Shown piece after piece: positions 1 to 64,000 of a stretch of 64,000 nucleotides of DNA; within the stretch, counting starts at the first letter, position 1, and each line of letters begins with the position of its first letter. A model generated the notes under the pieces. The model saw nothing but the letters and a program-made list of their open reading frames with translations. It had not been told where the DNA came from and ran no database searches. The DNA is from Lepidodermella squamata (lineage: Eukaryota > Animalia > Gastrotricha), in contig JBLDXI010000009.1 in the NCBI GenBank assembly GCA_047495785.1, positions 558,001 through 622,000 of the forward strand, given 5' to 3'. The position numbers were made by a program, and so were the translations under genes.

Positions 1-3000
1 AGCCGATGTGACAAGGACGAGCGCAAACAGTCAAAGGGTGTGTAAAGCTCTTGGTGTTAGAACAGCCTCGCTGTTTATATGATGCGGCCACTAGGTTCTA
101 GCAGCAGCGATGACATCCTAATGACAGATCTATCGCTTTCACACCCGTTCGGCAAATAGTAAATAAATATAGCGATAATTACTATGACCTGTGTGCCACG
201 ATATCACAAAGTGTGAGCATCTTGTCGCCAAAGTGGCCATAGGATACTGCTCCGAGAGGCTGTGGGAACGCCTGCCAGGTGCCACCGAGGGTGCCTGCGC
301 GAGTACGTGCATTTTGGTACGATGACGCTACACTAATAAATTATCAATATCGAAGACGGCGACGATAGCGACGACTGACTGACTGACTGCCTCGACATAG
401 ATACTACGCAGCGCTGCGCCGATGAAGCCTTAGCCGCATCACTAGGCAGTAGAAAAGTCTGCTGAGCATGCAGCTGATTGTTTGTTTGTTGTCCGGCACC
501 GTTTTAATAATATCGTAAAAACTAAAATATAGCCATCGTAATCGCTCCCGCGATATGATAACTCCTTTACGAGTCGCGATCGCGAATACCGCGAGTGGAG
601 ACAGTAATCTACTGTTATTACTAAGCTACTATAGTATAATATAGAGTGGCATTTCGCTACTACACCTCATTTGTTAGGCATATGGCCACGCCGCCGTCAC
701 TTGAAAACAACATACAACACACCTTAGCCAGGCGCGGCTGTCGATGAAGTTTTATTGACTAAGCGGCAGATTAGGCGGTGATTGGTCGCCCGGCGCCGTT
801 GCCATGCGCTCGGCTGTCCAATGCGCGAGCGACTTGCGCCATTTGCAGCTGCGCTTTACCGCGTTATATTCACATCATTGTAAATTCAATAAAATACAAA
901 CCGCGCCGAGTGAGCAAAAATTGCTGCTACTTAATCTTCTGCCGAGCTCGCACCTCGATTCAAGCGAAAAGCTCACTTTTTTAATTAAGGAAACGCGTGC
1001 CTATTAGTTTTAGATATTCAGTTTAATGCGCACTCAATTATGGATAGGTGATTTTTCCCATAAAAGACGGCAGCAAAACATCACATTCTTTGAATTCATC
1101 TGGGAACATGTCACGTGGAGTGTTCTTACAATGCCAAACCTTGTCTGAATTCAGCATTCAAACTAGCTAAGGGCAGATAACTTGAATCGAAATCTGTAAT
1201 GCATAAGTGCCTAAGCTGGGAAAGTCTTAATAAAAATTAGAAGTTGTAGGCCAAGTTGAATAGAAGTAAAATAAGCTAACACTATAATACCCTGTGAGAA
1301 ACAGCGAAAATAAATTACAACTGTTAAGCCCGAGGTATGATGGTTAGTGAAAAATGTAATTTCAGCGCGTGTCCGAATAATTTACGTAAAGGGCTCATTG
1401 CGCCCTGCGCAAATGCTCGGAAATGTTTTACAAATGTGGAAAAGTAGCTAAAAGCTCGCATCCGCATTAAAATGCAGAATTCATAATAGCGAAGGGTTGA
1501 CTGAAGGTGGGCGGCTGTGCATTTGGCCGAACTGGCCAAGTTTCGGTTCGACGATATACGTTGCCCGGGGTAAATATACTACTGGCTAAGCGCCACGAAT
1601 AGTGATGATGATGATGAGCAAAATTTTTAATGGCGAGATCGAATGTCATCGGCTTGGCGCTATGAAATAAATGCAATGCCGAGTATTTATTAGTATTTAA
1701 CCGATGGGCAGCCATCATCGAGCAGCGATAATGTTATAAAAAGCTCAGGCATTACCAATTTCATCAAGGCGAGCTCATCGCTGGGCGGCGACGCGTGTTA
1801 AAAATATTGCCCGTTATTTAGACACAAAATTACAATCGACTGCTGCGCCTTGAATACCAACAGCTAGCTATCTTTGCGAAGCGAAAAGCAACATCGATAC
1901 AGCGAGCAACAATTGTTAATAAAACGTTAATAATGCCATTATTGCAATAACAAATAAACATTTAGCTACTGATCGACGTATCGCCACTGATCACGCCGCC
2001 GCCGTGAGTTTCACGGCGAAGATAGAGGCTTGGCGATATTTATAAAAGGCTTGTTCGCTATCAATCGCCAATTTGCCGACTCATCATTTCATCAACTTCC
2101 CATTTCCGCCTCTATGCCGCGTTTGCTGCCCTACGCTTATCTTGTAAAACGCTACATTGCTTGTAAAAGGAAAGCATTTATGCGAGAAGGGCGCCGTTTC
2201 GACTCGACTAGAAGACTAGAAATCGGCTATCGATTCGTTCAAAAGAATGCATTGAGCAACTTCGTTACTTAGTATACCTCTACGCATAAGTTTACGCAGA
2301 GTAGCAAATAACGAGTACGCGAATCAGTGAATAAATGTGGCGAGTTGTAGTCTATTTATTATTATTATTGTAAAACCGGGTGATGATTAGTGTTATTGGG
2401 CCGCGAGTGATCATCATCATTTGCCGCCGATAGCGCCCGCGAAGCCGCCTAAGAAACTGCAACGATTGAGATAGCGAGGCTGCCCATTTTTACGCGGCAA
2501 CGGGCATTATTGAGCTAAAATAGAGGTGATGCGCCAGCGCTAGCCCGGGTGTTAGCGATGCCGGAGCGCGATTGTAACCGATAGAGCACACAGTCGCTGA
2601 GCGTGCAGAATACAACAAACAACAAAATAAATATAATATGATACCGTTTTCGCGAGGCGGCACACATACGATTATTTCAACATCATCATTATCGTCTTTT
2701 GAACCGGGCATAAAAGATGATCATCATTATAATCATTATCATCGGCATTTCTCACCAGCGCAGAATTTATTAGGCCAATATACTGCTACTACCGTGTGCT
2801 TTGTTAACCGCGATGTATCAATCGCATGCTTCATTATACACGCGCCGTATTATTTTTATTTGGCTGGTCGTGGACGCTTGTATCGGTTTCGTTCAAGCGT
2901 ATAACCGATACAGCAGCGTCTTCTCGCAACCAAATAGATACCACCTATCCTGATTGGGCGCGATGTTATGCCCGTAACGAGTTCATGCCTGCACAGCGGC

Positions 3001-3884
3001 GCCCAGCCACCCGCCGCCTACGCATGATGAAGTTATTTAGTGGGCCAGTTAGTTGTTATTTATAGCCAATAAAGTGAAGCCAAGCTGAGACACCACATTG
3101 CAGCCGAGTAATAGCCTTTAATAAGAACAGATTGCATTTTAGAGGGCACGCATTATACCCTCGATCGTCCTAACTGTATCAATTCCGCACCAGTGAACTG
3201 CGATTATTACTAGCAGGCATTTACTCACATATCGCCTTATCGCACGGGTTGCCTCGCAGCTATCTGAAGTCATCTTGGAAATCACGAGTATACTATAGTT
3301 CAAACTAGCAATGGCCCCATGTCCAGACCAGGAAGATACTGTTGTCTGTTTCCGCGTCAAACACGTTTTCGACCGTGAAATAGCAACAAATTATCAAAAG
3401 TCAGCGAGATTCCCTTTCATCTTTATTATGCAAAAATAACTCCCTCATTGGTCTTACTCGTAAAACAGAATAATCAAGCTTGAAATGACGAAACAAAAAA
3501 CGAGATGGAGATATAAAAGAATATATCTGCATAAGAGGAACAATTCAAACGAAGAAATGTTGGTGTAATTGATTTGAATGTATAACGGGAATAAAAAGAG
3601 AAATGGGAAAGAAATGATTTTGTAAAAGAACATGTCACTCTAAAACTCCGGGAATTCGAACAACTTCGAGTAAAATATAAATAAAAGGAACAATCGCAAC
3701 ATGAAAATAACTTCGAGGCCGTTCAATAAATCGCAAGAAACATGGGCATGAATACGAATGTCATCAATATCGACACTAGAACAAACTTTGGAAATAGTCA
3801 CAAGGCAGACCAAAGAGACAGGCACAGATTGCAACGTATATAACGTTCACGCTAGAATAAAATTGTTAGAAAGCTAAAATCAAA

Positions 3885-4913
3885 CTAATGCGGTGGGTTT
3901 CGAATAAGTATGGGCGCAGGTTGACAAGACACCTTGCTCGTGTTCGTCGATATCACACTGGTAGGCTTCGACAGTCCTGTACTGTTATTGCCCGTATCCG
4001 ACCGCAAACGCTTGCTTGCACTTCCCGAGGAGTGTTGCGACTCACTTTGAAACGAATTCGACGCAACTTTTTCAGCGGCTCGCATTGCAGCAGCCCGAAC
4101 ACTGCGGGGAGGCGAATGAATGTGCTCCGAATCGGAAAAAGACCGCTTTCGAGATTTCAAGGCCCGAAGACGTCCGCCAATAGTCGGTGGCTAATGTTAA
4201 ATACAGTTACAGATTTCAGCTATTCAGAGTAAACTATGGCTTACCGAGTTCACTTGCTCCGCAGAATCGACATCGTTAGCCGTAGCGGGGGCTCTCCGAC
4301 TAGGGTTTTTACTCGCCGCTTTATCAGAGGATGCTTCGGAGGCCTCATGGCTAAACAGTGGTGATAATTCCTCATCTTGGGGAGTTGAACCCGCAGCAGA
4401 ATCAAAACTAGGGGTTGCGGTATTTCCTCTGCGTTTGAGACTCGAAGATGACATTGCCAACTCAGATGGAAGAGGGTATCTCTGAGCAATGACTTCCTCT
4501 AACAACCTCCTGAAAATTAGACGAAAATGTATGATTATTTCTTGAAATGCCATTGGCGCAAACCTGCAAATGACAGTCGTCATGACTGATGTATCAAGCT
4601 GACGACCACAATTCTTCTCAATGTTGGCAAACGCCGGTTCGAAAAATTTGTTCATATACTGCCGAAGTACAGAGTCTACACTGTCGTTTACCATTTGCTG
4701 GACAACCTGTTGCAGGACTTCAAGAGATTTTCGCGCTGATTCCTCTGAAGCGCCAAGCAGACCTCCGCGTTGCAGCTGCGCGTTGTATATTTTTGTGAAA
4801 TTTTTGGTTATCCTTGTGTCGGAATTCGAACTAATCGCAGCAAATGTTCTCAAATTGAGCATATGCTTGTTAAAATGGTCTGGGGCACCGATCTGGTCCG
4901 GGCTGTTGGCCAT
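3885..4913 (-). CDS. DNTTIP1: DNTTIP1-like protein (N-terminal dimerisation/HDAC-binding domain; spliced)
   Basis: SLEVLQQVVQQMVNDSVDSVLRQYMNKFFEPAFANIEKNCG resembles DNTTIP1 SMDLLRAVLQPSINEEIQTVFNKYMKFFQKAALNVRDNVG. In-frame 54-nt GT-AG intron at 4563-4510; second intron ~4244-4191. The 3' end is uncertain. Confidence 0.7.
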
Positions 4914-6399
4914 TTTTAGATGTATAAAATCCCTAGATAAAGGAGGCCGTATCAGTAATTGTGATTCAATTAATGCATCCTAATTGTTGATGTTCAGGCT
5001 GATCTGCAAGAACTTATACGACTCAAGTCCCAAATTACATGCAAGTATTTTCTTGGATACCCTAACACCAGCCAATTTAAGGTCACTTTTCGATTAATTG
5101 AATAGATCTTAAGATTCACATCTCCACCTGAATAAAAAATTTGGCTGTCAAAATGAACAGCTCAGCTCGTCTTACCGCAAACCTAATAATTAAAAAAATC
5201 AGATACATTATTCCCTTGAAGCTCGGGGAACATTGAACAGTAATTTCGAGTGCAGCAATTCACAGCATTGTAATCTTATCCATAAGAGATGGATTGGCGG
5301 ACGGATGGCAAATCCAAGTTGTTTGTCATTGAAATGACGATGACCATTACTCGTGTCACGATAAATTACAAATATGCAAATGAAATTCGAGTGCCTTCAG
5401 ATAGTCAGCCACGGTTATAGTTTGGTACCAATCACCAATGAACTACCGGGGTTAGGGCTTACCCGGCTAATACTCATTAAACTTTCAATTTTATTGCTTT
5501 AACAGTCAATGGCTCACAAACCCCAGAACCCAGAAGAATTCATTGCTAGACCTAGGTAGAATCGTAAATCGTAACTTGAAATACTACTTGGAATACAGCA
5601 AATTCTTCTCTTCAAGGTGTGCCGGAAATCATCCATCATCTGATCGGCGGAAAGGCAATATCTTCTAACCTATTAGCAATTAGCTCAGGTTTTCAAGTTC
5701 ACGTTTCAAGACTAGTAAGCAGTAAACGATAAAGTCAACGCACCTATGTAAGTTAGACCTCGAAACTAAACATTGCACGTATCAGCATTCCTGGACGGAT
5801 CTTAAATTATTTTTTACGGTATTTGCAACTGGACGCGGATCAGTTTAGTAGTACCAACTGTTTCAAGCAAATAAGTTCATTGTTCCATTGCCTCTACATT
5901 CTGCAGCTTATGTCCTATTTCCCCATTAATTTCTTAGGTCTGGACCATGGTAGCTCATGCAGTTATCAGTTATCCAACGAGTGCTATAAATATATGAATC
6001 TGTAGAACCTGTAACCGCAAGCAAAAGGTGTCATTTTTGCAAGAACGACGGTATGGACGGTTGGAGAATGGGATACATGGGGTTCTAAGTTCTCGGTGAA
6101 CGGTGAAAGCTCAATAATGCTGAGAAAAGCAAAATGCGATCATCGATTAACGACTCACGGCCCCTCCTAACGTGAATAAAGAATGTCGGACGCAAACGGA
6201 CAACGGACCGCTATAACGACGCATCCGTCAGATATTGGAGGAACAGGACGCAACCCTGGGATCCCGGGTCCTGGCGTGCCCAGATTTGCCCGATATTATG
6301 CAAATATTGAGACTTTTTTACTGCTGTAAACCATGCAATTTGATATAGGATAGTGGTCAGGATTCGAATTTAATTAATTTTGTAATATATTTTCCTGAG

Positions 6400-7137
6400 G
6401 GTCGCATCGGCTTTTCAGGCGCTAAAAAATTCAAAAACGACTTCAGCCACTGAGCACTGAGCTGGTTCCTGGTTTCGTTCACAGCTGCCTTGCCGTCGAC
6501 TATGGTCTCGGCTGTTCTATTTCCGACTGAAGATAAAGACAGCGTGTTTTCCGAAGAGACGAAGCGTCGATTAAAAACTGTTTTCTTTATCTCCGACGTC
6601 CCACTGCCTGTTACCGCTGAAGACTCGAGCGACAACAAGCTGGCAGTCGTAGTGCGGCGCGTTTTCTCAGTCACGCATGATCCTGCGACTTGCGAGAATG
6701 GGCGCTCAACATGAAACAAAACGTAGCTTAAGCGAATCAAGCCATGGCGTCATGGCAGCCGAACGGTATGGCTTGAATATTATTTAGGCTGTATGCCCTA
6801 TCAAATGCGCCATTTGTCCAATTATCACATTACAGTCTTTACCTTTTACTAGGGTTGGCTCATGGCATCTATTTTCACCACGATGCGCTCGAGTTGCAAA
6901 GCGAAGGCAAGGAAGAGCCGTTCACCTTGCGATCGGTAAGAAACCCTTTGCTTCGTTAAAACTATATAGTATATAAGAGTATGTAAGATAATTACATTAT
7001 TATTGTTGTTAACAGGTGGATGTTGAAGTTGACGCCGAGCTGCTGGTGAACGAGGTCCCTCTAACGTCCTCGTACGTTGACCGGAACCGCGGTGCGGCCT
7101 ATGTTTTTTATTACGTGGCCAACGAGCTGGGTTAGAT
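6400..7137 (+). pseudogene. Possible decayed spliced coding sequence of unknown family
   Basis: Exon-like blocks with good splice signals (acceptor TACTAG ~6851, donor GTAAGA 6935, acceptor TTAACAG ~7015) join in frame (GLAHGIYFHHDALELQSEGKEEPFTLRS|VDVEVDAELL...). The upstream block has in-frame stops. Confidence 0.3.
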
Positions 7138-7845
7138 TCAATGCCCAACCTGCGCCTACTGGTTCTGCTCGACAAAATGCCACTCACAAAACTTCTTTCC
7201 CAAATATAACTATGTCTTGCTCAATTCAGTTGTTCACTCAGGCTGTAGGTACTGTTATACAACGTTATTCTCGCTTCTCTTTCTGAATGTTTCTGAATGT
7301 TTCAAAATCACTTGTGCCGGTTTTATATGGATTGCAATTTATTACATTTTTTACGAATTCGTTCCTAAGTATTCATTTTTGTCTCTAGCTGTACCCTTGG
7401 CATGGCATTTCATCCATGCCAACACTTCTTTCATCATTACATTGATGCAATAAAAACCGTAACGGTACTGTACGCGACTTTTTAGAACGTGAATTTCCGG
7501 CGAGAAACCCCTAAAAAGCTGGCGTGAGCAACGTTTACGTAACGTTACAATTGCTGCAGCCAAACAAGTCCATTTCTTTACAAAATGTTAACAAGCACTT
7601 GATCCGACGTTGGGAGAAAAAGAGGGACCCAATCTCTCGTTCTCTATTCCTTCCGTTTCTTTTTCGGTCTAAAGTGTCCGAAGATGGGGAGCATTTCAAC
7701 CGCGCTAAACAATAACATGCGGGCGCGGGATAGCCCTGAATGAGAGTAAATGTGAGTGACAGTAATCGCTTCAATTAATCGATGCTAATAAAATGGTAGA
7801 AATGCTTAAAAAAGACGCATGTTGGTTGGTATTTCGGCTTTCAGT

Positions 7846-8290
7846 TTTATTAATTGCTCTTTCCTTCACGCTAAACTACAACGCATGTGTAAACACCAGC
7901 AGTGGAATAAAAATCCGCGGCTTCGGCAGCAATCTTCTTGGTACCACGCAGCTTGCCTGTACGGCGGGCAGCGACCTTGCGACCGTGCGAGGCGTCGCGG
8001 CGGACAGTCGAGGGCTTGCCGATGTGCTGATGGTTACCACCACCGAACGGATGGTCGATAGGGTTCATAGCCACACCACGGACACGAGGCCAGCAGTTGC
8101 GCTTAGCCTTGTACTTGTAGTGAGCACGACCGGCCTTCAGGATCGGCTTGTCGATATGACCACCACCAGCGACGACGCAAACCATGGCGCGGTTAGCCGA
8201 GCAGAGCATCTTCTTTGCAACAGAGGGAAGACGCACACGGGTTCGGCCGGTGTCGGCGTTATGCGCAAATCGGTCGATAATGGTGCAGCC
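7846..8290 (-). pseudogene. RPL8: 60S ribosomal protein L8 (uL2) 5'-truncated pseudogene fragment
   Basis: ...[12 protein letters not shown]...[50 protein letters not shown] matches the RPL8 C-half. N-half is absent, the conserved GLI of GRKVGLIAARRTG is deleted, a 3-codon insertion (DRF) is present, it has no introns, and AATAAA lies at 7851-7846. Confidence 0.85.
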
Positions 8291-8399
8291 GGTATCAGTG
8301 CTATATCATTTCATGGCCGCCATTAATCGTCCTCATTTTCCTTTTTCATTTCTTTGTTTTTTAACGTCAGGCTGAACAAAATAATATCCTGTGATATTT

Positions 8400-8731
8400 T
8401 ACTCCCTATAATATTTAGCCTGCGTGATGATCAGGGTGCTGTCAACTGCCCACGTGAACCATGTCTCAGGGGCGTAAAAAGTTGCCTTTCGAGAAAATTC
8501 ACGGTGCACGGGCTGGGAGTCGAACCGAAGACCTCTGTGCAACAGTCGGGAGCTTAACCTGGTCACATTTGAAGCTAACAAAAACTGTTTTTGAAGAGCA
8601 AGTGACCTATTTGTTACAAGCGACACCATAGTTTTAGCTGGAACGTGATAACTGTTTTTTAGCGCGACCTTACACAAGGTCGCTCGCGCGCCAGCATACG
8701 CTTTGATGCAGTGAATACGTACGTGATTCAC
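8400..8731 (-). mobile_element. Possible highly degenerate non-LTR retrotransposon (RTE-like) ORF2 remnant
   Basis: KAYAGARATLCKVALKNSYHVPAKTMVSL...TFYAPETW loosely resembles the RTE post-RT motif (KA..F..L.KVW...ISLKTK...LLYGSETW). Weak. Confidence 0.25.
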
Positions 8732-10703
8732 TAAGCATCTATCTGGCCATCACTGACTATTATTCGTTACTTACTCGATAGCTAATGGAATAATCCTTGG
8801 AGTCGTTAATATTTTGGCAACATTTTCCACATCGCCCATGATCAATGCTAGCGGGTCATTCTCCTGGAGTACCCTATCGATATTTGAGTAATAAACAGTC
8901 ATAAATAGGTTTTCGTACGGCCGTTTTATTTTGTTCAACGAGCTGTCCGATTGCTGCAGAACTATTAACGTAATAATGATTAATAATAACTGCTTTAATA
9001 AGTTTATACATTTAAAAATCAATCAATAGAGTCGGTCTATAATATTCGCGATCGCAATGTAATACAATCTTTCAACATACAGCGAAAAAGTACAAAAGTT
9101 GGATTGACATAATTTGTTTGATGATTTACATAAAATCAAAGCGCGAAAACGGTTCACATTATCATAAAGAGATGACAAAGTCAGATCTGTTATAGCATTT
9201 TTTCGTGACCAGATTGTTTGATAACCACACTATGCCCGCGCTGACAGGCAAAACAGTGAGAGCATTCAAAAAATAATAATAGCAAATATCAACATATAGG
9301 TACTAGACGACAATGAAGCCAGTGACACCCAGCGACGATCCTCCACGTCAGATCCCGCAGATCGGCCAAGAAGCATAGTCAAACCACAGTTTTGACGCTG
9401 ATTTCGCAGTCAATGTAGCTTATTCAGCACATACACGCAGGCAATCGTGTGTTTTTTGGTGGGTTAGAAAGTTTTCATAGCGACAATGCACAGTCATTAT
9501 TTTTACATTTAAGGCCACGACAACGCAAGGTAACTGAGAGGCGAGACCCGTTGTTCATTAAGGCCGCGACGCGCTTTCGTTTAAAAATCAAACATTACGG
9601 TACGCAAGAGACTAAGTAGTAGTAACTAAGATGTACCGAGCGAAGCCCAAATTAAACATCGACTAAAATCGGCTGAATTATACTGATATTATCTGGCTAG
9701 TGAAGCTTATTCATTATCGTATACCAAAGCAAGTATTTTCAGAATTACTGACGCTGAGTTTGACAGCCCTCGGACATTCATTTTGACAACACATCACAGG
9801 AGTAAAAAATGTTATAGTAACCTCATGTAGAATAGCTGCTGTCGATACTTGATAAGATGGCGGCGTAAAAATAAGCACAACCCACGACACGATAGAACGA
9901 TGATTAGTGTAGTATGAAATAAAGAAAATTGTCAAGAACAGACACCAGGATGTCGTAAAAGCCGATTTCTCTTCTTCGCGAGATGCCAGACTATCGATGA
10001 GATTGATGTAATCAATATAAGGTGAAGAAATATAAAATAAAATGCACCAATCGTTGCATCAAGCGGCAACAAAATAAGTCGAGATCGACGTGGGACATGG
10101 CACAATGCTTTCTAGAAGAGATGACGAGAAATTTTTTGAAATATCTGACTAGCTAAACTCTGAAGGTAGTCGTGCAGCTGGTTATTATGTATATACTCGA
10201 GCAGAAATGATTCGAGAATGAAATTTAGCACGATTTACAATGGCAGCTCATCCACTTTCCTCGCCGGCTTTCGATCAGGCCAATTGTTTCAATTTGATGA
10301 TGTGCGAAAGATGAGCTTCAAGCTCGCTATGAGAAAGCTTGCAACTATAATGTGTATAACAACTAACGTCGAGTGTTCACACGAGAAAAAAAACTATGCA
10401 GTAAAATCAACTTGAACAAATTTTGCATAATTGCTTCGGCAATGAATAAGCATTTACAAATGATGGAACAAGAAAAATAATATTTACAAAAAAAATCACA
10501 AGACAATCAGACATCACATGCGTATAAGGAACATGAAGCTTCGCGATGGCACAAACTGTGATCTAAAACGTACAAAATTGCACGATCAGGTATTGCTCAA
10601 AAAGTAACTAATTATGTAATATAGGAATTTCGCTCTACGACATCACTCGATTACAGATTTACTCGATGCTGGCACAAGAAATGTATGTGAAGGTAGGATC
10701 GAT

Positions 10704-10726
10704 AGAGAGAGAGAGAGAGAGAGAGA
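10704..10726 (+). repeat. (AG)n microsatellite in the syntaxin 3' region
   Basis: About 11 uninterrupted AG units. Confidence 0.9.
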
Positions 10727-11062
10727 TGAAAGTGAGAAAAGAGATCGACTGAATTTTCGAGACCTGAAATAGTCATTTCCCGAAGTTGATTCGATGTAAA
10801 TATCATGTAAATGGTTCATAATATGATGCGAGTGAGTGGTATAGGCTCGAAGCACATAAGCGAACCAACTCGATAACAGGCGAACATTGAATGCAATGGC
10901 GCTTGAAAAATAAAACAGACTAGAAAATACGCAGTCTAACATCCACGAACAGAATAAAGAATTCTCGTAAGCAGCCGATTGCGCTCGGGCTGATAACATT
11001 GTCATCAAGACGAATAGCATGGCATTAGCTCTGGCAGTTGATGTGAAGGGAAGATGAGACGA

Positions 11063-11140
11063 CTACAAGAAAAATCCGCCGAGAACACCGCAGAGGACCA
11101 GGATGAGGACAGCAACACAGATCATGATCATAATCTTTTT
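11063..11140 (-). CDS. STX1: STX1 terminal exon 6c: canonical short TM anchor
   Basis: TTACAG|[25 protein letters not shown]. Confidence 0.9.
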   Translation of the reverse strand, partial: KKIMIMICVAVLILVLCGVLGGFFL

Positions 11141-14100
11141 CTGTAATTCAAAACACGAAAAGGGACATTTAGCATATATTCATCAGTAAACTATCATTTC
11201 TACCACAATTTGTTACGTTGAGAAAAAGATCTCTACCCATCACCCATGCTGGTGCACCCGAAAATGTTACCTGTGTCGATATTGTTAGTTTTGCATTGGA
11301 AGCATGTGATTTTTTTGCGTTAATTGATATAATTGCACTCGTTTACAACATTTAGAGCTTCACTGGAAGCTCATGACGATTTACACGATTAACTTCTTTT
11401 TTTTTATCTGCATTATTATTGTTACAACATCGAAAGACGATGGTTGTGTGTTCTAATGATGTCACGTGGACGTCACTGAGGCGTGCGCCCGGTTACCACC
11501 ACCGAGATTAGCTACAGGTTCAACTTGCCTCCGGCGACGAAGGTAGATAACACAAGATCACCCATTTTCAATGAGTAATGGCATCATCGGAAACCGAAAA
11601 ACCCGCCGATAACAGCAGCAAGAATGACAATGAGCACCGTTACGCAAATGATGATCATTATCTTTTTCTGTAATGAGTCAGCGCAAAAACAACACGTGTC
11701 ATTAAAATAGTGGCGAACGAAAATGGAAATGTGAAAAATGTAAAATCGTTTGGCTACACACATCCAGCTGTTCTAGTATTCAGCCACCTTCTGCTCGCCC
11801 AGTCACGTTTCATCGATGAGGATGAAGGCGCGACGAGTGAACGACTGGATGTTCGCAGCAATTTTTTGAAAAAAAAAATTATAAAACAAAAGACAACACG
11901 GAACAAAGACAAACTTCGATGACTTTCATTATCCTGAATACAGTCAACTTTATCATCACTGATTTTTCTCGTTTTTTTTGTAGATCAACAAAGAGCTTCG
12001 CGATTCCATCAACAAAACTTCGCTCGTTCACCTCAGATATACAAAACGTTACAGAGGCGCGCGTGACACAGATCCGCCGTTTCATTCAAAAAACAGGCTG
12101 CAGACTTCACCAAGAATACTGATTACTATTTTGTTTCCACTATCATCCAGTATATAATATAACTCTGTAAATAGCTTCTTCTGCCAGTTGAAAAAGTGTC
12201 TAGCTTTGACATGGGACAATTTGTTACAAACATTATCACAACACGCATCGTATAACCAAAGGTAACACATGGAAATGCTTGGCCTGGGAAATCGTTTAAG
12301 CAGCGAATAGTAATTAGCTCAAATTAACAGTATGTACAGCGATCACCGAGTGAAATATTAAATTGCGCTGCTTTAGAGCTCAGAACCGATTATATTTTCA
12401 TATTATGTGTAAAAGCGAAAGTTATAGGCAAGCGTGTTCCGCGAAATTTCAAGGTGCATGTGAAAATAAATATTGAGAAAGCATTCATTCTCCTGGTAAT
12501 ATAGCAGATATTACTAAAAGCTCAGCAGTTTTGAGCACCCATTCGGCACTAAATCTACGATAAATCGCCGTGAAAAGTAGAGATTCAGCAGCCAGCTTGG
12601 TATGTACAATAAAATTATATCTGGTAAGTCATGTCGCGCGGCTTTGAAATAGATGGGCACCTGCGTTTAGAGCAAGCGGCACAAATTTACAACATGAACG
12701 GACGACAAAAGCAGCACATTTGGGAAACATTTAAAAGCAATACAACAGTGTCACAACACTGGGAACATGTCATCTACAAGTCGTAGGCTATTGAGTGATT
12801 AGGAGCGCATGCCGTTCAAGGCGACTATTTGAGGGTGTACTTTCCTTTGATGTTTTAAACATTATAAAAATATATTGTTTAGCGCTGATTCTGTTTGCCT
12901 TTGTAGTAGAATATATTTTATAGCTTTGATTGACTGAGTAAAAAACGGGAGATCAGCGACCAGCGGCCACAGTCGTAGAATTGGCCGACGCCCTGACTAT
13001 TGTCGTTGCTGCAGCTGCAACGGTGGTTGTACTTGCTGATGGTGTAGTTGTGATTGGGACTGGAACTGTGACTACAATGGTGACTGTAGATGCTGTCTCC
13101 GAACTGCCTTTATTACACACGCCAGTTTTGCAAACTTCAACGGCTATTACGATTGCAGCGATTATTAGAGCGGCTAGAATGACACTGACTATGATCGACC
13201 AGCATATGCACTTTTTCTACAGGCCAAACAGCGGTTGTGGTAGCAGCAGCAGCAGCAGGTTTGAATTGACATCGAACAACAACGGTGCAAAGACAGAATA
13301 GGAAAAACAAAAACACAAACAACATAAAGCTAAATTATCATTAAAAACTAAAAAAGCGCTAATTCAATTTGAAAATCCCAAAGCCATCGATAATTTCCGA
13401 ATCAATAGAAAATTCCCCATGCATCAATAATCGATTTCCAGTAAACAAATTACTCCCAACCTTATCCACCCTGAAATTAGCGTTAAATAATAGTAAAAGC
13501 AAAAAAATATAACATGCGTAAAATTAGAAAGACAGACATTTATATGACAGACAATTGACAACATGAGCGCATGCAAAAAGCGAAAAGCTGCATCATCGCG
13601 CTGGCACCCATCATGCTCCATTAGTTTTCCCGTACTCGCGCAAATTACTTTTAGCTTATTATCTTATTCGCCGATATGTAAACGAAAATGACAGCGACCG
13701 CCGTGACCAAAACGCCGGCGATGATTATAAGCAAAATCCAGAATTTCTAAACACAGTCTTCTGATTAGCATTATTATCGCGGCAAGATCTTGTTTTGCCA
13801 TTCAACGGGTTTACACGACAAATATCAATATTTATCACAACAAGGAACCTTATGATGTAAAAATGTCGACGGACCTTTCTAGCTTTACTCTGATATTTGA
13901 TGGCTTTTTTAGTATCTTTAACGGCGGTTTCGATATAATCTTGGCTTTTCAAGACGTTGCTTTCGATCTGATCCACGAGTTCCCCCTTAACGCCATTTAA
14001 CCAAACCGCGACGAAACGAAAAAAAAGAAAAATATTAGTTATATGACGAACCTTTCTTGCAGCACTCTGATAACGAAGGGCCTTTTTGGTGTCTTGCACG

Positions 14101-15914
14101 GCCGTGTCAACGTACTCGGCCGATTTTTCGACGTTGAAGTCGATCCGGTCAATCATTTCACCCTAAAACGAGTGCAATTCGAGTGTGGAACGATCAATCA
14201 GCCGTAGATGGAGATGTGCATTGACGGCGACGTCATAGAGATGAAATAAAAACACACAACAGAATTACATGATGCCAAAAGTTTCGGAATTTTGCTTTCT
14301 TTCTACCCGATTCAGTTGAACATGAAAAGTTTGCGTCTATTCAGGCAACAAACAGGCCATGATACAGTGCCAAGGTCTGGTGTGAGATTTCCACGGTCTC
14401 TAAAGCTAATATGTTGCCCTCGTTCTATACAACTGTGAAACAGTTGAGCTAGTAATATGCACTCGATTCATGCAACAGAGCGCGTGTGCCCTAATTAGCA
14501 TCGCCCTACCACGAGCTATCACAACGTTGATAGAGCCCAGGCGAAAGCCCGAGCTCAGTCTAACTATCATCGTGTAACTGCGTGTTTCTTGGCTATCAAT
14601 TGACGACCGGATGCTACAACGCGTGCCCGCCCGGGGAGGACCCTGATTGGGAAGAGAGGGAGGAAAAATGACTGGAGACAAACCTGACTTTCGACTAGCA
14701 TCGCCATATCCATGAACATATCGTGTAGTTCTTGGATAGACTTTTCTAATTTTTTGATATCACCATGTCGAGCCTCAATATCGCGAAGCATTTGCCGGGC
14801 TTGTTGAGTATCCATCAAAATCTATCAGAAAAAGCAATGCCATTTAGAAGCTGCCTTGATATCAATCCAGTTAACTTACGCCTTGGGTGAAGGCCTGAGG
14901 GGTACCTGACTCGATCATGGTTTCAATTTCGTCATCGGTAGTCGATTTCCCAGCTGTAATAAAGAAAATTGTCAAGTTTAGCAAAATGAAGCGTAAAGGA
15001 TATTGGACATCAATTAGGTACAACAAAAAAGGCCCCATAAGGGTCAAGCGCTAACTGTATTCGAGTTGACGTTTAATATTGGCTTTGCAGCGTTCTCTGA
15101 ACTCGCACTGGGCAGTGTTGTAATCGGAAAGCACTTCGCAGAGTAGCCGGTGCATGGTCATATGCTGGGCGGACGATCGAATGGCAGGGCAAAACAAAGT
15201 CACAGACAACAGCAAGGTATGAAAGAAAAAACAAACGATAAATACGATAACAACAAAAATAGGCAAGCAACGTAGTGATAAAATAATATAAATCAACTAA
15301 TGACTAAGACGGTACAACACAAGCTCTGAGGCGTTTAAAACCTACATATTTCCATCTGGCGTTTAATGCGCTCTTTACACCGATCACGGTAGTCTACTTG
15401 AGCCTTATTGTAGTCATTCATCACTTCGATGAACTTGCGCGAGATCGATGAATACTACATTTGGTGATTTGGGGGTTTCATATGAACAGCTTAATAATCA
15501 ATGGCGCAATTCAAGTGTTGGATAATTTACCTGAGTTTTACGAATACGGAAATCTGCGGACATTTTCTGTCCCTCTTCCTCCTTTTCGATGTTTTGCTCC
15601 ATCAGCTTCAATTTTAGCCGAACTTTGTTCGCGTTTTGCTTGATTTCTAGCATAATTTGGTCGAGCTCCTCCTTAACGCGGTCGTCGGTCTGAGGCGCGG
15701 AAAGGATGTCTGAGTGTTTCCGCTTCACCTCCTCGACTTGCTGTGCGATAGTGTCGATCATGCCGCGGATTTGCTTCACTTGCTCGAAGAAGTCTTCCAT
15801 GAAATTTGCGCCACCGCCCGCACCACCATCGTCCATTTGCACGTGGACATCGTCAGCGCCGAGCGCATCCTCTGCCTTGGCGGCAGCTTGTAGCTGTTGC
15901 AGCCTATCACGCAT
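11063..15914 (-). CDS. STX1: Syntaxin-1 with mutually exclusive internal exons and three alternative terminal TM exons
   Basis: Exons 15914-15531, [15454-15346 or 15164-15056], 14953-14880, 14821-14684, [14162-14052 or 13985-13875], [13216-12953 or 11667-11584 or 11140-11063]. All are GT-AG and phase-compatible. N-peptide MRDRL, Habc [14 protein letters not shown] motif [32 protein letters not shown]|GEMIDRI. Confidence 0.95.
11584..11667 (-). CDS. STX1: STX1 terminal exon 6b: canonical short TM anchor
   Basis: TTACAG|[27 protein letters not shown]. Confidence 0.9.
   Translation of the reverse strand, partial: KKIMIIICVTVLIVILAAVIGGFFGFR
12953..13216 (-). CDS. STX1: STX1 terminal exon 6a: TM plus ~60-aa Thr-rich extracellular tail
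   Basis: TAG|[87 protein letters not shown]. Phase 0, begins AAAAAG like 6b/6c. Not in the ORF track. Confidence 0.8.
   Translation of the reverse strand, partial: KKCICWSIIVSVILAALIIAAIVIAVEVCKTGVCNKGSSETASTVTIVVTVPVPITTTPSASTTTVAAAATTIVRASANSTTVAAGR
13875..13985 (-). CDS. STX1: STX1 alternative exon 5b (SNARE C-half), 111 nt
   Basis: AAG|[37 protein letters not shown]|GTCCGT. Confidence 0.88.
14052..14162 (-). CDS. STX1: STX1 alternative exon 5a (SNARE C-half), 111 nt
   Basis: TAG|[37 protein letters not shown]|GTTCGT. Confidence 0.9.
15056..15164 (-). CDS. STX1: STX1 alternative exon 2b (Hc helix), 109 nt
   Basis: CAG|[36 protein letters not shown]|GTTAGC; same length and phases as 2a. 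Confidence 0.88.
15346..15454 (-). CDS. STX1: STX1 alternative exon 2a (Hc helix), 109 nt
   Basis: TAG|[36 protein letters not shown]|GTAGGT. Confidence 0.9.
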
Positions 15915-16208
15915 TTTCAGCTAAAGCTAGAGATTCTATTGGGTGAGTAGGGGCTGCGGTGACGTAAAGATCGGTCCAGCCGAATTGGACGGGACTCGGA
16001 AATGCAGAAACGGGAGGTTGCTGTGAAAACAACTCGACGAGTTTAGGGTCGACAGCTTCGACGAAAACTCATAAAAGCAATCATAAAATACTAAAAAAAT
16101 ACAAATATGGAATGATAAATACGTCTTAATATCTTGAAAATGCGAGCTCCGAAAAAGGCGCAAGCTCGCATTGATGCATAGCAAATAGATGAAACTGCGA
16201 ATTGCAAG

Positions 16209-17570
16209 CTAGAAGGATGCAAAAGTTTGATTCATTGAGCTCTCATTGATCGCGCTGCTTTCAGAGCTGTTCGAAGTTAGGGGATTTAAAATATATTTCC
16301 ACGCAAGCCAAACCGCGATAGCGGTTAGCATGAGCATTAAAGTGACTAAAATGGCCCAACAAATTAATTTCTTCTGTTAGATTTAAAGAAAGAATTAAAA
16401 GAATTAAGCTTCAGAGAATATAAGCACAACCAAACCTTAATTAGCGAATTATGATAACGAGTTGCTTTTCGCAGAGCCTGTAGACCGCTATCCACGAAAT
16501 CAGCTGTCTTGTTCACTTGAGCCTCTATTCGGTCAACCACGTCACCCTTAATACATACATCAACGCAAGTCTATACGTTAGACTTTAGTGTTATCTACCT
16601 GATTTTCTATGAGAATCCTCATGTTTTGGAAAAGATCATGAAGTTCCAAGATAGACTGTTGCAATTTCTCTAGATCTTTGTGTCGCTCTTGGACATCTCG
16701 CAGCATTTGCATGCTTCTTTCTGGGTCGAGTAGCAACTTAACGCAATAAGGGCTGAACAAGAGTGAGACTTACAATTACAACTTACTCCCTTGATAAAAG
16801 GACTAAATCGGCTGGGATTGTCGACCAATTCTTCGATATCGGATTCTGACAAACGTTGACCAGCTGTTGAATCGGTCATAAACAATGTAATGCCAAAACA
16901 ATACAAGGATTTCATCGATGACCAACTTATTTCAAGCTGCCTGACAAATTTTTCCTTAGACTTGATACGATGCGCATCTTGAATTTCGTGATAAGCAACC
17001 ATCACATTGGAAAACGTCCGAGAAAGAGTGATATACTAGAGAAGGAGGAAATCGCTCTATGAACACGCGAGTAAAATTTCGAGATATAGGCAAACCTGTG
17101 CTTCTTTAATCCGGAAATTTGCACACGTCCTGTCCGGTGATTGCTCCATTTCATAGTTCATTTCTAGGAAAGAGCTAGCAAAATAGCCCAACAAAGAAGG
17201 GGAGTTTTACTTTTGAGAGCTCCCAAGACTCTGTTTGACGAATGTCTCATTTCATTCATATGGCTATCGACCTCAGCCGACAAATCTGAGCCAAACATCA
17301 TCGTTAGTGGGCGTTTGATTAGTTAAGGTTCTTACTATTGCTACTATTTGTGTCCACCAGCATGGCAGTTTGCAATTTCTTGATCAAATCGACAAGCTCG
17401 GTCATTCGATCAATTACACGAATCAAGAGCCTGACGTCTTCAAAAAACTCCTCCATGAAGAGCTCCCCCACGTCGACAGTGTAGTTGAATTTTTCCAGGT
17501 CGTCATCACTACGACCTGAATCGTCGCCACGTCTAGCGGCCTCGCGCAACTCATCTGTGCGGTCCCGCAT
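16209..17570 (-). CDS. Syntaxin-1-like paralog b (8 exons), TM plus tail with N-glycosylation sequons
   Basis: Exons 17570-17336, 17285-17211, 17163-17096, 17035-16927 (109 nt), 16863-16787, 16736-16599 (138 nt), 16546-16436 (111 nt), 16373-16209. Motifs MRDRTDEL, FMEEFFEDV, ERHKDLEKLQQSILELHDLF...ENQ|GDVVDRIE. Confidence 0.9.
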
Positions 17571-17729
17571 GCTTCATCGATGTTAAAATGAAGCCGGCTA
17601 AAGATCGGAAAATAATGCGAAAAAATGCTGGAAAACATCGATTCGACTACGAATCAGCATCGCTTTCTCTTGAAAATACAAAAATGATCTTGCAAGCCTT
17701 CCTTAAACTATAATATTATCATGACGCAG

Positions 17730-19082
17730 TCAGCTAGGCGTAGTGAGCGTCGGCGGCATTGCCGTATTGAAAATCGAGTATGGAACTGGTGCGACGGCAG
17801 TGACGTCTCCGGTTTTCCGAAAAATCGGCGTAAGATAATGTAGGGCGGTCAAAACAACGGCACACACCGCCAAGAGAATAAATACAATGAGTATAGCCAG
17901 GCAGCAACAACGCTTCTGTAACAACAACACGGCGGTTAAAAAATCGACTCTCTCTATAAAATTAATCGCCAATCGTCACTTGCTTTGGTGATTCGTCTTT
18001 TGTGGACTTCAGCTTTTGCAGTTTCTTTCGTCGCAGATTCAACCAAATGATCAGCTCTATCGATAAGTGCTTCGATCTACAACAGCAACACTGTTGGCGT
18101 TTAAATGATGCCGATGAAACGTACGTTATCGATTTTTTCTCCAGTGGCCTCAATCAACAACTGGTACTCGATAAATATATCCTTCAAAAGTCGAATATCG
18201 TTCTCTAGCTTAACAAGATCCTCGTGTCGCCTTTGCACAATTTTGAGGATAGACTGCTGATCAGTTTCGAAAAAACCGCCGCTAGATGTTGCAACCTCCA
18301 GAAAATAACGAGGGGCCATGACAGGATCGATTACAACATTGCGACCAGCTATTAGCAAGGCTTAAGAATTCGCCGTAAATCATACATTAGACTCATACTT
18401 TTCAAGAGAACATCGCGATGGGTCCTTTCGGCCGACTTCTTCAAAAACTCGTCCCTCGTGGTATTAAAGTACTCCATGGTATCAGCCGCTGTCCTTTTCA
18501 AGGTGTCAATATGCCACTGGAACATGCCAGCCTCCCGAATACTACCAGTAGAGTCCGCTGTTTGCGCAGATCTCGATGCTAGATTAATAGCCATTAGGAA
18601 GAGATGGTCATAATAATGAGAAGTAAGAAACCCTCTAAGTCCTTGATCTTCGACCACGCTTGAGAAAATAGCTGCGAAATTTCATCGTGGCACCGAGTGA
18701 TCTCATCAAGTGCGACTGTTGGTAACATTTGGGGAAACAATAGCGGGCTAATATAATTAAAGAAACCTTTGGTTGGCGGTGTCTTCATTAGGTAATCATC
18801 CTGGGGGGTTTTCACTCGATCCACCAACGACCGAATGAATTCGAAATCCTGACGAATCGAGCTAACTTGAGACAAAAAAGCGCGGAAAGCATTAGATGAG
18901 CCCAGAAGAGGAGTGCCAGGAGTTGGAAAGACTGTTTCATCATGCGATGAGCTGCTAATTTCCGAAAGGCTCTTCTAAAATGAATTAATTTAAATGAGCA
19001 AGACGTGATTAGATGAACCAACAGCCTGTATGTTTGACTGCCGAGCGGCCTGCAGCTCGATTAGGCGATCTTTAACCACCAT
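17730..19082 (-). CDS. Divergent syntaxin-like paralog c (multi-exon, GC-AG last intron)
   Basis: MVVKDRLIELQ N-peptide; RRHEDLVKLENDIRLLKDIFIEYQLLIEATGEKIDN|IEALIDRA SNARE-like motif; terminal exon KRCCCLAILIVFILLAVCAVVLTAL (17915-17730). Confidence 0.8.
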
Positions 19083-21399
19083 AATTTTAGAAAGCACCAG
19101 CCAAATCACATTACGCTGACATAGCTAACATGAAATCCTACACTTAAGACAAACTTAAGCATGAATGTTAAGTGATTAATAAGAAAATGCGTAGGGTCAG
19201 AGTACGTTGCACTCCAATTACAAAATAACCATAAACCACTCTGGGTGATTAAACAAGACGCCCACCAAAAAGGCGCAAGGTAGAAGAGTCACCGCGAAAA
19301 AACATAAGCTCTTGATATGCATAAATTATTAGGGCTTGTAAACATGATCTCATCAACATAAGCGAGAGATGCCACCTAAATAGTAGTGGGAGCGATATTA
19401 AATTAGGGTAATATATAAGTAAGCAAGTGTGTAGACGTGAATCTACATGATACGCGTTCTGAATGCTGGTGATTAAAGTAGCAGCTATGTTTTTACGACG
19501 GTAGCTGTTCCATCTGCTAAAAAAAATCGTATTAGGTGAGAAATAATTCACGAACTCGACGCATCATCAACTGCAATTATTTCCGAGCAAGTATATAAGA
19601 ATTGAAAATGGCAATTCTCATTTTATATTTTGGGAATTATAAAGTTTAATGAACGTAGTAGACTTTAGCATGAGTGGTTGGGTGAACTGCTGTACGCGAA
19701 TATAAATACGCAAGCCGGTAGAAGAGGTTCCACATTCTCGGCAGCAGCGGCGGCGGCGTCGGCATCAGAACAAGAAAAAACTGAGTCAGCAGAAAAGTCG
19801 AATAAGACGACTACCACACATGGGCACGCGCATACGCACAAACACTGACGGTCACATATGAATAATATAGTGCAGATATAAGCAAACGAATAGACCATAC
19901 ACATGCATGCACACACATAATAACATATTATAAAACATCAATACATGCATGCATCTAGCCCTACATATTCAAACGAGAAGCCGGAAGAGGGAAGGCTATG
20001 GTCGATAGCATGCGCACACGAATGTGATGTCAGACACTGCGTGGCGAATATCGAATATATATATACATATATATATATTATGGCAAAGCAACGCGCAGCA
20101 TAGAATAACAGAAACGAATATTGCAAAAGGAGACACACAAGACTTTTACAAGCAACGGCCTGCGCTTGACAATATAATGCGACAGCGACCGGCGAACGAT
20201 CGATAATGCCGCTCATGCGGATCGATAGTTGCTTTCGGTCGTGAGCATAACTCATATTCGCATAACGGCACGAAGTATTCACATTGCGTGAGTGAAATGT
20301 AATACATAATACGGCATAAATTTGAATATTTCAGCTGAATAAGAACAATTAGAAAATAACAATTCAATATAATAACTTGCCGAGGATCGCGAGGACAGCA
20401 TTTAATAAAGCCCGCAAAAAATAGTTGTCATCGTTAACTTGAGCACCTCTAATTGAAGTGGTTTCGAATCACCGCCCGCAGTTATCCGACCAATCACGAC
20501 TCAATGCTACAATCACACTCCAAAAGTGTACAATTATCAAATATCAAAAATATTGTAGAATAATTTAGTTAGCTCACTCTTATCTTTCCTAAAAACAAGG
20601 TTCAAATATCTGACCAGCGTGAACAAAACAAATCACGTCTAAGAAGCTCATGGTGACCCTATCGAGTCGCATTGTTAAATGCCACGCATTATCTCTCGCT
20701 TGGACACCCGAAAATGCCAAAAATCTGACTGAATCGTAGTCGAAAATATCATGGTCCATAAAAACAACAATAACTTGCCTCATATAAATATTTAGCGTAA
20801 CGGCTATTATCAATCAATAGCTATTTGCACGACAAAGCTTTACGTAAATATAATGTTAAATTCAACATCCAACGAACAACGAATAGGAAAGAGCGCAGAT
20901 TCCTTCTAATGGGTTTCATTAATTCACTGTTATGGCTACGCATTATAAGTCACTTGGTTTAGGCTTGACTTAGACAGACAGTATGTTATCTTTTTTAAGG
21001 TAAAGCGCCGGATAGTTCGGGAAGGGAAGTTGTAATTTTTACTGAAGTACAGCATGCGTCTGATCCTATATAACGCAAGGACCAGTCCGAAAATCAGGTA
21101 CCACGCATCTTCAGCGTTAAATGTTGGATTGGGCTAAAAAACCGTCTTCAAATCGTCTCAACTTGACAAACTAAATGGAGTTTTTAAATGAGAACAAGAG
21201 CGGCATACTTAATTCTTCCTGTAGATATCAATCAAACATTAGGTTTATCAGAGCCACCAACCACCAATTACAATTGACAATAAATAAGTAACTTGATGTA
21301 TGGTGGATTAACATAATTGACGTTTATATCATAGTCATGTACATGTTGCTTCGAAAGAATAGTTGAACAGAGAACAGTGAAATTGGATATCTTTCATTA

Positions 21400-22026
21400 G
21401 GGGAATTCGCGGAGATAGACGACGGGCAATGGCGTACCTTTCGCCTAATGCACCTTTGTGACTGATGTGACAGATTGTGACAGAATGTATGCCTAATGAT
21501 ACCAAGAGCGCTATCCTTCCACAGTTCAACGATTTTCTTTATCGCAATGATTAAGGCAGTTGTCTGCTGGCTTCGAGGTCAGAAGCACTGGCTTTGCACT
21601 TCTGGCTTCAGTTCGTGGCAGAAAGTAAATAAGCATGGGCGAAAACAAAAATAGGAAGCCAAACAGCGATTTCAAGTTCCGGTTTTCTCACCCATATATT
21701 CTAGCTACAATGAATACGTGCCAGTAGCTACCTTTTTGAGAAGCCTCCGAGGAAAAGAATAAAGGGCCGAAATCGCTTCATCTCTCCAAGAATTTCCCGA
21801 TTCCTGCTTTCGTACGATGTCCAACCAACCAGTGGAATTGTCACGATACTAACCTGAGAGTTATAATTCACTCGCAGATATTTTACGCAAAGCGCGAAGC
21901 GCGAATAACGCGTAAGTCAGCAGTTGAGCTTTGGCGTTTGAGGTTCCAGATTTCGCGTCCCAAGCAACTGATTTTCATTGGATTCGTGAAAAGTTGGTGA
22001 AGAATAAAGCAATACATAAAAATTAA
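21400..22026 (+). pseudogene. Possible decayed spliced coding fragment (weak thioester-protein/A2M-like resemblance)
   Basis: ...FEVRSTGFALLASVRGRN|YNEYVPVATFLRSLR across a GTAAAT...TTCTAG intron (~21626-21704); four in-frame stops downstream. Confidence 0.25.
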
Positions 22027-22384
22027 TATGTATTTAACAAAAAAGAAAACTAATAAAAATAATTCTGCTCGAATACCACTATAATGTCACTATTTTTACC
22101 GCATGCGAAAATTATGTATAATCGAACTTCGCAGGTGTGGTTCCTGGTCTTTTTTCCTGGTCAACCGTGGCCAGATTTTTCATTCAGATGTCAGACACCT
22201 CTACCGAATGTTATGCACAAACTTCGGGGTATAACGCCCTGAATAATGGGCATTTTTTGGAATTGAATTCGTCCATGTCCGAGGCATAATGGAGAATTAA
22301 ATTCACACCGTTGACCAGGTCCAGACTGGAGACTGGTGATCGGTGAGAAGTACGAATAGTAATCAGAGTAGTACTCATAAACCC

Positions 22385-22910
22385 AATGACTAGCCGTCCC
22401 CCATGCGCCTTAACTCAAGACAGAATGACATATCTCGATGCAAGAATCCCCTGCAGTCATCAATGTATCAAACATTTTGAAACATCAAACATCACTCACA
22501 GAAAACGTCCAAGCGATAACATCCACGATGTAACCTGTGTTCATGATCTACCAGGAAATATTTCGAATATCTAACATCTTGAAGCCCCTCCCGCAATTCC
22601 CATTCCATCCCTAAATAATCTGGATGATGCAAAAGACATCGAATTAGAATTTTCTAAATTGTAAATATTCTTACTATTTACTACTTACCTCTCTCAAAAT
22701 ACCTAAAATCCTTGTTGTGTCTTCCTCTCTTTCCACTTCATCCGCCTATATCCTAATTCTTATTTATGTCTAACAGACCTTTGTTGATGACTTCTACTTT
22801 TAATTGTTATTTGTTTTGTCTTGATAGATGCCTGAAGATGACGTTGAGAATAACGTCGAAACGTTGCAAAAGAATTTAAAAGATAGAAGAATAAAAGCGC
22901 TTTCAATAAA
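22385..22910 (+). mobile_element. Penelope-like retroelement 3' remnant (frameshifted GIY-YIG endonuclease C-terminus plus pLTR-like end)
   Basis: Frameshifted pieces TSRP...NDISRCKN...KHFETS...TRKYFEYL...PSLNNLDD follow the PLE GIY-YIG C-terminal pattern. They are followed by CTGAAGATG...CGAAACGTT and AATAAA signals. Confidence 0.6.
22829..22868 (+). ncRNA. Minimal type-I hammerhead ribozyme motif (PLE-type)
   Basis: TGC-CTGAAGA-T-GACGTT(GAGAAT)AACGTC-GAAA-CGTT-GCA: core boxes, 6-bp stem II, palindromic ACGT helix III, 3-bp stem I. Confidence 0.7.
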
Positions 22911-24157
22911 GTTATGCCGAATTATTACCAATGAAACATAAAGCTGTTCACCTTCGAGCGAGGGGCCAAAATCGTTTGTAACAACCAATCGTTAGCTTAA
23001 TAAAGACCCCGAGCTCAAAACAAAATCAGCTGGCATGTGCTCGCTGGAGCTCGTTCGACGCTAGCTCGCCTAGGCTTGCATCGATTGCTAGCCGTTGCCG
23101 CTTTTTCCAAACAGCTTCGCTTCGCTCGATTATACAGAAAATCCGTATAGGATATCACTAATGGCAGTTTGCTCTTACGATATTTTAAAGGTTTTGTCTT
23201 TTTGCTTATTTGCTATTCTCTTTTTGACTTGGACTTAATCGTATTCGCAGTTTCCAAGTAACAAGTAACAGCGGTGAACACGCCGTGGAAAACTGCAATC
23301 CGCGACATTTGCGAATACTGTTTAGGGCCACTTTCCTAAAATCCACGCAAATACAGACCAAGATATTGTGCCCAACAATTTTTTAAAAGCCTAAGCTTCG
23401 GGGACGTGTTTCTCTTTTTATTACACATGTTGATAAAAACGTGTCCACAAAATATGGGTTTCATCAGTAATTTACGCTGTGGTCATATAGCCTGTATCAC
23501 ATTAACATACCCCGATCCGTCACAACATTTTGACTGTCACATACTAGTCATGGCCGGATTCAGAGTGAAAACAGGAATGAACAACATTACAAAATCACTA
23601 GGCCAAAAAGTGCGACAATTTACATAGAGATCATACGAGTGAGATGGATATAACAACATTTTCGAGAAGTTTCAGTTAGAAAATTTACTGGCGACCTCAG
23701 CAAACCGCCCGAGAAGTTGACGGACTGAAAGTTGAACCATGAGAGAGAGAGATCAGGCGAAGTTCAGTCAAAGAAACCGTAGCACAAAATACGGACGAAT
23801 TGGCATAGCAACATGGATTACTCATCGTTATGGTTTAGCCGAAGACATACCTCAATAAAAAGCGCTTTTGATCTACACCACTATCGGCAAATATTTCAAT
23901 TAAAGAAACTTATTAACGAAATGAAACATGACTGTTTGAGGCATCACCGGCCAATCTTGGTGCAAATAACAAAACTTGAACAAAATAATTGAGAAGGCTC
24001 GTATTTTTACATCAGGATTTATCCAAAACTTCTGACAGCTAACCCGACACTCATCACTCATTCAATCATGGAAATTCTAATAAGTTCTAAGACGTACAGA
24101 AAACTGTTCGCGATATAAAACGGCCGTTGCGGTTACCTGCACACAGTGCAAGGTCGG

Positions 24158-25343
<1,186 letters not shown>

Positions 25344-25515
25344 CAGAAATAAATTATATTATAAAACCCAGCCAGTCTAAACGGAAAATCAAAAAATATT
25401 TAAACATCAAGATGTGAACAGCAGCAACAATAGCAATATTATTTTGGCGACTAAAGCGATTGGGTTGCTGAATTTCTGAAAGATATAATCAATGATGAAA
25501 GCATCGTATAAGCAG

Positions 25516-27107
25516 TCAAGGCATGAAAAAGCGGCCAAGTGTCGGGATGGCGTCGAAAACAACTTCAATGCAAATGAGAGCGATGATCATCCATTCAAGT
25601 CGAATGTGATGCGAGTCGTTGAGGTGAGAGCGAACGAGCTCGACCAGTTCGAAGCTGTGGTTCAGCTTCTCGTTCACCAACCGCGTACGATGCGGCACGT
25701 TCAGAAACGAGCGCGTTCGCCTGAACAGTTCCTCGAGCTGCGGCCGGTCCCAGTAGAAATCGGGCGTCTGCAGCAGATCGGAAGCCAGGTTGACGCGGTG
25801 CCGGAAGGAGAGCAAGTCGCCGCAGTGGCGCAACACGTCTGAGCGAGAAACTCTCAAGCGGCGACCTCCGCGCAAATCGTCAATGACACCGTCGACAGAT
25901 TCTGCCAGTTCCGCTAGCTGACTCTCCCAAATGGCGAGGCGAACTTAATAATCCAATAAACACACAATACATATAGCTACTACTCAAAAAAACCGCAATC
26001 GATGGTAAAACGCACCGGAAAGCCGAACTGCTTCTGAAAACGCAAATTTGGTAAGAACCGACGGCTCGACGTCCGAATCAGATTCGGAAATGGCCAAGGG
26101 GGAACACGACGGGTTTAAAATAATAGTGTTATTCACGACTCGAGCGTAGCCTCCACTTAAAAAAACACAATGCAACACATGCAAAAGCGAGACGAGAAAC
26201 ATACTCAGCGACAAGGTATTCCAGGTGCTCAACTTCCGACTCAACAAGTTGCGGCGGATGCGACCCGCGTTCAAACGTTTTCAGAGTCTTAAACACGGAT
26301 GTTTGCTGTGTATCAAAAACACTGTAAATGACACGAAACGGAAGCGAAATTGCGTTAAGAGACCTCCTCTTTGCTGCAATTCCAAAATACAACAACGCCA
26401 TCCCAAAATACGACAAAATCCTTCCGGAACGCCGGTATAGTGGGAGGCGTGAGATTCGCTTGCTTAATCGAGCAGTAAATAGCGTCATTTCCAACGTCTA
26501 AAATTCGGCGAATTGACGACGGAAAAGCATAGTTTAGTGAAATTACAACCTTCTGGTAATGTGTGAACAGCGTAATCTTCCGCCAATACCGCATGCAGTT
26601 TAGACATGTTGTCGTATTGGTCAGCAGTGGCAAAACCCGAGCAAGGATAGCGAGACCGACCGAAATCTACAGTCTAGTATGAAAAGCTCATTACTACGGA
26701 ATGCCGACTGTTTAATTGAAAATTACCTTCCTATTGATAAGCTTCGATTTTCGAGACCCTTTAGCCCGATTAGGATTAGTGGTCGGAGGGTTGGTGGTGG
26801 TCGATTGCAGCATATCAGTTATTAATGTCTCATTGCTTGGTTCAGTTTTGAAATCTGGTTTGGCGACACCGGCAAGAGTTTGCTTCAGTTCTGAATCGGC
26901 ATTGGCTGGTTTCTCAACTTTTATTGCCACCTCAGTTGCAAGACTCCGCTTGAACGCAAGAGTGCCCCTGAACCGGGCATCAACACCCCGAAGTTCAGCC
27001 GTTGCGAGTAAAAACGGCACGCGAGCCACCGGCACAGCAGTGTGAAGCCTTGCATAGGCACAGCTGTTGACTAGGAAAGTACGGGCTAGCCGTACGGCTA
27101 CGTTCAT
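25516..27107 (-). CDS. RMND1: RMND1 (DUF155) mitochondrial protein, multi-exon
   Basis: Mitochondrial-presequence-like N-terminus; VVFWDGVVVFWN; RHRVNLASDLLQTPDFYWDRPQLE...LNEKLN...HHIRLEWMIIALICIEV. Confidence 0.92.
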
Positions 27108-28080
27108 CAGTTTAGTAATATCCTAGACGGAAAAAAATCAGCAGTCTTTAATAAAAGTGTGAGGTGTTTTATCATTTCAATAAAACGGTTACATTCAAGA
27201 AATCACAACAGCTATTCGTGAAAATGAGCGCATTTTTCCGGTAAAAAAAAAGTACAAATAATGAGTAATTATTGCATTTTAAAATTATCGCAGGAAGGCA
27301 GGGAGTTGTTACCCTGGTGGAATGGTTAATGATTTTTAATGATTTCGTAATTGATGGCAACTGAGGATTGGCAAACTCACATTATCGTGAATGCACGGCG
27401 CGCTTTGGCAAAGCCAGATCAACGCCGCTGTCATTTCCCATTTGTAATAATCCTCATTTGTAATAATCAGCCAGTACTCGGGTGCTTAGCATATACACCT
27501 TTCGGCTGAGCTAGCGCTCTAGCTTGTACTATGATGAAACGCGCTCCGAGGAAAAAATCGATCAAATTTGCTTTTTCACGCGCATTTCAGACATTAGTCA
27601 AGTCGAGCTGTCGATTAAAATCGCAACAAACATAAAGACGTGCATAGCCCGGCGTTTTACTAGTGCTCACGATTCGATCTGCATTAAACCTTATTAAACG
27701 TCGACAAAAACAATTAGGAGCACGCACACACACACAAATTATAAACAGCGCTACAAGTGTTGTTGTACCGTGCATTAATACATCTCTGTAAGCACGCATG
27801 TGAACGTATCGAATCGAATTTGTCGGCCGGGTTGAGGACCGGCGTGAAATAGAGCACATTATCGACATAATCGCGACAAGGAAATCACTTTGAGCGCGCG
27901 AAATTAATTGGCTTCGCTCTAATAATTAATGTAGAGAAGCGGAAAGCACTCATAAGACGAGAGCTGGCGTACCCTGGTAGCTATCGCTTCACAGTAGGCT
28001 AAAAATGCGATCGCTAATAAAACAGAGATCATGTGAGCGCAGATCAATTGAGCAACAACGTAAACTTTTGAGCAAAAAAA

Positions 28081-30112
28081 TCAATCAGCAGGCTCGTCAG
28101 CTAGAGCCAAGCACTCTTGAAGAGGATTGTGCAGCTGCCTGGCTACGTTTTGAGCGGCATGTAGTGCGCTGTACAACTTTTCAAGCTTCTTTCGAGAGGA
28201 ATTACATTCAGTTCGCAAACGCTCCACTTCGCGCTCAAGTTCCCGAGTGCGCTCAGTGGATTTTTTCTCGGAGTCACATGCGTTTTCAGCCTTCAATCGT
28301 AAGGCTTCGAATTCAGCCGAGTAGTTTTTGCTCTCTTTCGTAGCTTTTTCAGCACGCTGCTTCGCGTGTTCAGCTTCTTCCCGGGCGATGTCCAAGTCGT
28401 GTTGTGACGTCGACAGCAATTGAGACAGCTCGCGGACACTTCGCTGAAGTCGCGTGATTTCATCAGTAGCATCCCGCAGCGCAGACGAATGCTGCCGTTC
28501 GGCATTCGCGCGATCGTTGTCAGAACTAGAAATAGCATCTCGCCAACGCTTCTCCAACATATCTAATCGTTCTTGATATGCAACTCGCTCACGAACAAGT
28601 GCCATTTCAGTACCACTCTTCGCGTTGGCCAACTCGACCTCGGCGGCAGCTTTCTCCGCCGCCAACCTCGCAACTCGGTCCTCTAATTCGGTTCGCTGTT
28701 TTCTCGCGTCTTCCAAAGCAAACTTCAAGCGGTCAACCTCCCTTTCCGAGTCATAAGATTTCTGTTCCATCTGCGTCTTCTCAGCCTGCCAGCGCCGTTC
28801 GAGGTCGCTTGAGACTGAGGCTAATTTTGCCTCGGCTTTTGCAGCTCTACTGCTTGATTCCCGGGCAGATTGAACTGCACTACCCAACTGGGATTGCAAA
28901 TCAGCTGCACGGTGTCGCTCAAGAGCTACTTCGCTCTCCAATGTAGAAACTCGACTAGTCATCATTACAACTTGGCCTCGCGCGTCAGTCAATTCGCTAG
29001 CAACCAAGGTTAACTGTTCACCCCATTTTTCCTCGAGGAGCCGTATTTCTGCGTCCTTCTTCTTCAGAGCTTCCCCAAGAAGTCTCACTTTTTCGTCGGC
29101 TATCGAAGAAGCGGAATCAACATGCTGTTTAATGGCTTTCAGCGCCCTCGCCTCCCTATCAATTGCTCGCTGGCGTTCCGAAGTCAGCGAAATCCAACCC
29201 TGTAACAATTCACGAGTCAACAAACATTTAGTTAAAAGAAATGATAGACGCTCTACCTGAATTATATCAACCACTTCGCTGGGAAGGTTACATCCATCGA
29301 GGCGGTAGACAGTCAAGTTTGAAGAGTGTCCACTTAATCTGGGAATCGTTTTCATAAGGGCTTGGCCGCCTTTCACGCCTATCGCGGCGTTCCATCGAAT
29401 GTCAAGATTGCGAAGTGAACAGTTCTCCGCTAAAGCTTCGCCCAATCGAGCTGCTCCTTCCGCGTCCATGCAATTACTACGAAGGTCCAGCAACTGCAGA
29501 CTTCGATTGATTAAAAGACCAGCGCATAACCGGGCGAAAAGCGTTCCATTAACACCGAGTTCGTTCCAACACAACGTCAACCTTGAAAAAACTGTTAGAA
29601 ACTAGCGTATCATAGACAAAGAAATCACCTACTCCGTCAGCGTTGCGTTTTCGTGTAAGAAAGAGCCGATCGAATCACAACAATTCGAAGTCAAGACATT
29701 GCCTTTCAAGTTCAGTTTCTTAAGCGAAGGGTGAAATTTGATACTGTTGAATATTGTACTGGCACCTGATGAACATTGGAAAATAAGACTACAAATTTTC
29801 TAAAATTAAACAAATTACTGCAGTCGCCTAATGAACAGTCAGATAGATTTAGTTCAGTGATGTTTCCTGATAGTGAAAAGTCGAACAAAAACGCTCTCAA
29901 AGTCAGCGAGTCGTCTTGGCTGATGTTGAAGCCAGATAAGTCGAGTACATTTTCAGCGGAGTACTTGCAGCTGAAAAGACAGGCTAATATAAATTACATT
30001 TCCGCTCATTAACGAGTAGCACTTACCCATCCAACTTAGACTGAAGGTAAGAAGAGCCGAGGGAAAAAGACACGCTTTCCAGTGTGCGTTTACTTATAGG
30101 ATCAGCAGCCAT
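28081..30112 (-). CDS. LRRC45: Leucine-rich repeat and coiled-coil protein LRRC45-like (multi-exon)
   Basis: RI-like LRRs (LNLSDC, LNLKGN, LTLCWNELG, LDLRSN, LDIRWN) followed by a ~280-aa coiled coil. In-frame intron near 29257-29200. Confidence 0.8.
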
Positions 30113-30633
30113 TAACACCCAATTATATATTGTATTGCTTTGAAAACAGGTTTGGAGGCCGCGACGGACAAACTTGGAATTTAATAGCTTATGAACTTCT
30201 CCCAAATTTCTTCATATTCCTTAAATGACTCAATAGCCTAAAAAATAACAAGTCAATTATACAATATAATAAGTTCATTTCGGTCCGATGTTGCATTCTA
30301 GAGGGAGCAGTTTCAGAGAAAAATATAGCTGGGATAGTTTTCATGCAAAAAATCAATTTAGTAGCGATTGCACATTAAACCGGGCTCCTTGCTGTCCCCG
30401 GCTGATCTTCATGTATTTAAAAAAGTTTTCTGTTGAGTCTTACGTAAAAAAGCATCCAGTATAAGAAATTAGCACTATCATCTCAGAGCGTCAACTTGAT
30501 GTGAAGAGCAGCTCAACAGTTTTAAGACGAAGAACTACGAAATAAGCGTCAAAGTGGATTTATCCACGCGAAGAAATTCAGGTACATTTACATTCAAACA
30601 AAATGAAGTCACAAACAAAACGAGCATCCATCA

Positions 30634-32846
30634 TTACTTATCCTGTAAGGACAATTCTAGGGCCTTAGCCAGATCAGCTTCTTCTTGAGCCAATCGATCA
30701 GCCTCACTGGAATGGATGTCACGCATTGAAGCAACCAACGCAGCGTGGAGTACGCGCTCGTCATCTTCTATCGGCATTGATGTATTTGTCGGAGACCCGC
30801 TGCCGTTTGCCTCCTGTAAGCTCATGGCAAGGGCAATTTGCATTTGCGACTCTTCATCAGCCTCAAAAACAGCTGAGTTATTGGGCATACCTCCACGAGT
30901 CGTTGTTTGATTGGAAGATAGGGATGACACTAGTCGCTCACTGAACACGCTATTGCTTCCACTTTGATGGCTTTCAATCGTCGCCTCGACAGTGTTTGAA
31001 AGAAAATCACCATTACCCCTTGTAACGTCCTGAACACGCACATAACCAGGTGGAACTTCGAAAACAGTTTCGTCTACGGCGCAGAATGTTGTCTCATACG
31101 CTGGCCTATTAGGCTGTTCACGATTTCTTGGATTCTCTGGAGGTGTTACGTCTTTAAAAGTGTGGACGCCTTCAACAGGTGTTGTTGTCGCATGTACATT
31201 TTGCTGAAGAACAGTTGCAGTGAGAACATAGTAGAGTGGCATTTCAATTTTCACGGGGAATCCAGCAGGCAAATGAACAGTGATAAATTCTCGCAGCTTC
31301 TTCACATGGGAATGCCTTTGAGCTAATAAATCAATTATCGGCAATATTTGGTCTTGCAAGCTGAGGGGAAACTTGTCGCTCATCCAAAGGGTGGCATGAA
31401 ACTTCTGAACCTTAGTAGTCACCTCTTTCGGCCTCCCAATGTGACGCTTTTCCAAAGAAAATGATGCGTTAAAATACTGGTCCTCGGTAACATCCCCAAG
31501 GTCATCTTTGGACTCTTCGACTTGAACGCTTTGTTTAACAGCTGCGGACAGCAATGACGCAAGCCTTCCATGCTCTTCCGATTCAACTTGAGGGCTTTTG
31601 CTTGATGAATGCTTTTTGTCGCCTTTGGAAAGATGCTCCGTGCGCTTTTGGCTCACCAGCTTTACGTCACTTGCAGTATATACGTTGCACTGATAGCCAC
31701 CGACATCTTCACATTTATCTATCGAGTTTCCAAACGACATTAACGATCCTAAGAAACCGGCACCCGTTTTAGCTCTTTCGAATGAAATGGCATCGACGTC
31801 AATAAAGGAAGACACAACAGGGTTAGTCAATCGCCAGGCGATTTCCTCAGCGGGGACCACCAGAGAAGACGGGGATGTTGGAGGTTTCTGCAACAATAAA
31901 TTAAAGCCACGTCCGACAAAATATTAAACTTGAACATACATGAATCTCGATTTTGGACATGCTGTATTGGCGAGTATCATGATTTACTTCCAATACTTCG
32001 GCGCAATTAGAAGCCAATCGAAAAATTAGCGAAAGTCTTCATATACGACAAAAATGCTGTGAATTAATAAAGCAATTATTTAGCAGACAAAATTACCTTC
32101 CACGTTTCCATTTCCTATTTTCGAACCCAAGAAGAGTGGTGTCTACCCTCACAGCATTTGCAGATTTCCAAATCTTGTAACTAAATCAGCCATATTATCA
32201 TAGCTAGACGTTTCAGCATACGTTAACTCACGTGTCACTGGGTAATAAATTAGAGACGAAGGGAACCCAAGACGAGAAAGACCATGCCATTTCAACATAG
32301 AAGTCCTGAATCAATTAAAAATATCACTCCAATAAGCATGCTGTAGACTCGTGCGCAAGAGAGACAAACCGGTGAGCCTCGCAGCTTTGAAAGCACTTTT
32401 GGAACGGTGTCGTTAGCAATTTGAAGCAGCTGATAATGCTTGTATTGAAGTACCAGCTTAAGCAAATCTGGGTCAGCACTGGCTGTAGCCTCATCGGTAG
32501 CTAACAGAAATGATACTTGACATAACGATGGGACGTGCGAAAAGCCAAAACATACCAGACCAGTATTGCTTATCGACTGCCATGCAATTAGCGCCGTGAG
32601 CCAACAGCACTTTTACGCATTCCATTCGGCGCAAAGCCACAGCTAAGAGTAATGGTGTTCTACCACGAGGGTCTGCTTTCTCCAGAAACTCCTATGAGCA
32701 CTTAGATAGAAACATTTCGCTTAACTTTAACTGAAGTGGCATACCTTAGCATCCTTGCCAGCAGAAAAGAAGTTGGACAAGCCTCGAGCGTCATTATTCC
32801 ATACCATGCGATGAATGAGGAAATCATCAGCTGAACTGGTAGCCAT
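30634..32846 (-). CDS. ANKRD13: Ankyrin repeat domain protein 13 with C-terminal UIMs (multi-exon)
   Basis: FLIHRMVWNND, DPRGRTPLLLAV, DFYVEMAW, ATLWMSDKFPLSLQDQILPIIDLL, LPAGFPVKIEMP, and three UIMs (MQIALAMSL, LHAALVASM, LAKALELSL). Confidence 0.93.
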
Positions 32847-33859
32847 TAATGTGTTAATAAATCTTCGCATATAATGTAAAGAATTACTCAAGTTTCAATT
32901 ACATGTTGAGATTGCACGCGTAACTCTTTGTACGTACGCATGTTGCAAAAAAGCTCACATAAAGAATAAAGAGCCAACTTTTAAGTGAATCTGAAACTGT
33001 CGGACCAGCCATCCACGGCTCAATCCTGACTCCAACCCCATTCTTAACCGTAACAAACCGTAACCTAACAAATCAGAGTGATTTCAAACCTTGAAGAATA
33101 TAATGCATCCAGCCTCCAATCGATAATACACAGATCCGCTCAGTTCCCTTTCGACATGATTCACCAGCAATGTAACAACTGAATAGCATGCGATGGTAAT
33201 TTCGAGACTAAATAGGCTAGAAATGCTATTTTTCTTCAAGCAGAGCGCCATTAACGCCCCAGGTCATATACCATGGCTATGCCTGATGACACTGTCAGCA
33301 AAGAATATGACATAACACAAGAATAAAGTTTGGAGCCAACAAGACAAAGCTACATTTCCGTCGCTAAGGAGGTTAAAACGCTCTCATGTTAGTAACAAAA
33401 CATCATATATATATACGTAAAATGATTTTTTAATAATAAATAAATTCAAGTATTGCATAAACAGCAAATAACTTTTTTATTTGGCGCTAAAAATTCAAAT
33501 TTTCGGAAGTGATCGATTGCGGGAAAACCTCATCCGGTTCAGGTACTGAATGCACTGCATGAGGCTGCTGCTTGATTGCAGCATCATGAGCTATGTTATT
33601 GTCATTTTTCAAGTTTATTGACCGAAAGTTTATTGATTCAGCCTTTGTCTGAATCGACGTTATTTTTAAGATGGCATGACCGCTCTCCATTCTTGATTCT
33701 TTCCTGATGTTTCAGTGGATATTTAAACTTTTACTAGGCTGTGCCGATTATTACATACTTCTTTTGAAATGGTGAATTTGGGTTGACTTATTTCATATTT
33801 CATCGTCTAGGTGAGAAAATTTATGTTTTCGTAACAGTGAGATGTCGTAGGATTCAGTA

Positions 33860-36800
33860 ATGCACAAGAGAATCTGGAGAATTCTGGAAATTCTGTCATT
33901 CATATGTTGCGCTTCATCTCAAAGATTCCAACTGCGTCTTGATGGGGCCGTTGATGGAACATTTGTTAGTCATATGCGATCCTTGAAGTTGACTGGAGAA
34001 AGTGTTATCAAATCACCTTGGCGACACGTCCGTTCCTTGTTTGTTGATCGTGTGGGTCTCAGTAGTACTCTCACGGTCGATTATGAAATGCTTACTGACA
34101 CGATTAGTTTGGCGAATGCATTATCGCATCTACTTGAAGCAGATGATGCATACGATTATGGATTAACCGCGCACTTGTTCACCTCTGCATCAACTGTTAC
34201 GAGTGCTGATCCGTCCAATGTCGACGTCCATGTTTTGCTACATGCTGCTAGCGATGCTCCTGCCTTACTATCAGCTAATGCCACAGAAATATGCATAACA
34301 GTCGCTTTCAAGTCCGACACATTGCAGAGCCACAGTGTCTGCACACTATCATTACCCTATGACACGGTTTGCATTGTTGGAAGGTCACTAGATCGACGTT
34401 GGTTCATAGGCAACAAGCCCGTCAATGTCTCGTTTAGTTTGCGAGCTGTAACTTCTTCAAGCTTCTGCTCTGTTAATTATCAAGATCCAATGGAATCGAC
34501 TCGGATGTGGCATCAAATAGATCGAGTGGCTGCTCCTACTCTCCATAGTTCTGCGGCCCTTACTTATGCAGTGCTTGACCACCACACAGTGGAATTATCT
34601 AGTTCCGAGGTTGGAAGGGGCCGGCCACAAGTGAGCATATTACTACCACCTAAAGATGCGCACTTCAGAGCTGGCGATTTGTTGCGGGTACCAGTCCAAT
34701 TGAATCCTGGCAATAGCTTGGCATCCCTTCTAATAAGGTAGCTTTAATGCCGAAAACTTTATTTTCTCAATGAGTTTAATTTTAGAGTCAACGCATCGCC
34801 GTCGCTGCAACTAAGCGAGATGCGATTGCTTCACCCAGACTGGCGTTTATCAATAATTTCCGACAGTAATAATCGTGTCGCTGTGATTCGAGCCACCGCC
34901 GATCCTTCGTTAGTTGTTACAGCTCTTTTATTTTATCACTCTTATCATCCGCTGTTAAAAGTGGTGCGCAGTTTTACCTCCAGTTTGTTCTATGACTTTT
35001 AATGGATCGTTAGTTTATCGGTTTCATTATTTAGGTGGCAAGTAACTTGAACGATCATATTCATTTCATTCCGTTTCACTTGCGTGATTATTAGGTATAT
35101 TAGCAATATGTATCTTGCGCTATTCGGCTCCCTTTCTTTTCCGGCTATCAGTTTCTGCAAGAGTAGCGATAAATATTTATTTTATGGCAAGTCAGCAGAT
35201 TTATCGAATCTGTTGCAGAAAACCAAAACAGGCTGTGAGTTGCCTAACCAGCGCGTACTATGAATGAAACTCAACCTCCGATATGTAATCTTCGCGTTCA
35301 TGCAACTATTTGGACGCTTAGCAGCTGGCGTACATTGAGTTGAACATAGACAGTCCGTAATATGTTTTTTTTTGGCGGCCTATTATTCTGCGCTAAATGT
35401 AAACATGAACGTGCTTTGCGCACTATTAGCGTCAGGATGAACATCACCACAGGGATTCCAGGCACGTGTTAAATTATTGTCATTATTGCCCGTCCTGAAA
35501 TTGTTGCCGAAGATGAGAATAGCATAAAAGATTGCACAGCTGGTGACACAATCGAGCGTTTTAGCGATACAGAAATACGATTTATTGTTTACAAATCAGT
35601 TGAGCATCCACATACATTACCTGTATTAGTTGTTTTGTTTTTGCTTTCGCGCGGGCTGCTCCATTTGTCTAATTTGTTTCCTCAGCGCGACATTGCCATT
35701 ATTGTAATATGTGTACTTTGTACCCTGAATGAATACGCGCAAGAAATTCACCCACTTGAATATGTGCGAATCTACTGAGCCGATATTTTCGCTTGATGTT
35801 ATTTGGCGTGCCTCCTTACCGCCCACAGGCTTTTTTTTAGCAATTTCTAATGATAGACACAACAAGACATTGAGAAGAGCGCTCTTTTCCTGGGCGATCG
35901 CTTTCAGTTCGTTCGGCTTTCTTTGGATTTGCAAATGGCAGTTTGACAATATCGATTCTCATTCGCGCGTATCGAAGTAGCGCGCTGGACCGCAAAACTA
36001 ATAATTTGCCTAACGTACACAATGCGAACCAATATATAGTCAATCGTGTGTTTGATTATTTGCCAAGCAAGGGATCTTGGTCCCTATCGGCTGTTAAATT
36101 ATGTCGTTTCCGAGCCGCGCCGCATATATATCGCCTCGTATTTATGTAAAGATCGCAGGCAATATTGCGACCGCAGAAATGTATGTAGCAACTGCTGCTG
36201 CTGCTGCTACTGGCCAGTATATTGCATACTTGTAGTATTATCGAGTTTTGGCTTGTGTTCTTTGCTGCCGGCGAGGTCTTTATGTTTGGCTTAGCTGCGT
36301 CGCGCCGATACTAGTAGTTGGTGCGATTTCGCTGCAAAACATTTTCGCAACTAGCGCGTATTTTCATTTGATTTTTCTATGGATCGGTTTGCCGCCCGTA
36401 TATATTAGGCCCTTCCTCTCGCCACATACAGCTGACGATGTAATGATCTATGCCTCACAGCAGTGCCAAATTAATTTCACAGGGTACTCTTGCAAGACTG
36501 TAGCGGCGGGCGGTCACTATGTGGCCATAGCAGCGGACAGTAAGCAAAAATAACGCGTAAAAGAGAAGAGACGTCGTCGATATATATGCGAATGTTTGCC
36601 GATTGTTGCCGCTTTTTTGTGTATGTGTCATAATCCTGCGAAGCGGCGGCAGCGGCGGCGTGGTCACTGCTCGATGCAAAATATGTATGCATAGCCACAA
36701 CAAATTAAGATGGGAAAATAGTGGCGTGCGCGATTTGATCGGAAATGAAACAAAAGGCGGCGGTGGTAGGGTGTGAGAAAAAGCTTCGTGTTCTTAATTC

Positions 36801-39795
36801 TCGCGGGTGATGAAAAATGCTTGTTATTAGCAGCCAAAAATTATGCACTAGTATCATGATTATCGCTGATAAACCGCACCGGCGGACAACGAACTAAATT
36901 TTAAACACCAAAATAATGATGAATAAAATAAAATGAAAAAAAAGACAGAATGAAATATCTATCCTGTTTAACTTAGGTCGAATTCTTCGGCAACTCTCGG
37001 TGGACCTTTGCTGGAATATGACTTCAGGGTTGTATCAACGTTGTCGAAAAATGACCAGCCCCCGATAAACAGGGCGAGTTCTTCGCCTAGCAAGGGGCCG
37101 GAACCGCCGCCGTCTCAACATCAAGAGACCCGACGGCGCAGGGACCAGCGGCACAGATCGTGGTCAACCCTGGACTCATTCATGGACGATGTGGTTGTCG
37201 GCTCGGGTAACACCCGCCTGCCGACCGGCGCAGGTGGGCCAAGCACGCAAGGTCCGTCAACGACGTCGGCTGGGCTATCCTGGGAGGTCGAAATGGTGTC
37301 GCGTGACAGCGCGGCTGTCGGCCTGGGAGCGGTTGATGCTGTTTTCAGACTAGATAACGACCCCATTATCTCGCTTATACCTGTCGTTAAAGTATCTCGC
37401 GTTTTCAACTATGCGATTCTACGCGATTCGATCCAGCGATTTTCGTTGTGGCTCTACGGCTTCACGGCGCAATCGGGAATCATTCAACTGTGGGATGGCG
37501 AATGTTCATCCTCAGATCCAGAGGCTATTAAAGTTGAAAAGATGTGCAGGTACTTGTACCTTGATGGCAGTGAGACACGAGGCGCTGAGAACGTCGTAAT
37601 TACAATAACACGGCGCCGCCTTAACGCTGTAGTCCGAGTCAGTGTGCTGTTCCCTGAAATGCCTCTTCGTGTTGATATTTCTGACGTGTCGCTTCAACTT
37701 ATTAGAAATTTTTTGGTTCCTGCGCCGAAAAGTGGCTCGTCGAAATGCCGACCGCATTTCCAGCGCGCGACTATTCGCGTATTCGCCAAATTTTCATATC
37801 CCTCGTTTTCATCGTCATTCGCCGTCGAGGCCGAGGTGACTGACTGGTTGCGATCTATTGTTAGGGTGGCCAATTCATCCGTGGCTGATTACGACGGCAC
37901 GTCTCTGATCGGCATAGCCCCAGGCCAAACCTCCGTACAGTTGGTTACAGCTGCTGGACAGCTGATAGGATCACGCGCCATTTCGGTAACTGCATCCCAC
38001 CCAGTCAGTATCACTAGGCTGGACGCTTTAGTCGCCGACCGCATTGACGTCAGCGTTACGCCGTCGCTTGCTGCTGGCCAGTCTCGGCCGGCGTTCGTCG
38101 CCGATAACAACAATGCGTTGAGCAAGGCGCATTTCTTCGACGTGACTGCGTCGCTGCGCCGAATTCCAGCCGGGCAGTACCGACCCGCTGATCCGAACAG
38201 CTCACCCGGCCGGCTGTTTGTCATCGCCCATTTCTCAGACGGCACTTATCTCGACCTTGCCGCGCTGCCATCAAACTGGTACGAGCTATCGATCCAACCG
38301 GCCGCGAATGCCGACGCAGCCGTGCCTCGTGTTGCGCTGTTCGAGGTGGCGAAATGCCGCCGGCAAAGTGTCGACGAGCATTTGCTAGCGGCTGCTGTTA
38401 GCACGCCGGAGCCGCCGTCGACCGACGCCAGCCCGCTGTCGGTGATCCGCATCGACGGCTCGCAACTCGTGCCGAGCGATTCGGAAATAATCGCCGGCAC
38501 AGCGACTGGCGTGGCTCCGTTGATGGAGCAGAGCTCGGTGATAGCGTCGACTAGCTCAACCCAGGTCGCAGCCGGCTCCGATTCCAACAGCAGCAGCGAC
38601 TCAACGACCATTGCACTCGGTGTTTTGCTCGGCATTCTCCTAGTTGTACTATTTATTCTAGCTGTAATAGCCTTTCGCCATCGTATTAGAAAGCTCATCA
38701 ACGAACACATTAGCCCCGACCACCCTGTATTCATATACACCAGTTTCGTCTATCATTGGATCATGGACAGCCGTATGACGGAGTTCGTGATTCACTATGT
38801 GATTCGCACGCCAGCTAAATATTTGAAGCGGCGTAGAAATCTTGAGATCAATGTCATGTCAAGCCCGCGGCACCAGCCTCAATTCGCCGACGAGGATGAA
38901 AATGACGCGCAGTCGTGCGCCGGTGATGAGTTTGACGAAGTCAGCGAGCCGACGAGCCGGCCTGATAAGAACTGGGTTTGGCTGTCGCGCGAGACACTCG
39001 AAAAACACTCGATCGAGACAATGCGGTCGCACCCGTTGCTACCAGAGGCGGCTTTCCGCAATTTGTGCTGCAGTTCAGGCGGTGCTACCGGCACAGGGGC
39101 TCGAAGCCCAGCGATTTCAACAACAGGATCGAACGCTTCGAGAAGCGGCCGGTCATCGGCTGCTCCGCTGTTGTCGAAGAAATCAGACGACTCGAGCGGA
39201 CCCAGCCAATCGTCGGCGAACAACAGCGACGACTACGACAGTGAAGATTCTCCCCTGGGTGTCACTGTAAGAAGCTCCCCGGCGGGAAATGGCAATCTGG
39301 GTTACATGAGCTCTAGGTAAGCTCTTTTTCATTACATTCGAGTAATATTTCGACGTATTTTTGTATAATTACAGCCGCAACGTTACGCCAACGGTGTACA
39401 TGGGATCCGAGTGTTCGCTTCGAATTCTGCCCTCCTCGAAAGCGGGAAGTTCGGCGGCGCTGCAGCTTGTCGCGCCTGATGGTAGGCTGATGGCGACTGC
39501 GTTTGCCTCGCGGACGCTCGACAACGGTCGCCGCATGCGAGGCTACCCGAACCAGGCAACCAAGTCTATTCAACAAACAAACAGTTCTACTGGCGTGAAC
39601 CGGCCGGCTTCGGTGACAGCGGCTTCTACGGTGGACGAGACCCGCGCCAGCAGGCTCGCGTTCCCACCGACCGAGTCGCACTCCTTGTTGTCTCGTGATC
39701 AGGTTCGATTCAGTTCGCTTCAAAAGCCACCGATTTCGAACAAGGTCAAAGCTGGGTTCATTTCTACGAGCCAGCGGAGGGAATTCAACGCATGA
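33860..39795 (+). CDS. TMEM132: TMEM132 family type I membrane protein (4 coding exons)
   Basis: Exons 33860-34737, 34786-34908, 36977-39316, 39375-39795. Signal peptide; PEMPLRVDISDVSLQLIRNFLVP and CRPHFQRATIRVFAKF family motifs; TM; cytoplasmic NWVWL. Confidence 0.88.
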
Positions 39796-40728
39796 TAGAT
39801 TCGAACCGAAAGAGTGACTTTTCTTATACTATAGCTGCCTAGTCAACGATGCGTGCTACGTGCTTCGAATTATCGGTTGAACATTGTTTCCTGAGTTTTC
39901 TTTCCGTAAAATTGCTGCCGCCCAAGTCTTTGTTTGGAGAGAACACTCAACGAGAAACAATGGGTCGTAATGATTTTGTTAACACTTGAGTTACATGTGA
40001 GACATGCGCTCAACTTTTACACCGCATTTCACTTGATAGTTTAAAATGGTTTTTCACAAGAATTCTAGTCGCAAATTTTTCTGCAACGATACTTATTGTT
40101 ATTTAAAAAGTATTATTTTTCTTATACGCTTTTTCGACCCGTTCTAGAGAAGATCTAGATTGATTACCACCCTGTGCTGCAAACATCAGTTTATTATATT
40201 TTTCACGAACCGCTTTATTTCAGATACTTTGTGGCCTAGTTGAGCTTTTCATGTGATTATCTACCTTAAATCTGCCCGCTCCCGGGTTTTATGACTCTCT
40301 ACCTTTGTTTGCAAACTCGTTTCGTATAGGTACTTACATTTTTACAGATTGTACCTGCCTGATTTTATGTTGGCTTGTTTACCTTATTTATTATTTTTTC
40401 AAGTGCAGATTGAAATTTGCGATTTTACTACTACGTGCCATGAGATGTGAAGCCTGTTGACAGTGACGGCGTGATCGATATCTTCATACATTAAAAATCT
40501 CTGCCGACATACAACCTCAAATGTTTACCTTATATTTTTATTTTATTATTATTATTACAAGTATTACATCTATTAACTCATTCAAAATCTAAAATAATTG
40601 TAATAACCTATTGAAATTAATGAGTGACAGAGCGAAAATAAACGACGGTGGAATCATACAGCCATTGTTTTTTTCTTGAGCATCGTATTTTCAATCGTTT
40701 ACCGGGATCAGTGTCTTTTCGACCGCCG

Positions 40729-42930
40729 TCAGTCTGAGAAATTGTAGTAATTTTCGGTACCGCCTTCTTCTGCGGTGGCTTCCTGGGCCAATGCTTCCGT
40801 GAATTTCTTGAATTCGAACATCGTAGCCGATCTATGCCGATTGACCTTGGTAGCGCAACGGTGCAGAAGTCGAGCTTTTCGCTCTTCCTTGGTCAGAGCC
40901 TTCACGGTGTCGCTGCTCTCGTCAGCCATTAGTGCTGCTCTTTTCTGCTCCTCCAGCCAAGAATCGTAGAGGTTATTTAGAGTTTTAGCATCGGTGCAAG
41001 GCCTTGGAGGCGTCTGGAAGACGGAAAATCCTTATTTCACAATCAAACGTTATCGGGAGTTACACATACCCAAACTTGTCTTGTACCCAGAGTTTTCAGT
41101 TTTCGGCGCCGGAATGCCTCCAATTTTTCACTCCAATCTCGCTGAGCCGGAGGCGGAGGCTACACAGTATATATCTCAATGTGCAATTAACTTCAATTCG
41201 AAATACAATTCCTTACAAGCTTCGGTTTCGAGTTTTCATACGCGAATTCCGCCGCTTCGTTGAGATTCATTTCCAAATGTTTCAACAATCGCGTGCAATA
41301 CGGCGTACCAATTCGTTGCAGCCGTTCGCACAACCTGGCATAGCAGGCCTGATGGAGAAAAATCGTTATAATAATTTTCAAAAAAAACAGGTCTTTTTAC
41401 CTCTTCAATTTGAAGCGCAGCGCTGTCGTTGCTCTAGAAACAGTTTGCCGTTAATTTAAGGTCGACTAGCTTCAATATTTGTACCTTGTAAATGTTATAG
41501 ATTCTTTTGAAATTGTGAACACTAAGCGAGTACATTTCCAAGGCTTCCGCGGCGACTACAGACCAGAGATAGGTGTCTAGCCCAAGCACAGCTTCGGCGT
41601 CGCCAATCAATTCACCAGCGTGTACCCAACACACCTAATAAAAAGCCATGTAAAAGGTTCCATGATATAGCGAGAAAAGGCTTGGCGAACCTCCTGAACG
41701 CCTGGTTTGATAACGTTTCCTCTTCGCTGCGCTGCGAGGGAGATGGCAGTTTTTGACCTGGCTAGCTTGTGCTGTTGCTCGATTTTCGATCCGCTGTTGT
41801 CTTTGAAGACGACGCCACCACCGGCAGAAGTCAGAGCCAAGAATGACCCGCCTCGCCGTCTTCCATTCTTCCTGGCCTCCATCTGAGTCTGAATGGCGAC
41901 TGTAAGCAAAGATTTAACCGAGTCGAGGCAGTTATTTTGATGCTCGTGCATTTCGGGATCGACGATAATCTTTGCGTTACCCCTAGATTGAAAATAACTT
42001 GTATGAAAAAATCAGCAAAAATGATGTAAAAGTCAAACTTGACAATAAAATATATGTTCGAAGCGGGCTGCGATTGAATTGAAACAAAGTTGTCGAATTC
42101 GTAGGTAACTTTTTCCATGGCCATAGCTAATTTTATTCTGTGCGGCTCTGCGGTTAATGGGAAATGAAACCCAAAAATCATAAACATTTGTAAGCTTACT
42201 TGCGAGTGGAGAAAATAGGGGCAACGCATTGCAAATATCCAGTCGCTCTTCGTATTCCTTTTTTTGGTAGTCCAGAAGAAGCCGGTTGTAAAGGTCTCGA
42301 TTAACTGTGCCCAACTCGCAAGGCTCCAGTTCAGAAATTACGCTGGCATTTCGAAGGCCTCCCTCGACAATTAGCGCCAGTTCGCCAAAGGTTCCACCCG
42401 GAGCTAGACGCATGACGAGTTACTATTAATAATCAAGACTGAACTTTACGGTTTACCGTATCTCTTAACGCAAGTTCCAAGCTTGTGTTTATCGATGGCA
42501 CTCAATTGCTGGCCTCTATTTATTGAATTCAACTTTCCGCTGACATCTTCATCACTTGCACCAGTGAGAACCCAAGCTGGAAGATGAAAGATCATACTCA
42601 AATGATAACATTTACTGAAATAAGGCGAACCGCTTGCATGGCCTTTGAGCACAGCGTAAAAGCTGTCCGCCGCATCTCCTTGCTTGATAATGACAGTATT
42701 CGCCGCAACTGAGACATATTGGCAATATTTTGCTATTTCGATCAAAACGTTGTCGGGCAGCTTGGAAAACATGTCATTCGCTCTCCGGAACCACGTCAAG
42801 CCTAATATTGCAGTGATGGTAGCGGCGAGAGCAGAAATCCTAATAACTTACTTGAATCGAACATGGGATGTTTGGATCTGTCGTCACCTGGCGGCGCTCG
42901 AAGCACATCCAACACGACAGAGGCTAACAT
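40729..42930 (-). CDS. Cyclic nucleotide-binding domain-containing protein (CNBD1/2-like, two cNMP domains, multi-exon)
   Basis: VIIKQGDAADSFYAVLKG, GTFGELALIVEGGLRNASVI, second domain IQSQPASNIYFIVK...GELIGDAEAVLGL. Start inferred at ATG 42930. Confidence 0.75.
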
Positions 42931-43762
42931 TTTTATCTTAATTTAAAATATGCTACTCGTTTTTTTTAGTCTAATCAGGAATGCTGAAGTTTATTAGGAA
43001 CGACGGTACGTAGCATCAACTCTGATTACTATTTTGAATTTTTTTGTCGAATGAATGCCTGATCCTTGCAATATTTCTTGATGGAGCTTTTGCCCCAGGT
43101 AAAAGCGGCGGAACGTTTTTTGTTTTCTTTTCTTACAACAGGCATGCCGCCACTTTTCTCTTGTAGTGAGCATTCAAGCGGAGCGAGGTCATGCATTGAG
43201 GCGATTTGATTGATGAGTCGATACTCGTGCCAATTTTTTTTTAGCGAAAACGGCTCATTCCAGGTCGCGCGCAAGGTATTCAACCCCGGATCAATTAAAT
43301 TGCTTTTCACTCATTATGCTGCTGCCGACACCTCTCCGCATGTTGTCAGTCACCAAATAATTGAGAGATGTGCCTTGGGTAATAGTTTTGACTAAAAGCT
43401 TCGTGCACCAATTGATGATTTAATTTGTTTACTTTCTTTGCTAATTACGGGTTTGCAATTAATGCACTGCCGCTTGTTCAAAGGAGCATTTATCAAACTT
43501 GCACTTCCAAGGATAACAGGTGCTTCACTGGAATTTTAAACAGAGTAATCGCGTAATAAATGCATATATCCGGAAGATACAGAATTGGCAAGGAACTTGT
43601 TTATATGCTGCTTACCTTATCGGAGCACTCAAGGTCGTCAACGACGATGATAAAATGCAAGCTGCAAGCGATAACGTGCTCTAAAACAGTGAAAGGGAAA
43701 GCTAATAACATAAATGTCTCCACTGCATTGTCATAATTATGCCCAGCTGCAAGAACAAGGCA

Positions 43763-45112
43763 ATGCGACTGGTGACATTCCTCCTTATCGCAGGTTTCTG
43801 TTCAGTCCAATCGAACTTAATCGATACCCTATCACGAGTTTTACGGCCAGGGGATAGGGTTAGTCTGAATTTTAGATACCAATATAAAATGTTTCACGCA
43901 CTATCACGAACTTTGAAAAGATTGAGACCGACGTGGAGAAATGGACAATTGACGATGAAGATTTCCGTTGCGTTCTAGTTAACGGAAGTTTTGCAATTCT
44001 GGAGGATGATGAACTGTGCGACGGCAAGTAAGAAACTATTACTTGCCTGCTTATCAACCTAATGACCGTATTCCTTCCTATCTCCATATTTAAGGGTTTC
44101 GTGTGCCAATGGAGGTGACGAGTCAGAGCCTGTTTGCTATTCTTTGGAACGCTGTCCGTCCGGAAAAATCAAATGTCCTTTGGAAAGGATCTGTTTAACT
44201 TCAGATCAGTTATGTGATGGTAAACATTCGATTTTTACTCAGTGCCAAAATCAAAAAGCGAAATTAATTTTGGCAGGAATCAGTCATTGTACAAAGGATG
44301 GCTGGGATGAACGAGAAGCGGCTGGTTGCCCAACAGCATTAGCCATCAACTCGAGCCGGCTCGGCTGTCCACAAGGCTACTTTACTTGTCAGGCTAATGG
44401 CAGATGTATTGCGGAAGAATCTCTTTGCAATTACAAATGGTATGACGCTTAGAGAAAACACCGCGTACCGAAATGTTTAATCACCGTACAGGGATTGTCC
44501 TGACGGATCGGATGAATCACAGTCAACGTGCCCGACAGGTATTAAGGAAATCAGTTGAAATTCTGCCAATAATACCATGCAATCATGATTAGGTCAGAGC
44601 TGTCCTGAGGACATGTTTCATTGCTATAAAACGCGTCCAGACGAAACCCAATTTTTCTATCACTGCATATTCCTGACAGAAGCTTGTAACCAAATAGGTT
44701 TGTTTGATTAATCAACCGATTCAAATTATTGGTAATTACTCGTATTTTTTAAACAGGTGACTGTCCGAACAACGAAGATGAGCTCTATGATTATTCGCCG
44801 TGCGAAATTCACCAGCTATTCAGTGGCAGGCCAGGCCACCACACGGGCCGATTCACCAGCCATCAGCATAAGCCCAGAGTCTACGGCCATTCATCTTCTA
44901 CCGGCGTTGTGAGGGGTACAACCAGGGCAAGTAGCCACAGAACCCAGAAACCAGCCTGGTCCACGTCGAGCCAGGCCACCGCTCGATATTACGGGCCAAC
45001 GCCGGAGTCGAGAAGGACGAATAGCGGCGTTTCACCTTTATTTCAACTCAACTCGGTGACAGCGGCTATGCAACTGTCTACCCTGATACTATCAGCCGCA
45101 CTTGTCGCGTAA
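43763..45112 (+). CDS. Secreted/GPI-anchored LDL-receptor class A repeat protein (multi-exon)
   Basis: Signal peptide MRLVTFLLIA; about four LDLa modules (LCDG...GGDE, LCDG...GWDE, LCNYKW-DCPDGSDE, ACNQI-GDCPNNEDE); S/T/H-rich stalk; hydrophobic C-end LSTLILSAALVA*. Confidence 0.8.
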
Positions 45113-46231
45113 CCCCCGTTCCGTATTACAACTTCAGTTGATTCTCCATCTTTTAAAATGCATTTGTAACAAAAGACCAATGAGAGGAAATTCATGTCGA
45201 CTTCTTTTTTATTATCTTCCAGTATTTTAAAACGAGAACCATGCTTCAAGATTTGTAATTTGACGAAAAGAACACGTCGTTTGTGTACATAGATAGAAAG
45301 ATAGCTAAACTGTCTGTTATCATGTTTTTCGAAGATGATGACGCGTGCAAAGGTAGACAAATTCCGGATCAGCAGAGGCACAAAAATGTGGAGCGGTCGC
45401 TAGAATTGCAAAGATGCCACAACACTGACCGCCGCAGCTCTACGCACTACGCATGATGTCAAACATGCTGGAAACGAACGATTATCAGGGTCAGTCAATC
45501 AATACACACAATATAGTAGTAGTAGCCCATAGTGACGGATTGTAAGCGGACTTTCAGCGAGGCAAGAAAATTGCACCGAGTGAGCGGCGGTGCGAACGCC
45601 GACTCTTTATACAGCGATGATACGCGAGCATTGTTAATTCTGATAGCAATTATGAAAGTAAGACACACCTAAAGGCGATATCATCATCATGCATCGTCGT
45701 TTAACATACAACAGCTCTGTAATTTTTCTAAGAAAGATCACAACAATGTCCTGTACTAAATGCTCACTTGTGACAGTGTCAAGTCAGGATTCACGTCGAA
45801 ACGCGCGTTAAAGCCAGTTAGAACAGATTATCGAATGTTGTCAGAATTTAATTATTTCGGCAGCTATAGCGGTCTTACACGCTCACGCAACTATTATTTA
45901 TTGGCAATCATTTCAGCTGGGTTAGTAACAATTTACATAATATTATAAAGCCTCTCGAGTATGAACAAATTAGTTAGAAAAAACAGGATAAAATTCAATC
46001 ATGAATACGTGTAGCAGACGCTCGAGAAAAATAATTTGAATTTGAATAGAATAATAATATTCAATTAACACCAAAAGTTTTTGAAAAGTGTCGTTTTCTT
46101 GAAAATAGGAGTACCGATTGTAAGGTTCATTATCGCTTAGCTTCAAACAAACTTGAAACTAGCCTTCTTTCATATGCTGCTGCCCAAGACAGAGATGATA
46201 TCACAGGAGTTCAAACGCGTGAAGACGTGGG

Positions 46232-49200
46232 TCATTTCTCACACGCGATTTCAGTTGTTTGCGGCCACGAGTTTCGAGGAGCCTCGTCGTAGCCAAGCCC
46301 AGTTGACGACCGTCTGGCTTCGTGCTGCGCAACGAGCCGACGCGACGACACTTGAGGCTGATCTGTGGAATTCGATGGCGTCATCAACTGGGCCGTGACT
46401 CGACGCACGTGGCCCGTCTCAGGGTAGGCATCGGCGGCGGGGGCCGATGACAGGTCCTCCTTACTGCCGGTGACCTGGCTCAGAAACGCTGCTTTGCGGC
46501 GGCTGAAATTTGAAGACTCGATGTGCTCAGCGATTGAATTCGGGAATTCGATAGCTGGACTAGTGCGGTTACGCAGGCGCCGTTCTTGCAACGACATGTG
46601 CTCATGACTTCTGTGGTGGTGCGGTTTTGACGCATGCTCGTTTTTCAAACTGCTGGTGGGTTCGAACACAGCGATCCGACTATTCAGTGAATTCACAGGG
46701 ACTGACGTGAATAGTGATTCGGCCGAGGTCGAGCCTTCGTGGAAAGAAACTGGCCGGGAAGCTGACGGCTTTGACGGGGAGGCATTCAGCCGGCTAACAA
46801 TGACATCGACCTGCTTAAAAATATCGGAATGGCGAACGCGTGATGCCTTCAAAATGCCCTCGTACACCATCAGCTGTTCCATGAAGCCTTTGTTAGGCTG
46901 GACACAAGCGCGACGTTTAACAACAAAATCAATCGCTTCGTCGCGCGACATTCCGTTAGCTTTCATGCAATACGCTATGACGCAGGCGGCTGATCGAGAA
47001 ACGCCCATTTTACAGTGCACGAGAATTCGGCCATTGGCGCGGCGTGCGGTCTCGATGAACGTAAAAACGCTGTTCCAGTAACGAAGAAGTTCGGTCGACT
47101 CGTCATCATACACTCGAACGTTGTAGTAGCGAAACTGGGTGGGGAAGAAGTTGTCGATCTCTCGAGAAACGTTGACGACATGGGTGATGCCGACGGAGTT
47201 CAACACGCGAATGTCAGAGGCGTTCCACTCTGAGCCGAGATACAAATAGTCGTAAATCCGCGAGGGTAAGTCGAGCTGGCCTAGTAGTAGAAGCATTTGC
47301 TCGTCGATGAACTGGCGATAGTCTGATAAGTCGCGGCCCATGGTTGTCTCGAGAGCGGAGCGGATAGCGCGGCTGCTAGCCTGTGCGAGGTGGAGCGTGA
47401 AATCAAAATGAGAAAAAAATGCGACTTTTTTTCTTATTCAAACCTCTTCAAGATCGATCGATGACATGAGATCGCGCAGCCGGTCGCGGATCTGTAATTC
47501 AATCGCACTCTCTGAATCGGCTGGCGGCATGCGTGAAACCACATCGTCCGTGATCTAAAGTTTACGTATATTTTGTATATCTTGAAATGCTGTGGCCATG
47601 AAATGCAATTACCTGCCACTCATTGATAGCCATCTGGTCTGAATCAACGTCGTATGAGCTGATCCATGCGGAAGACAACGCCAGTGTGGCGCCGGCCGAT
47701 GAGCGAACATTTCGAGACGCCTGTTTAATTGCACCGTCGATCGAGTGCAAACACGCCCACATCACCTGGATAGCGACGGGCTTGAACGAGTAGGAGCGGT
47801 CGCCGTGGGAAATGTCGAAACCGCCATCGCCTGTGAGTCGTATGACCATATCTGCCTGGATGGGTACCACAAGCCCCAGAGTGGCTCGCTCAGACTCGCC
47901 TTTATCGGCTTCCTCTGAATCAGCAGGAGGAATGGCCACGTCGAATCCAAGCAGTGCGAATGAGTCATCGCTGCAGCCACGAGACGATTCGCTTTTTTCA
48001 AGCGAAGGCGAACGGAAGATGAGTGTGAGGTAGCGAGCTCGGGATGTGCTCATCGATTCCAATTTGGCAGCCTGTATGGAACATATTAGACTCAACACAC
48101 CCTCGTAGCACAATAAAGGCGTAATCTAGCCTACAGCTGTCAAGTCTGGCTAAAATATGAAAAAGCCTTCTACGAGCTCAATTTCTACTATCATACAATA
48201 GCATGAATATGAATGCTTCATAAAAATTAGCTTTTCGACTGACTGATAGATCTCATTAACAGGCAGCGATTCAATTTAACTATTATCATAAATGCCGAAC
48301 AGAACTTACCATCATGATTTGGTCCTCGTCACGTAACCGATCCAGCATGAGTCCCAAGTGCCGGCTTATTTCAGCTAAATTGATGGACAAAAAATCGAAG
48401 AAAAATTATAGAATCATATTCTCAGTGACTCGCAAGCACGATCGTGCGGTTAATTAAATTGAGATAACTAATCAATTATGAGCTTTCTCAACATAACTAC
48501 GTGACTAAGGTTAAAAGCTGCGAGCGGTGGTTAGGATTTGGCTGATGCTGTAGAAGAAAACAGGAGCCCAAACCTGCTTGTTTCGGCTCGGTGAACTCAG
48601 CGCTCGATGTTACGCAGAGAGGGGAAGCCGGGGGTGAGTAAAATGAGTAAGTCGAATTAAGGGGGACAGGTGATGCGGATGAAGATGGGAAAAAGCTATC
48701 ATCTACATTGCAGAAAGACAAGTTGAATAAGTATTTCTTAGAGAAAGCGTCCCGCCACAATAAATTCAAGTGCACGGAAAATTCGGAAGTTAATCAACTT
48801 ACCGTGTTTAACAACGGGCGTTTTAGGCCTGGAAGCATTGTTCGAGAACTGTTGGCTGTTGAGGAATACCGCAGCTCCCTTGATCGTGTAGTAGTTGGCT
48901 GATGGAAGAGGTGTAGTTGCGCCGGATTCGGCATGAGCATCACTGCCAGGTTGCGCAAACGAATCGAGGCATTCTGATTCGAGGGTTGTCGCTGAATCGA
49001 CGATCGACTCTTCGACGACATTTTCTTGAACGTCGTTGAACGTGAAAACCGACTCAGTCAGCAGCAATTCGGCGCTTTTTGTAGCCGGCAACGATAGGGA
49101 AGAAATAGGAGAAGTCGCGCTACGGGCTTTAAGCTGGGGTGTTTCCGAAAGACTGCTGCTGTACCGCCGCTCGGCCGTTTCGTGGTTAATTCCATCTCTC

Positions 49201-49256
49201 AGCGACAGCGAGGGCGAGAGCACCGATGGACGCCGCGCAATACTAACCAACGACAT
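46232..49256 (-). CDS. SSH: Slingshot protein phosphatase (multi-exon)
   Basis: MSLVSIARRPS start, YYTIKGAAVFL, LTGDGGF, FKPVAIQVMW, DEK-like domain, DSP active site ILVHCKMGVSRSA. Confidence 0.95.
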
Positions 49257-49637
49257 GGCCCAAGTTTGCTATCTCATTCCATTATTGTAAAATACATACT
49301 CGACCTAGAATGAGGTTGAACACAAATTTAGTTCCAAGAGATTTATTCAAAAATAGTTTTTAAAGAAAGCATGAAGATCGATCGTCCATCGCGGACTCTT
49401 CAACACGCACAGAAACATCTCGCAGAAATAGAAATGACGAAGAGGAATCAGGCAAAATAGACAGGCGTGTTCATTTGCAGAGTGGGATATTATTCAGCAC
49501 AGGATAGTCGTTCAACAATGTCTTCAAACAACCAAAACAAGCGATCTGGTTCATCTCTATTTTACATATTATATCAAAAAGTGACTTCAAGTTGAATTTG
49601 TAGCGAGATAAAAAATTGCTGCAGCTCGTTTCAGCTT

Positions 49638-50064
49638 TCAATCGTCCATGGTTGGAATATCTTCGAACGAAAAGCCCTTGTAGCCTTTGTAGGCATAGAC
49701 GGCAATTCGAACGTGGTAAACTCCAGGGATAAAAGTGATTGCGCCTAGAAATAGAACTGGCCACGTACGATCGGCGTACTTTTCATCGATCCAGTAGCCG
49801 GTAAGCAGCAGAGATCCAACGATTAGGAGAGCAGAGCCGACACAGAACAAAAACACAGCGAGCAGTATCGACTTGTAAGGCACTTTCGGGCGCGGATTCC
49901 GAAACTACACCATAAAATACAAAAATAAAATACAAATTAGAAAATAATTTAAATTCGATAAAATATTTCATACCAACCTGAGCATCCACAAAGCCATCGT
50001 CACGAAGCCTACGATAGCCGAGGGATCCATTAGACCCGCTGGCAGATAAGCCAACGGGTGGCAT
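49638..50064 (-). CDS. TMEM230: Transmembrane protein 230 (2 exons: 50064-49978, 49904-49638)
   Basis: YRRLRDDGFVDAQ|FRNPRPKVPYKSILLAVFLF...FIPGVYHVRIAVYAYKGYKGFSFEDIP. Confidence 0.93.
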
Positions 50065-50194
50065 GTTATCAATTTTTACCTCAATTTTGTCTAAAAACGA
50101 AACAAACAATAAGAATAAAAGCAACGAAAGGTTACTCCTAGATTTTTGCAGCCATTCAAGAAGTGGTAACAAAATCGAATGTGTTGGTAACAAT

Positions 50195-50386
50195 CTATCG
50201 AGCATCGTAGACAACCATACGCTTCGTGCGTTTTTTGTACAAGATACGGTAACCACACTCGCGGCAACGAATTGGGTCTCGAGCGCGAATTTCGTTCTCG
50301 CGGTGACACTCGCCGCAAATGTATACCATGGCCGACGGTTGCTGTGTTCTTGAAGCTGCCGCGGCGCCTTGAGCAGAAGGGTCCAT
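50195..50386 (-). CDS. POLR2K: RNA polymerases I/II/III shared subunit RPABC4 (RPB12)
   Basis: [44 protein letters not shown] zinc ribbon; intronless. Confidence 0.97.
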
Positions 50387-51341
50387 GGTCGCCAATGAGA
50401 AGTTTAAAACACTAGAAATAAAAGAATGAGATACAAATCGACATTTATTATCGTTTCCGTTACTTATATGAAGCGAGCTTTTTCTTGGCTATACGCACAT
50501 AACACAATAAAAGATCACACGCACACATGACACACAAAAAACGTGATGGTACAAGAAAAAGAAAGGACGGAGCATTTGTTTCGTTTGTCATTCAAATTTT
50601 TGCTCGCTCATTCGAGAGCCATCTCTGCAGCGATATAAAAGCAACACAACGCGCATATCTGTCAGGATAACAGAAACAGAGCTGGCCGACTAAAATATTA
50701 ACGTCCTTCACGGGAAACTTGACGCGGCTGTTACCGTTTTTATACGTCAGGCAACTAAACAGTTCCGCGATGATTATTATGCAAATGGGAGCAAATTTTG
50801 ACCAATACGTAAAAAACGGCACATCGGCTATATATGTGACAAGAAAAAAGATGCATTTGAATAGCCGAAACAACACCGAGCACGAATAAGTCATCAATAA
50901 GTCAGGCAGAAAAGTCGCTGCTAAACACGAACTAATACACAAAACATATGATTATTCAACTAAATATAACTAAGAAAATTGAAACGACAAGATGTTAGAA
51001 ATCGTGAAGCGAATGATCGACAGTTTTGAAACGCCGCGATGATGACTGTATTTGCTTCATGTGGCAAGAAGAAAATGGAGCAAACGCGGTAGCAAATGTG
51101 GTACCTGACGCAAACACCAAGTAACGACTGATCGATAACGATCGAACCGAAAAGTGGCGATGTTCATATAATTTTAATAAGATGGAGTTGAAGATTGATT
51201 AATAAACGGCGAGCAGCTGGTAAATAAAGTCTGGTCGAGAAATTTCAATCTTTCACAGTAATATCAATTTCACGCTTGATCGGTCATTATTCTAACTAGC
51301 TACAGGCCATCGAGCACCTTTCAAAGATGAAACCGACACGT

Positions 51342-53140
51342 CTAGTAACCATGACTGGCCACCTCACGAAGCATTTCTTTTGCCATTTCTACTTGAGGGC
51401 GGGCTCCGCGAATTGTCACGATCCGTTGGCCATTCGCTATCGGATCGCCGACGTCAATAGCCGCGCCAGAGCGCGAACGAATGTCCCGAAGCCGTTGACC
51501 TCCGGGACCCATAATAGCACCAGCCGCGGAATTGGGAATTGTGTACTGCTCAGTTACGGGTTCTCCATAGCCAGGGCCAGGCGGGGGAGGACCGGGAGGC
51601 ATGCCAGGGGGTCCGCGATAGTATCCATAAGGATCTTGAGGAGGCGGTGGTCCAGGCGGTCCGCCGTGGGGACCTCCCCATGGTGCCCCTCGAGGCGGGG
51701 CATCATGTTGTTGAGGCGGTGGTCTGAAATTGCGTCCGGCAGCAAAGCCGCCATATCGATCGAAATAGTAAGGGTCCCAGAATCTGGGATCATACGGAAT
51801 CACAGGGCCACGAGGTTCCAGCTTTGCGGTAATATCCAGAATAATTTCCAACGCTTTCAAAATCTGATCAGTTTCGCCGCTGATTATGACGGTGCGGTCC
51901 GTACTTTGCGGACAAACTTCAGTGAAAATTTTGATTTTTGCACCACTCATCTGTTGATGATAATAAAACATGCTGTGAAGAGTAAATTTACAAGTATTGC
52001 GAGTCTACCTCTCGGATCTCTTTCACTTTCGAACCAGCCCTTCCAATTATCCCGCCAGCAACGCTTTGGTGAACGAGGAGGCGGAGCTCGGCTTCGGGAC
52101 CATCACCGCTAGTCCGCTCTCGGTTCTATTATAATCAGCAAATAAATAACGTTCAGCTGAAACCATGCCATTATTTACCCCTTCGAGGATAGGAAGAACT
52201 TCTTTCATCGTATCAAGTATGATCGTTGCATCTCCACGGACAATGAGCAATCTAATTGAACACGAAATGTAATAAATTGTAATAATAGCCCTACAATAAG
52301 GTCGCGCTTGAAAGAGTGGCGATGTCCCAATAACTCTTGAATGGGACATAACGGGTGGCAATAGGAGCTAGAAATAATATCATTCAGCGCTAACTTACTT
52401 TAGCTATCTATATCGTGTAATAGGCGAGCCTATTCTGTAAATTAAATAGATGATAGAGGGAAATACCGTTCAGGCGTTGGAGAGTCCGGGAGTTGGATAC
52501 CAGCTCTATACTGTAAATGGACCAGGAGGCGGTGAGAGATATAACCATCGGCGATGATTGGCGAGGGCGATCGGGGCGGGGTCGATTGTTGCGATTTACA
52601 TCGGAGAAAGCCCAAAAAGAGGCCAGGGAGATACCAAGTGAAAACAAAATATGACCGAGAATTTAGATTTGATTTAAACATGAATGCAAAAGTACAACTA
52701 ACAGGACGTAGGACATTCCGTTCGTTTAAAAAATGATATAAAAACTAAAAGGATACGCACCTTTGCTCTCAATGCTTTTACAACTTCGCCACCTTTACCA
52801 ATGACACCTCCGCCTTGCTGTACAAGAAACCGAGATATGATAAATCAGGCATATTAAATGAATTCTAACCTTTGATTGAATAAGGAAGCGAACTTCGTTT
52901 TCGCCTTCTCCAAGTGGCTTTTGTTCAGCATCGCGAGAACGCTTACCGCCGCCACGATACGCATAATTGTCGCCCTCCACGTCCCTTTTGCCTATAGAGT
53001 GAACAAGCAAATCCTGAAGATTCGGTTAAATAAATGTGAATCGAGCATACCTCTCATTTGCGGCCCTTGTTTATATTCCTAAAGAGTAAGTCAGTAATCA
53101 GTATACATGAAAGTTATAAATATCAACAGCACACCTGCAT
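51342..53140 (-). CDS. HNRNPK: Heterogeneous nuclear ribonucleoprotein K (3 KH domains, multi-exon)
   Basis: KH1 VRFLIQSK|QGGGVIGKGG...IQLPDSPTPER; KH2 LRLLVHQSVAGGIIGRAG...CPQSTDR; PYDPRFWDP; Pro/Gly-rich region; KH3 IPNSAAGAIMGPGG. Confidence 0.9.
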
Positions 53141-54039
53141 TGCACCGAGAGAGAACCTAATCGCATAAGTACTTCAGAAAATAGTACCTAAGTGTGAGCA
53201 GAAGTTTAAGAATGACTACTTTTTGAATTAGAAAATTTTAGCCGCCTGTAGGCTGGCAATAGACCGACAGTTGGAGGTAAATCCCACGATTCTAAAGCGG
53301 CACTGAGACTTGATACTTCTGCAATGGTTGATATGATAGCTGTTTCTGGCGTAGCAGAGGGAATATGAGACCGTCCGCCAGAAAAGCAATAAAACCTAAA
53401 GCCTAGAACAATTGTGCCATGATTCACAATCGAAAAACAGCCATTGTGTGCGGACTCTTCAAGACAAATCGCAAACAACCATTTTATAGTTTATTGCTTT
53501 TCTAGCTAACAGAATCACAGAGAACGGTCGCCACTGATACAGACGCATACAGAAGGGGACACATGCACAGTCAGACATCCTAATGGTTTAGTTTCTTTAC
53601 GCGAGTTATACGATGGAAGATGCAATAAGGACTGGTGGCTGGTGGCAGTTATAGTAAAATCTATAAGCAGCAAATGCATTCGCAAGCCACAATTCGTTTG
53701 AAGTTTGAAGGGAAATCTGGAAAATTTAAAGAACAGATGAAATAGGGAACCAGCTGGAGTGGAAGTGCACGAGTAAGGGTACGTTCGACGTTCGAAGGTA
53801 TACGCGCAACGCAAAGCAAACGGACCAAAAATACAGCAGCGACTCAGCTATTTCAGCGCCGAGAGAGCCGCCGTTGATTTCGCAACAGTTTTCCGCTTTT
53901 GAGAACATTTGTTAAATTATAATCAAGTATCATATAAAATAAAAAAATGATGCTATTTTTCCATTATAAAATATCTTTGATCTAAAGCTTGATGTTTTTG
54001 CTAATACTTTTGCCGCATGCTTTATATAATTTTTCGACA

Positions 54040-54420
54040 AACCAGGCGCCAAGCTAGAGCTCAACGAGCTGGAATCCGATCCGATCACTGCTGCGGAATC
54101 CGTATCATTTCCCGTTGAAACACTTCTCCAAGACCTTCAATGGCTTTCGCTCCGTGGACGAAGAAACGTGCACGTTATCACAATTATGTGGTAGATCCTG
54201 CTCGACAAAGCGCCCGGCTTGCTGATTGAAGCCTTCTCGAGGGAAGCCGGCACCAACACAAGGACCACCGATCAGTGCACTTTCTTCAATAGCGGCACCA
54301 AAGCCTGGAACAACACTCGCAGCTTCATGCGCAAACTCGGATCCTCCACAGCCACTCGTCAAGCCGCCTGTCTTGTTGATTTTGTCATGGAGCAACTGGA
54401 CCACCAATGGATCGAATTTG
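54040..54420 (+). mobile_element. LINE (CR1/L2-like) ORF2 C-terminal remnant
   Basis: LLQDLQWLSLRGRRNVHVITIMW*ILLDKAPGLL...NTR...FFNSGTKAWNN matches the post-RT LINE pattern (L..L.WL.L..RR......YKIL...AP.YL...NTR...SFF....LWN). Contains an internal stop. Confidence 0.7.
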
Positions 54421-55195
54421 AGCTATTTTACAATTATTTTTTACTCGAGATTCTGTAGTATCGATAGCACCCATGAAAACCATCACTTACGATGAACGGG
54501 CAGCTCTAGCTCTAACTCTTCAGCCCAAGAAAACCGCCAGAAATGGCAATTGTCATCCATCCATCCATCTTTTTTTGTCGAGAACAGAATCATGGCGAAG
54601 TTTACATATTCCAAGACATTTTGACGACTCATATGCACCTCGGCTTCGCCTCTGTCACCATCTCGAAGCAGGCCTCCCCTAGGGAACTCTGAATATATAC
54701 GTTAAGAAACGCTGTGCTCTGCGAAAATAGAACGAAGCCTGTCCAGTCCCATTAACAATAAAACGTACCCTTAGTCAAGAAACATATCGAAAAAGGTAAT
54801 CCGATTTGCTTAACAAAATGTGCTCCCTTGATTTGCCCCGAATATCCCGAAAGTGTGAACGCATTATGAATGTGTATGATGCTTCCGCATCATCGAAAGC
54901 ATCGACGAGTTTCATCCATTCGAAGAAAACTGTTTCTCGCCAGACTTTTCATGAATAATTTGAACATGCTGCTACAGCTGGATGAAATATCCTGTGACCA
55001 TCAGCAACGTAGAGCTTGTGAAATGCGATGGTAGTTTCTTAGCTTGAAAGTTATATTTAACAACAAGAATAGACAAATACTATCTCGATTTATTTAAAGG
55101 CAGCAATAAAAATCGCTGTCTATGCAAAATCAGTGGTGTTGACGAGCGACGGATTTTCATTAACATATATAATTATAATTGATAAATATACAGCT

Positions 55196-56541
55196 TCATT
55201 TTCCCATGTTATTTGAATTTCCAGTATTATTAGAAGCAGCATTGCTACTGAGCTGACGCAATCTTGCTTTGTGCAGCACTTCGATTTGCTTTTTCCGCTC
55301 GGCTATTCTTGTGGGGACCACTTGCTTCAGAGGCGGAAGATGAATGGTCGAGCGTCCAATTTCCACTGGCAGCGTGTTTGCATTATTCGTGCTGTCTCCA
55401 ACAGCGTGAGGCGGCGGTTGACTCGGCGGTCTTGGAACAAGGCTGTTGGTAACCATCATAGTTCCGCTCGCGTTACCGTTCGACGTCGGTGCACCAATAT
55501 TGAGAGCGGTTGGAATATTGTCGGGGCTCATCGGCCTGACGGTTCAAATTAATAACAATATGCTTAAGCGAAATTTATGGAGATTACTTATGAGAGAATA
55601 GATCACCGGCAAGTTTGGGAAGTCGGACACCATCAGCCAACATTTTATTCCGACTTGACAATAAGCCCACATCTGGAGCGGCTCTATAGGTCGAAAGCAG
55701 GTCTTTCAGCTCAGATTTTAATCTTGTAACCTTAGAAAGAGAATACTTCTGTCATAATAAAAAAAAAACCCATGAACGATAGTCATCACCTCGAGCGCTT
55801 GTTGCTCATTTACAAGTTGCAGGTGTTTAATTATTCGATCGCAGTGTTCTAACGCTCGTGTATGCATAGAAAGCTGAAGTTGTTGTTGCGGATCATCGCC
55901 GATGTCGTCCATAGAAGCACTAGATAAAACAATTGCATTTTTGTAATTTCATTAAATAGGCAAATCTTGATATCAGACCCGTGAATCGAAGACTGCTGAT
56001 CCATGATCTTTTCCAGTAAACCGCTTTTCTGTTTCGCCTCTTCCAGAGCAGCTTTCAGCTCCTCAATGTCCTTCCTCAGCCTTAAGATGGTTTGCTCTTG
56101 CTGATTATCACCCGCTGCAAATGGTGCGACTGGTGGTTTGCGGCTTCCAGCTTCGGCCTTGTTGATCTTTTCAGCAGTGACTGTATTTTCACTCATCATC
56201 AGCTTGTACTGAAGGTCTCTGTTTTCTTTTTTAAGCTTATCAACTTCGTCATGTAAGCCGCTAAGTAATTCGTGCTGCTGAACCTTCAGAAATTGAATAC
56301 TTTTGTCCAGGTGCTTTGCCAGCTCCTGAACATCTATCCCCGAAAATGAGCTCGGAGCTACAGTTGAAATATCTATAGGAGCGCCACATCTATCGCATGC
56401 CACTGGTTCAGATATGATAATTTCACGCTCCCTAACGTCACGAGGTTTGCTTGGAGCAACTGTTCGTTCCACAATGCCAAATCTTGGCCACTGAGGCAAG
56501 CTACTGATCGGCGGAATATTGCTATTGGTAACCACTTCCAT
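55196..56541 (-). CDS. CCDC74: Coiled-coil domain-containing protein 74-like (multi-exon; start uncertain)
   Basis: LDKSIQFLKVQQHELLSGLHDEVDKLKKENRDLQYKLMM (CCDC92/74 N domain) and LPPLKQ...AERKKQIEVLHKARLR (CCDC74 C domain). Confidence 0.8.
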
Positions 56542-58429
56542 TTGCGGAAGAAAAATATATCAATTCATTAAACAGAAGTTTAGTTCCTATAACACTGAAT
56601 GAAAAATAGTGTAATTTCAAATTGAGCAAACAAAAAACGCATAAAATTGGAGAAGACTGGTATGCCGCTATTTCCCAGAATTGTTCATCGCCTGTTCTAT
56701 AGTACACCAAATCATGAAGGTCTAAAGGAAAATCATCAGCCATCGTCACATTAGCTATGAATTTAATGAAACTGCCCAACTATGTTCTGATTCCCGTACG
56801 GGATTCTGTACCGTAATTCCCGTTCTAATTCCTACTACAGGAGAAGTTCTACTACTAGCGTGCATAATTAAGTATACTGCACCAATTTGCTGATAACTGG
56901 ACGTCAAAGTTAGCGTTTGACCTTAACAATGCCATTTATTTATAATTCCGAGTTGTGATATTTAGCGTATCTTAATGCAATATGAAAAATCAAATAGCTG
57001 CGAATAAGATGCGAATAAGAAAGGCAATAGTTGCGACAGATAAGATGTTACTTTATAAGGATAGAGGGGTAGGTACGATACGGGTAGCTATGATAGTGGT
57101 AGGGTATTGACTAAATCGGCGCCGCTAACGTCACAACGAACAACGTCACAACTGTACTGCCCTTTTTATGATCTAGCTCTGACTAAGGATGACAACAAAC
57201 TATTTAACTTGTTTGTTCCTCTAGCATCCAACAATTAGAGGTGTATGGCTACCCAAGTATATGCCCTTGAGCGATGCCCGCGGGCATATCCGTGTGAAAA
57301 GCTCGAGATCGCAAGTCATATCACATCAGCCTAAGACCACAAGTTGAAAAGCGCCAAGAAGCGAAACCAGTCGATCGCACTTCTAAGGCAGAGACGAAAG
57401 AAAGCGGGCAGTTCCCGAAATATACGTTGCCATAGTTATCAAAATAATCGATAATAAATTTTGCTTTTACTTAAATTAAGCTTTTACTATTGTATTTTAT
57501 ATTATTAAATGTCAAAAATAAACATGTGTTTTGGCGGGCACAGATCTTCGTGAAATGCAAAATTGTTTGAATTGAAAAATTGATTTTTTTCGCAATTTTT
57601 GCAGCTCTTACCCAGTTCGTTTTTTCTCATTCACCCTCAGTCCTGGGGCCCTTTTTCAATCTCTCTTAATATTTTAATGTTGGTTTTTCAAAAGAGACAG
57701 CGACGAATGGAGAAGGGTTTTGTTTTGTTTTGAGCTGTGTGCTGTGTCCACCGCCAGGTGAAACATTGCTAGCTGCTTACTCTAACTCATTGAACGATGA
57801 TTGGGCTTTCTCAATTCAACCCAACCCCAATAATAGAGTAAAAAAACTGGCGATAGGCGATTGCGTTAATGGATTAATCCTTTCGGTTATTGGTTTTATT
57901 AGGGTTCCTCTTGCTCCTTGCCTTATGCCGATGATCGTAGGTCTATCAAAAATGTTCCAAAGAGTGAGGGAAAGCGCAAAGCCTCGAAAAATATCTATCA
58001 TTAGATAGTGCATGCTGGTTCGACGATGTCGACTGACTATTTTATAGACTCAGTGATTAGTGGGTGACAGCCGCCGTTTGCCGTAATGCTAGTTCTGTCA
58101 AATCCACCTTATTGGGCGGGTTCGGTCGAAACCTTTATGTTACTGAAGCTATATTTCGCATAACTGCTACTAGATCAGCGATAAAGGATGAAGTTTCGAT
58201 CGCATCTTCAGTTAAGTAATTTAAAAATTCAGTTTCGTTACTTGATTCCTGTGGCTTGACTGATCGGGGATCATGCGCCACGGGAGTTCCGGTAAAAAAG
58301 GGCGACTCCGTTTTATCAATCGGTTAAAATAATAGCGAGCGGTTTCAGCGTATCGATTTTTTTCGAGTTTTCAATTAATAATATCGACATCATCAAATTC
58401 AATCAAATCGGTCGAAATCGCCGAAAAAG

Positions 58430-58552
58430 CGTCAGCTAAAGCTCGCTTCGCTCGCAAATAGGCTTTTTAGTTGTTTTTTAGACCCCTAAATTTACGAAGC
58501 CGCAGGTAAAAACAATTATCACCCCCAAAATTAAATCCTGGCTACGCCTCTG
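58430..58552. mobile_element. Solo terminal remnant of a non-autonomous DNA transposon/MITE
   Basis: GCTCGCTTCGCTCGC followed by AAATCCTGGCTACGCCTCTG, a common invertebrate MITE end motif. No partner TIR seen in the window. Confidence 0.45.
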
Positions 58553-58767
58553 CCAAGCAGTTAGAAATTATCTGCCATATGTGTTTTTTCAATAAAAGTT
58601 CGAGTTTCTTCTAGAGATTTTGACGGGTCTCACGATGTCAATACCCCCTTATTTTTGCGTATAGTTTGAAAGTGCTATCTTATGATGTTCATCTACCGGT
58701 AAATAGTCTCTTAAAAATATTTGGTTTATTTGCTTCGAACATTCAACAGCTATTTTTTGAGGCGACG

Positions 58768-60729
58768 ATGACGGCGGCGAAAACATCTGACGCCACTGTT
58801 GCCGTGCTGTATGCTACGCAGACTGGTGTCTCGAAGTCGATTGCCGAAAAGATTGTTGAGCTATTATCAGGAATTTCTATCGCCAGCATTAATATTCATA
58901 GCTTTGACGAAATATCAGTCGAGCAGATGTGTTCATTTCGCATCGCCATTATCGTTTGTAGTAGCACTGGTCAAGGCGACCCTCCTGAATCCGCTTCAAA
59001 GCTTTTTCGGCAATTAAGACGCTTGCTATCTGAAGATAAAAAACGACTTGATCATTTACGCTTCACTATTCTTGGCCTAGGTGATTCTAACTACCAGACG
59101 TTTGGAGCGTTTCCAAAAACTTTACATAAGACAATATTGAGCCTCGGAGCAACTACTTTTTACGATTTCGCTCTTGCAGACGACGCGGTTGGGCTTGACG
59201 CAGTTGTTGAACCCTGGTTGGCTGGAATAGCATCCGCAACTTCAAAAGAGCTTGGCGCTAACCCGCTTGATAAAGTAGAAGACTTATCAATCAATTTGAA
59301 AGCAATGAGTGGCATCATTGACGGCAAGCACGTCTTGACTGTTGATCACGACATCAAAATTCCGGAAAAGGGTCTAAAGCTGCCGTCGCTTCCGCCAGCG
59401 GCTCTCACAGTTTCGTTCGGCAAGGACGAAACAACTTCAGAAATAACTGGTGAAGATTTTGCGAAACAATACTACAAGCAAAATTATTTTGGTTCAAGTT
59501 CCCCAGTCGTGCACTTGCCAGTATTGGGTGCGAAAGTTCTAACTTCTCCATCTGCGTTGAAACCTGTTTATGAAATTATACTAAATGGCTCTGAGCTACC
59601 CACTGTGGGAGATCTCCAACCAGGAGATTCCTTCAGTCTTTTGTGTCCAAACGATTCTAATGAAGTTGCTCAGCTTATTGAGAAGCTTGGACTTGCTGAT
59701 GTAGCCGATTTCTCTATGGAATTGTCACAGAAGGTTCCGAGCCACTTGCAATGCAAGGAAACGGCTTTGACGCTACGGTATTGCTTACAATATTGCCTCG
59801 ATATCCGTTCAGCGCCGAAAAAAGCCTTTCTGGCTTTGATGGCATCACTGGCGACTGATGCAAATGAAAAATTTGAGTTGCAATACTTGTCAAGCTTCGA
59901 GGGCAGCCAAGATTTCTCGAGTTATATCAGAGAGGCACAACTTTCTTTGTTGGACCTATTTCTGCTTTTCCCTTCAGTGAAATTGACGGCTTCTCAGCTG
60001 TTGGATAACCTGCCGCCTCTGAAGCCGCGGTCCTACTCCTTAGCAAATTGGCCATCATGCTCGCCTGAAAAATTACTGCGCTTCGCGTTTTCCGAAGTGT
60101 TCTTGCCGCAAGTTGACTCTCGGCGTCAATACGACCGGCATGGGGTTTGCACGCATTTCTTGTTGAGTGCAGTCACTTCTATAAATAATGGGACACCTGT
60201 CTCCTTACCGGTATTCACTAGAACCGTTCAAGCCTTTCGCTTGCCAGCTGAAATATCAACCCCGCTAGTGTTTGTAAGTGCTGGAACCGGCATAACGCCC
60301 TACTTGGGATTTTTGGAATATCTTGCTGACAAGAAGGCGAAGGGTGAATCTTTAGCGCCAGTTTGGCTTTTCCACGGTTGCCGTAATAAGGACGATGACT
60401 TTGTTTATCGCGCAGAGGTTGAAAAATGGGTCAACAATGGATTGATTGCGAAACTAGTGTTGGCTTGTTCTCGGCAGGATCCGCTTCAAGAAAGTGGCTC
60501 TCGGACTTACGTCCAACATAAATTGCTTGAAAACGGGAAAGATTTGATCGATTTGAATCCACCTGCTATAATTTATGCTTGTGGGGACGCGGCAAGAATG
60601 GCTCCTTCGTTACGTGAAGCTCTCATTGCTATTGTCAAAGAGCACACGGGCGTTTCGCAAGAGGAGGCCCTCTCCGTGTTCAAGCAGTGGACGAAAAGCG
60701 GTCGCTACAAGGAAGATGTTTGGCGATAA
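58768..60729 (+). CDS. MTRR: Methionine synthase reductase (intronless diflavin reductase)
   Basis: YATQTG, STGQGDPP, LGLGDSNY, MTRR-type DDAVGLDAVVEPW, RSYS, AGTGITP, terminal DVW. Confidence 0.92.
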   Translation: MTAAKTSDATVAVLYATQTGVSKSIAEKIVELLSGISIASINIHSFDEISVEQMCSFRIAIIVCSSTGQGDPPESASKLFRQLRRLLSEDKKRLDHLRFTILGLGDSNYQTFGAFPKTLHKTILSLGATTFYDFALADDAVGLDAVVEPWLAGIASATSKELGANPLDKVEDLSINLKAMSGIIDGKHVLTVDHDIKIPEKGLKLPSLPPAALTVSFGKDETTSEITGEDFAKQYYKQNYFGSSSPVVHLPVLGAKVLTSPSALKPVYEIILNGSELPTVGDLQPGDSFSLLCPNDSNEVAQLIEKLGLADVADFSMELSQKVPSHLQCKETALTLRYCLQYCLDIRSAPKKAFLALMASLATDANEKFELQYLSSFEGSQDFSSYIREAQLSLLDLFLLFPSVKLTASQLLDNLPPLKPRSYSLANWPSCSPEKLLRFAFSEVFLPQVDSRRQYDRHGVCTHFLLSAVTSINNGTPVSLPVFTRTVQAFRLPAEISTPLVFVSAGTGITPYLGFLEYLADKKAKGESLAPVWLFHGCRNKDDDFVYRAEVEKWVNNGLIAKLVLACSRQDPLQESGSRTYVQHKLLENGKDLIDLNPPAIIYACGDAARMAPSLREALIAIVKEHTGVSQEEALSVFKQWTKSGRYKEDVWR

Positions 60730-60866
60730 TTGTTAAATTTTATCTGGTAGAAGGGCTGTAATAAATTCAACTATTTTTCGTCGCCATTTACTGATTTATT
60801 GACGCAATTTACATTATTTTTACTTTGTTGTTCTGTATTCTGTAGATTTTATTAAAATAATCAGCA

Positions 60867-63300
60867 ATGCCGAGGTATTTTATTACGTGTAAACAAAACT
60901 CCTCACTAAAAACCGAGCTGTTTGCCGATGGCACAAGTGAATTCGCCATCGGGCGTGGTTACGAAAACAACCTCATCCTAGTGAAAAACAAACTAATATC
61001 CCGCCGGCATTGTCAACTATTCAAAGAACCAAACAAGACGATACGACTGATGGCTGATACGGATGTGAACGGCGTTGTCATCAACGATCGTTTGCTGATT
61101 CTGAGCGGCGAGTCCGTACTGCTTCGGAATGGCGACGAATTTTACGTTGTTCATAGCCGAAAGCGGCCCGAGCAGAACTTATGTTTTATCGTCTCGATCG
61201 AGTCGACCTCTGAAGATGAGACTAATGAGAAATCTGACGAGTTGTCTCACTCTGAAATCAACATTCCATCAAGCCTTGGTGCTAGTTTCGCCGTTGTAGG
61301 TGTTGGCCTAGGTGGTAGCCGTTCGAATGAAGACGGCAGCAGTGATAGCGCTTCGCCTGAGCAATCAGTCACGCCTACGAACCAAAAACCGGCAGATGAA
61401 CAGCCACAAAGCATGTCCAGCGCCACGAAAGCTGCTCTGAAGCCGGAAGCGCAACTTTCGTCGTCGCTGCAGTGTTCGATCTGCTTGTCAATTCTGTACG
61501 ACCCTGTCACTCTATCGCCTTGCATGCACAACTTCTGCGCTGGCTGCTGTTCCGGCTGGCTGGCAACCAATCGGAGATGCCCGTCGTGCCGCCATAAAAT
61601 TTCGCTGCTCAGCAAGAATCCAAGCCTGCGAGCTATTTTGGACGGCTACGTTGCCACCAATCCTGAAGCTGCGAAGCCTAGCGAAGAGAAGGCAATCCTG
61701 GACGCTGCGAATCGGCTGCATTTCGAGCGACCTTTCATATCCGGCAGCTGCCTGCCGCTCAACGAGCGTGGCGGTGATATGATGCGGCCAGCTGGCGACG
61801 ATGCCACCAATTCGGATGCTAACCCGACAGGTAAATATGCCAAAAATTACATTTCGAACCGACAAAACTTTGGTAAATAAGCCAATAAACACCTTGTAAC
61901 AATTTCTTGTGCCATCTCCAGTGGCACGAAACGATTAAACAGAATTGGTAATAATTTGTGCATTGATAAAACGAAATTCAAGTGTTTTCATTTTCATCAC
62001 CATCACTTCAAAACGATTCTCACGCAGTGTTTTCAGCTTGTTATCGCTTGTTTAGTACCGTAATATTGAGAGGACACACTCAACGGAGGAGTAGGATTTT
62101 TTCAAGCTCAGAAAGCTTTTACCAGACTAAAACCGTTTGAACACGATATTGGCCCAATAACTTCTACTATCAATTGCATTTGAACAGAAAGTAGTGCCGA
62201 CTCGAATTCTGACGACGAAAGTGGAAGCTCAGATGACGATAGCAATTTGTCGACAACTGACGACAGCGACGATGACAGCGACGACAATGAACAGGCGAAC
62301 GGATGGCCGCTTGGTTCTGATACTGAAATTGAAGAAAACGACATACCCGAGCGGCATGAGTTTGAGCATGATGTGCATTCAACAGAGCCGATTTGCCGAC
62401 ATTGCGTGCCGGCCGAGGGTGCAACAACCAACGGCAAAGGGAAAAAGAACAAGCCGCCAGCAGCTGCCGATGCAGCTTCTGCCTCAGGCGAGCCGCGTTT
62501 TGTGTGCTCAGACCCGACTCAACACGTTTTGTGCAATTGCTGTGATAGTCCGATGCCGGATCGGCGTATTGACAGGTCAGCTCCGCCTCAAACCTGCTTG
62601 ATCTGCTCGCTCGAATTCTGCAATATGTACTGGCCTTCCGGGTGTCAAAACGGCCAGTGCTCCCCGGGTTGTTTGAAGCTGCTCCGTGATATCGATCTAC
62701 ATACCTTACTTGAGGAAAATCTCGCCTCAGCCCCGGGTGATTCATCTGTCGCTATTCTCCTATTCGGCAATGTTCACGAAACGAACCAGCTTCGGTCTTA
62801 CCTCCAGCGACAGGGAATCTCGGCGAATCAACTGAGAGATATCCTGCTTGACGGGCTGCAATCAGGAAAATACACGACAAAAGCAAAAACTCTGATCGGT
62901 CAGCGCCCTGATCGAAGTACCCCAGTCTGCGGCTATTGTCGCGTCAACATTGTGCAAGGTATTCACCGCTTAAGTATAATTGAAAAAACTTGGGGTAACA
63001 TTTTATTTAAATTGGACAGATTTGCTTTTTGCTTATCGGATGGAAACTCGTGATCCTGTGTCAGACCATCGCCCTAACTGCCCGCATGGGCGCTACTGCG
63101 TCTCGCAGAGCCAGGACTCGACTCACGCGACTGTCGTAAACCACATTTGCGAACCGACGCCACCCGGCATTGTGATTGACGCGCAAACTTTCGAATATTC
63201 GACAATCAAGCTGTCGGCGGAGAGCAGCAGTAACAACATCAATAACTCGGCTCAAAAGAGCAACAACCGGGAACACGGGAGCTATATGGACCTCGACTGA
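60867..63300 (+). CDS. CHFR: E3 ubiquitin ligase CHFR (exons ~60867-61830, 62188-62957, 63019-63300)
   Basis: FHA (IGRG...ISRRHC...NG), RING (CSIC...PCMHNFC..C...CPSC), Cys-rich HVLCNCC..PMPDR, PBZ-like RPNCPHGRYC...H...NHIC. Confidence 0.92.
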
Positions 63301-63821
63301 GAGACCTCATAAATGCATCATCTCACTGATTATGGTGATATATAAAACTGTGGTAGTTTGATTATTTGAACTCTGGTGAAAGCTCCTAAACTTATTCTTC
63401 CAAGTTAAATACTATAAAAAAATGGTGAATTTCTCAGCTTATTGGCATATAAATTCGGTGAACGCACTATTTTTTAGCCTCACTGCTTGGTTCAATGTGG
63501 GCGAACCCCGCATATAATTTCTATTCAACAACTCCAAAGCAATCAAATCGGTTATACCTGTCATTTTGCTATGGTTTCCAGCTTGCTTCAGAATTATTAC
63601 CTATTCGAGTGCAGAAAATAAAAAGAGCAGTTTGAACCGTGTTTGTTTTTATTTTGTCACGATAGTTGACTGGATGACAGTTTCCTCCGCGAGTACTCTT
63701 TCACAATCAATAAAAATTAAATCCGATGAGATGTTGCTAGTGTCTATAAATATAATTATTTCATCCCGAAATTTCAGAGAAAGGAGCAATTTCATTAGTG
63801 AGTCTGAAGAAATCAGTAATT

Positions 63822-63998
63822 TTAGTCGGGGTTGCCCTTGCCCCACAAGCCCGTGTAAGGCGGCGGAAGTGGCGGGGCCTTGGAAGCGTTGTCTTCTTGA
63901 GCAGAGGACTCCAGGGAATCTACCGTGTGCACCTGCGTCGCGTCTTGCCGCCGCAAATGCATGAGCGAGCGCGCCTGGCCACGAGACGACCGCGGGGG
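63822..63998 (-). CDS. Partial last exon of an unknown gene ending in a PPxY motif
   Basis: GC-rich open frame from the window edge: ...DSLESSAQEDNASKAPPLPPPYTGLWGKGNPD*, followed by AT-rich sequence. Confidence 0.5.
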   Translation of the reverse strand, partial: PPRSSRGQARSLMHLRRQDATQVHTVDSLESSAQEDNASKAPPLPPPYTGLWGKGNPD

Positions 63999-64000
63999 TT

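Follow-up and report, generated by a model that had tools for sequence, protein, structure and literature searches.

The window analysed here, a stretch of 64,000 nucleotides from Lepidodermella squamata, contains a compact gene (<5 kb, with short introns), which is very probably a syntaxin-1 type plasma-membrane Qa-SNARE gene that has retained an ancient three-level cassette layout. Exon 1 matches the Pfam family Syntaxin (PF00804, N-terminal Habc; E-value 3.9e-16, 59.7 bits against a cutoff of 26.7), and its top matches are syntaxin-1A/1B type proteins with 56-60% identity, which bears out the initial annotation of a syntaxin-1 gene. The exon blocks are common to proteins named syntaxin-1A and proteins named simply "syntaxin". 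The gene product contains a SNARE motif whose zero-layer Gln aligns with Q226 of the STX1A-like reference P0010; a polybasic stretch comes next, and the protein ends in a transmembrane (TM) anchor. All exons of the initial annotation were recovered on the minus strand with unchanged coordinates, and all exons have AG acceptors, GT donors and open frames (Table 1). Starting from the ATG at 15914, every exon combination tested stays in frame, and the spliced translations of all combinations read ..MLVESQ/GE..ARK/KK and continue with a hydrophobic span up to the stop. The exons form a 2 x 2 x 4 layout, with two Hc exons, two exons for the C-terminal half of the SNARE motif, and four terminal anchors; the cassette had been proposed as 2 x 2 x 3, and all of the exons listed then are present, but the terminal anchors number four rather than three. 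The "LE" hinge of open syntaxin was considered for exon 2 and rejected, as L165/E166 map to exon 3. Two tandem syntaxin paralogs lie directly upstream of the gene, so it is not the sole source of plasma-membrane-type syntaxins.

Table 1 Exons of the syntaxin gene and the conserved intronic element (positions in the window)
Feature	Positions	Strand	Evidence or remark
Coding exon 1 (128 codons): N-peptide, Ha, Hb, start of Hc	15531..15914	-	Translation, Pfam
Exon 2a, 109 nt: Hc helix variant, conserved spiralian "Y...KRQMEI" type	15346..15454	-	
Exon 2b, 109 nt: alternative Hc helix variant, fast-evolving "H...RERCK..KRQLE" type	15056..15164	-	
Constitutive exon 3, 74 nt: Habc-SNARE linker	14880..14953	-	RNA joins to 2a, 2b and exon 4; conserved in L001
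Constitutive exon 4, 138 nt: N-terminal half of SNARE motif, ends on zero-layer Gln (..VESQ)	14684..14821	-	
Exon 5a, 111 nt: C-terminal half of SNARE motif and polybasic juxtamembrane stretch	14052..14162	-	
Exon 5b, 111 nt: alternative SNARE C-half, weak AAG acceptor	13875..13985	-	Open frame, AG/GT borders
Anchor exon X: K + TM + stop, 31 codons, acceptor tttag	13651..13746	-	Absent from the initial annotation
19-nt U/G-rich intronic element, candidate splicing-regulator site	13303..13321	-	Exact 19-mer shared with L001 11215-11233
Anchor exon A: TM and Ser/Thr/Ala-rich tail, ~60 residues beyond the membrane	12953..13216	-	
Anchor exon B: classic neuronal-type anchor (..IGGFFGF)	11584..11667	-	Open frame, good acceptor
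Anchor exon C	11063..11140	-	3' UTR reaches below 10450

Exons 2a and 2b code for the Hc helix apart from its N-terminal third and for the beginning of the linker, a region that corresponds to residues 120-155 of P0010. The two exons have AG/GT borders, are 181 nt apart, and share 17 of 36 residues. Both members of this homologous pair, which the initial annotation had already recognized, are joined to exons 1 and 3 in RNA. The junctions e1-2a and 2a-e3 (15531-15454 and 15346-14953) have a depth of ~130, and the junctions e1-2b and 2b-e3 (15531-15164 and 15056-14953) have a depth of ~85-90 in X1 and are also found in X3. No 2a-2b junction was found among the junctions in the assembled RNA contigs, and the two exons are spliced mutually exclusively. 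A length of 109 nt is not divisible by 3, so a transcript with both exons or with neither is shifted in frame and meets an early stop, and productive mRNAs therefore carry exactly one of the two. In a tree of Hc exons, 2a falls in the Y-type clade (support 93/94) with all three diagnostic columns and a mean identity of 29.3/36. Exon 2b forms a long branch with 2/3 diagnostic columns, its nearest neighbours being canonical H-type exons, and it looks like a fast-evolving member of the canonical "H...QLE" type. Compared with L001, a metagenome contig of a related species, pN (the changes at each non-synonymous site) is 0.011 for 2a and 0.185 for 2b, the latter with saturated pS. A search for docking/selector RNA pairing in the exon-2 cluster gave just a 10-nt CATATG-based pair in the window, which is not conserved in L001.

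Exons 5a and 5b encode everything after the zero-layer Gln, namely the membrane-proximal half of the SNARE motif and the polybasic stretch. They correspond to the homologous pair described earlier, are intact, share 23/37 residues, and are both conserved in L001, where 5b starts 39 nt past the 5a donor compared with 66 nt in the window. Exon 5a is the sole exon-5 variant found in RNA, with junctions to exon 4 and to anchors A and C, and is probably the default choice. Anchor exons A, B and C each start with AAAAAG in phase 0, as the initial annotation had noted, and encode K/KK, a hydrophobic span and a stop. Donor 14052 is joined in RNA to both 13216 (5a-A, depth ~92 in X1, also in X3) and 11140 (5a-C, depth ~102). 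RNA coverage of anchor A extends over 11843-13235, with a 3' UTR to ~11972. Anchor X is placed 128 nt past 5b (87 nt in L001). Anchor B shares 16-17 of 25-27 aligned residues with the neuronal-type anchors of rat STX1A, insects and the clam Mya. Scanning both strands of the window for "AG + K/R + TM + stop" gave 7 distinct sites, 6 of which are terminal exons of the syntaxin cluster; the scan is specific, and the terminal exons are beyond chance.

The RNA data consist of assembled contigs of small runs. Such assemblies drop rare variants, so that a missing junction is weak evidence, and no contig is long enough to link the choices made at the three levels. The junctions found are e1-2a, e1-2b, 2a-e3, 2b-e3, e3-e4, e4-5a, 5a-A and 5a-C, with exon 4 joined to exons 3 and 5a. 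No junction of 5b was found in these assembled contigs, and its depth is ~5 compared with ~140-210 on 5a. The same contigs contain no junction of anchor X. For anchor B there is no RNA junction and the depth is 0 in X1, and a B-centred search of RNA runs returned a DNA-like run only. Among the exons initially annotated, 2b and anchors A and C are thus joined in RNA, while 5b and anchor B are without junctions in these contigs.

The three-level arrangement, of which the initial annotation knew no description, has counterparts in other animals. In the nemertean Lineus longissimus, RefSeq isoforms X2-X8 vary only in three blocks, which coincide with exons 2 and 5 and the last exon of the window gene. 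These isoforms comprise two versions of the Hc block (H...QRQLEI and Y...KRQMEI), two of the SNARE C-half and four of the anchor. They come from automatic annotation and are known at the protein level only. No Lineus anchor has a long extracellular tail, unlike anchor A of the window gene, and the Lineus H-type exon is canonical whereas 2b of the window is strongly diverged. The annelid Dimorphilus gyrociliatus (locus L007) carries a pair of 109-nt Hc exons bordered by AG and GT, Y/QME then H/QLE, in the same order as here, together with three terminal anchor exons; only one exon 5 was found there, and exons 3 and 4 are fused. In a flatworm-like genome (L005), too, there are two Hc exons of 109 nt, bordered by AG and GT and ordered as in the window gene. 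Isoforms X1 and X2 of a scallop syntaxin differ solely at residues 122-155 (the Hc block), and bee isoforms differ solely in the anchor. Judged from these comparisons, the arrangement is not new, and appears to be an old, conserved layout already visible in public invertebrate annotation. A literature search found no description of alternatives at the Hc level, or at three levels, for syntaxin-1. A coherent "b-type" isoform (2b + 5b + X) was sought in P0070 and P0150, and the block-wise pattern was absent.

Parts of this layout resemble known systems. We know of no Hc-level alternative in vertebrate STX3. Exon-5 duplicates at the same boundary occur at an arthropod-like locus and in the vertebrate STX3 model P0149; like the window gene, STX3A/STX3B have tandem alternative exons past the zero-layer Gln with the same boundary residue, and then alternative anchors. 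A 37-column tree of exon 5 did not settle whether 5a/5b are orthologous to the pairs of Lineus, of arthropods or of STX3. In Caenorhabditis elegans, unc-64 (UNC-64A/B) also uses alternative last exons for different hydrophobic anchors and is described without Hc or SNARE-half alternatives (PMC4946901). The window gene has four anchors, one with a mucin-like tail. The partner SNARE of the same complex, SNAP-25, has an ancient tandem-duplicated, mutually exclusive exon pair (5a/5b; PMC2581893); it is another protein, in which variation is confined to one level. A survey of human tandem exons does not include STX genes in its main text (PMC9741552).

We considered whether the duplicated exons could be products of the assembly, such as collapsed or expanded haplotypes. 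Contigs of an independent DNA-like run span 12845-16379 and 10738-12857 at ~99% identity, the exon order is identical in L001, and RNA junctions use both 2a and 2b, so that an artefact has a practically negligible chance of being the explanation. A second explanation sees 5b, X and B as leftovers of old duplications that are no longer used, with a working gene of just 2 x 1 x 2. This would fit their lack of junctions, the depth of 0 over B and ~5-10 over 5b and X compared with 100-200 on used exons, the absence of any RNA run that holds B, and the weak acceptor of 5b. However, L001 contains all 11 cassette and constitutive exons in identical order, with 5b, X and B intact and their splice sites present, although introns are unalignable between the two species. 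Across the exons pS is 0.59-0.88, with synonymous sites saturated, and pN is 0-0.19. The protein sequences of exon 4 (pN 0) and exon 5a (100% identity) are the same in both species. Among the exons unseen in RNA, 5b has a pN of 0.095 and B a pN of 0.166 (dN/dS 0.12) against pS of 0.65-0.76; dN/dS of anchor C is 0.07. Non-consensus donor hexamers are identical in L001 and the window, and the AAG acceptor of 5b is itself retained together with its GTCCGT donor. Anchor A and its tail are conserved at L001 11273-11545. Anchor X has a syntenic TM exon at L001 10881-10982 that keeps K, TM and stop, though its sequence has drifted. Low pN despite saturated synonymous sites and unalignable introns argues that the exons unseen in RNA are under purifying selection rather than relics, and the comparison with this relative indicates such selection on all cassette exons. 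We therefore regard the relic explanation as very unlikely.

It is even less likely that the cassette is a recent, lineage-specific invention. Close full-length relatives are absent from the protein databases, the sole match of exon 1 above 90% identity in 90% protein clusters being the fragment P0002, and 2b is very divergent. These points are outweighed by the 109-nt Hc pair in matching order in Dimorphilus and L005, the three variable blocks shared with the Lineus isoforms, and the nesting of 2a within a Y-type clade that covers multiple phyla. The cassette is real, ancient and partly expressed. A more serious competitor concerns how the levels are combined: they may be coupled rather than free, for example with 5b used only with X, like the C-terminal module of a vertebrate STX3B, or an Hc exon tied to an anchor, which would give a handful of fixed isoforms instead of 12-16. 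Exons 5b and X adjoin each other, bulk RNA shows neither of them but does show 5a-A and 5a-C, and the arthropod-like locus has a second exon-5 copy fused to an anchor. Vertebrate STX3A and STX3B are reported to switch the SNARE C-half and the anchor together. Against this, among the RefSeq isoforms of Lineus either exon-5 variant is combined with at least two anchors, and one anchor occurs with both exon-5 variants, in models that may be partly inferred. On balance, we consider coupling a substantial possibility, yet less likely than not.

Syntaxin-1 models (mouse, fly and nematode) are without an alternative Hc exon. The 109-nt Hc pair is kept in annelid and flatworm-like genomes and in this lineage, variants of the Hc block match in scallop and nemertean isoforms, and both Hc versions are abundant in RNA of this lineage. 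The pair points to a functional split in the part of syntaxin that folds back over the SNARE motif and is acted on by Munc18. We tentatively propose, with doubts about the proposal as a whole, that the Y/H Hc pair is an undescribed switch of the Munc18-regulatory domain, hundreds of millions of years old and overlooked because fly, worm and mouse lack it. Combined with the modules for the SNARE C-half and the anchor, it might allow a single gene in spiralians to supply exocytic syntaxins according to a combinatorial code that differs between cell types, with the "alternative" Y-type now constrained and the canonical H-type fast-evolving here. The discovery is modest, because its pieces are already in the automatic annotation of other species. 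The compact gene offers a convenient test bed for module function and exon choice.

With the cassette layout as the preferred reading, the Hc variants would tune the closed conformation and its handling by Munc18, and the 5a/5b variants would tune late zippering. The four alternative last exons would each supply their own membrane anchor, stop and 3' end, with anchor A adding a mucin-like tail of ~60 residues. Inclusion of 5b probably occurs only where an activator is present, and 5b, X and B may be used in rare cell types or stages. Anchor choice may be regulated via U/G-rich intronic elements, as in unc-64, where the CELF protein UNC-75 binds the last intron and sets the neuronal versus non-neuronal isoform (PMC4946901). 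By extrapolation from unc-64, CELF-family binding could direct anchor choice in the window gene as well. The U/G-rich 19-mer shared with L001 precedes the anchor A acceptor by 86 nt, within an intron that does not align elsewhere, and 0 of 2000 shuffles reached a shared length of 19, the maximum being 16.

The syntaxin-1 cassette is real and partly expressed. When the minus strand was read and spliced in silico, AG/GT was found at every exon border and each tested exon combination was in frame, confirming all the exons listed in the initial annotation. The 2 x 2 x 3 layout proposed there holds for its two duplicated levels, the Hc-helix exons (2a/2b) and the exons for the C-terminal half of the SNARE motif (5a/5b), but not for its anchor count, since anchor X had been missed; with this fourth terminal anchor, the layout becomes 2 x 2 x 4, and its three levels may be combined independently. 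A scanner for anchor exons (AG, then K/R, a hydrophobic span and a stop within at most 100 codons) returned 7 distinct sites on both strands of the window, 6 of which are terminal exons of the syntaxin cluster, and all 6 of its matches on L001, a metagenome contig of a diverged relative, are syntaxin terminal exons. The first exon, e1, matches Pfam Syntaxin, and the best full-length matches in an exhaustive HMMER search are syntaxin-1 type proteins (56-60% identity). In P0010, a syntaxin-1A-like reference, the counterpart of exon 2 is residues 120-155, which comprise the greater part of Hc and the first part of the linker; the 'LE' hinge was ruled out as part of exon 2, as the hinge residues align to e3. 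Exon e4 ends exactly at the zero-layer Gln (Q226), and exon 5 therefore contains the entire C-terminal half of the SNARE motif and the polybasic stretch.

Exons of the syntaxin-1 gene and its upstream paralogs, with differences per non-synonymous site (pN) between the window and L001
Feature	Position	Strand	Length (nt)	pN	Remark
Tandem syntaxin-1-family paralog	17730-19082	minus			directly upstream; intron positions as in main gene
Tandem syntaxin-1-family paralog	16209-17570	minus			directly upstream; intron positions as in main gene
e1	15914-15531	minus	384		ATG at 15914
Exon 2a	15454-15346	minus	109	0.011
Exon 2b	15164-15056	minus	109	0.185
e3	14953-14880	minus	74	0.076
e4	14821-14684	minus	138	0
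Exon 5a	14162-14052	minus	111	0
Exon 5b	13985-13875	minus	111	0.095
Anchor X (new)	13746-13651	minus	96		K + TM + stop
Anchor A	13216-12953	minus	264
Anchor B	11667-11584	minus	84	0.166
Anchor C	11140-11063	minus	78	0.129

Three public runs contain the locus, and we aligned them to 10450-16400 as assembled contigs of small runs. One of them, X2, is DNA-like, with even depth and contigs across 12845-16379 and 10738-12857 at ~99% identity, which excludes an assembly artefact as the source of the duplicated exons. In the RNA runs X1 and X3, the e1-2a and 2a-e3 junctions have a depth of ~130 and the e1-2b and 2b-e3 junctions ~85-90 (e1-2b in X3 too), so 2a and 2b are used either/or at comparable levels. 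The e3-e4 and e4-5a junctions are present, and 5a is joined both to anchor A (depth ~92, X3 also) and to anchor C (~102), so both anchors are in use. Judging by RNA coverage, transcripts with anchor A have their 3' end near 11972, which is upstream of both B and C. Among the exons whose use the initial annotation had made dependent on junction reads, 2b and anchors A and C are thus joined in RNA, and 5b and anchor B are not. No junction was found for 5b, X or B in X1 and X3, although assembled contigs of such small runs are weak evidence of absence. Over anchor B the RNA depth is 0; over 5b and X it is ~5-10, matching that of the introns around them. A further search, with anchor B at its centre, yielded no RNA run that contains this exon. 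In introns and over 5b (13278-13510, 13830-13991 and 14160-14328), some RNA contigs of low depth (4-7) have 'opposite strands' joints; rather than transcripts of 5b, they probably represent fold-backs created during assembly from unspliced or contaminating DNA reads.

The sole close relative in the databases is represented by a protein fragment, P0002, with 93% identity over e1, and its 12.8-kb contig, L001, contains the entire syntaxin gene. Exons of the two species share ~70-77% nucleotide identity, their introns are unalignable, and synonymous differences are saturated. Every exon, including 5b, X, A, B and C, is found in L001 in identical order with AG/GT borders and an open frame, and the Thr-rich tail of anchor A is kept. 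The selection check on the duplicate exons, suggested together with the original cassette claim, came out in its favor: no disabling mutations were seen in L001, and pN is 0-0.185 against 0.59-0.88 differences per synonymous site. Intact exons and low pN despite this saturation show that the exons unseen in RNA are maintained by selection. The non-consensus donors of 2a (GTAGGT), 2b (GTTAGC), e4 (GTTTGT) and 5b (GTCCGT) are alike in both species, as is the weak AAG acceptor of 5b. L001 also has an extra 65-nt intron (9182-9246) inside the region that is a single e1 in the window, indicating intron gain or loss between the two species.

Double inclusion or double skipping of the 109-nt exons leads to a frameshift and an early stop, so only single-inclusion mRNAs are productive; the frame itself would enforce exclusivity, each productive mRNA carrying exactly one of 2a and 2b. 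For the 111-nt pair, the reading frame gives no help to exclusivity. The 5a-5b intron is 66 nt in the window and 39 nt in L001, where the shortest other introns of the gene are 63-65 nt. Such a short intron suggests that 5a and 5b exclude each other sterically, in the relative at least, and that inclusion of 5b additionally depends on activation of its weak acceptor. For the exon-2 cluster, no docking/selector RNA pairing conserved in L001 was found. X, A, B and C are alternative last exons. Just one exact 19-mer, TGTTTGTGTTTTTGTTTTT, is common to both species in the intron that precedes anchor A and cannot be aligned elsewhere (window 13321-13303, L001 11215-11233), and 0 of 2000 shuffles reached 19. 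In C. elegans unc-64, the choice between anchor exons 8a and 8b is made by the CELF protein UNC-75 through binding to the last intron (PMC4946901); by analogy, the 19-mer is a candidate regulator site. A 14-mer, ATTTTTTTTTTCAA, is also shared, in the stretch from anchor A to anchor B and close to the 3' end inferred for the A form (window 11862-11879, L001 11955-11968). As the sequence is T-rich, this match may be due to chance: for another intron pair, 14 was reached by 0.3% of shuffles.

A search seeded with Schistosoma syntaxin-1A returned many named invertebrate isoforms. Six RefSeq isoforms of the nemertean Lineus longissimus differ only in three blocks, which match exons 2 and 5 and the terminal exon of the window gene; they comprise 2 Hc variants, 2 SNARE C-half variants and 4 anchors, with more than one anchor paired with each exon-5 variant. 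Other animals show parts of this layout. Scallop isoforms X1 and X2 differ at residues 122-155 only, and in bees the anchor is the only isoform difference. In the annelid Dimorphilus gyrociliatus, a 'Y...QMEI' Hc exon precedes an 'H...QLEI' one; both are 109 nt long with AG/GT borders, and the locus also has a single exon 5 and three exons for terminal anchors. A flatworm-like locus likewise has a pair of 109-nt Hc exons, ordered as in the window, the first clustering with flatworm exons in the Hc tree. In an arthropod-like locus, exon 5 is present twice, with an anchor fused to the second copy, and there is one more anchor exon, but Hc is not duplicated. A vertebrate STX3 model reads through both exon-5 copies, with the boundary as in the window gene. 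In contrast, a Saccoglossus-like (hemichordate-like) locus contains near-identical tandem whole syntaxin-1 genes (L006 10001-15299 and 20695-25299) without exon duplicates, which is whole-gene duplication in place of exon cassettes. In the Hc-block tree, 2a falls inside a multi-phylum clade of 'Y...QMEI' exons (support 93/94, 3 of 3 diagnostic residues), and 2b is on a long branch with canonical 'H...QLE' exons nearest (2 of 3 residues); the exon-5 tree has no resolved groupings. Judged from these sequence comparisons, the cassette is an inherited, conserved architecture and not an invention of this genome. The initial annotation knew of no description of the arrangement, and in our literature search, too, no paper on syntaxin-1 was found to describe alternative Hc exons or the layout with three levels; the field may be unaware of both, though the layout is visible in public annotation through the Lineus isoforms.

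Several features distinguish this lineage. Exon 2a is nearly frozen, and 2b changes ~15 times faster at non-synonymous sites. Anchor A, which is abundantly used, carries a mucin-like tail of ~60 residues. Two divergent tandem paralogs lie upstream, with 20-30% identity to the main gene; each has only one terminal exon, which encodes a TM and a tail of 30-40 residues. The RNA contig for the 5' end of the main gene terminates near 16091 at an AG acceptor (minus strand, 16090-16115) and carries 20 additional letters, GCGAATTTGATTTGTGTCTA, found nowhere in the window; the mRNA contig of an upstream paralog ends at ~16115, ~24 nt from this acceptor. The extra letters appear to be a spliced leader, the main gene then being the downstream member of an operon-like tandem cluster; alternatively, they could derive from a distant 5' exon. 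Elsewhere in the window, a 499-codon open frame (28081-29580, minus strand) was rejected as clathrin; its single homologue is metagenomic, with 46% identity and without a precomputed Pfam family.

Follow-up and report, generated by a model that had tools for sequence, protein, structure and literature searches.

The minus strand of the window (the 64,000-nucleotide stretch of DNA analysed here) carries three co-oriented genes of the syntaxin-1 family between positions 19082 and 11063, in the order c, b and STX1 (Table 1). The short spacers that an earlier note on this DNA had described, 159 nt between c and b and 294 nt between b and STX1, were confirmed to the exact coordinate. In the gene models all frames were open and the introns were of the GT-AG type, except for one GC-AG, and no further syntaxin-like exons were found elsewhere in the window. 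Exon-level searches returned matches in two related species only, which are called species 2 and species 3 below.

Table 1. Coordinates of the features of the c-b-STX1 locus (positions in the window)
Feature	Position	Strand	Remarks
Paralog c	17730..19082	(-)	ATG at 19082, stop ends at 17730; 7 exons, 344 aa
c exons	19082-19023, 18974-18767, 18715-18632, 18578-18399, 18348-18125, 18076-17984, 17915-17730	(-)	Gene model and RNA contig pieces
c terminal exon	17730..17915	(-)	KRCCC anchor and 36-aa tail; unbroken in RNA contig
c-b spacer	17571..17729	(-)	159 nt, c stop to b ATG
Paralog b	16209..17570	(-)	ATG at 17570, stop ends at 16209; 8 exons, 325 aa
b exons	17570-17336, 17285-17211, 17163-17096, 17035-16927, 16863-16787, 16736-16599, 16546-16436, 16373-16209	(-)	Gene model and RNA
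b terminal exon	16209..16373	(-)	KKLICW anchor and 29-aa tail (KYILNPL...)
b-STX1 spacer	15915..16208	(-)	294 nt, b stop to STX1 ATG; contains b 3' UTR and STX1 5' UTR
Probable spliced-leader acceptor	16091..16092	(-)	AG; STX1 mRNA contig leaves the genome at 16092 (X1), with 20 non-genomic bases beyond
STX1 coding region	11063..15914	(-)	ATG at 15914; last terminal exon ends at 11063
STX1 exon 1	15914-15531	(-)	Gene model; joints in RNA contigs
STX1 exon 2a	15346..15454	(-)	109 nt; mutually exclusive with 2b; joints 14953/15346 and 15454/15531, depth 130
STX1 exon 2b	15056..15164	(-)	109 nt; mutually exclusive with 2a; joint 14953/15056, depth 90
STX1 exon 3	14953-14880	(-)	Gene model; RNA joints
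STX1 exon 4	14821-14684	(-)	Gene model; RNA joints
STX1 exon 5a	14052..14162	(-)	111 nt; C-terminal half of SNARE motif; depth 211, joined to exon 4; dominant in X1
STX1 exon 5b	13875..13985	(-)	111 nt; alternative to 5a; depth 5.6 (low) in X1; kept in species 2
STX1 terminal exon 6-1	13651..13746	(-)	Anchor and ~9 residues; depth 8.5 (low) in X1; kept in species 2
STX1 terminal exon 6-2	12953..13216	(-)	KKCICW anchor and 61-aa Thr/Ser/Ala/Val-rich tail
STX1 terminal exon 6-3	11584..11667	(-)	Canonical KKIMIIIC-type anchor, tail-less; outside the stretch compared with RNA
STX1 terminal exon 6-4	11063..11140	(-)	Canonical KKIMIMIC-type anchor, tail-less; outside the stretch compared with RNA

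Full-length blastp aligned both paralogues with STX1 across the whole N-terminal domain, with 35% identity over 292 aa for b (E 6e-63) and 26-28% over ~300 aa for c (E 2e-22). An N-peptide of the Sec1/Munc18-binding type (Asp-Arg-Thr/Leu-x-x-Leu near residues 3-8) was predicted in STX1 (MRDRLQQL), b (MRDRTDEL) and c (MVVKDRLIEL), and it is kept in the orthologues of species 2 and species 3. The Habc domain (Pfam PF00804) was matched by STX1 exon 1 (E 8e-18) and by one exon of b at E 1.9e-4, which lies under the curated cut-off; no match was obtained for c with its exons searched singly. STX1 exon 1 matched squid s-syntaxin (E 4e-36) and rat STX1A (~1e-29) in the PDB. The SNARE exons of b and c had squid and rat syntaxin-1 as best PDB matches (E 2e-7 for c), followed by Sso1/2 as the nearest solved relatives. 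In our reading of the alignment, layers -7 to +8 were hydrophobic or small at every position in all three proteins. The zero-layer Gln was present in STX1 (ESQGE), in b (ENQGD) and in species-2 b (EQQGE), but was missing from c in three species, being replaced by Thr in the window (EATGE) and by Gly in species 2 and 3. Hence, c is Qa-derived without being a canonical Q-SNARE. As read from their sequences, b and c retain the N-peptide, a helical N-terminal domain, all hydrophobic SNARE layers and a C-terminal helix.

The 109-, 138- and 111-nt exons noticed earlier as common to b and STX1 did correspond in length and phase (b exons 4, 6 and 7 and STX1 exons 2, 4 and 5, respectively). The tandem position next to STX1 and the partly common intron positions favoured local duplication, and the two paralogues represent old tandem duplicates. 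They resemble STX2, 3, 4, 11 and 19 in being diverged syntaxin-1 paralogues with the same domain order, but differ from these in adjoining STX1 and in sharing part of its intron positions. STX11 and STX19 have S-acylated Cys-rich C-termini, which the KRCCC start of the c anchor recalls.

The whole array was found in species 2 (two metagenome contigs, L002 and L003), which retains both mutually exclusive exon pairs, the four anchor exons and the Thr-rich tail exon. In species 3 (contig L001) the junction of c and b was present as well, with a spacer of 200 nt, compared with 187 nt in species 2. Identity between species was 94% for STX1, 40-48% for b and 29-45% for c. The tree recovered a c clade (support 100/99) and placed STX1 with an amphioxus fragment (84/88), with branch lengths of 0.4-1.5 for b and c versus 0.02-0.04 for STX1. 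Judged by these branch lengths, the evolutionary rate of b and c is at least tenfold that of STX1.

STX1 itself evolves slowly and is clearly orthologous to neuronal syntaxin-1. It is diversified by two mutually exclusive exon pairs and by four (rather than three) alternative anchor exons. It resembles syntaxin-1 of rat (STX1A), squid (s-syntaxin) and C. elegans (UNC-64) in its N-peptide, Habc domain, canonical SNARE motif, zero-layer Gln and KKIMI-type anchor (6-3/6-4). In C. elegans unc-64, the alternative last exons 8a and 8b alter the membrane anchor only and are not interchangeable (PMC4946901). STX1 shares the alternative last exons with unc-64, but has four anchors and two mutually exclusive exon pairs.

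The RNA evidence consisted of assembled contigs of public runs (X1 and X3) from whole-sample RNA. All three genes proved real, expressed and intact, with RNA contigs for each. All seven introns of b (47-63 nt) appeared as joints in X1, and its terminal exon continued unbroken into a 3' UTR up to 16115, where the contig ends. The c gene was represented by contig pieces 18947-18767, 18348-18125 and 17915-17336, and its last intron (GC-AG) by joint 17915/17984. For STX1, the joint of exon 5a to exon 6-2 (13216/14052) had a depth of 92 in X1 and 5.4 in X3, and that of exon 2b at 15164/15531 had 85 and 5.5, respectively. Exon 6-2 itself reached a depth of 113, compared with 109-223 in the depth bins holding constitutive exons, contig depth being a poor guide to isoform proportions. 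In the available RNA, the tailed isoform of STX1 is heavily used and appears to be a major one. Exon 6-2 and the last exons of b and c were each unbroken in RNA contigs. Together with the 5a-6-2 joint, seen in two runs and at constitutive-like depth, this showed that the tails are present in mature mRNA and not removed by further splicing. The specialised secretory cell type that had been proposed was not supported; b and c reached about one third of the STX1 contig depth in whole-sample RNA.

All three genes encode, as first noticed, an anchor with a Cys-containing start and a Ser/Thr-rich tail of about 30-60 residues, which in STX1 is confined to exon 6-2. The 6-2 tail contains 36% Ser+Thr and begins with Val-Cys-x-x-Gly-x-Cys; its species-2 orthologue has 64 residues and 50% Ser+Thr. 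The b tail has 34% Ser+Thr and three N-x-S/T sequons, and the c tail 25% Ser+Thr and 6 Pro, beginning with HYLTPIF. Across species, the tails measured 61/64 residues in STX1 6-2, 29/28 in b and 36/44/29 in c, the two paralogues being always tailed (28-44 residues), and length and composition were similar in all seven orthologous exons from three species. Beyond the first 6-12 residues the tails could not be aligned, nor could the 6-2 tail DNA between species, so that only presence, length and composition are conserved. Next to the membrane, b and c have in common the motif Tyr, Leu/Met, Ser/Thr, Pro/Ser, any residue, Phe, which is absent from 6-2. The latter has its own Cys-x-x-Gly-x-Cys, giving two distinct conserved juxtamembrane motifs. 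The suggested derivation of the paralogues from the tailed STX1 isoform was supported by the anchor start of b (ICW; CCW in species 2), which is closer to 6-2 than to 6-3/6-4, but not by the tails, given that the b/c motif is missing from 6-2.

The predicted transmembrane helix followed KK/KR directly in all isoforms and paralogues (best 19-residue hydropathy windows 2.65-3.42), with ~23-25 hydrophobic residues in the b and c anchors, as in plasma-membrane SNAREs. With a cytosolic N-terminus, the tails would be passed into the lumen of the ER and finally lie outside the cell, where the Thr/Ser runs and N-x-S/T sites, once glycosylated, could form a short mucin-like stalk. From these topology rules and the tail composition, we infer that the tails are extracellular and glycosylated. 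The sequons vary between species, b having three in the window and its species-2 orthologue none, and N-glycosylation may hence be incidental. Classical tail-anchored insertion is limited to ~30 residues past the membrane segment (PMC2173004). This length is exceeded by 6-2 (61/64) and by c (36 and 44; 29 in species 3), b is borderline (29, 28), and STX1 6-1, 6-3 and 6-4 comply with 0-9 residues. Thus, the 61-residue STX1 tail is probably inserted by another route.

Syntaxin-1 is among the best-studied membrane-fusion proteins, and its anchor is thought to stop at the outer leaflet. In current models the C-terminus of the anchor helps to open the fusion pore, and syntaxins are classed as classical tail-anchored proteins. 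We know of no exocytic syntaxin of the well-studied animals with such an extracellular tail, and no described syntaxin-1-family protein with one was found in the literature. Yeast Tlg2, a Qa-SNARE, reportedly has a dispensable lumenal domain of ~60 residues, a result attributed to Abeliovich et al. in 1998. Most human SNARE anchors end within one residue of the membrane, and described syntaxin-1 proteins stop at most a few residues past the anchor (PMC13748404, for human SNAREs), unlike the STX1 anchor exon that adds 61-64 residues of a Thr-rich tail. A polar stretch after the anchor does occur in Sec20 of plants and fungi (more than 100 residues, with an ER-retention signal), in VAMP5 (~22 residues) and in VAMP7 (a conserved disulfide-bonded curl) (PMC13748404). 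These proteins and Tlg2 belong to other SNARE classes or compartments, none being a syntaxin-1-family exocytic Qa-SNARE, and none combines the stretch with a mucin-like Thr-rich composition or with alternative terminal exons, unlike the present array.

The analysis shows c-b-STX1 to be a tandem array of plasma-membrane-type (syntaxin-1-like) Qa-SNARE genes, both conserved and expressed, in a compact invertebrate genome. On balance, we consider it likely that the array forms an operon and encodes glycosylated tails that lie outside the cell. The tails would most plausibly act on the surface location or dwell time of the syntaxin, through sorting, retention or clustering that depends on glycans; they may also have a secondary influence on the opening of the fusion pore. 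Lumenal glycans are able to serve as apical sorting signals (PMC2063918). We tentatively propose that in this animal lineage the exocytic syntaxin-1 family has become a set of surface glycoproteins, in which a major STX1 isoform and the always-tailed b and c expose a mucin-like stalk outside the cell. The stalk may signal sorting, retention or clustering or be read by an extracellular partner, with c, lacking the zero-layer Gln, as a regulator.

We regard it as unlikely that the tailed proteins act as brakes, with a bulky polar C-terminus resisting anchor movement, a non-Gln zero layer forming or recycling complexes poorly, and b, c and 6-2 being inhibitory or tuning fusion kinetics. The loss of the zero-layer Gln from c in all three species would fit such a role. 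Polar residues added to the C-terminus of synaptobrevin-2 are said to impair exocytosis (Ngatchou et al., in 2010), and the ionic layer reportedly helps disassembly by NSF (Scales et al., in 2001). However, b keeps the canonical Gln, 6-2 apparently ends a major isoform of an essential gene, and syntaxin 3, stated to be without any extracytoplasmic or lumenal domain, yet tolerates an engineered double-myc/His tag that its C-terminus displays at the surface (PMC2063918). More doubtful still is a location of b and c on secretory granules or lysosome-related organelles, the lumenal Tyr-Leu-Ser-Pro-x-Phe tail being a sorting or retention signal. The lumen-side motif common to b and c but absent from 6-2, their strong divergence from STX1 and the retention signal in the long lumenal Sec20 tail (PMC13748404) speak for it, whereas the long anchors and the SNARE exons, matching syntaxin-1 and then Sso1/2, are of plasma-membrane type.

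Tails without function appear improbable. In that case the terminal exons would simply run to the first stop in slippage-prone DNA rich in Thr codons, and b and c would be decaying duplicates, retained only through their place in the STX1 transcription unit. An open frame of 61 codons arose by chance in shuffled tail DNA at a rate of 0.06 per species, and the lack of alignment past the first few residues and the very fast evolution of b and c point in the same direction. Against this stand the constancy of tail length and composition, the two juxtamembrane motifs, the preservation in b and c of N-peptides and all SNARE layers, the abundance of the tailed STX1 isoform and a mostly synonymous polymorphism (10 synonymous and 3 non-synonymous differences between reads and window). 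If the surface-glycoprotein reading is true, the array would provide a naturally occurring exception to the view of exocytic Qa-SNAREs as purely tail-anchored proteins with no extracytoplasmic part, and an experiment of nature on the effect that mass at the C-terminus of the anchor has on fusion. A conserved isoform that is abundantly spliced and carries ~60 extra residues, together with two always-tailed paralogues, offers natural test cases for the amount of extracytoplasmic mass that is compatible with an exocytic t-SNARE, for the insertion of such proteins past the tail-anchor length limit, and for the question whether glycans sort or cluster SNAREs.

The co-transcription suggested in the earlier note was found plausible. 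A single 2179-nt RNA contig spans c, the spacer and b unbroken, which is not proof of one transcript. The acceptor upstream of STX1 is unpaired and lies ~23 nt past the end of the b mRNA (16115). The spliced-leader-like 20-mer joined to it was seen in one contig only, and on neither b nor c, and is absent from the window, including 48 kb upstream of STX1. Exact copies of it, each followed by AG and GTATGT (a GT donor), lie next to 5S rRNA in the rDNA spacers of two contigs of environmental DNA, maybe from another species (L004 and L005). A position beside 5S rRNA in an rDNA spacer is a typical setting for a spliced-leader gene. The 20 non-genomic bases at an AG acceptor and their match at a GT donor near 5S rRNA argue for spliced-leader trans-splicing, and the three genes are probably one operon resolved in this way.

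As in the spliced-leader operons of nematodes, tunicates, flatworms, rotifers and chaetognaths, the genes are co-oriented and lie 150-300 nt apart, and there are an unpaired AG acceptor, a leader of ~22 nt and a leader gene adjoining 5S rRNA. Unlike in described operons, the leader has no match in the literature searched or among Rfam families, and the polycistronic RNA is putative. The genes might instead have their own promoters in the short spacers, the c-b contig reflecting overlapping UTRs or read-through and the 20 bases a distant 5' exon or a chimera, and the single leader-bearing contig leaves room for this; we regard it as unlikely, given the absence of the 20-mer upstream, its exact copies at donors beside 5S rRNA and the conservation of short spacers in three species. 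An essential neuronal gene that follows its own fast-evolving duplicates at the end of a probable operon is relevant to the way in which operons constrain or free the evolution of paralogues. If the operon is real, b and c would be co-expressed with STX1.

Gene models for the syntaxin cluster were built by six-frame reading and splice-site inspection of the minus strand between positions 11000 and 19200. This revealed three complete syntaxin genes in tandem, ordered c, b and STX1, and no additional syntaxin-like exons were found anywhere in the 64-kb window. The spacers of 159 and 294 nt claimed in an earlier note on this DNA were recovered at exactly these lengths. The exon sharing that it had described between b and STX1 also held, with b exons 4, 6 and 7 (109, 138 and 111 nt) being equal in length and phase to STX1 exons 2, 4 and 5. 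The STX1 exon repertoire proved richer than in that note, comprising two mutually exclusive pairs and four terminal exons. In exons 6-3 and 6-4 the anchor is of the canonical KKIMI type and a stop codon follows 0-6 residues later, whereas exon 6-1 continues for ~9 residues beyond the anchor and exon 6-2 for 61.

Coordinates of the syntaxin genes and alternative STX1 exons (window positions) and of the candidate spliced-leader RNA genes (metagenome contigs L004 and L005)
Feature	Position	Strand	Description
c	ATG 19082, stop ends 17730	minus	7 exons, 344 aa
b	ATG 17570, stop ends 16209	minus	8 exons, 325 aa
STX1	ATG 15914, end at 13651, 12953, 11584 or 11063 per terminal exon	minus	297-359 aa
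STX1 exon 2a	15454-15346	minus	109 nt, mutually exclusive with 2b
STX1 exon 2b	15164-15056	minus	109 nt, mutually exclusive with 2a
STX1 exon 5a	14162-14052	minus	111 nt, C-terminal half of SNARE motif, mutually exclusive with 5b
STX1 exon 5b	13985-13875	minus	111 nt, C-terminal half of SNARE motif, mutually exclusive with 5a
Candidate spliced-leader RNA gene	L004:2446-2465	minus	20-mer + AG/GTATGT, rDNA intergenic spacer
Candidate spliced-leader RNA gene	L005:787-806	minus	20-mer + AG/GTATGT, rDNA intergenic spacer

STX1 exon 1 matched the Pfam Syntaxin family (E 8e-18) and, among solved structures, squid s-syntaxin (4e-36) and rat syntaxin-1A (~1e-29). The ESM Atlas returned only generic syntaxin clusters for it, with no informative taxon. 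The b protein is 35% identical to STX1 across 292 residues (E 6e-63) and c 26-28% identical across ~300 residues (E 2e-22). When the SNARE exons of b and c were compared with all solved SNAREs, squid and rat syntaxin-1 ranked at the top and yeast Sso1/2 second. The alignment showed that both paralogues carry the N-terminal Asp-Arg-Leu/Thr-x-Glu-Leu peptide and retain all hydrophobic layers of the SNARE motif. The zero-layer Gln is present in b; in c it is replaced by Thr in the window and by Gly in two further species, described below as species 2 and species 3.

Three public data sets contain the locus: two of RNA, X1 and X3, of which X3 is the smaller, and one of DNA, X2. Their contigs were aligned to positions 12986-18985. 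The DNA was unspliced and of even depth over this interval. The X1 RNA displayed all seven b introns (47-63 nt) and confirmed, through the joint 17984/17915, the last intron of c (17916-17983, minus strand), which has GC..AG ends. This intron joins ...ITK to KRCCC, at the same point as the junction between STX1 exon 5 and the anchor exon. Both STX1 exon-2 alternatives were present in X1 with joint depths of 85-130, and the joint between exons 5a and 6-2 (14052/13216) had a depth of 92 in X1 and 5.4 in X3. The X1 depth was 113 over exon 6-2 and 109-223 in the bins holding constitutive exons, and it was low over exons 6-1 (8.5) and 5b (5.6). Since contig depth is rough and exons 6-3 and 6-4 lie outside the aligned stretch, we limit the claim to the tailed STX1 isoform being a major one in this sample. 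The earlier note had considered that the tails, the residues following the membrane anchor, could be removed by further splicing. The RNA contigs run unbroken through the STX1 6-2, c and b terminal exons, in b as far as 16115; thus, the tails are not lost in this way.

The anchor helix spans ~23-25 residues and starts with KKCICW in STX1 6-2, KKLICW in b and KRCCC in c. The tail that follows has 61 residues in STX1 6-2 (36% Ser+Thr, two Cys), 29 in b (34% Ser+Thr, three N-x-S/T sites) and 36 in c (25% Ser+Thr, six Pro). Each of the seven orthologous tailed exons in the three species retains a tail: those of 6-2 measure 61 and 64 residues, those of b 29 and 28, and those of c 36, 44 and 29. A juxtamembrane motif is common to b and c (HYLTPIF, YYLSPVF, YYMTSLF, KYLSPLF, KYILNPL); past it their tails are unalignable, yet still rich in Ser, Thr and Pro.

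The array may be lineage-specific, as the earlier note proposed, within a comparison that covers three related species and used exon-sized queries, which miss full-length relatives. When b exon 1 was searched exhaustively with HMMER, two proteins matched and no more, and their contigs were examined further; the STX1 exon 1 search returned only a fragment from species 2 and one from amphioxus. Species 2 is represented by two metagenome assemblies (L002 and L003), in which a c-like gene, 187 nt, a b-like gene, 256 nt and STX1 follow each other. Its STX1 has exons 2a/2b, 5a/5b and all four terminal exons. Exon 6-2 has the KKCICW start and a Val-Cys-x-x-Gly-x-Cys motif just outside the membrane, both as in the window, and its 64-residue tail is 50% Ser+Thr. 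Species 3 is represented by a Logan contig (L001) that covers most of b, the final two exons of c and the 200-nt spacer between the genes. At the homologous position of the last c intron (L001:494-550) the donor is likewise GC, and it follows an exon of equal 93-nt length. A search with the tail exon gave no matches, a blank that is uninformative for the same reason of query size.

The STX1 sequences of the window and species 2 share 94% identity. For methionine synthase reductase, a housekeeping enzyme, the window protein and its best match (from a metagenome, and taken as species 2) share only 52%, so the two species are not close. Orthologue identity is 40-48% for b and 29-45% for c. The tree supported the c clade with 100/99 and the grouping of STX1 with the amphioxus STX1B fragment with 84/88; the b clade was weak (65/52). 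Terminal branches were 0.4-1.5 for b and c vs 0.02-0.04 for STX1. Based on this orthologue tree and its branch lengths, the duplications giving c and b are older than the split of the three species, with both paralogues retained while evolving fast.

Intron turnover was heavy between the window (11063-19082) and species 2 (L002:6054-12750), with six vs two introns in c, seven vs four in b and an extra intron interrupting STX1 exon 1 in species 2. The positions of the mutually exclusive and terminal exons are unchanged despite this turnover.

Comparison of the reads with the window gave 10 synonymous and three non-synonymous differences, all three of the latter in the b terminal exon. The variants there (16268, 16342-16343) involve an anchor Thr and a Ser within the first sequon, which is preserved; the polymorphism in the STX1 tail, at 13094 in exon 6-2, is synonymous. 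We have also considered that the genes could be pseudogenes or chance open reading frames. Both readings were rejected in view of conservation, expression and the polymorphism pattern.

Given the cytosolic N-terminal domains and the basic flank on the same side, the tails would be translocated across the ER membrane and, at the plasma membrane, face the outside of the cell. Judged by composition, they are predicted to carry mucin-type O-glycans and some of them also N-glycans. Among other SNAREs, yeast Tlg2 is reported to have a lumenal domain. Post-translational insertion of tail anchors has a limit of ~30 residues (PMC2173004), which the 61-64-residue STX1 6-2 tail exceeds and at which the b and c tails are borderline. 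According to a recent survey, human SNARE anchors mostly terminate at most one residue from the lumenal phosphate plane, and the exceptions named are Sec20, VAMP5 and VAMP7, with no syntaxin-1-type protein among them (PMC13748404). In our literature searches, no syntaxin-1-family protein was described as having a natural extracytoplasmic tail, and extracellular or mucin-like syntaxin tails had no precedent.

Syntaxin 3, said to be without a lumenal domain, accepts a double-myc/His tag displayed on the surface, and glycans on the lumenal side are known to signal apical sorting (PMC2063918). Caenorhabditis elegans syntaxin-1 has alternative anchor exons that differ in tissue use and are not functionally equivalent (PMC4946901). 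Together with the insertion limit and the survey of SNARE anchors, these observations lead us to favour the view that the tail positions, retains or clusters the syntaxin within certain domains of the surface. The main alternatives are that the tail tunes the opening of the fusion pore and that c is inhibitory.

Beyond its ATG, the STX1 mRNA contig follows the genome upstream as far as an AG acceptor at 16092, preceded by a T-run, and then carries 20 bases foreign to the genome there. This 20-mer is absent from the whole window, including 48 kb upstream, and a literature search did not find it as a leader sequence. It has two exact matches in public metagenome contigs, each followed by AG and then by GTATGT, a consensus 5' splice donor. 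The match in L004 lies between the 5S and small-subunit rRNAs, downstream of the large-subunit rRNA, and that in L005 adjoins the 5S rRNA and the large-subunit rRNA end (Rfam). Spliced-leader RNA genes classically take this form, with a short exon that has its own donor and is linked to 5S rRNA. The RNA folds of the two candidates were unremarkable (z -1.8 and +0.9). L004 also holds a second copy of the 20-mer, with one mismatch, 30 nt upstream of the first, and a nearly complete 18S rRNA (L004:1-2004).

The end of the b mRNA contig, at 16115, is ~23 nt short of the STX1 acceptor, and b and c lie on a single RNA contig (2179 nt, depth 63), although a contig bridging two genes does not equal a single transcript. 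Based on the leader setting, the conserved 150-300-nt spacers and this bridging contig, the most likely arrangement is that c-b-STX1 forms an operon resolved by trans-splicing, which we consider probable with a leader junction seen in one contig, for STX1, and no leader seen on b or c.

The ~5 kb upstream of c (19100-24150) are without convincing open reading frames or genes, and are a candidate promoter region for the c-b-STX1 unit. Low-complexity TG/CA-rich stretches occur there at ~19650-20300, and the next minus-strand gene upstream is CaM-kinase-like (~24158-25343). An Rfam search of the window gave no match. The methionine synthase reductase gene (58768-60726, plus strand) is a single exon of 653 aa whose best named relatives, from sea urchin, vertebrates and fungi, are only 33% identical, which places this genome as isolated among annotated ones. 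Long single-exon genes are frequent elsewhere in the window (e.g., 770, 499 and 420 aa).

Within 12986-18985, the X2 DNA and the window disagree at ~1% of positions (29 substitutions and 8 gaps in 3.4 kb); one of the differences is a 6-nt deletion at 13242, immediately upstream of exon 6-2. Many X2 alleles are also found in the RNA run X1, and together this points to a source strain or haplotype other than that of the assembly.

Follow-up and report, generated by a model that had tools for sequence, protein, structure and literature searches.

A syntaxin-1 orthologue on the minus strand of the 64,000-nucleotide stretch of Lepidodermella squamata DNA analyzed here (the window) carries a genuine and conserved alternative last exon, exon 6b (13216..12953, minus strand), which very probably endows its product with an exoplasmic tail of ~60 residues and for which we propose roles as a stalk, in the insertion route and in isoform choice. 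Syntaxin-1 is the textbook tail-anchored t-SNARE, and work on its GET/TRC40 biogenesis, its fusion-pore helix and its clustering assumes that nothing protrudes beyond the membrane. In a recent survey of where SNARE helices end, real luminal extensions are listed only for VAMP7, VAMP5 and Sec20 (PMC13748404). The exon would mean that syntaxin-1 is not always a simple tail-anchored protein. A natural, abundant and conserved isoform with ~60 exoplasmic residues next to canonical isoforms of the same gene represents a ready-made experiment: it can reveal what mass a Qa SNARE will bear on its exoplasmic side, which insertion route takes over near the ~50-residue boundary and whether the choice of anchor exon sorts syntaxin between different cell types or domains of the membrane.

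The gene is a syntaxin-1 orthologue of the Qa SNARE type, combining a Habc/Syntaxin domain, a SNARE motif and a membrane anchor. Exon 1 matches the Pfam family PF00804 (Syntaxin, E = 3.9e-16), the closest solved structures are those of squid s-syntaxin (E = 4.3e-36) and rat syntaxin-1A (E ~1e-29), and exon 4 by itself retrieves s-syntaxin (E = 2.5e-18) and the SNARE chains of syntaxin-1A (~1e-13). Translating exons 4 and 5a as spliced yields the SNARE motif ..LVESQGEMID.., the Gln of which we take to be the central-layer residue by correspondence with Q226 of rat syntaxin-1A. Comparisons were made with one distant relative, represented by a metagenome contig (L001), and one close relative, represented by a public run (X4). 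All exons lie on the minus strand. Splice junctions support exon 1 (15531-15914), the mutually exclusive exons 2a (15346-15454) and 2b (15056-15164), both of which are used, exon 3 (14880-14953) and exon 4 (14684-14821). Exon 5a (14052..14162) encodes the second half of the SNARE motif with 100% protein identity to L001; its alternative, exon 5b (13875..13985), has a low word depth and a homologue at L001:10683-10793 (pN 0.095, pS 0.76).

Four alternative anchor exons, 6a-6d, can be recognized by sequence in this gene, 6a and 6c being predicted from conservation in L001 alone. Exon 6a (13657..13746; homologue at L001:10881-10982) is a candidate terminal exon with a short tail and an X1 depth of ~10, and no junction into it was seen in the spliced contigs of the RNA runs. 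Exon 6c (11584..11667; L001:12256-12339), a terminal exon with a canonical anchor ending 2-3 residues past the helix, has zero depth in X1. Exon 6d (11063..11140; L001:12676-12753) likewise encodes a canonical anchor and is used; both 6d and 6b are spliced to the donor of exon 5a (junctions 14052->11140 and 14052->13216). Extended post-helix tails, of 27-36 residues, also occur in two tandem paralogues within the window and in one paralogue of L001. A search of positions 10000-20000 against Rfam returned no family. As separate observations on other reading frames, an Atlas search with an ANKRD13-like ORF returned chordate clusters only, and a diflavin reductase ORF of 687 residues has its best named homologues, at 32-35% identity, in molluscs, bdelloid rotifers and Plectus.

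Translation of 12953-13216 on the minus strand, giving 87 codons followed by TGA, exactly reproduced the peptide proposed in a sequence-only reading of this DNA, and transcripts bear out its claim that the acceptor is in use. Spliced contigs of three public runs (X1, X3 and X4) join 14052 to 13216, skipping 835 positions with CT..AC on the plus strand, that is GT..AG on the minus strand. The X4 run derives from the close relative, which is ~95% identical, and its junction contig shows four mismatches over 96 nt. One X3 contig extends from exon 4 past the stop codon of 6b (14733-14683, 14161-14052, 13216-12883). The junction reaches a depth of 92 in X1 and 5.4 in X3, compared with 102 in X1 for the junction to the canonical short-tail exon 6d, all of these being assembler word depths and as such a poor measure of expression; in X3 and X4, 6b provides the sole terminal junction seen. 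In whole-animal RNA, the abundance of 6b is at least on a par with that of the canonical form, and 6b is not a minor form. Its transcript continues into a 3'UTR of ~1 kb (11939..12952, minus strand), covered by contigs of X1 (11939-12098, 12139-12479 and 12535-13126 across 6b and the 3'UTR; depth 75-126) and X3 (11972-12556), and X1 depth is zero across 11252-11803.

Two descriptions of the exon survived only in part. It had been called hidden, which holds relative to a bacterial-style ORF list and not otherwise. Emphasis had also been placed on the AG-free, U-rich tract preceding it; the acceptor AG (13217-13218) is indeed preceded by a pyrimidine-rich tract with 111 AG-free nucleotides (13217..13329, minus strand, including the acceptor; 68% pyrimidine, 45% T), but nothing sets this tract apart: exons 2b, 3 and 5a of the same gene have acceptors with comparable AG-free zones of 95-130 nt, and we therefore rejected it as a special signal. 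A plus-strand gene (ORF 12981-13301) was also rejected: this frame runs antisense to low-complexity coding sequence, and the junctions without exception have GT..AG ends when read on the minus strand.

In place of the usual anchor, with its 0-3 residues past the helix, exon 6b supplies the juxtamembrane motif KKCICW, a helix, a C-x-x-G-x-C pair and ~60 residues of low-complexity tail. Following exon 5a, the product reads ..AARKKKCICW and enters its single C-terminal membrane helix; the first 28 codons (13133..13216, minus strand) comprise this polybasic/Cys motif and the helix, as indicated by hydropathy, AF2 and the comparison with L001. The peak 19-residue Kyte-Doolittle mean is 3.37, marking one strong membrane segment, and the tail does not exceed ~1.1; AF2 predicts a helix at residues 2-30 (pLDDT ~90) and a coil for the tail (pLDDT 47-67). 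A second membrane helix within the tail was rejected, as hydropathy at that stretch is at most 1.1, and so was a GPI signal, the C-terminus not being hydrophobic. The tail itself (12956..13132, minus strand) has 59 residues, with the Cys pair proximal to the membrane and a Thr/Ser/Ala/Val/Pro-rich remainder. By composition and AF2, it qualifies as a mucin-like segment, that is Ser/Thr/Pro-rich and disordered, in both the window and L001, although with 37% S+T and 42% S+T+P the window tail is a weak mucin by composition, because it is also rich in Ala and Val; the L001 tail reaches 52% and 60%, respectively.

Since the Habc and SNARE domains have to lie in the cytosol and the product has a single hydrophobic segment, the tail is expected to be exoplasmic, and the 6b product would be a type II membrane protein and not strictly tail-anchored. 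In a tail-anchored protein, the exoplasmic tail is short and the helix sits near enough to the C-terminus to emerge from the ribosome only once translation has terminated. Isoforms 6c and 6d, which end 0-3 residues past the helix, fit this definition, whereas 6b, with 59 residues in the window and 62 in L001, falls outside it. Insertases have been reported to translocate up to ~50 residues, and the exit tunnel holds 30-40 (PMC13261788). At 59-62 residues, just above both values, 6b is a borderline case; since its tail lies just past the limit of GET/EMC-type insertases, a Sec61 or mixed route would probably be needed, and we propose that the isoform is inserted in this way. The tail would form a disordered stalk, probably O-glycosylated and with a disulfide loop close to the membrane, most likely modulating residence, sorting or clustering of the t-SNARE at the surface and not the chemistry of zippering. 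Effects on apical sorting and the fusion pore, as suggested in the original reading, would be conceivable. A more far-reaching version, in which the main broadly expressed syntaxin-1 isoform and the two tandem paralogues are Sec61-dependent type II surface glycoproteins whose conserved Cys-loop/Thr-rich stalk works extracellularly, by linking sites of exocytosis to the glycocalyx or matrix or by determining apical residence, appears unlikely to us; if true, it would make for a plasma-membrane t-SNARE with an extracellular function.

Exon 6b is conserved in the distant relative. The homologous exon at L001:11273-11546 retains the 6b acceptor, the frame, the KKCICW motif, the helix, the Cys pair and a 62-residue tail, with an AATAAA poly(A) signal ~80 nt past the stop, and is probably used in that animal as well, judging from these shared features. 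The first 28 residues of 6b are identical to L001 at 18 of 28 positions (E = 4e-10) and the tail at 21 of 57 aligned residues (37%), compared with 100% in the SNARE exons. Despite saturated synonymous divergence (pS 0.72), the frame has been kept past the membrane helix, with pN at 0.003 in the core exons and 0.42 in the tail. The Cys pair after the helix and the Thr/Ser/Pro-rich, predicted disordered character of the tail, both noted in the original reading, extend to L001. The N-S-T sequon fared less well: a single one is present in the window tail, but it is not conserved, the L001 tail containing no Asn. The tail is evidently fast-evolving and of low complexity, and constraint on much of it may be no more than loose.

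These latter properties lend some weight to another account, namely that the exon is real and its tail a tolerated, near-neutral extension, created by loss of a stop and expansion of in-frame ACN/GCN repeats; with the exoplasmic side of a t-SNARE unconstrained, only the helix and KKCICW would matter. Besides low complexity, predicted disorder and the unconserved sequon, nonsynonymous change runs ~100-fold faster in the tail than in the core, and runs of Thr codons in L001 suggest replication slippage. An open frame of this length is also not extremely improbable by composition, with a chance of 8% in the window and 4% in the L001 relative given the tail's own base composition (2.6% and 0.6%, respectively, given that of the 3'UTR). 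Two such frames would, however, arise jointly by chance in only ~0.02-0.35% of cases. Moreover, tail length (59 versus 62), stop position and the C-x-x-G-x-C pair have outlasted synonymous sites and introns that are saturated, as have VT[IV][IV]V and TTTV motifs and a codon periodicity that is strong in the window, where 56% of tail codons have C at position 2. The tail alignment scores 81 against 22 +/- 11 for shuffled sequences (5.4 SD; 0 of 1000 shuffles reach 81), pN remains below pS, and the paralogues keep tails too. Taken together, we consider this near-neutral account of the tail quite improbable.

Two elements upstream of exon 6b bear on how its use might be controlled. A GU-rich intronic element, UGUUUGUGUUUUUGUUUUU (13303..13328, minus strand), includes 19 nt identical to L001 in an intron that is otherwise unalignable; its local score of 40 exceeds the shuffle maximum of 35, with 0 of 300 shuffles reaching 40. 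Motif comparison with published sites (PMC4946901) suggests it as a candidate site for a CELF/UNC-75-type splicing regulator. The second element is a (CUG)5.7 repeat (13242..13258, minus strand), located 26-42 nt upstream of the 6b acceptor and polymorphic in length, as revealed by a 6-nt deletion in the DNA run X2. Through these elements, the choice between 6b and 6c/6d could be made by competition between splicing and polyadenylation. That the 6b transcript is a regulatory by-product, in which the proximal last exon and poly(A) site are used mainly to reduce canonical 6c/6d output and the protein encoded is unstable or poorly inserted and of little function, would agree with the position of 6b ahead of 6c/6d as the first terminal exon in strong use, with its long 3'UTR, with a ~60-residue tail that is awkward for both GET/EMC and SRP routes (PMC13261788) and with conserved intronic elements pointing to regulated choice, but seems most improbable, as the frame, Cys pair and helix are conserved at the protein level, which would be needless in a mere decoy exon, and 6b is the dominant or sole terminal form in X3 and X4, so that these animals would have little syntaxin-1 without it.

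Against the proposed reading, protein searches with the tail exon came back empty. Searching 1.84 billion representative proteins yielded no matches at E <= 0.001, a result that is uninformative, because the query is short and of low complexity and a canonical representative would mask a tailed isoform at 50% clustering. The 90% clusters likewise gave no matches within a length window of 48-152 residues, which shuts out full-length syntaxins. Metagenomes scanned for loci matching the tail exon or exon 1 gave no matches, and Pfam had none for the tail exon. An Atlas language-model feature search of 6b pointed to clusters of pneumovirus G-type glycoproteins (0.77-0.80) and a cluster of rotifer hypothetical proteins (0.82); these look-alikes are leads only, as their scores lie below the tool's own reliability threshold.

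The closest parallel to the proposed tailed isoform is UNC-64 A/B of C. elegans, also a syntaxin-1 orthologue in which alternative 3' terminal exons (8a/8b) supply different anchors after the SNARE motif. Neuronal versus non-neuronal exon use in unc-64 is governed by a CELF protein acting on UG-rich intronic sites (PMC4946901). Here, there are four such exons, and the conserved GU-rich element lies upstream of 6b; by analogy with 8a/8b, 6b could be the form in general use outside neurons, and 6c/6d those of neurons. Tissue specificity and CELF control are described for C. elegans and would apply here by that analogy. The UNC-64 isoforms are described as differing in their hydrophobic anchors, and no long exoplasmic tail is reported for them (PMC4946901), in contrast to the ~60 predicted extracellular residues of 6b. 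Mammalian syntaxin 2 (epimorphin) has C-terminal splice isoforms as well, and an extracellular role has been discussed (PMC4946901); in epimorphin, however, it is the entire protein that is proposed to be exposed outside the cell, and no dedicated post-helix tail is involved. Among SNAREs, luminal C-terminal extensions are described for VAMP7, VAMP5/myobrevin (~22 residues) and Sec20 (>100 residues, with HDEL, in plants and fungi) (PMC13748404). Like 6b, these proteins break the rule that the helix ends within ~1 residue of the luminal face, and VAMP7 has a predicted disulfide directly past the helix (PMC13748404), reminiscent of the C-x-x-G-x-C pair. All three are R- or Qb-SNAREs and not Qa.IV syntaxins, and none is called Thr/Pro-rich or mucin-like in that survey (PMC13748404). 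In its layout of a helix followed by a Ser/Thr/Pro stalk, finally, the 6b product resembles type II mucin-like surface glycoproteins, a likeness that implies no homology; those proteins have short cytosolic N-termini, whereas the 6b product places a SNARE part of 270 residues on that side of the membrane.

We confirmed the existence of exon 6b, an alternative terminal exon of the syntaxin-1 orthologue, at window 12953-13216 on the minus strand. Translation from 13216 to 12953 runs stop-free for 87 residues before a TGA, opening with a polybasic, cysteine-containing juxtamembrane motif (KKCICW), followed by a single, strongly hydrophobic membrane segment (peak 19-residue Kyte-Doolittle mean 3.37) and, C-terminal of it, a C-x-x-G-x-C pair. 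The residues past the helix form a tail of 59 residues, chiefly Thr (15), Ala (10), Val (9) and Ser (7), with three Pro and one N-S-T. The acceptor AG lies at 13217-13218, downstream of a 111-nt AG-free, pyrimidine-rich tract. The sequence-only reading had therefore described the exon accurately, as the 87-residue frame, Cys pair, Thr/Ser-rich tail, AG and AG-free tract were all re-found. The tract is no special mark of 6b, however, since exons 2b, 3 and 5a of this gene each follow an AG-free zone of equal length (95-130 nt).

A complete syntaxin-1-type gene lies 5' of 6b on the same strand, with its ATG at 15914. Exon 1 (15531-15914) contains a Pfam Syntaxin domain (E 3.9e-16) and is followed by the mutually exclusive exons 2a (15346-15454) and 2b (15056-15164), 109 nt each, by exon 3 (14880-14953), by exon 4 (14684-14821), which matches the SNARE motif, and by the alternative exons 5a (14052-14162) and 5b (13875-13985), the latter a second SNARE-motif exon; all are on the minus strand. 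Among solved structures, exon 1 is nearest to squid s-syntaxin (E 4e-36) and rat syntaxin-1A, and exon 4 matches the SNARE motif of these proteins with an E of 2.5e-18; the gene product contains ..LVESQGEMID.. with its central glutamine. Besides 6b, the same strand offers three candidate terminal exons: 6a (13657-13746; KFWILLIII.. and then a short tail of 6-8 residues) and the canonical 6c (11584-11667) and 6d (11063-11140), each with 0-3 residues past the helix. All four begin with Lys codons immediately 3' of an AG, and any exon combination joined to any of the four gives a single open frame of 297-359 residues.

Use of 6b was assessed by aligning contigs from four public sequencing runs (X1-X4) to window 10700-16200, with assembler word depths as a rough guide only. 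X2 is unspliced DNA; contigs of X1, X3 and X4 are spliced and therefore RNA-derived, regardless of run labels. A junction from 14052 to 13216, skipping 835 positions and ending in CT..AC on the plus strand (GT..AG on the minus strand), was present in X1 (depth 92), X3 (5.4) and X4 (2), which disposes of the possibility that the acceptor at 13217 is unused. One 495-nt X3 contig (14733-14683, 14161-14052 and 13216-12883) spans exons 4, 5a and 6b through the stop codon and a further 70 nt; its sole mismatch, at 13094, falls at a third codon position and was taken to be synonymous. With 4 mismatches to the window in 96 positions and 3 in 55, X4 must derive from a relative of about 95% identity, in which the same 5a-6b junction is in use. 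X1 also contains the junction to exon 6d (14052 to 11140, depth 102), and because the 6b and 6d junction depths together approximate that of exon 5a (211), 6b is present in about half of the X1 transcripts. Exon 6d had zero coverage in X3, and no 6d junction was found in X3 or X4. Coverage 3' of the 6b stop runs to about 11939 and is then zero until 6d; 6b is thus a true terminal exon with a 3' UTR of about 1 kb. The samples gave little or no depth on exons 5b, 6a and 6c. Both 2a (15531 to 15454 and 15346 to 14953, depth 130) and 2b (15531 to 15164 and 15056 to 14953, depth 85-90) are used, 2b being more diverged and having two additional Cys. A (TC)n/(GA)n microsatellite (10700-10760, minus strand) lies 3' of 6d in the 3' UTR of its transcript; X1 contigs are interrupted at this point and have a loose TCTC.. 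end at 10842, and repeats at 10700-10737 were skipped in the alignment.

Complementarily, we evaluated conservation. The 87-residue exon found no match among representative proteins, 90% clusters and metagenome loci, where full-length isoforms are not expected to surface. Searching with the exon-1 ORF returned one close protein (P0001, 92% identity) from ENA metagenome assemblies, whose 12.8-kb contig, L001, holds the entire orthologous gene. Over exons 2a, 4 and 5a, window and L001 differ at 72% of synonymous sites, which is saturation, against 0.3% of nonsynonymous sites, and introns and UTRs score no higher than shuffled sequence when aligned; judged by these comparisons, the two genomes are far apart. 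L001 has all four terminal exons in unchanged order. Its 6b (L001:11273-11546), preceded by ..tttgtag, encodes KKCICW, a helix, C-E-S-G-G-C and a 62-residue tail, with AATAAA about 80 nt past the stop. The helix parts are identical at 18 of 28 positions (BLASTP E 4e-10), and the tails alone share 21 identities over 57 positions, with a global score of 81, a value never attained in 1000 shuffles (22 ± 11). Both tails keep the Cys pair, a VT[IV][IV]V motif, TTTV, TTI, the overall length and the stop position, so the objection that the frame past the membrane segment is not conserved fails. The N-S-T sequon, in contrast, is not conserved, as the L001 tail (52% Ser+Thr, 8% Pro) contains no Asn. 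With a pN of 0.42 versus a pS of 0.70, the tail evolves fast but not freely. In both species, 56-63% of tail codons have C as their second base; frames this long would stay open by chance with a probability of 8% (window) and 4% (L001) given the base composition of the tails themselves, or 2.6% and 0.6% given that of the 3' UTR. Exons 5b and 6a are also kept in L001, but show low depth and no junction in the runs examined; possibly both are used jointly, in a rare cell type or stage. At L001 9180-9246, about 67 nt unalignable to the window interrupt the equivalent of exon 1, and the called ORF of P0001 ends at 9249; the pattern suggests an additional short intron that one lineage gained or the other lost.

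An AlphaFold2 run on exon 6b with an 11-row anchor alignment gave a confident helix at residues 2-30 and coil for the remainder (pLDDT 47-67). Together with the Ser/Thr/Pro-rich composition, this low-confidence coil upholds the mucin-like character first ascribed to the tail. By hydropathy, the 6b product has neither a second hydrophobic segment nor a hydrophobic C-terminus. As the Habc and SNARE domains need to be cytosolic for SNARE action, the tail must be exoplasmic, a deduction from topology rather than an observation. According to reviews, the ribosomal exit tunnel holds 30-40 residues, Oxa1-type insertases (GET, EMC) can translocate an exoplasmic tail only if it has no more than about 50 residues, and longer or more hydrophilic ones require Sec61 (PMC13261788; PMC8998515). 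At 59-62 residues, the 6b tail is just above the tunnel and insertase limits; as a borderline case, this isoform would be handled unlike canonical syntaxin-1, probably by Sec61 or a mixed route. Its Thr/Ser/Pro-rich coil could plausibly carry O-glycans, and the Cys pair might form a small disulfide loop at the membrane surface, resembling the loop predicted for VAMP7 (PMC13748404). We favor a role of the tail in controlling surface residence, sorting or clustering rather than SNARE zippering, which is the least secure part of this account.

Upstream, the minus strand carries two additional syntaxin-like genes in head-to-tail order (16209-17570 and 17730-19070). The terminal exon of the first (16209-16373) encodes a helix plus 28 residues with three N-x-S/T sequons, and that of the second (17730-17915) a helix plus 36 residues whose KTG and VAPVP recall the 6b tail. 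A paralogue upstream of the L001 gene likewise ends in a helix plus 27 residues, and the predicted extended exoplasmic ends thus seem to be a family trait in this lineage. Elsewhere in the window, a single-exon ORF (58666-60729, plus strand) encodes a 687-residue diflavin reductase with flavodoxin, FAD-binding and NAD-binding domains, resembling methionine synthase reductase. The best named homologues reach just 32-35% identity, indicating a genome from a poorly sampled animal lineage; proteins of the window were absent from the protein collection searched.

The presence of several anchor exons recalls C. elegans unc-64, in which exons 8a and 8b provide neuronal and non-neuronal anchors and their choice is controlled by the CELF protein UNC-75, a binder of UG-rich intronic motifs (PMC4946901). 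In the window gene, the tailed 6b lies proximal to the canonical anchor exons and ends at a separate poly(A) site. A 19-nt GU-rich block 5' of the 6b acceptor is common to both species (window 13303-13328; -63 in L001), with a local alignment score of 40 versus a shuffle maximum of 35 (0 of 300 shuffles reached it), and a (CUG)5.7 repeat of sample-dependent length lies in the same intron at 13242-13258; by analogy with unc-64, both are candidate regulatory sites. The DNA run X2 has this CTG/CAG repeat 6 nt shorter, and also departs from the window at about 17 clustered positions (14983-15017) in the intron preceding exon 3. In a full-text literature search of incomplete coverage, no syntaxin-1-type protein turned up that carries a long exoplasmic tail. 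A few other SNAREs, namely VAMP7, VAMP5 and Sec20, do have luminal extensions (PMC13748404), and alternative anchor exons are already known in syntaxins, from unc-64 and syntaxin 2 (PMC4946901); what appears new here is the long exoplasmic tail on a syntaxin-1-type protein, not the alternative anchor exons themselves.
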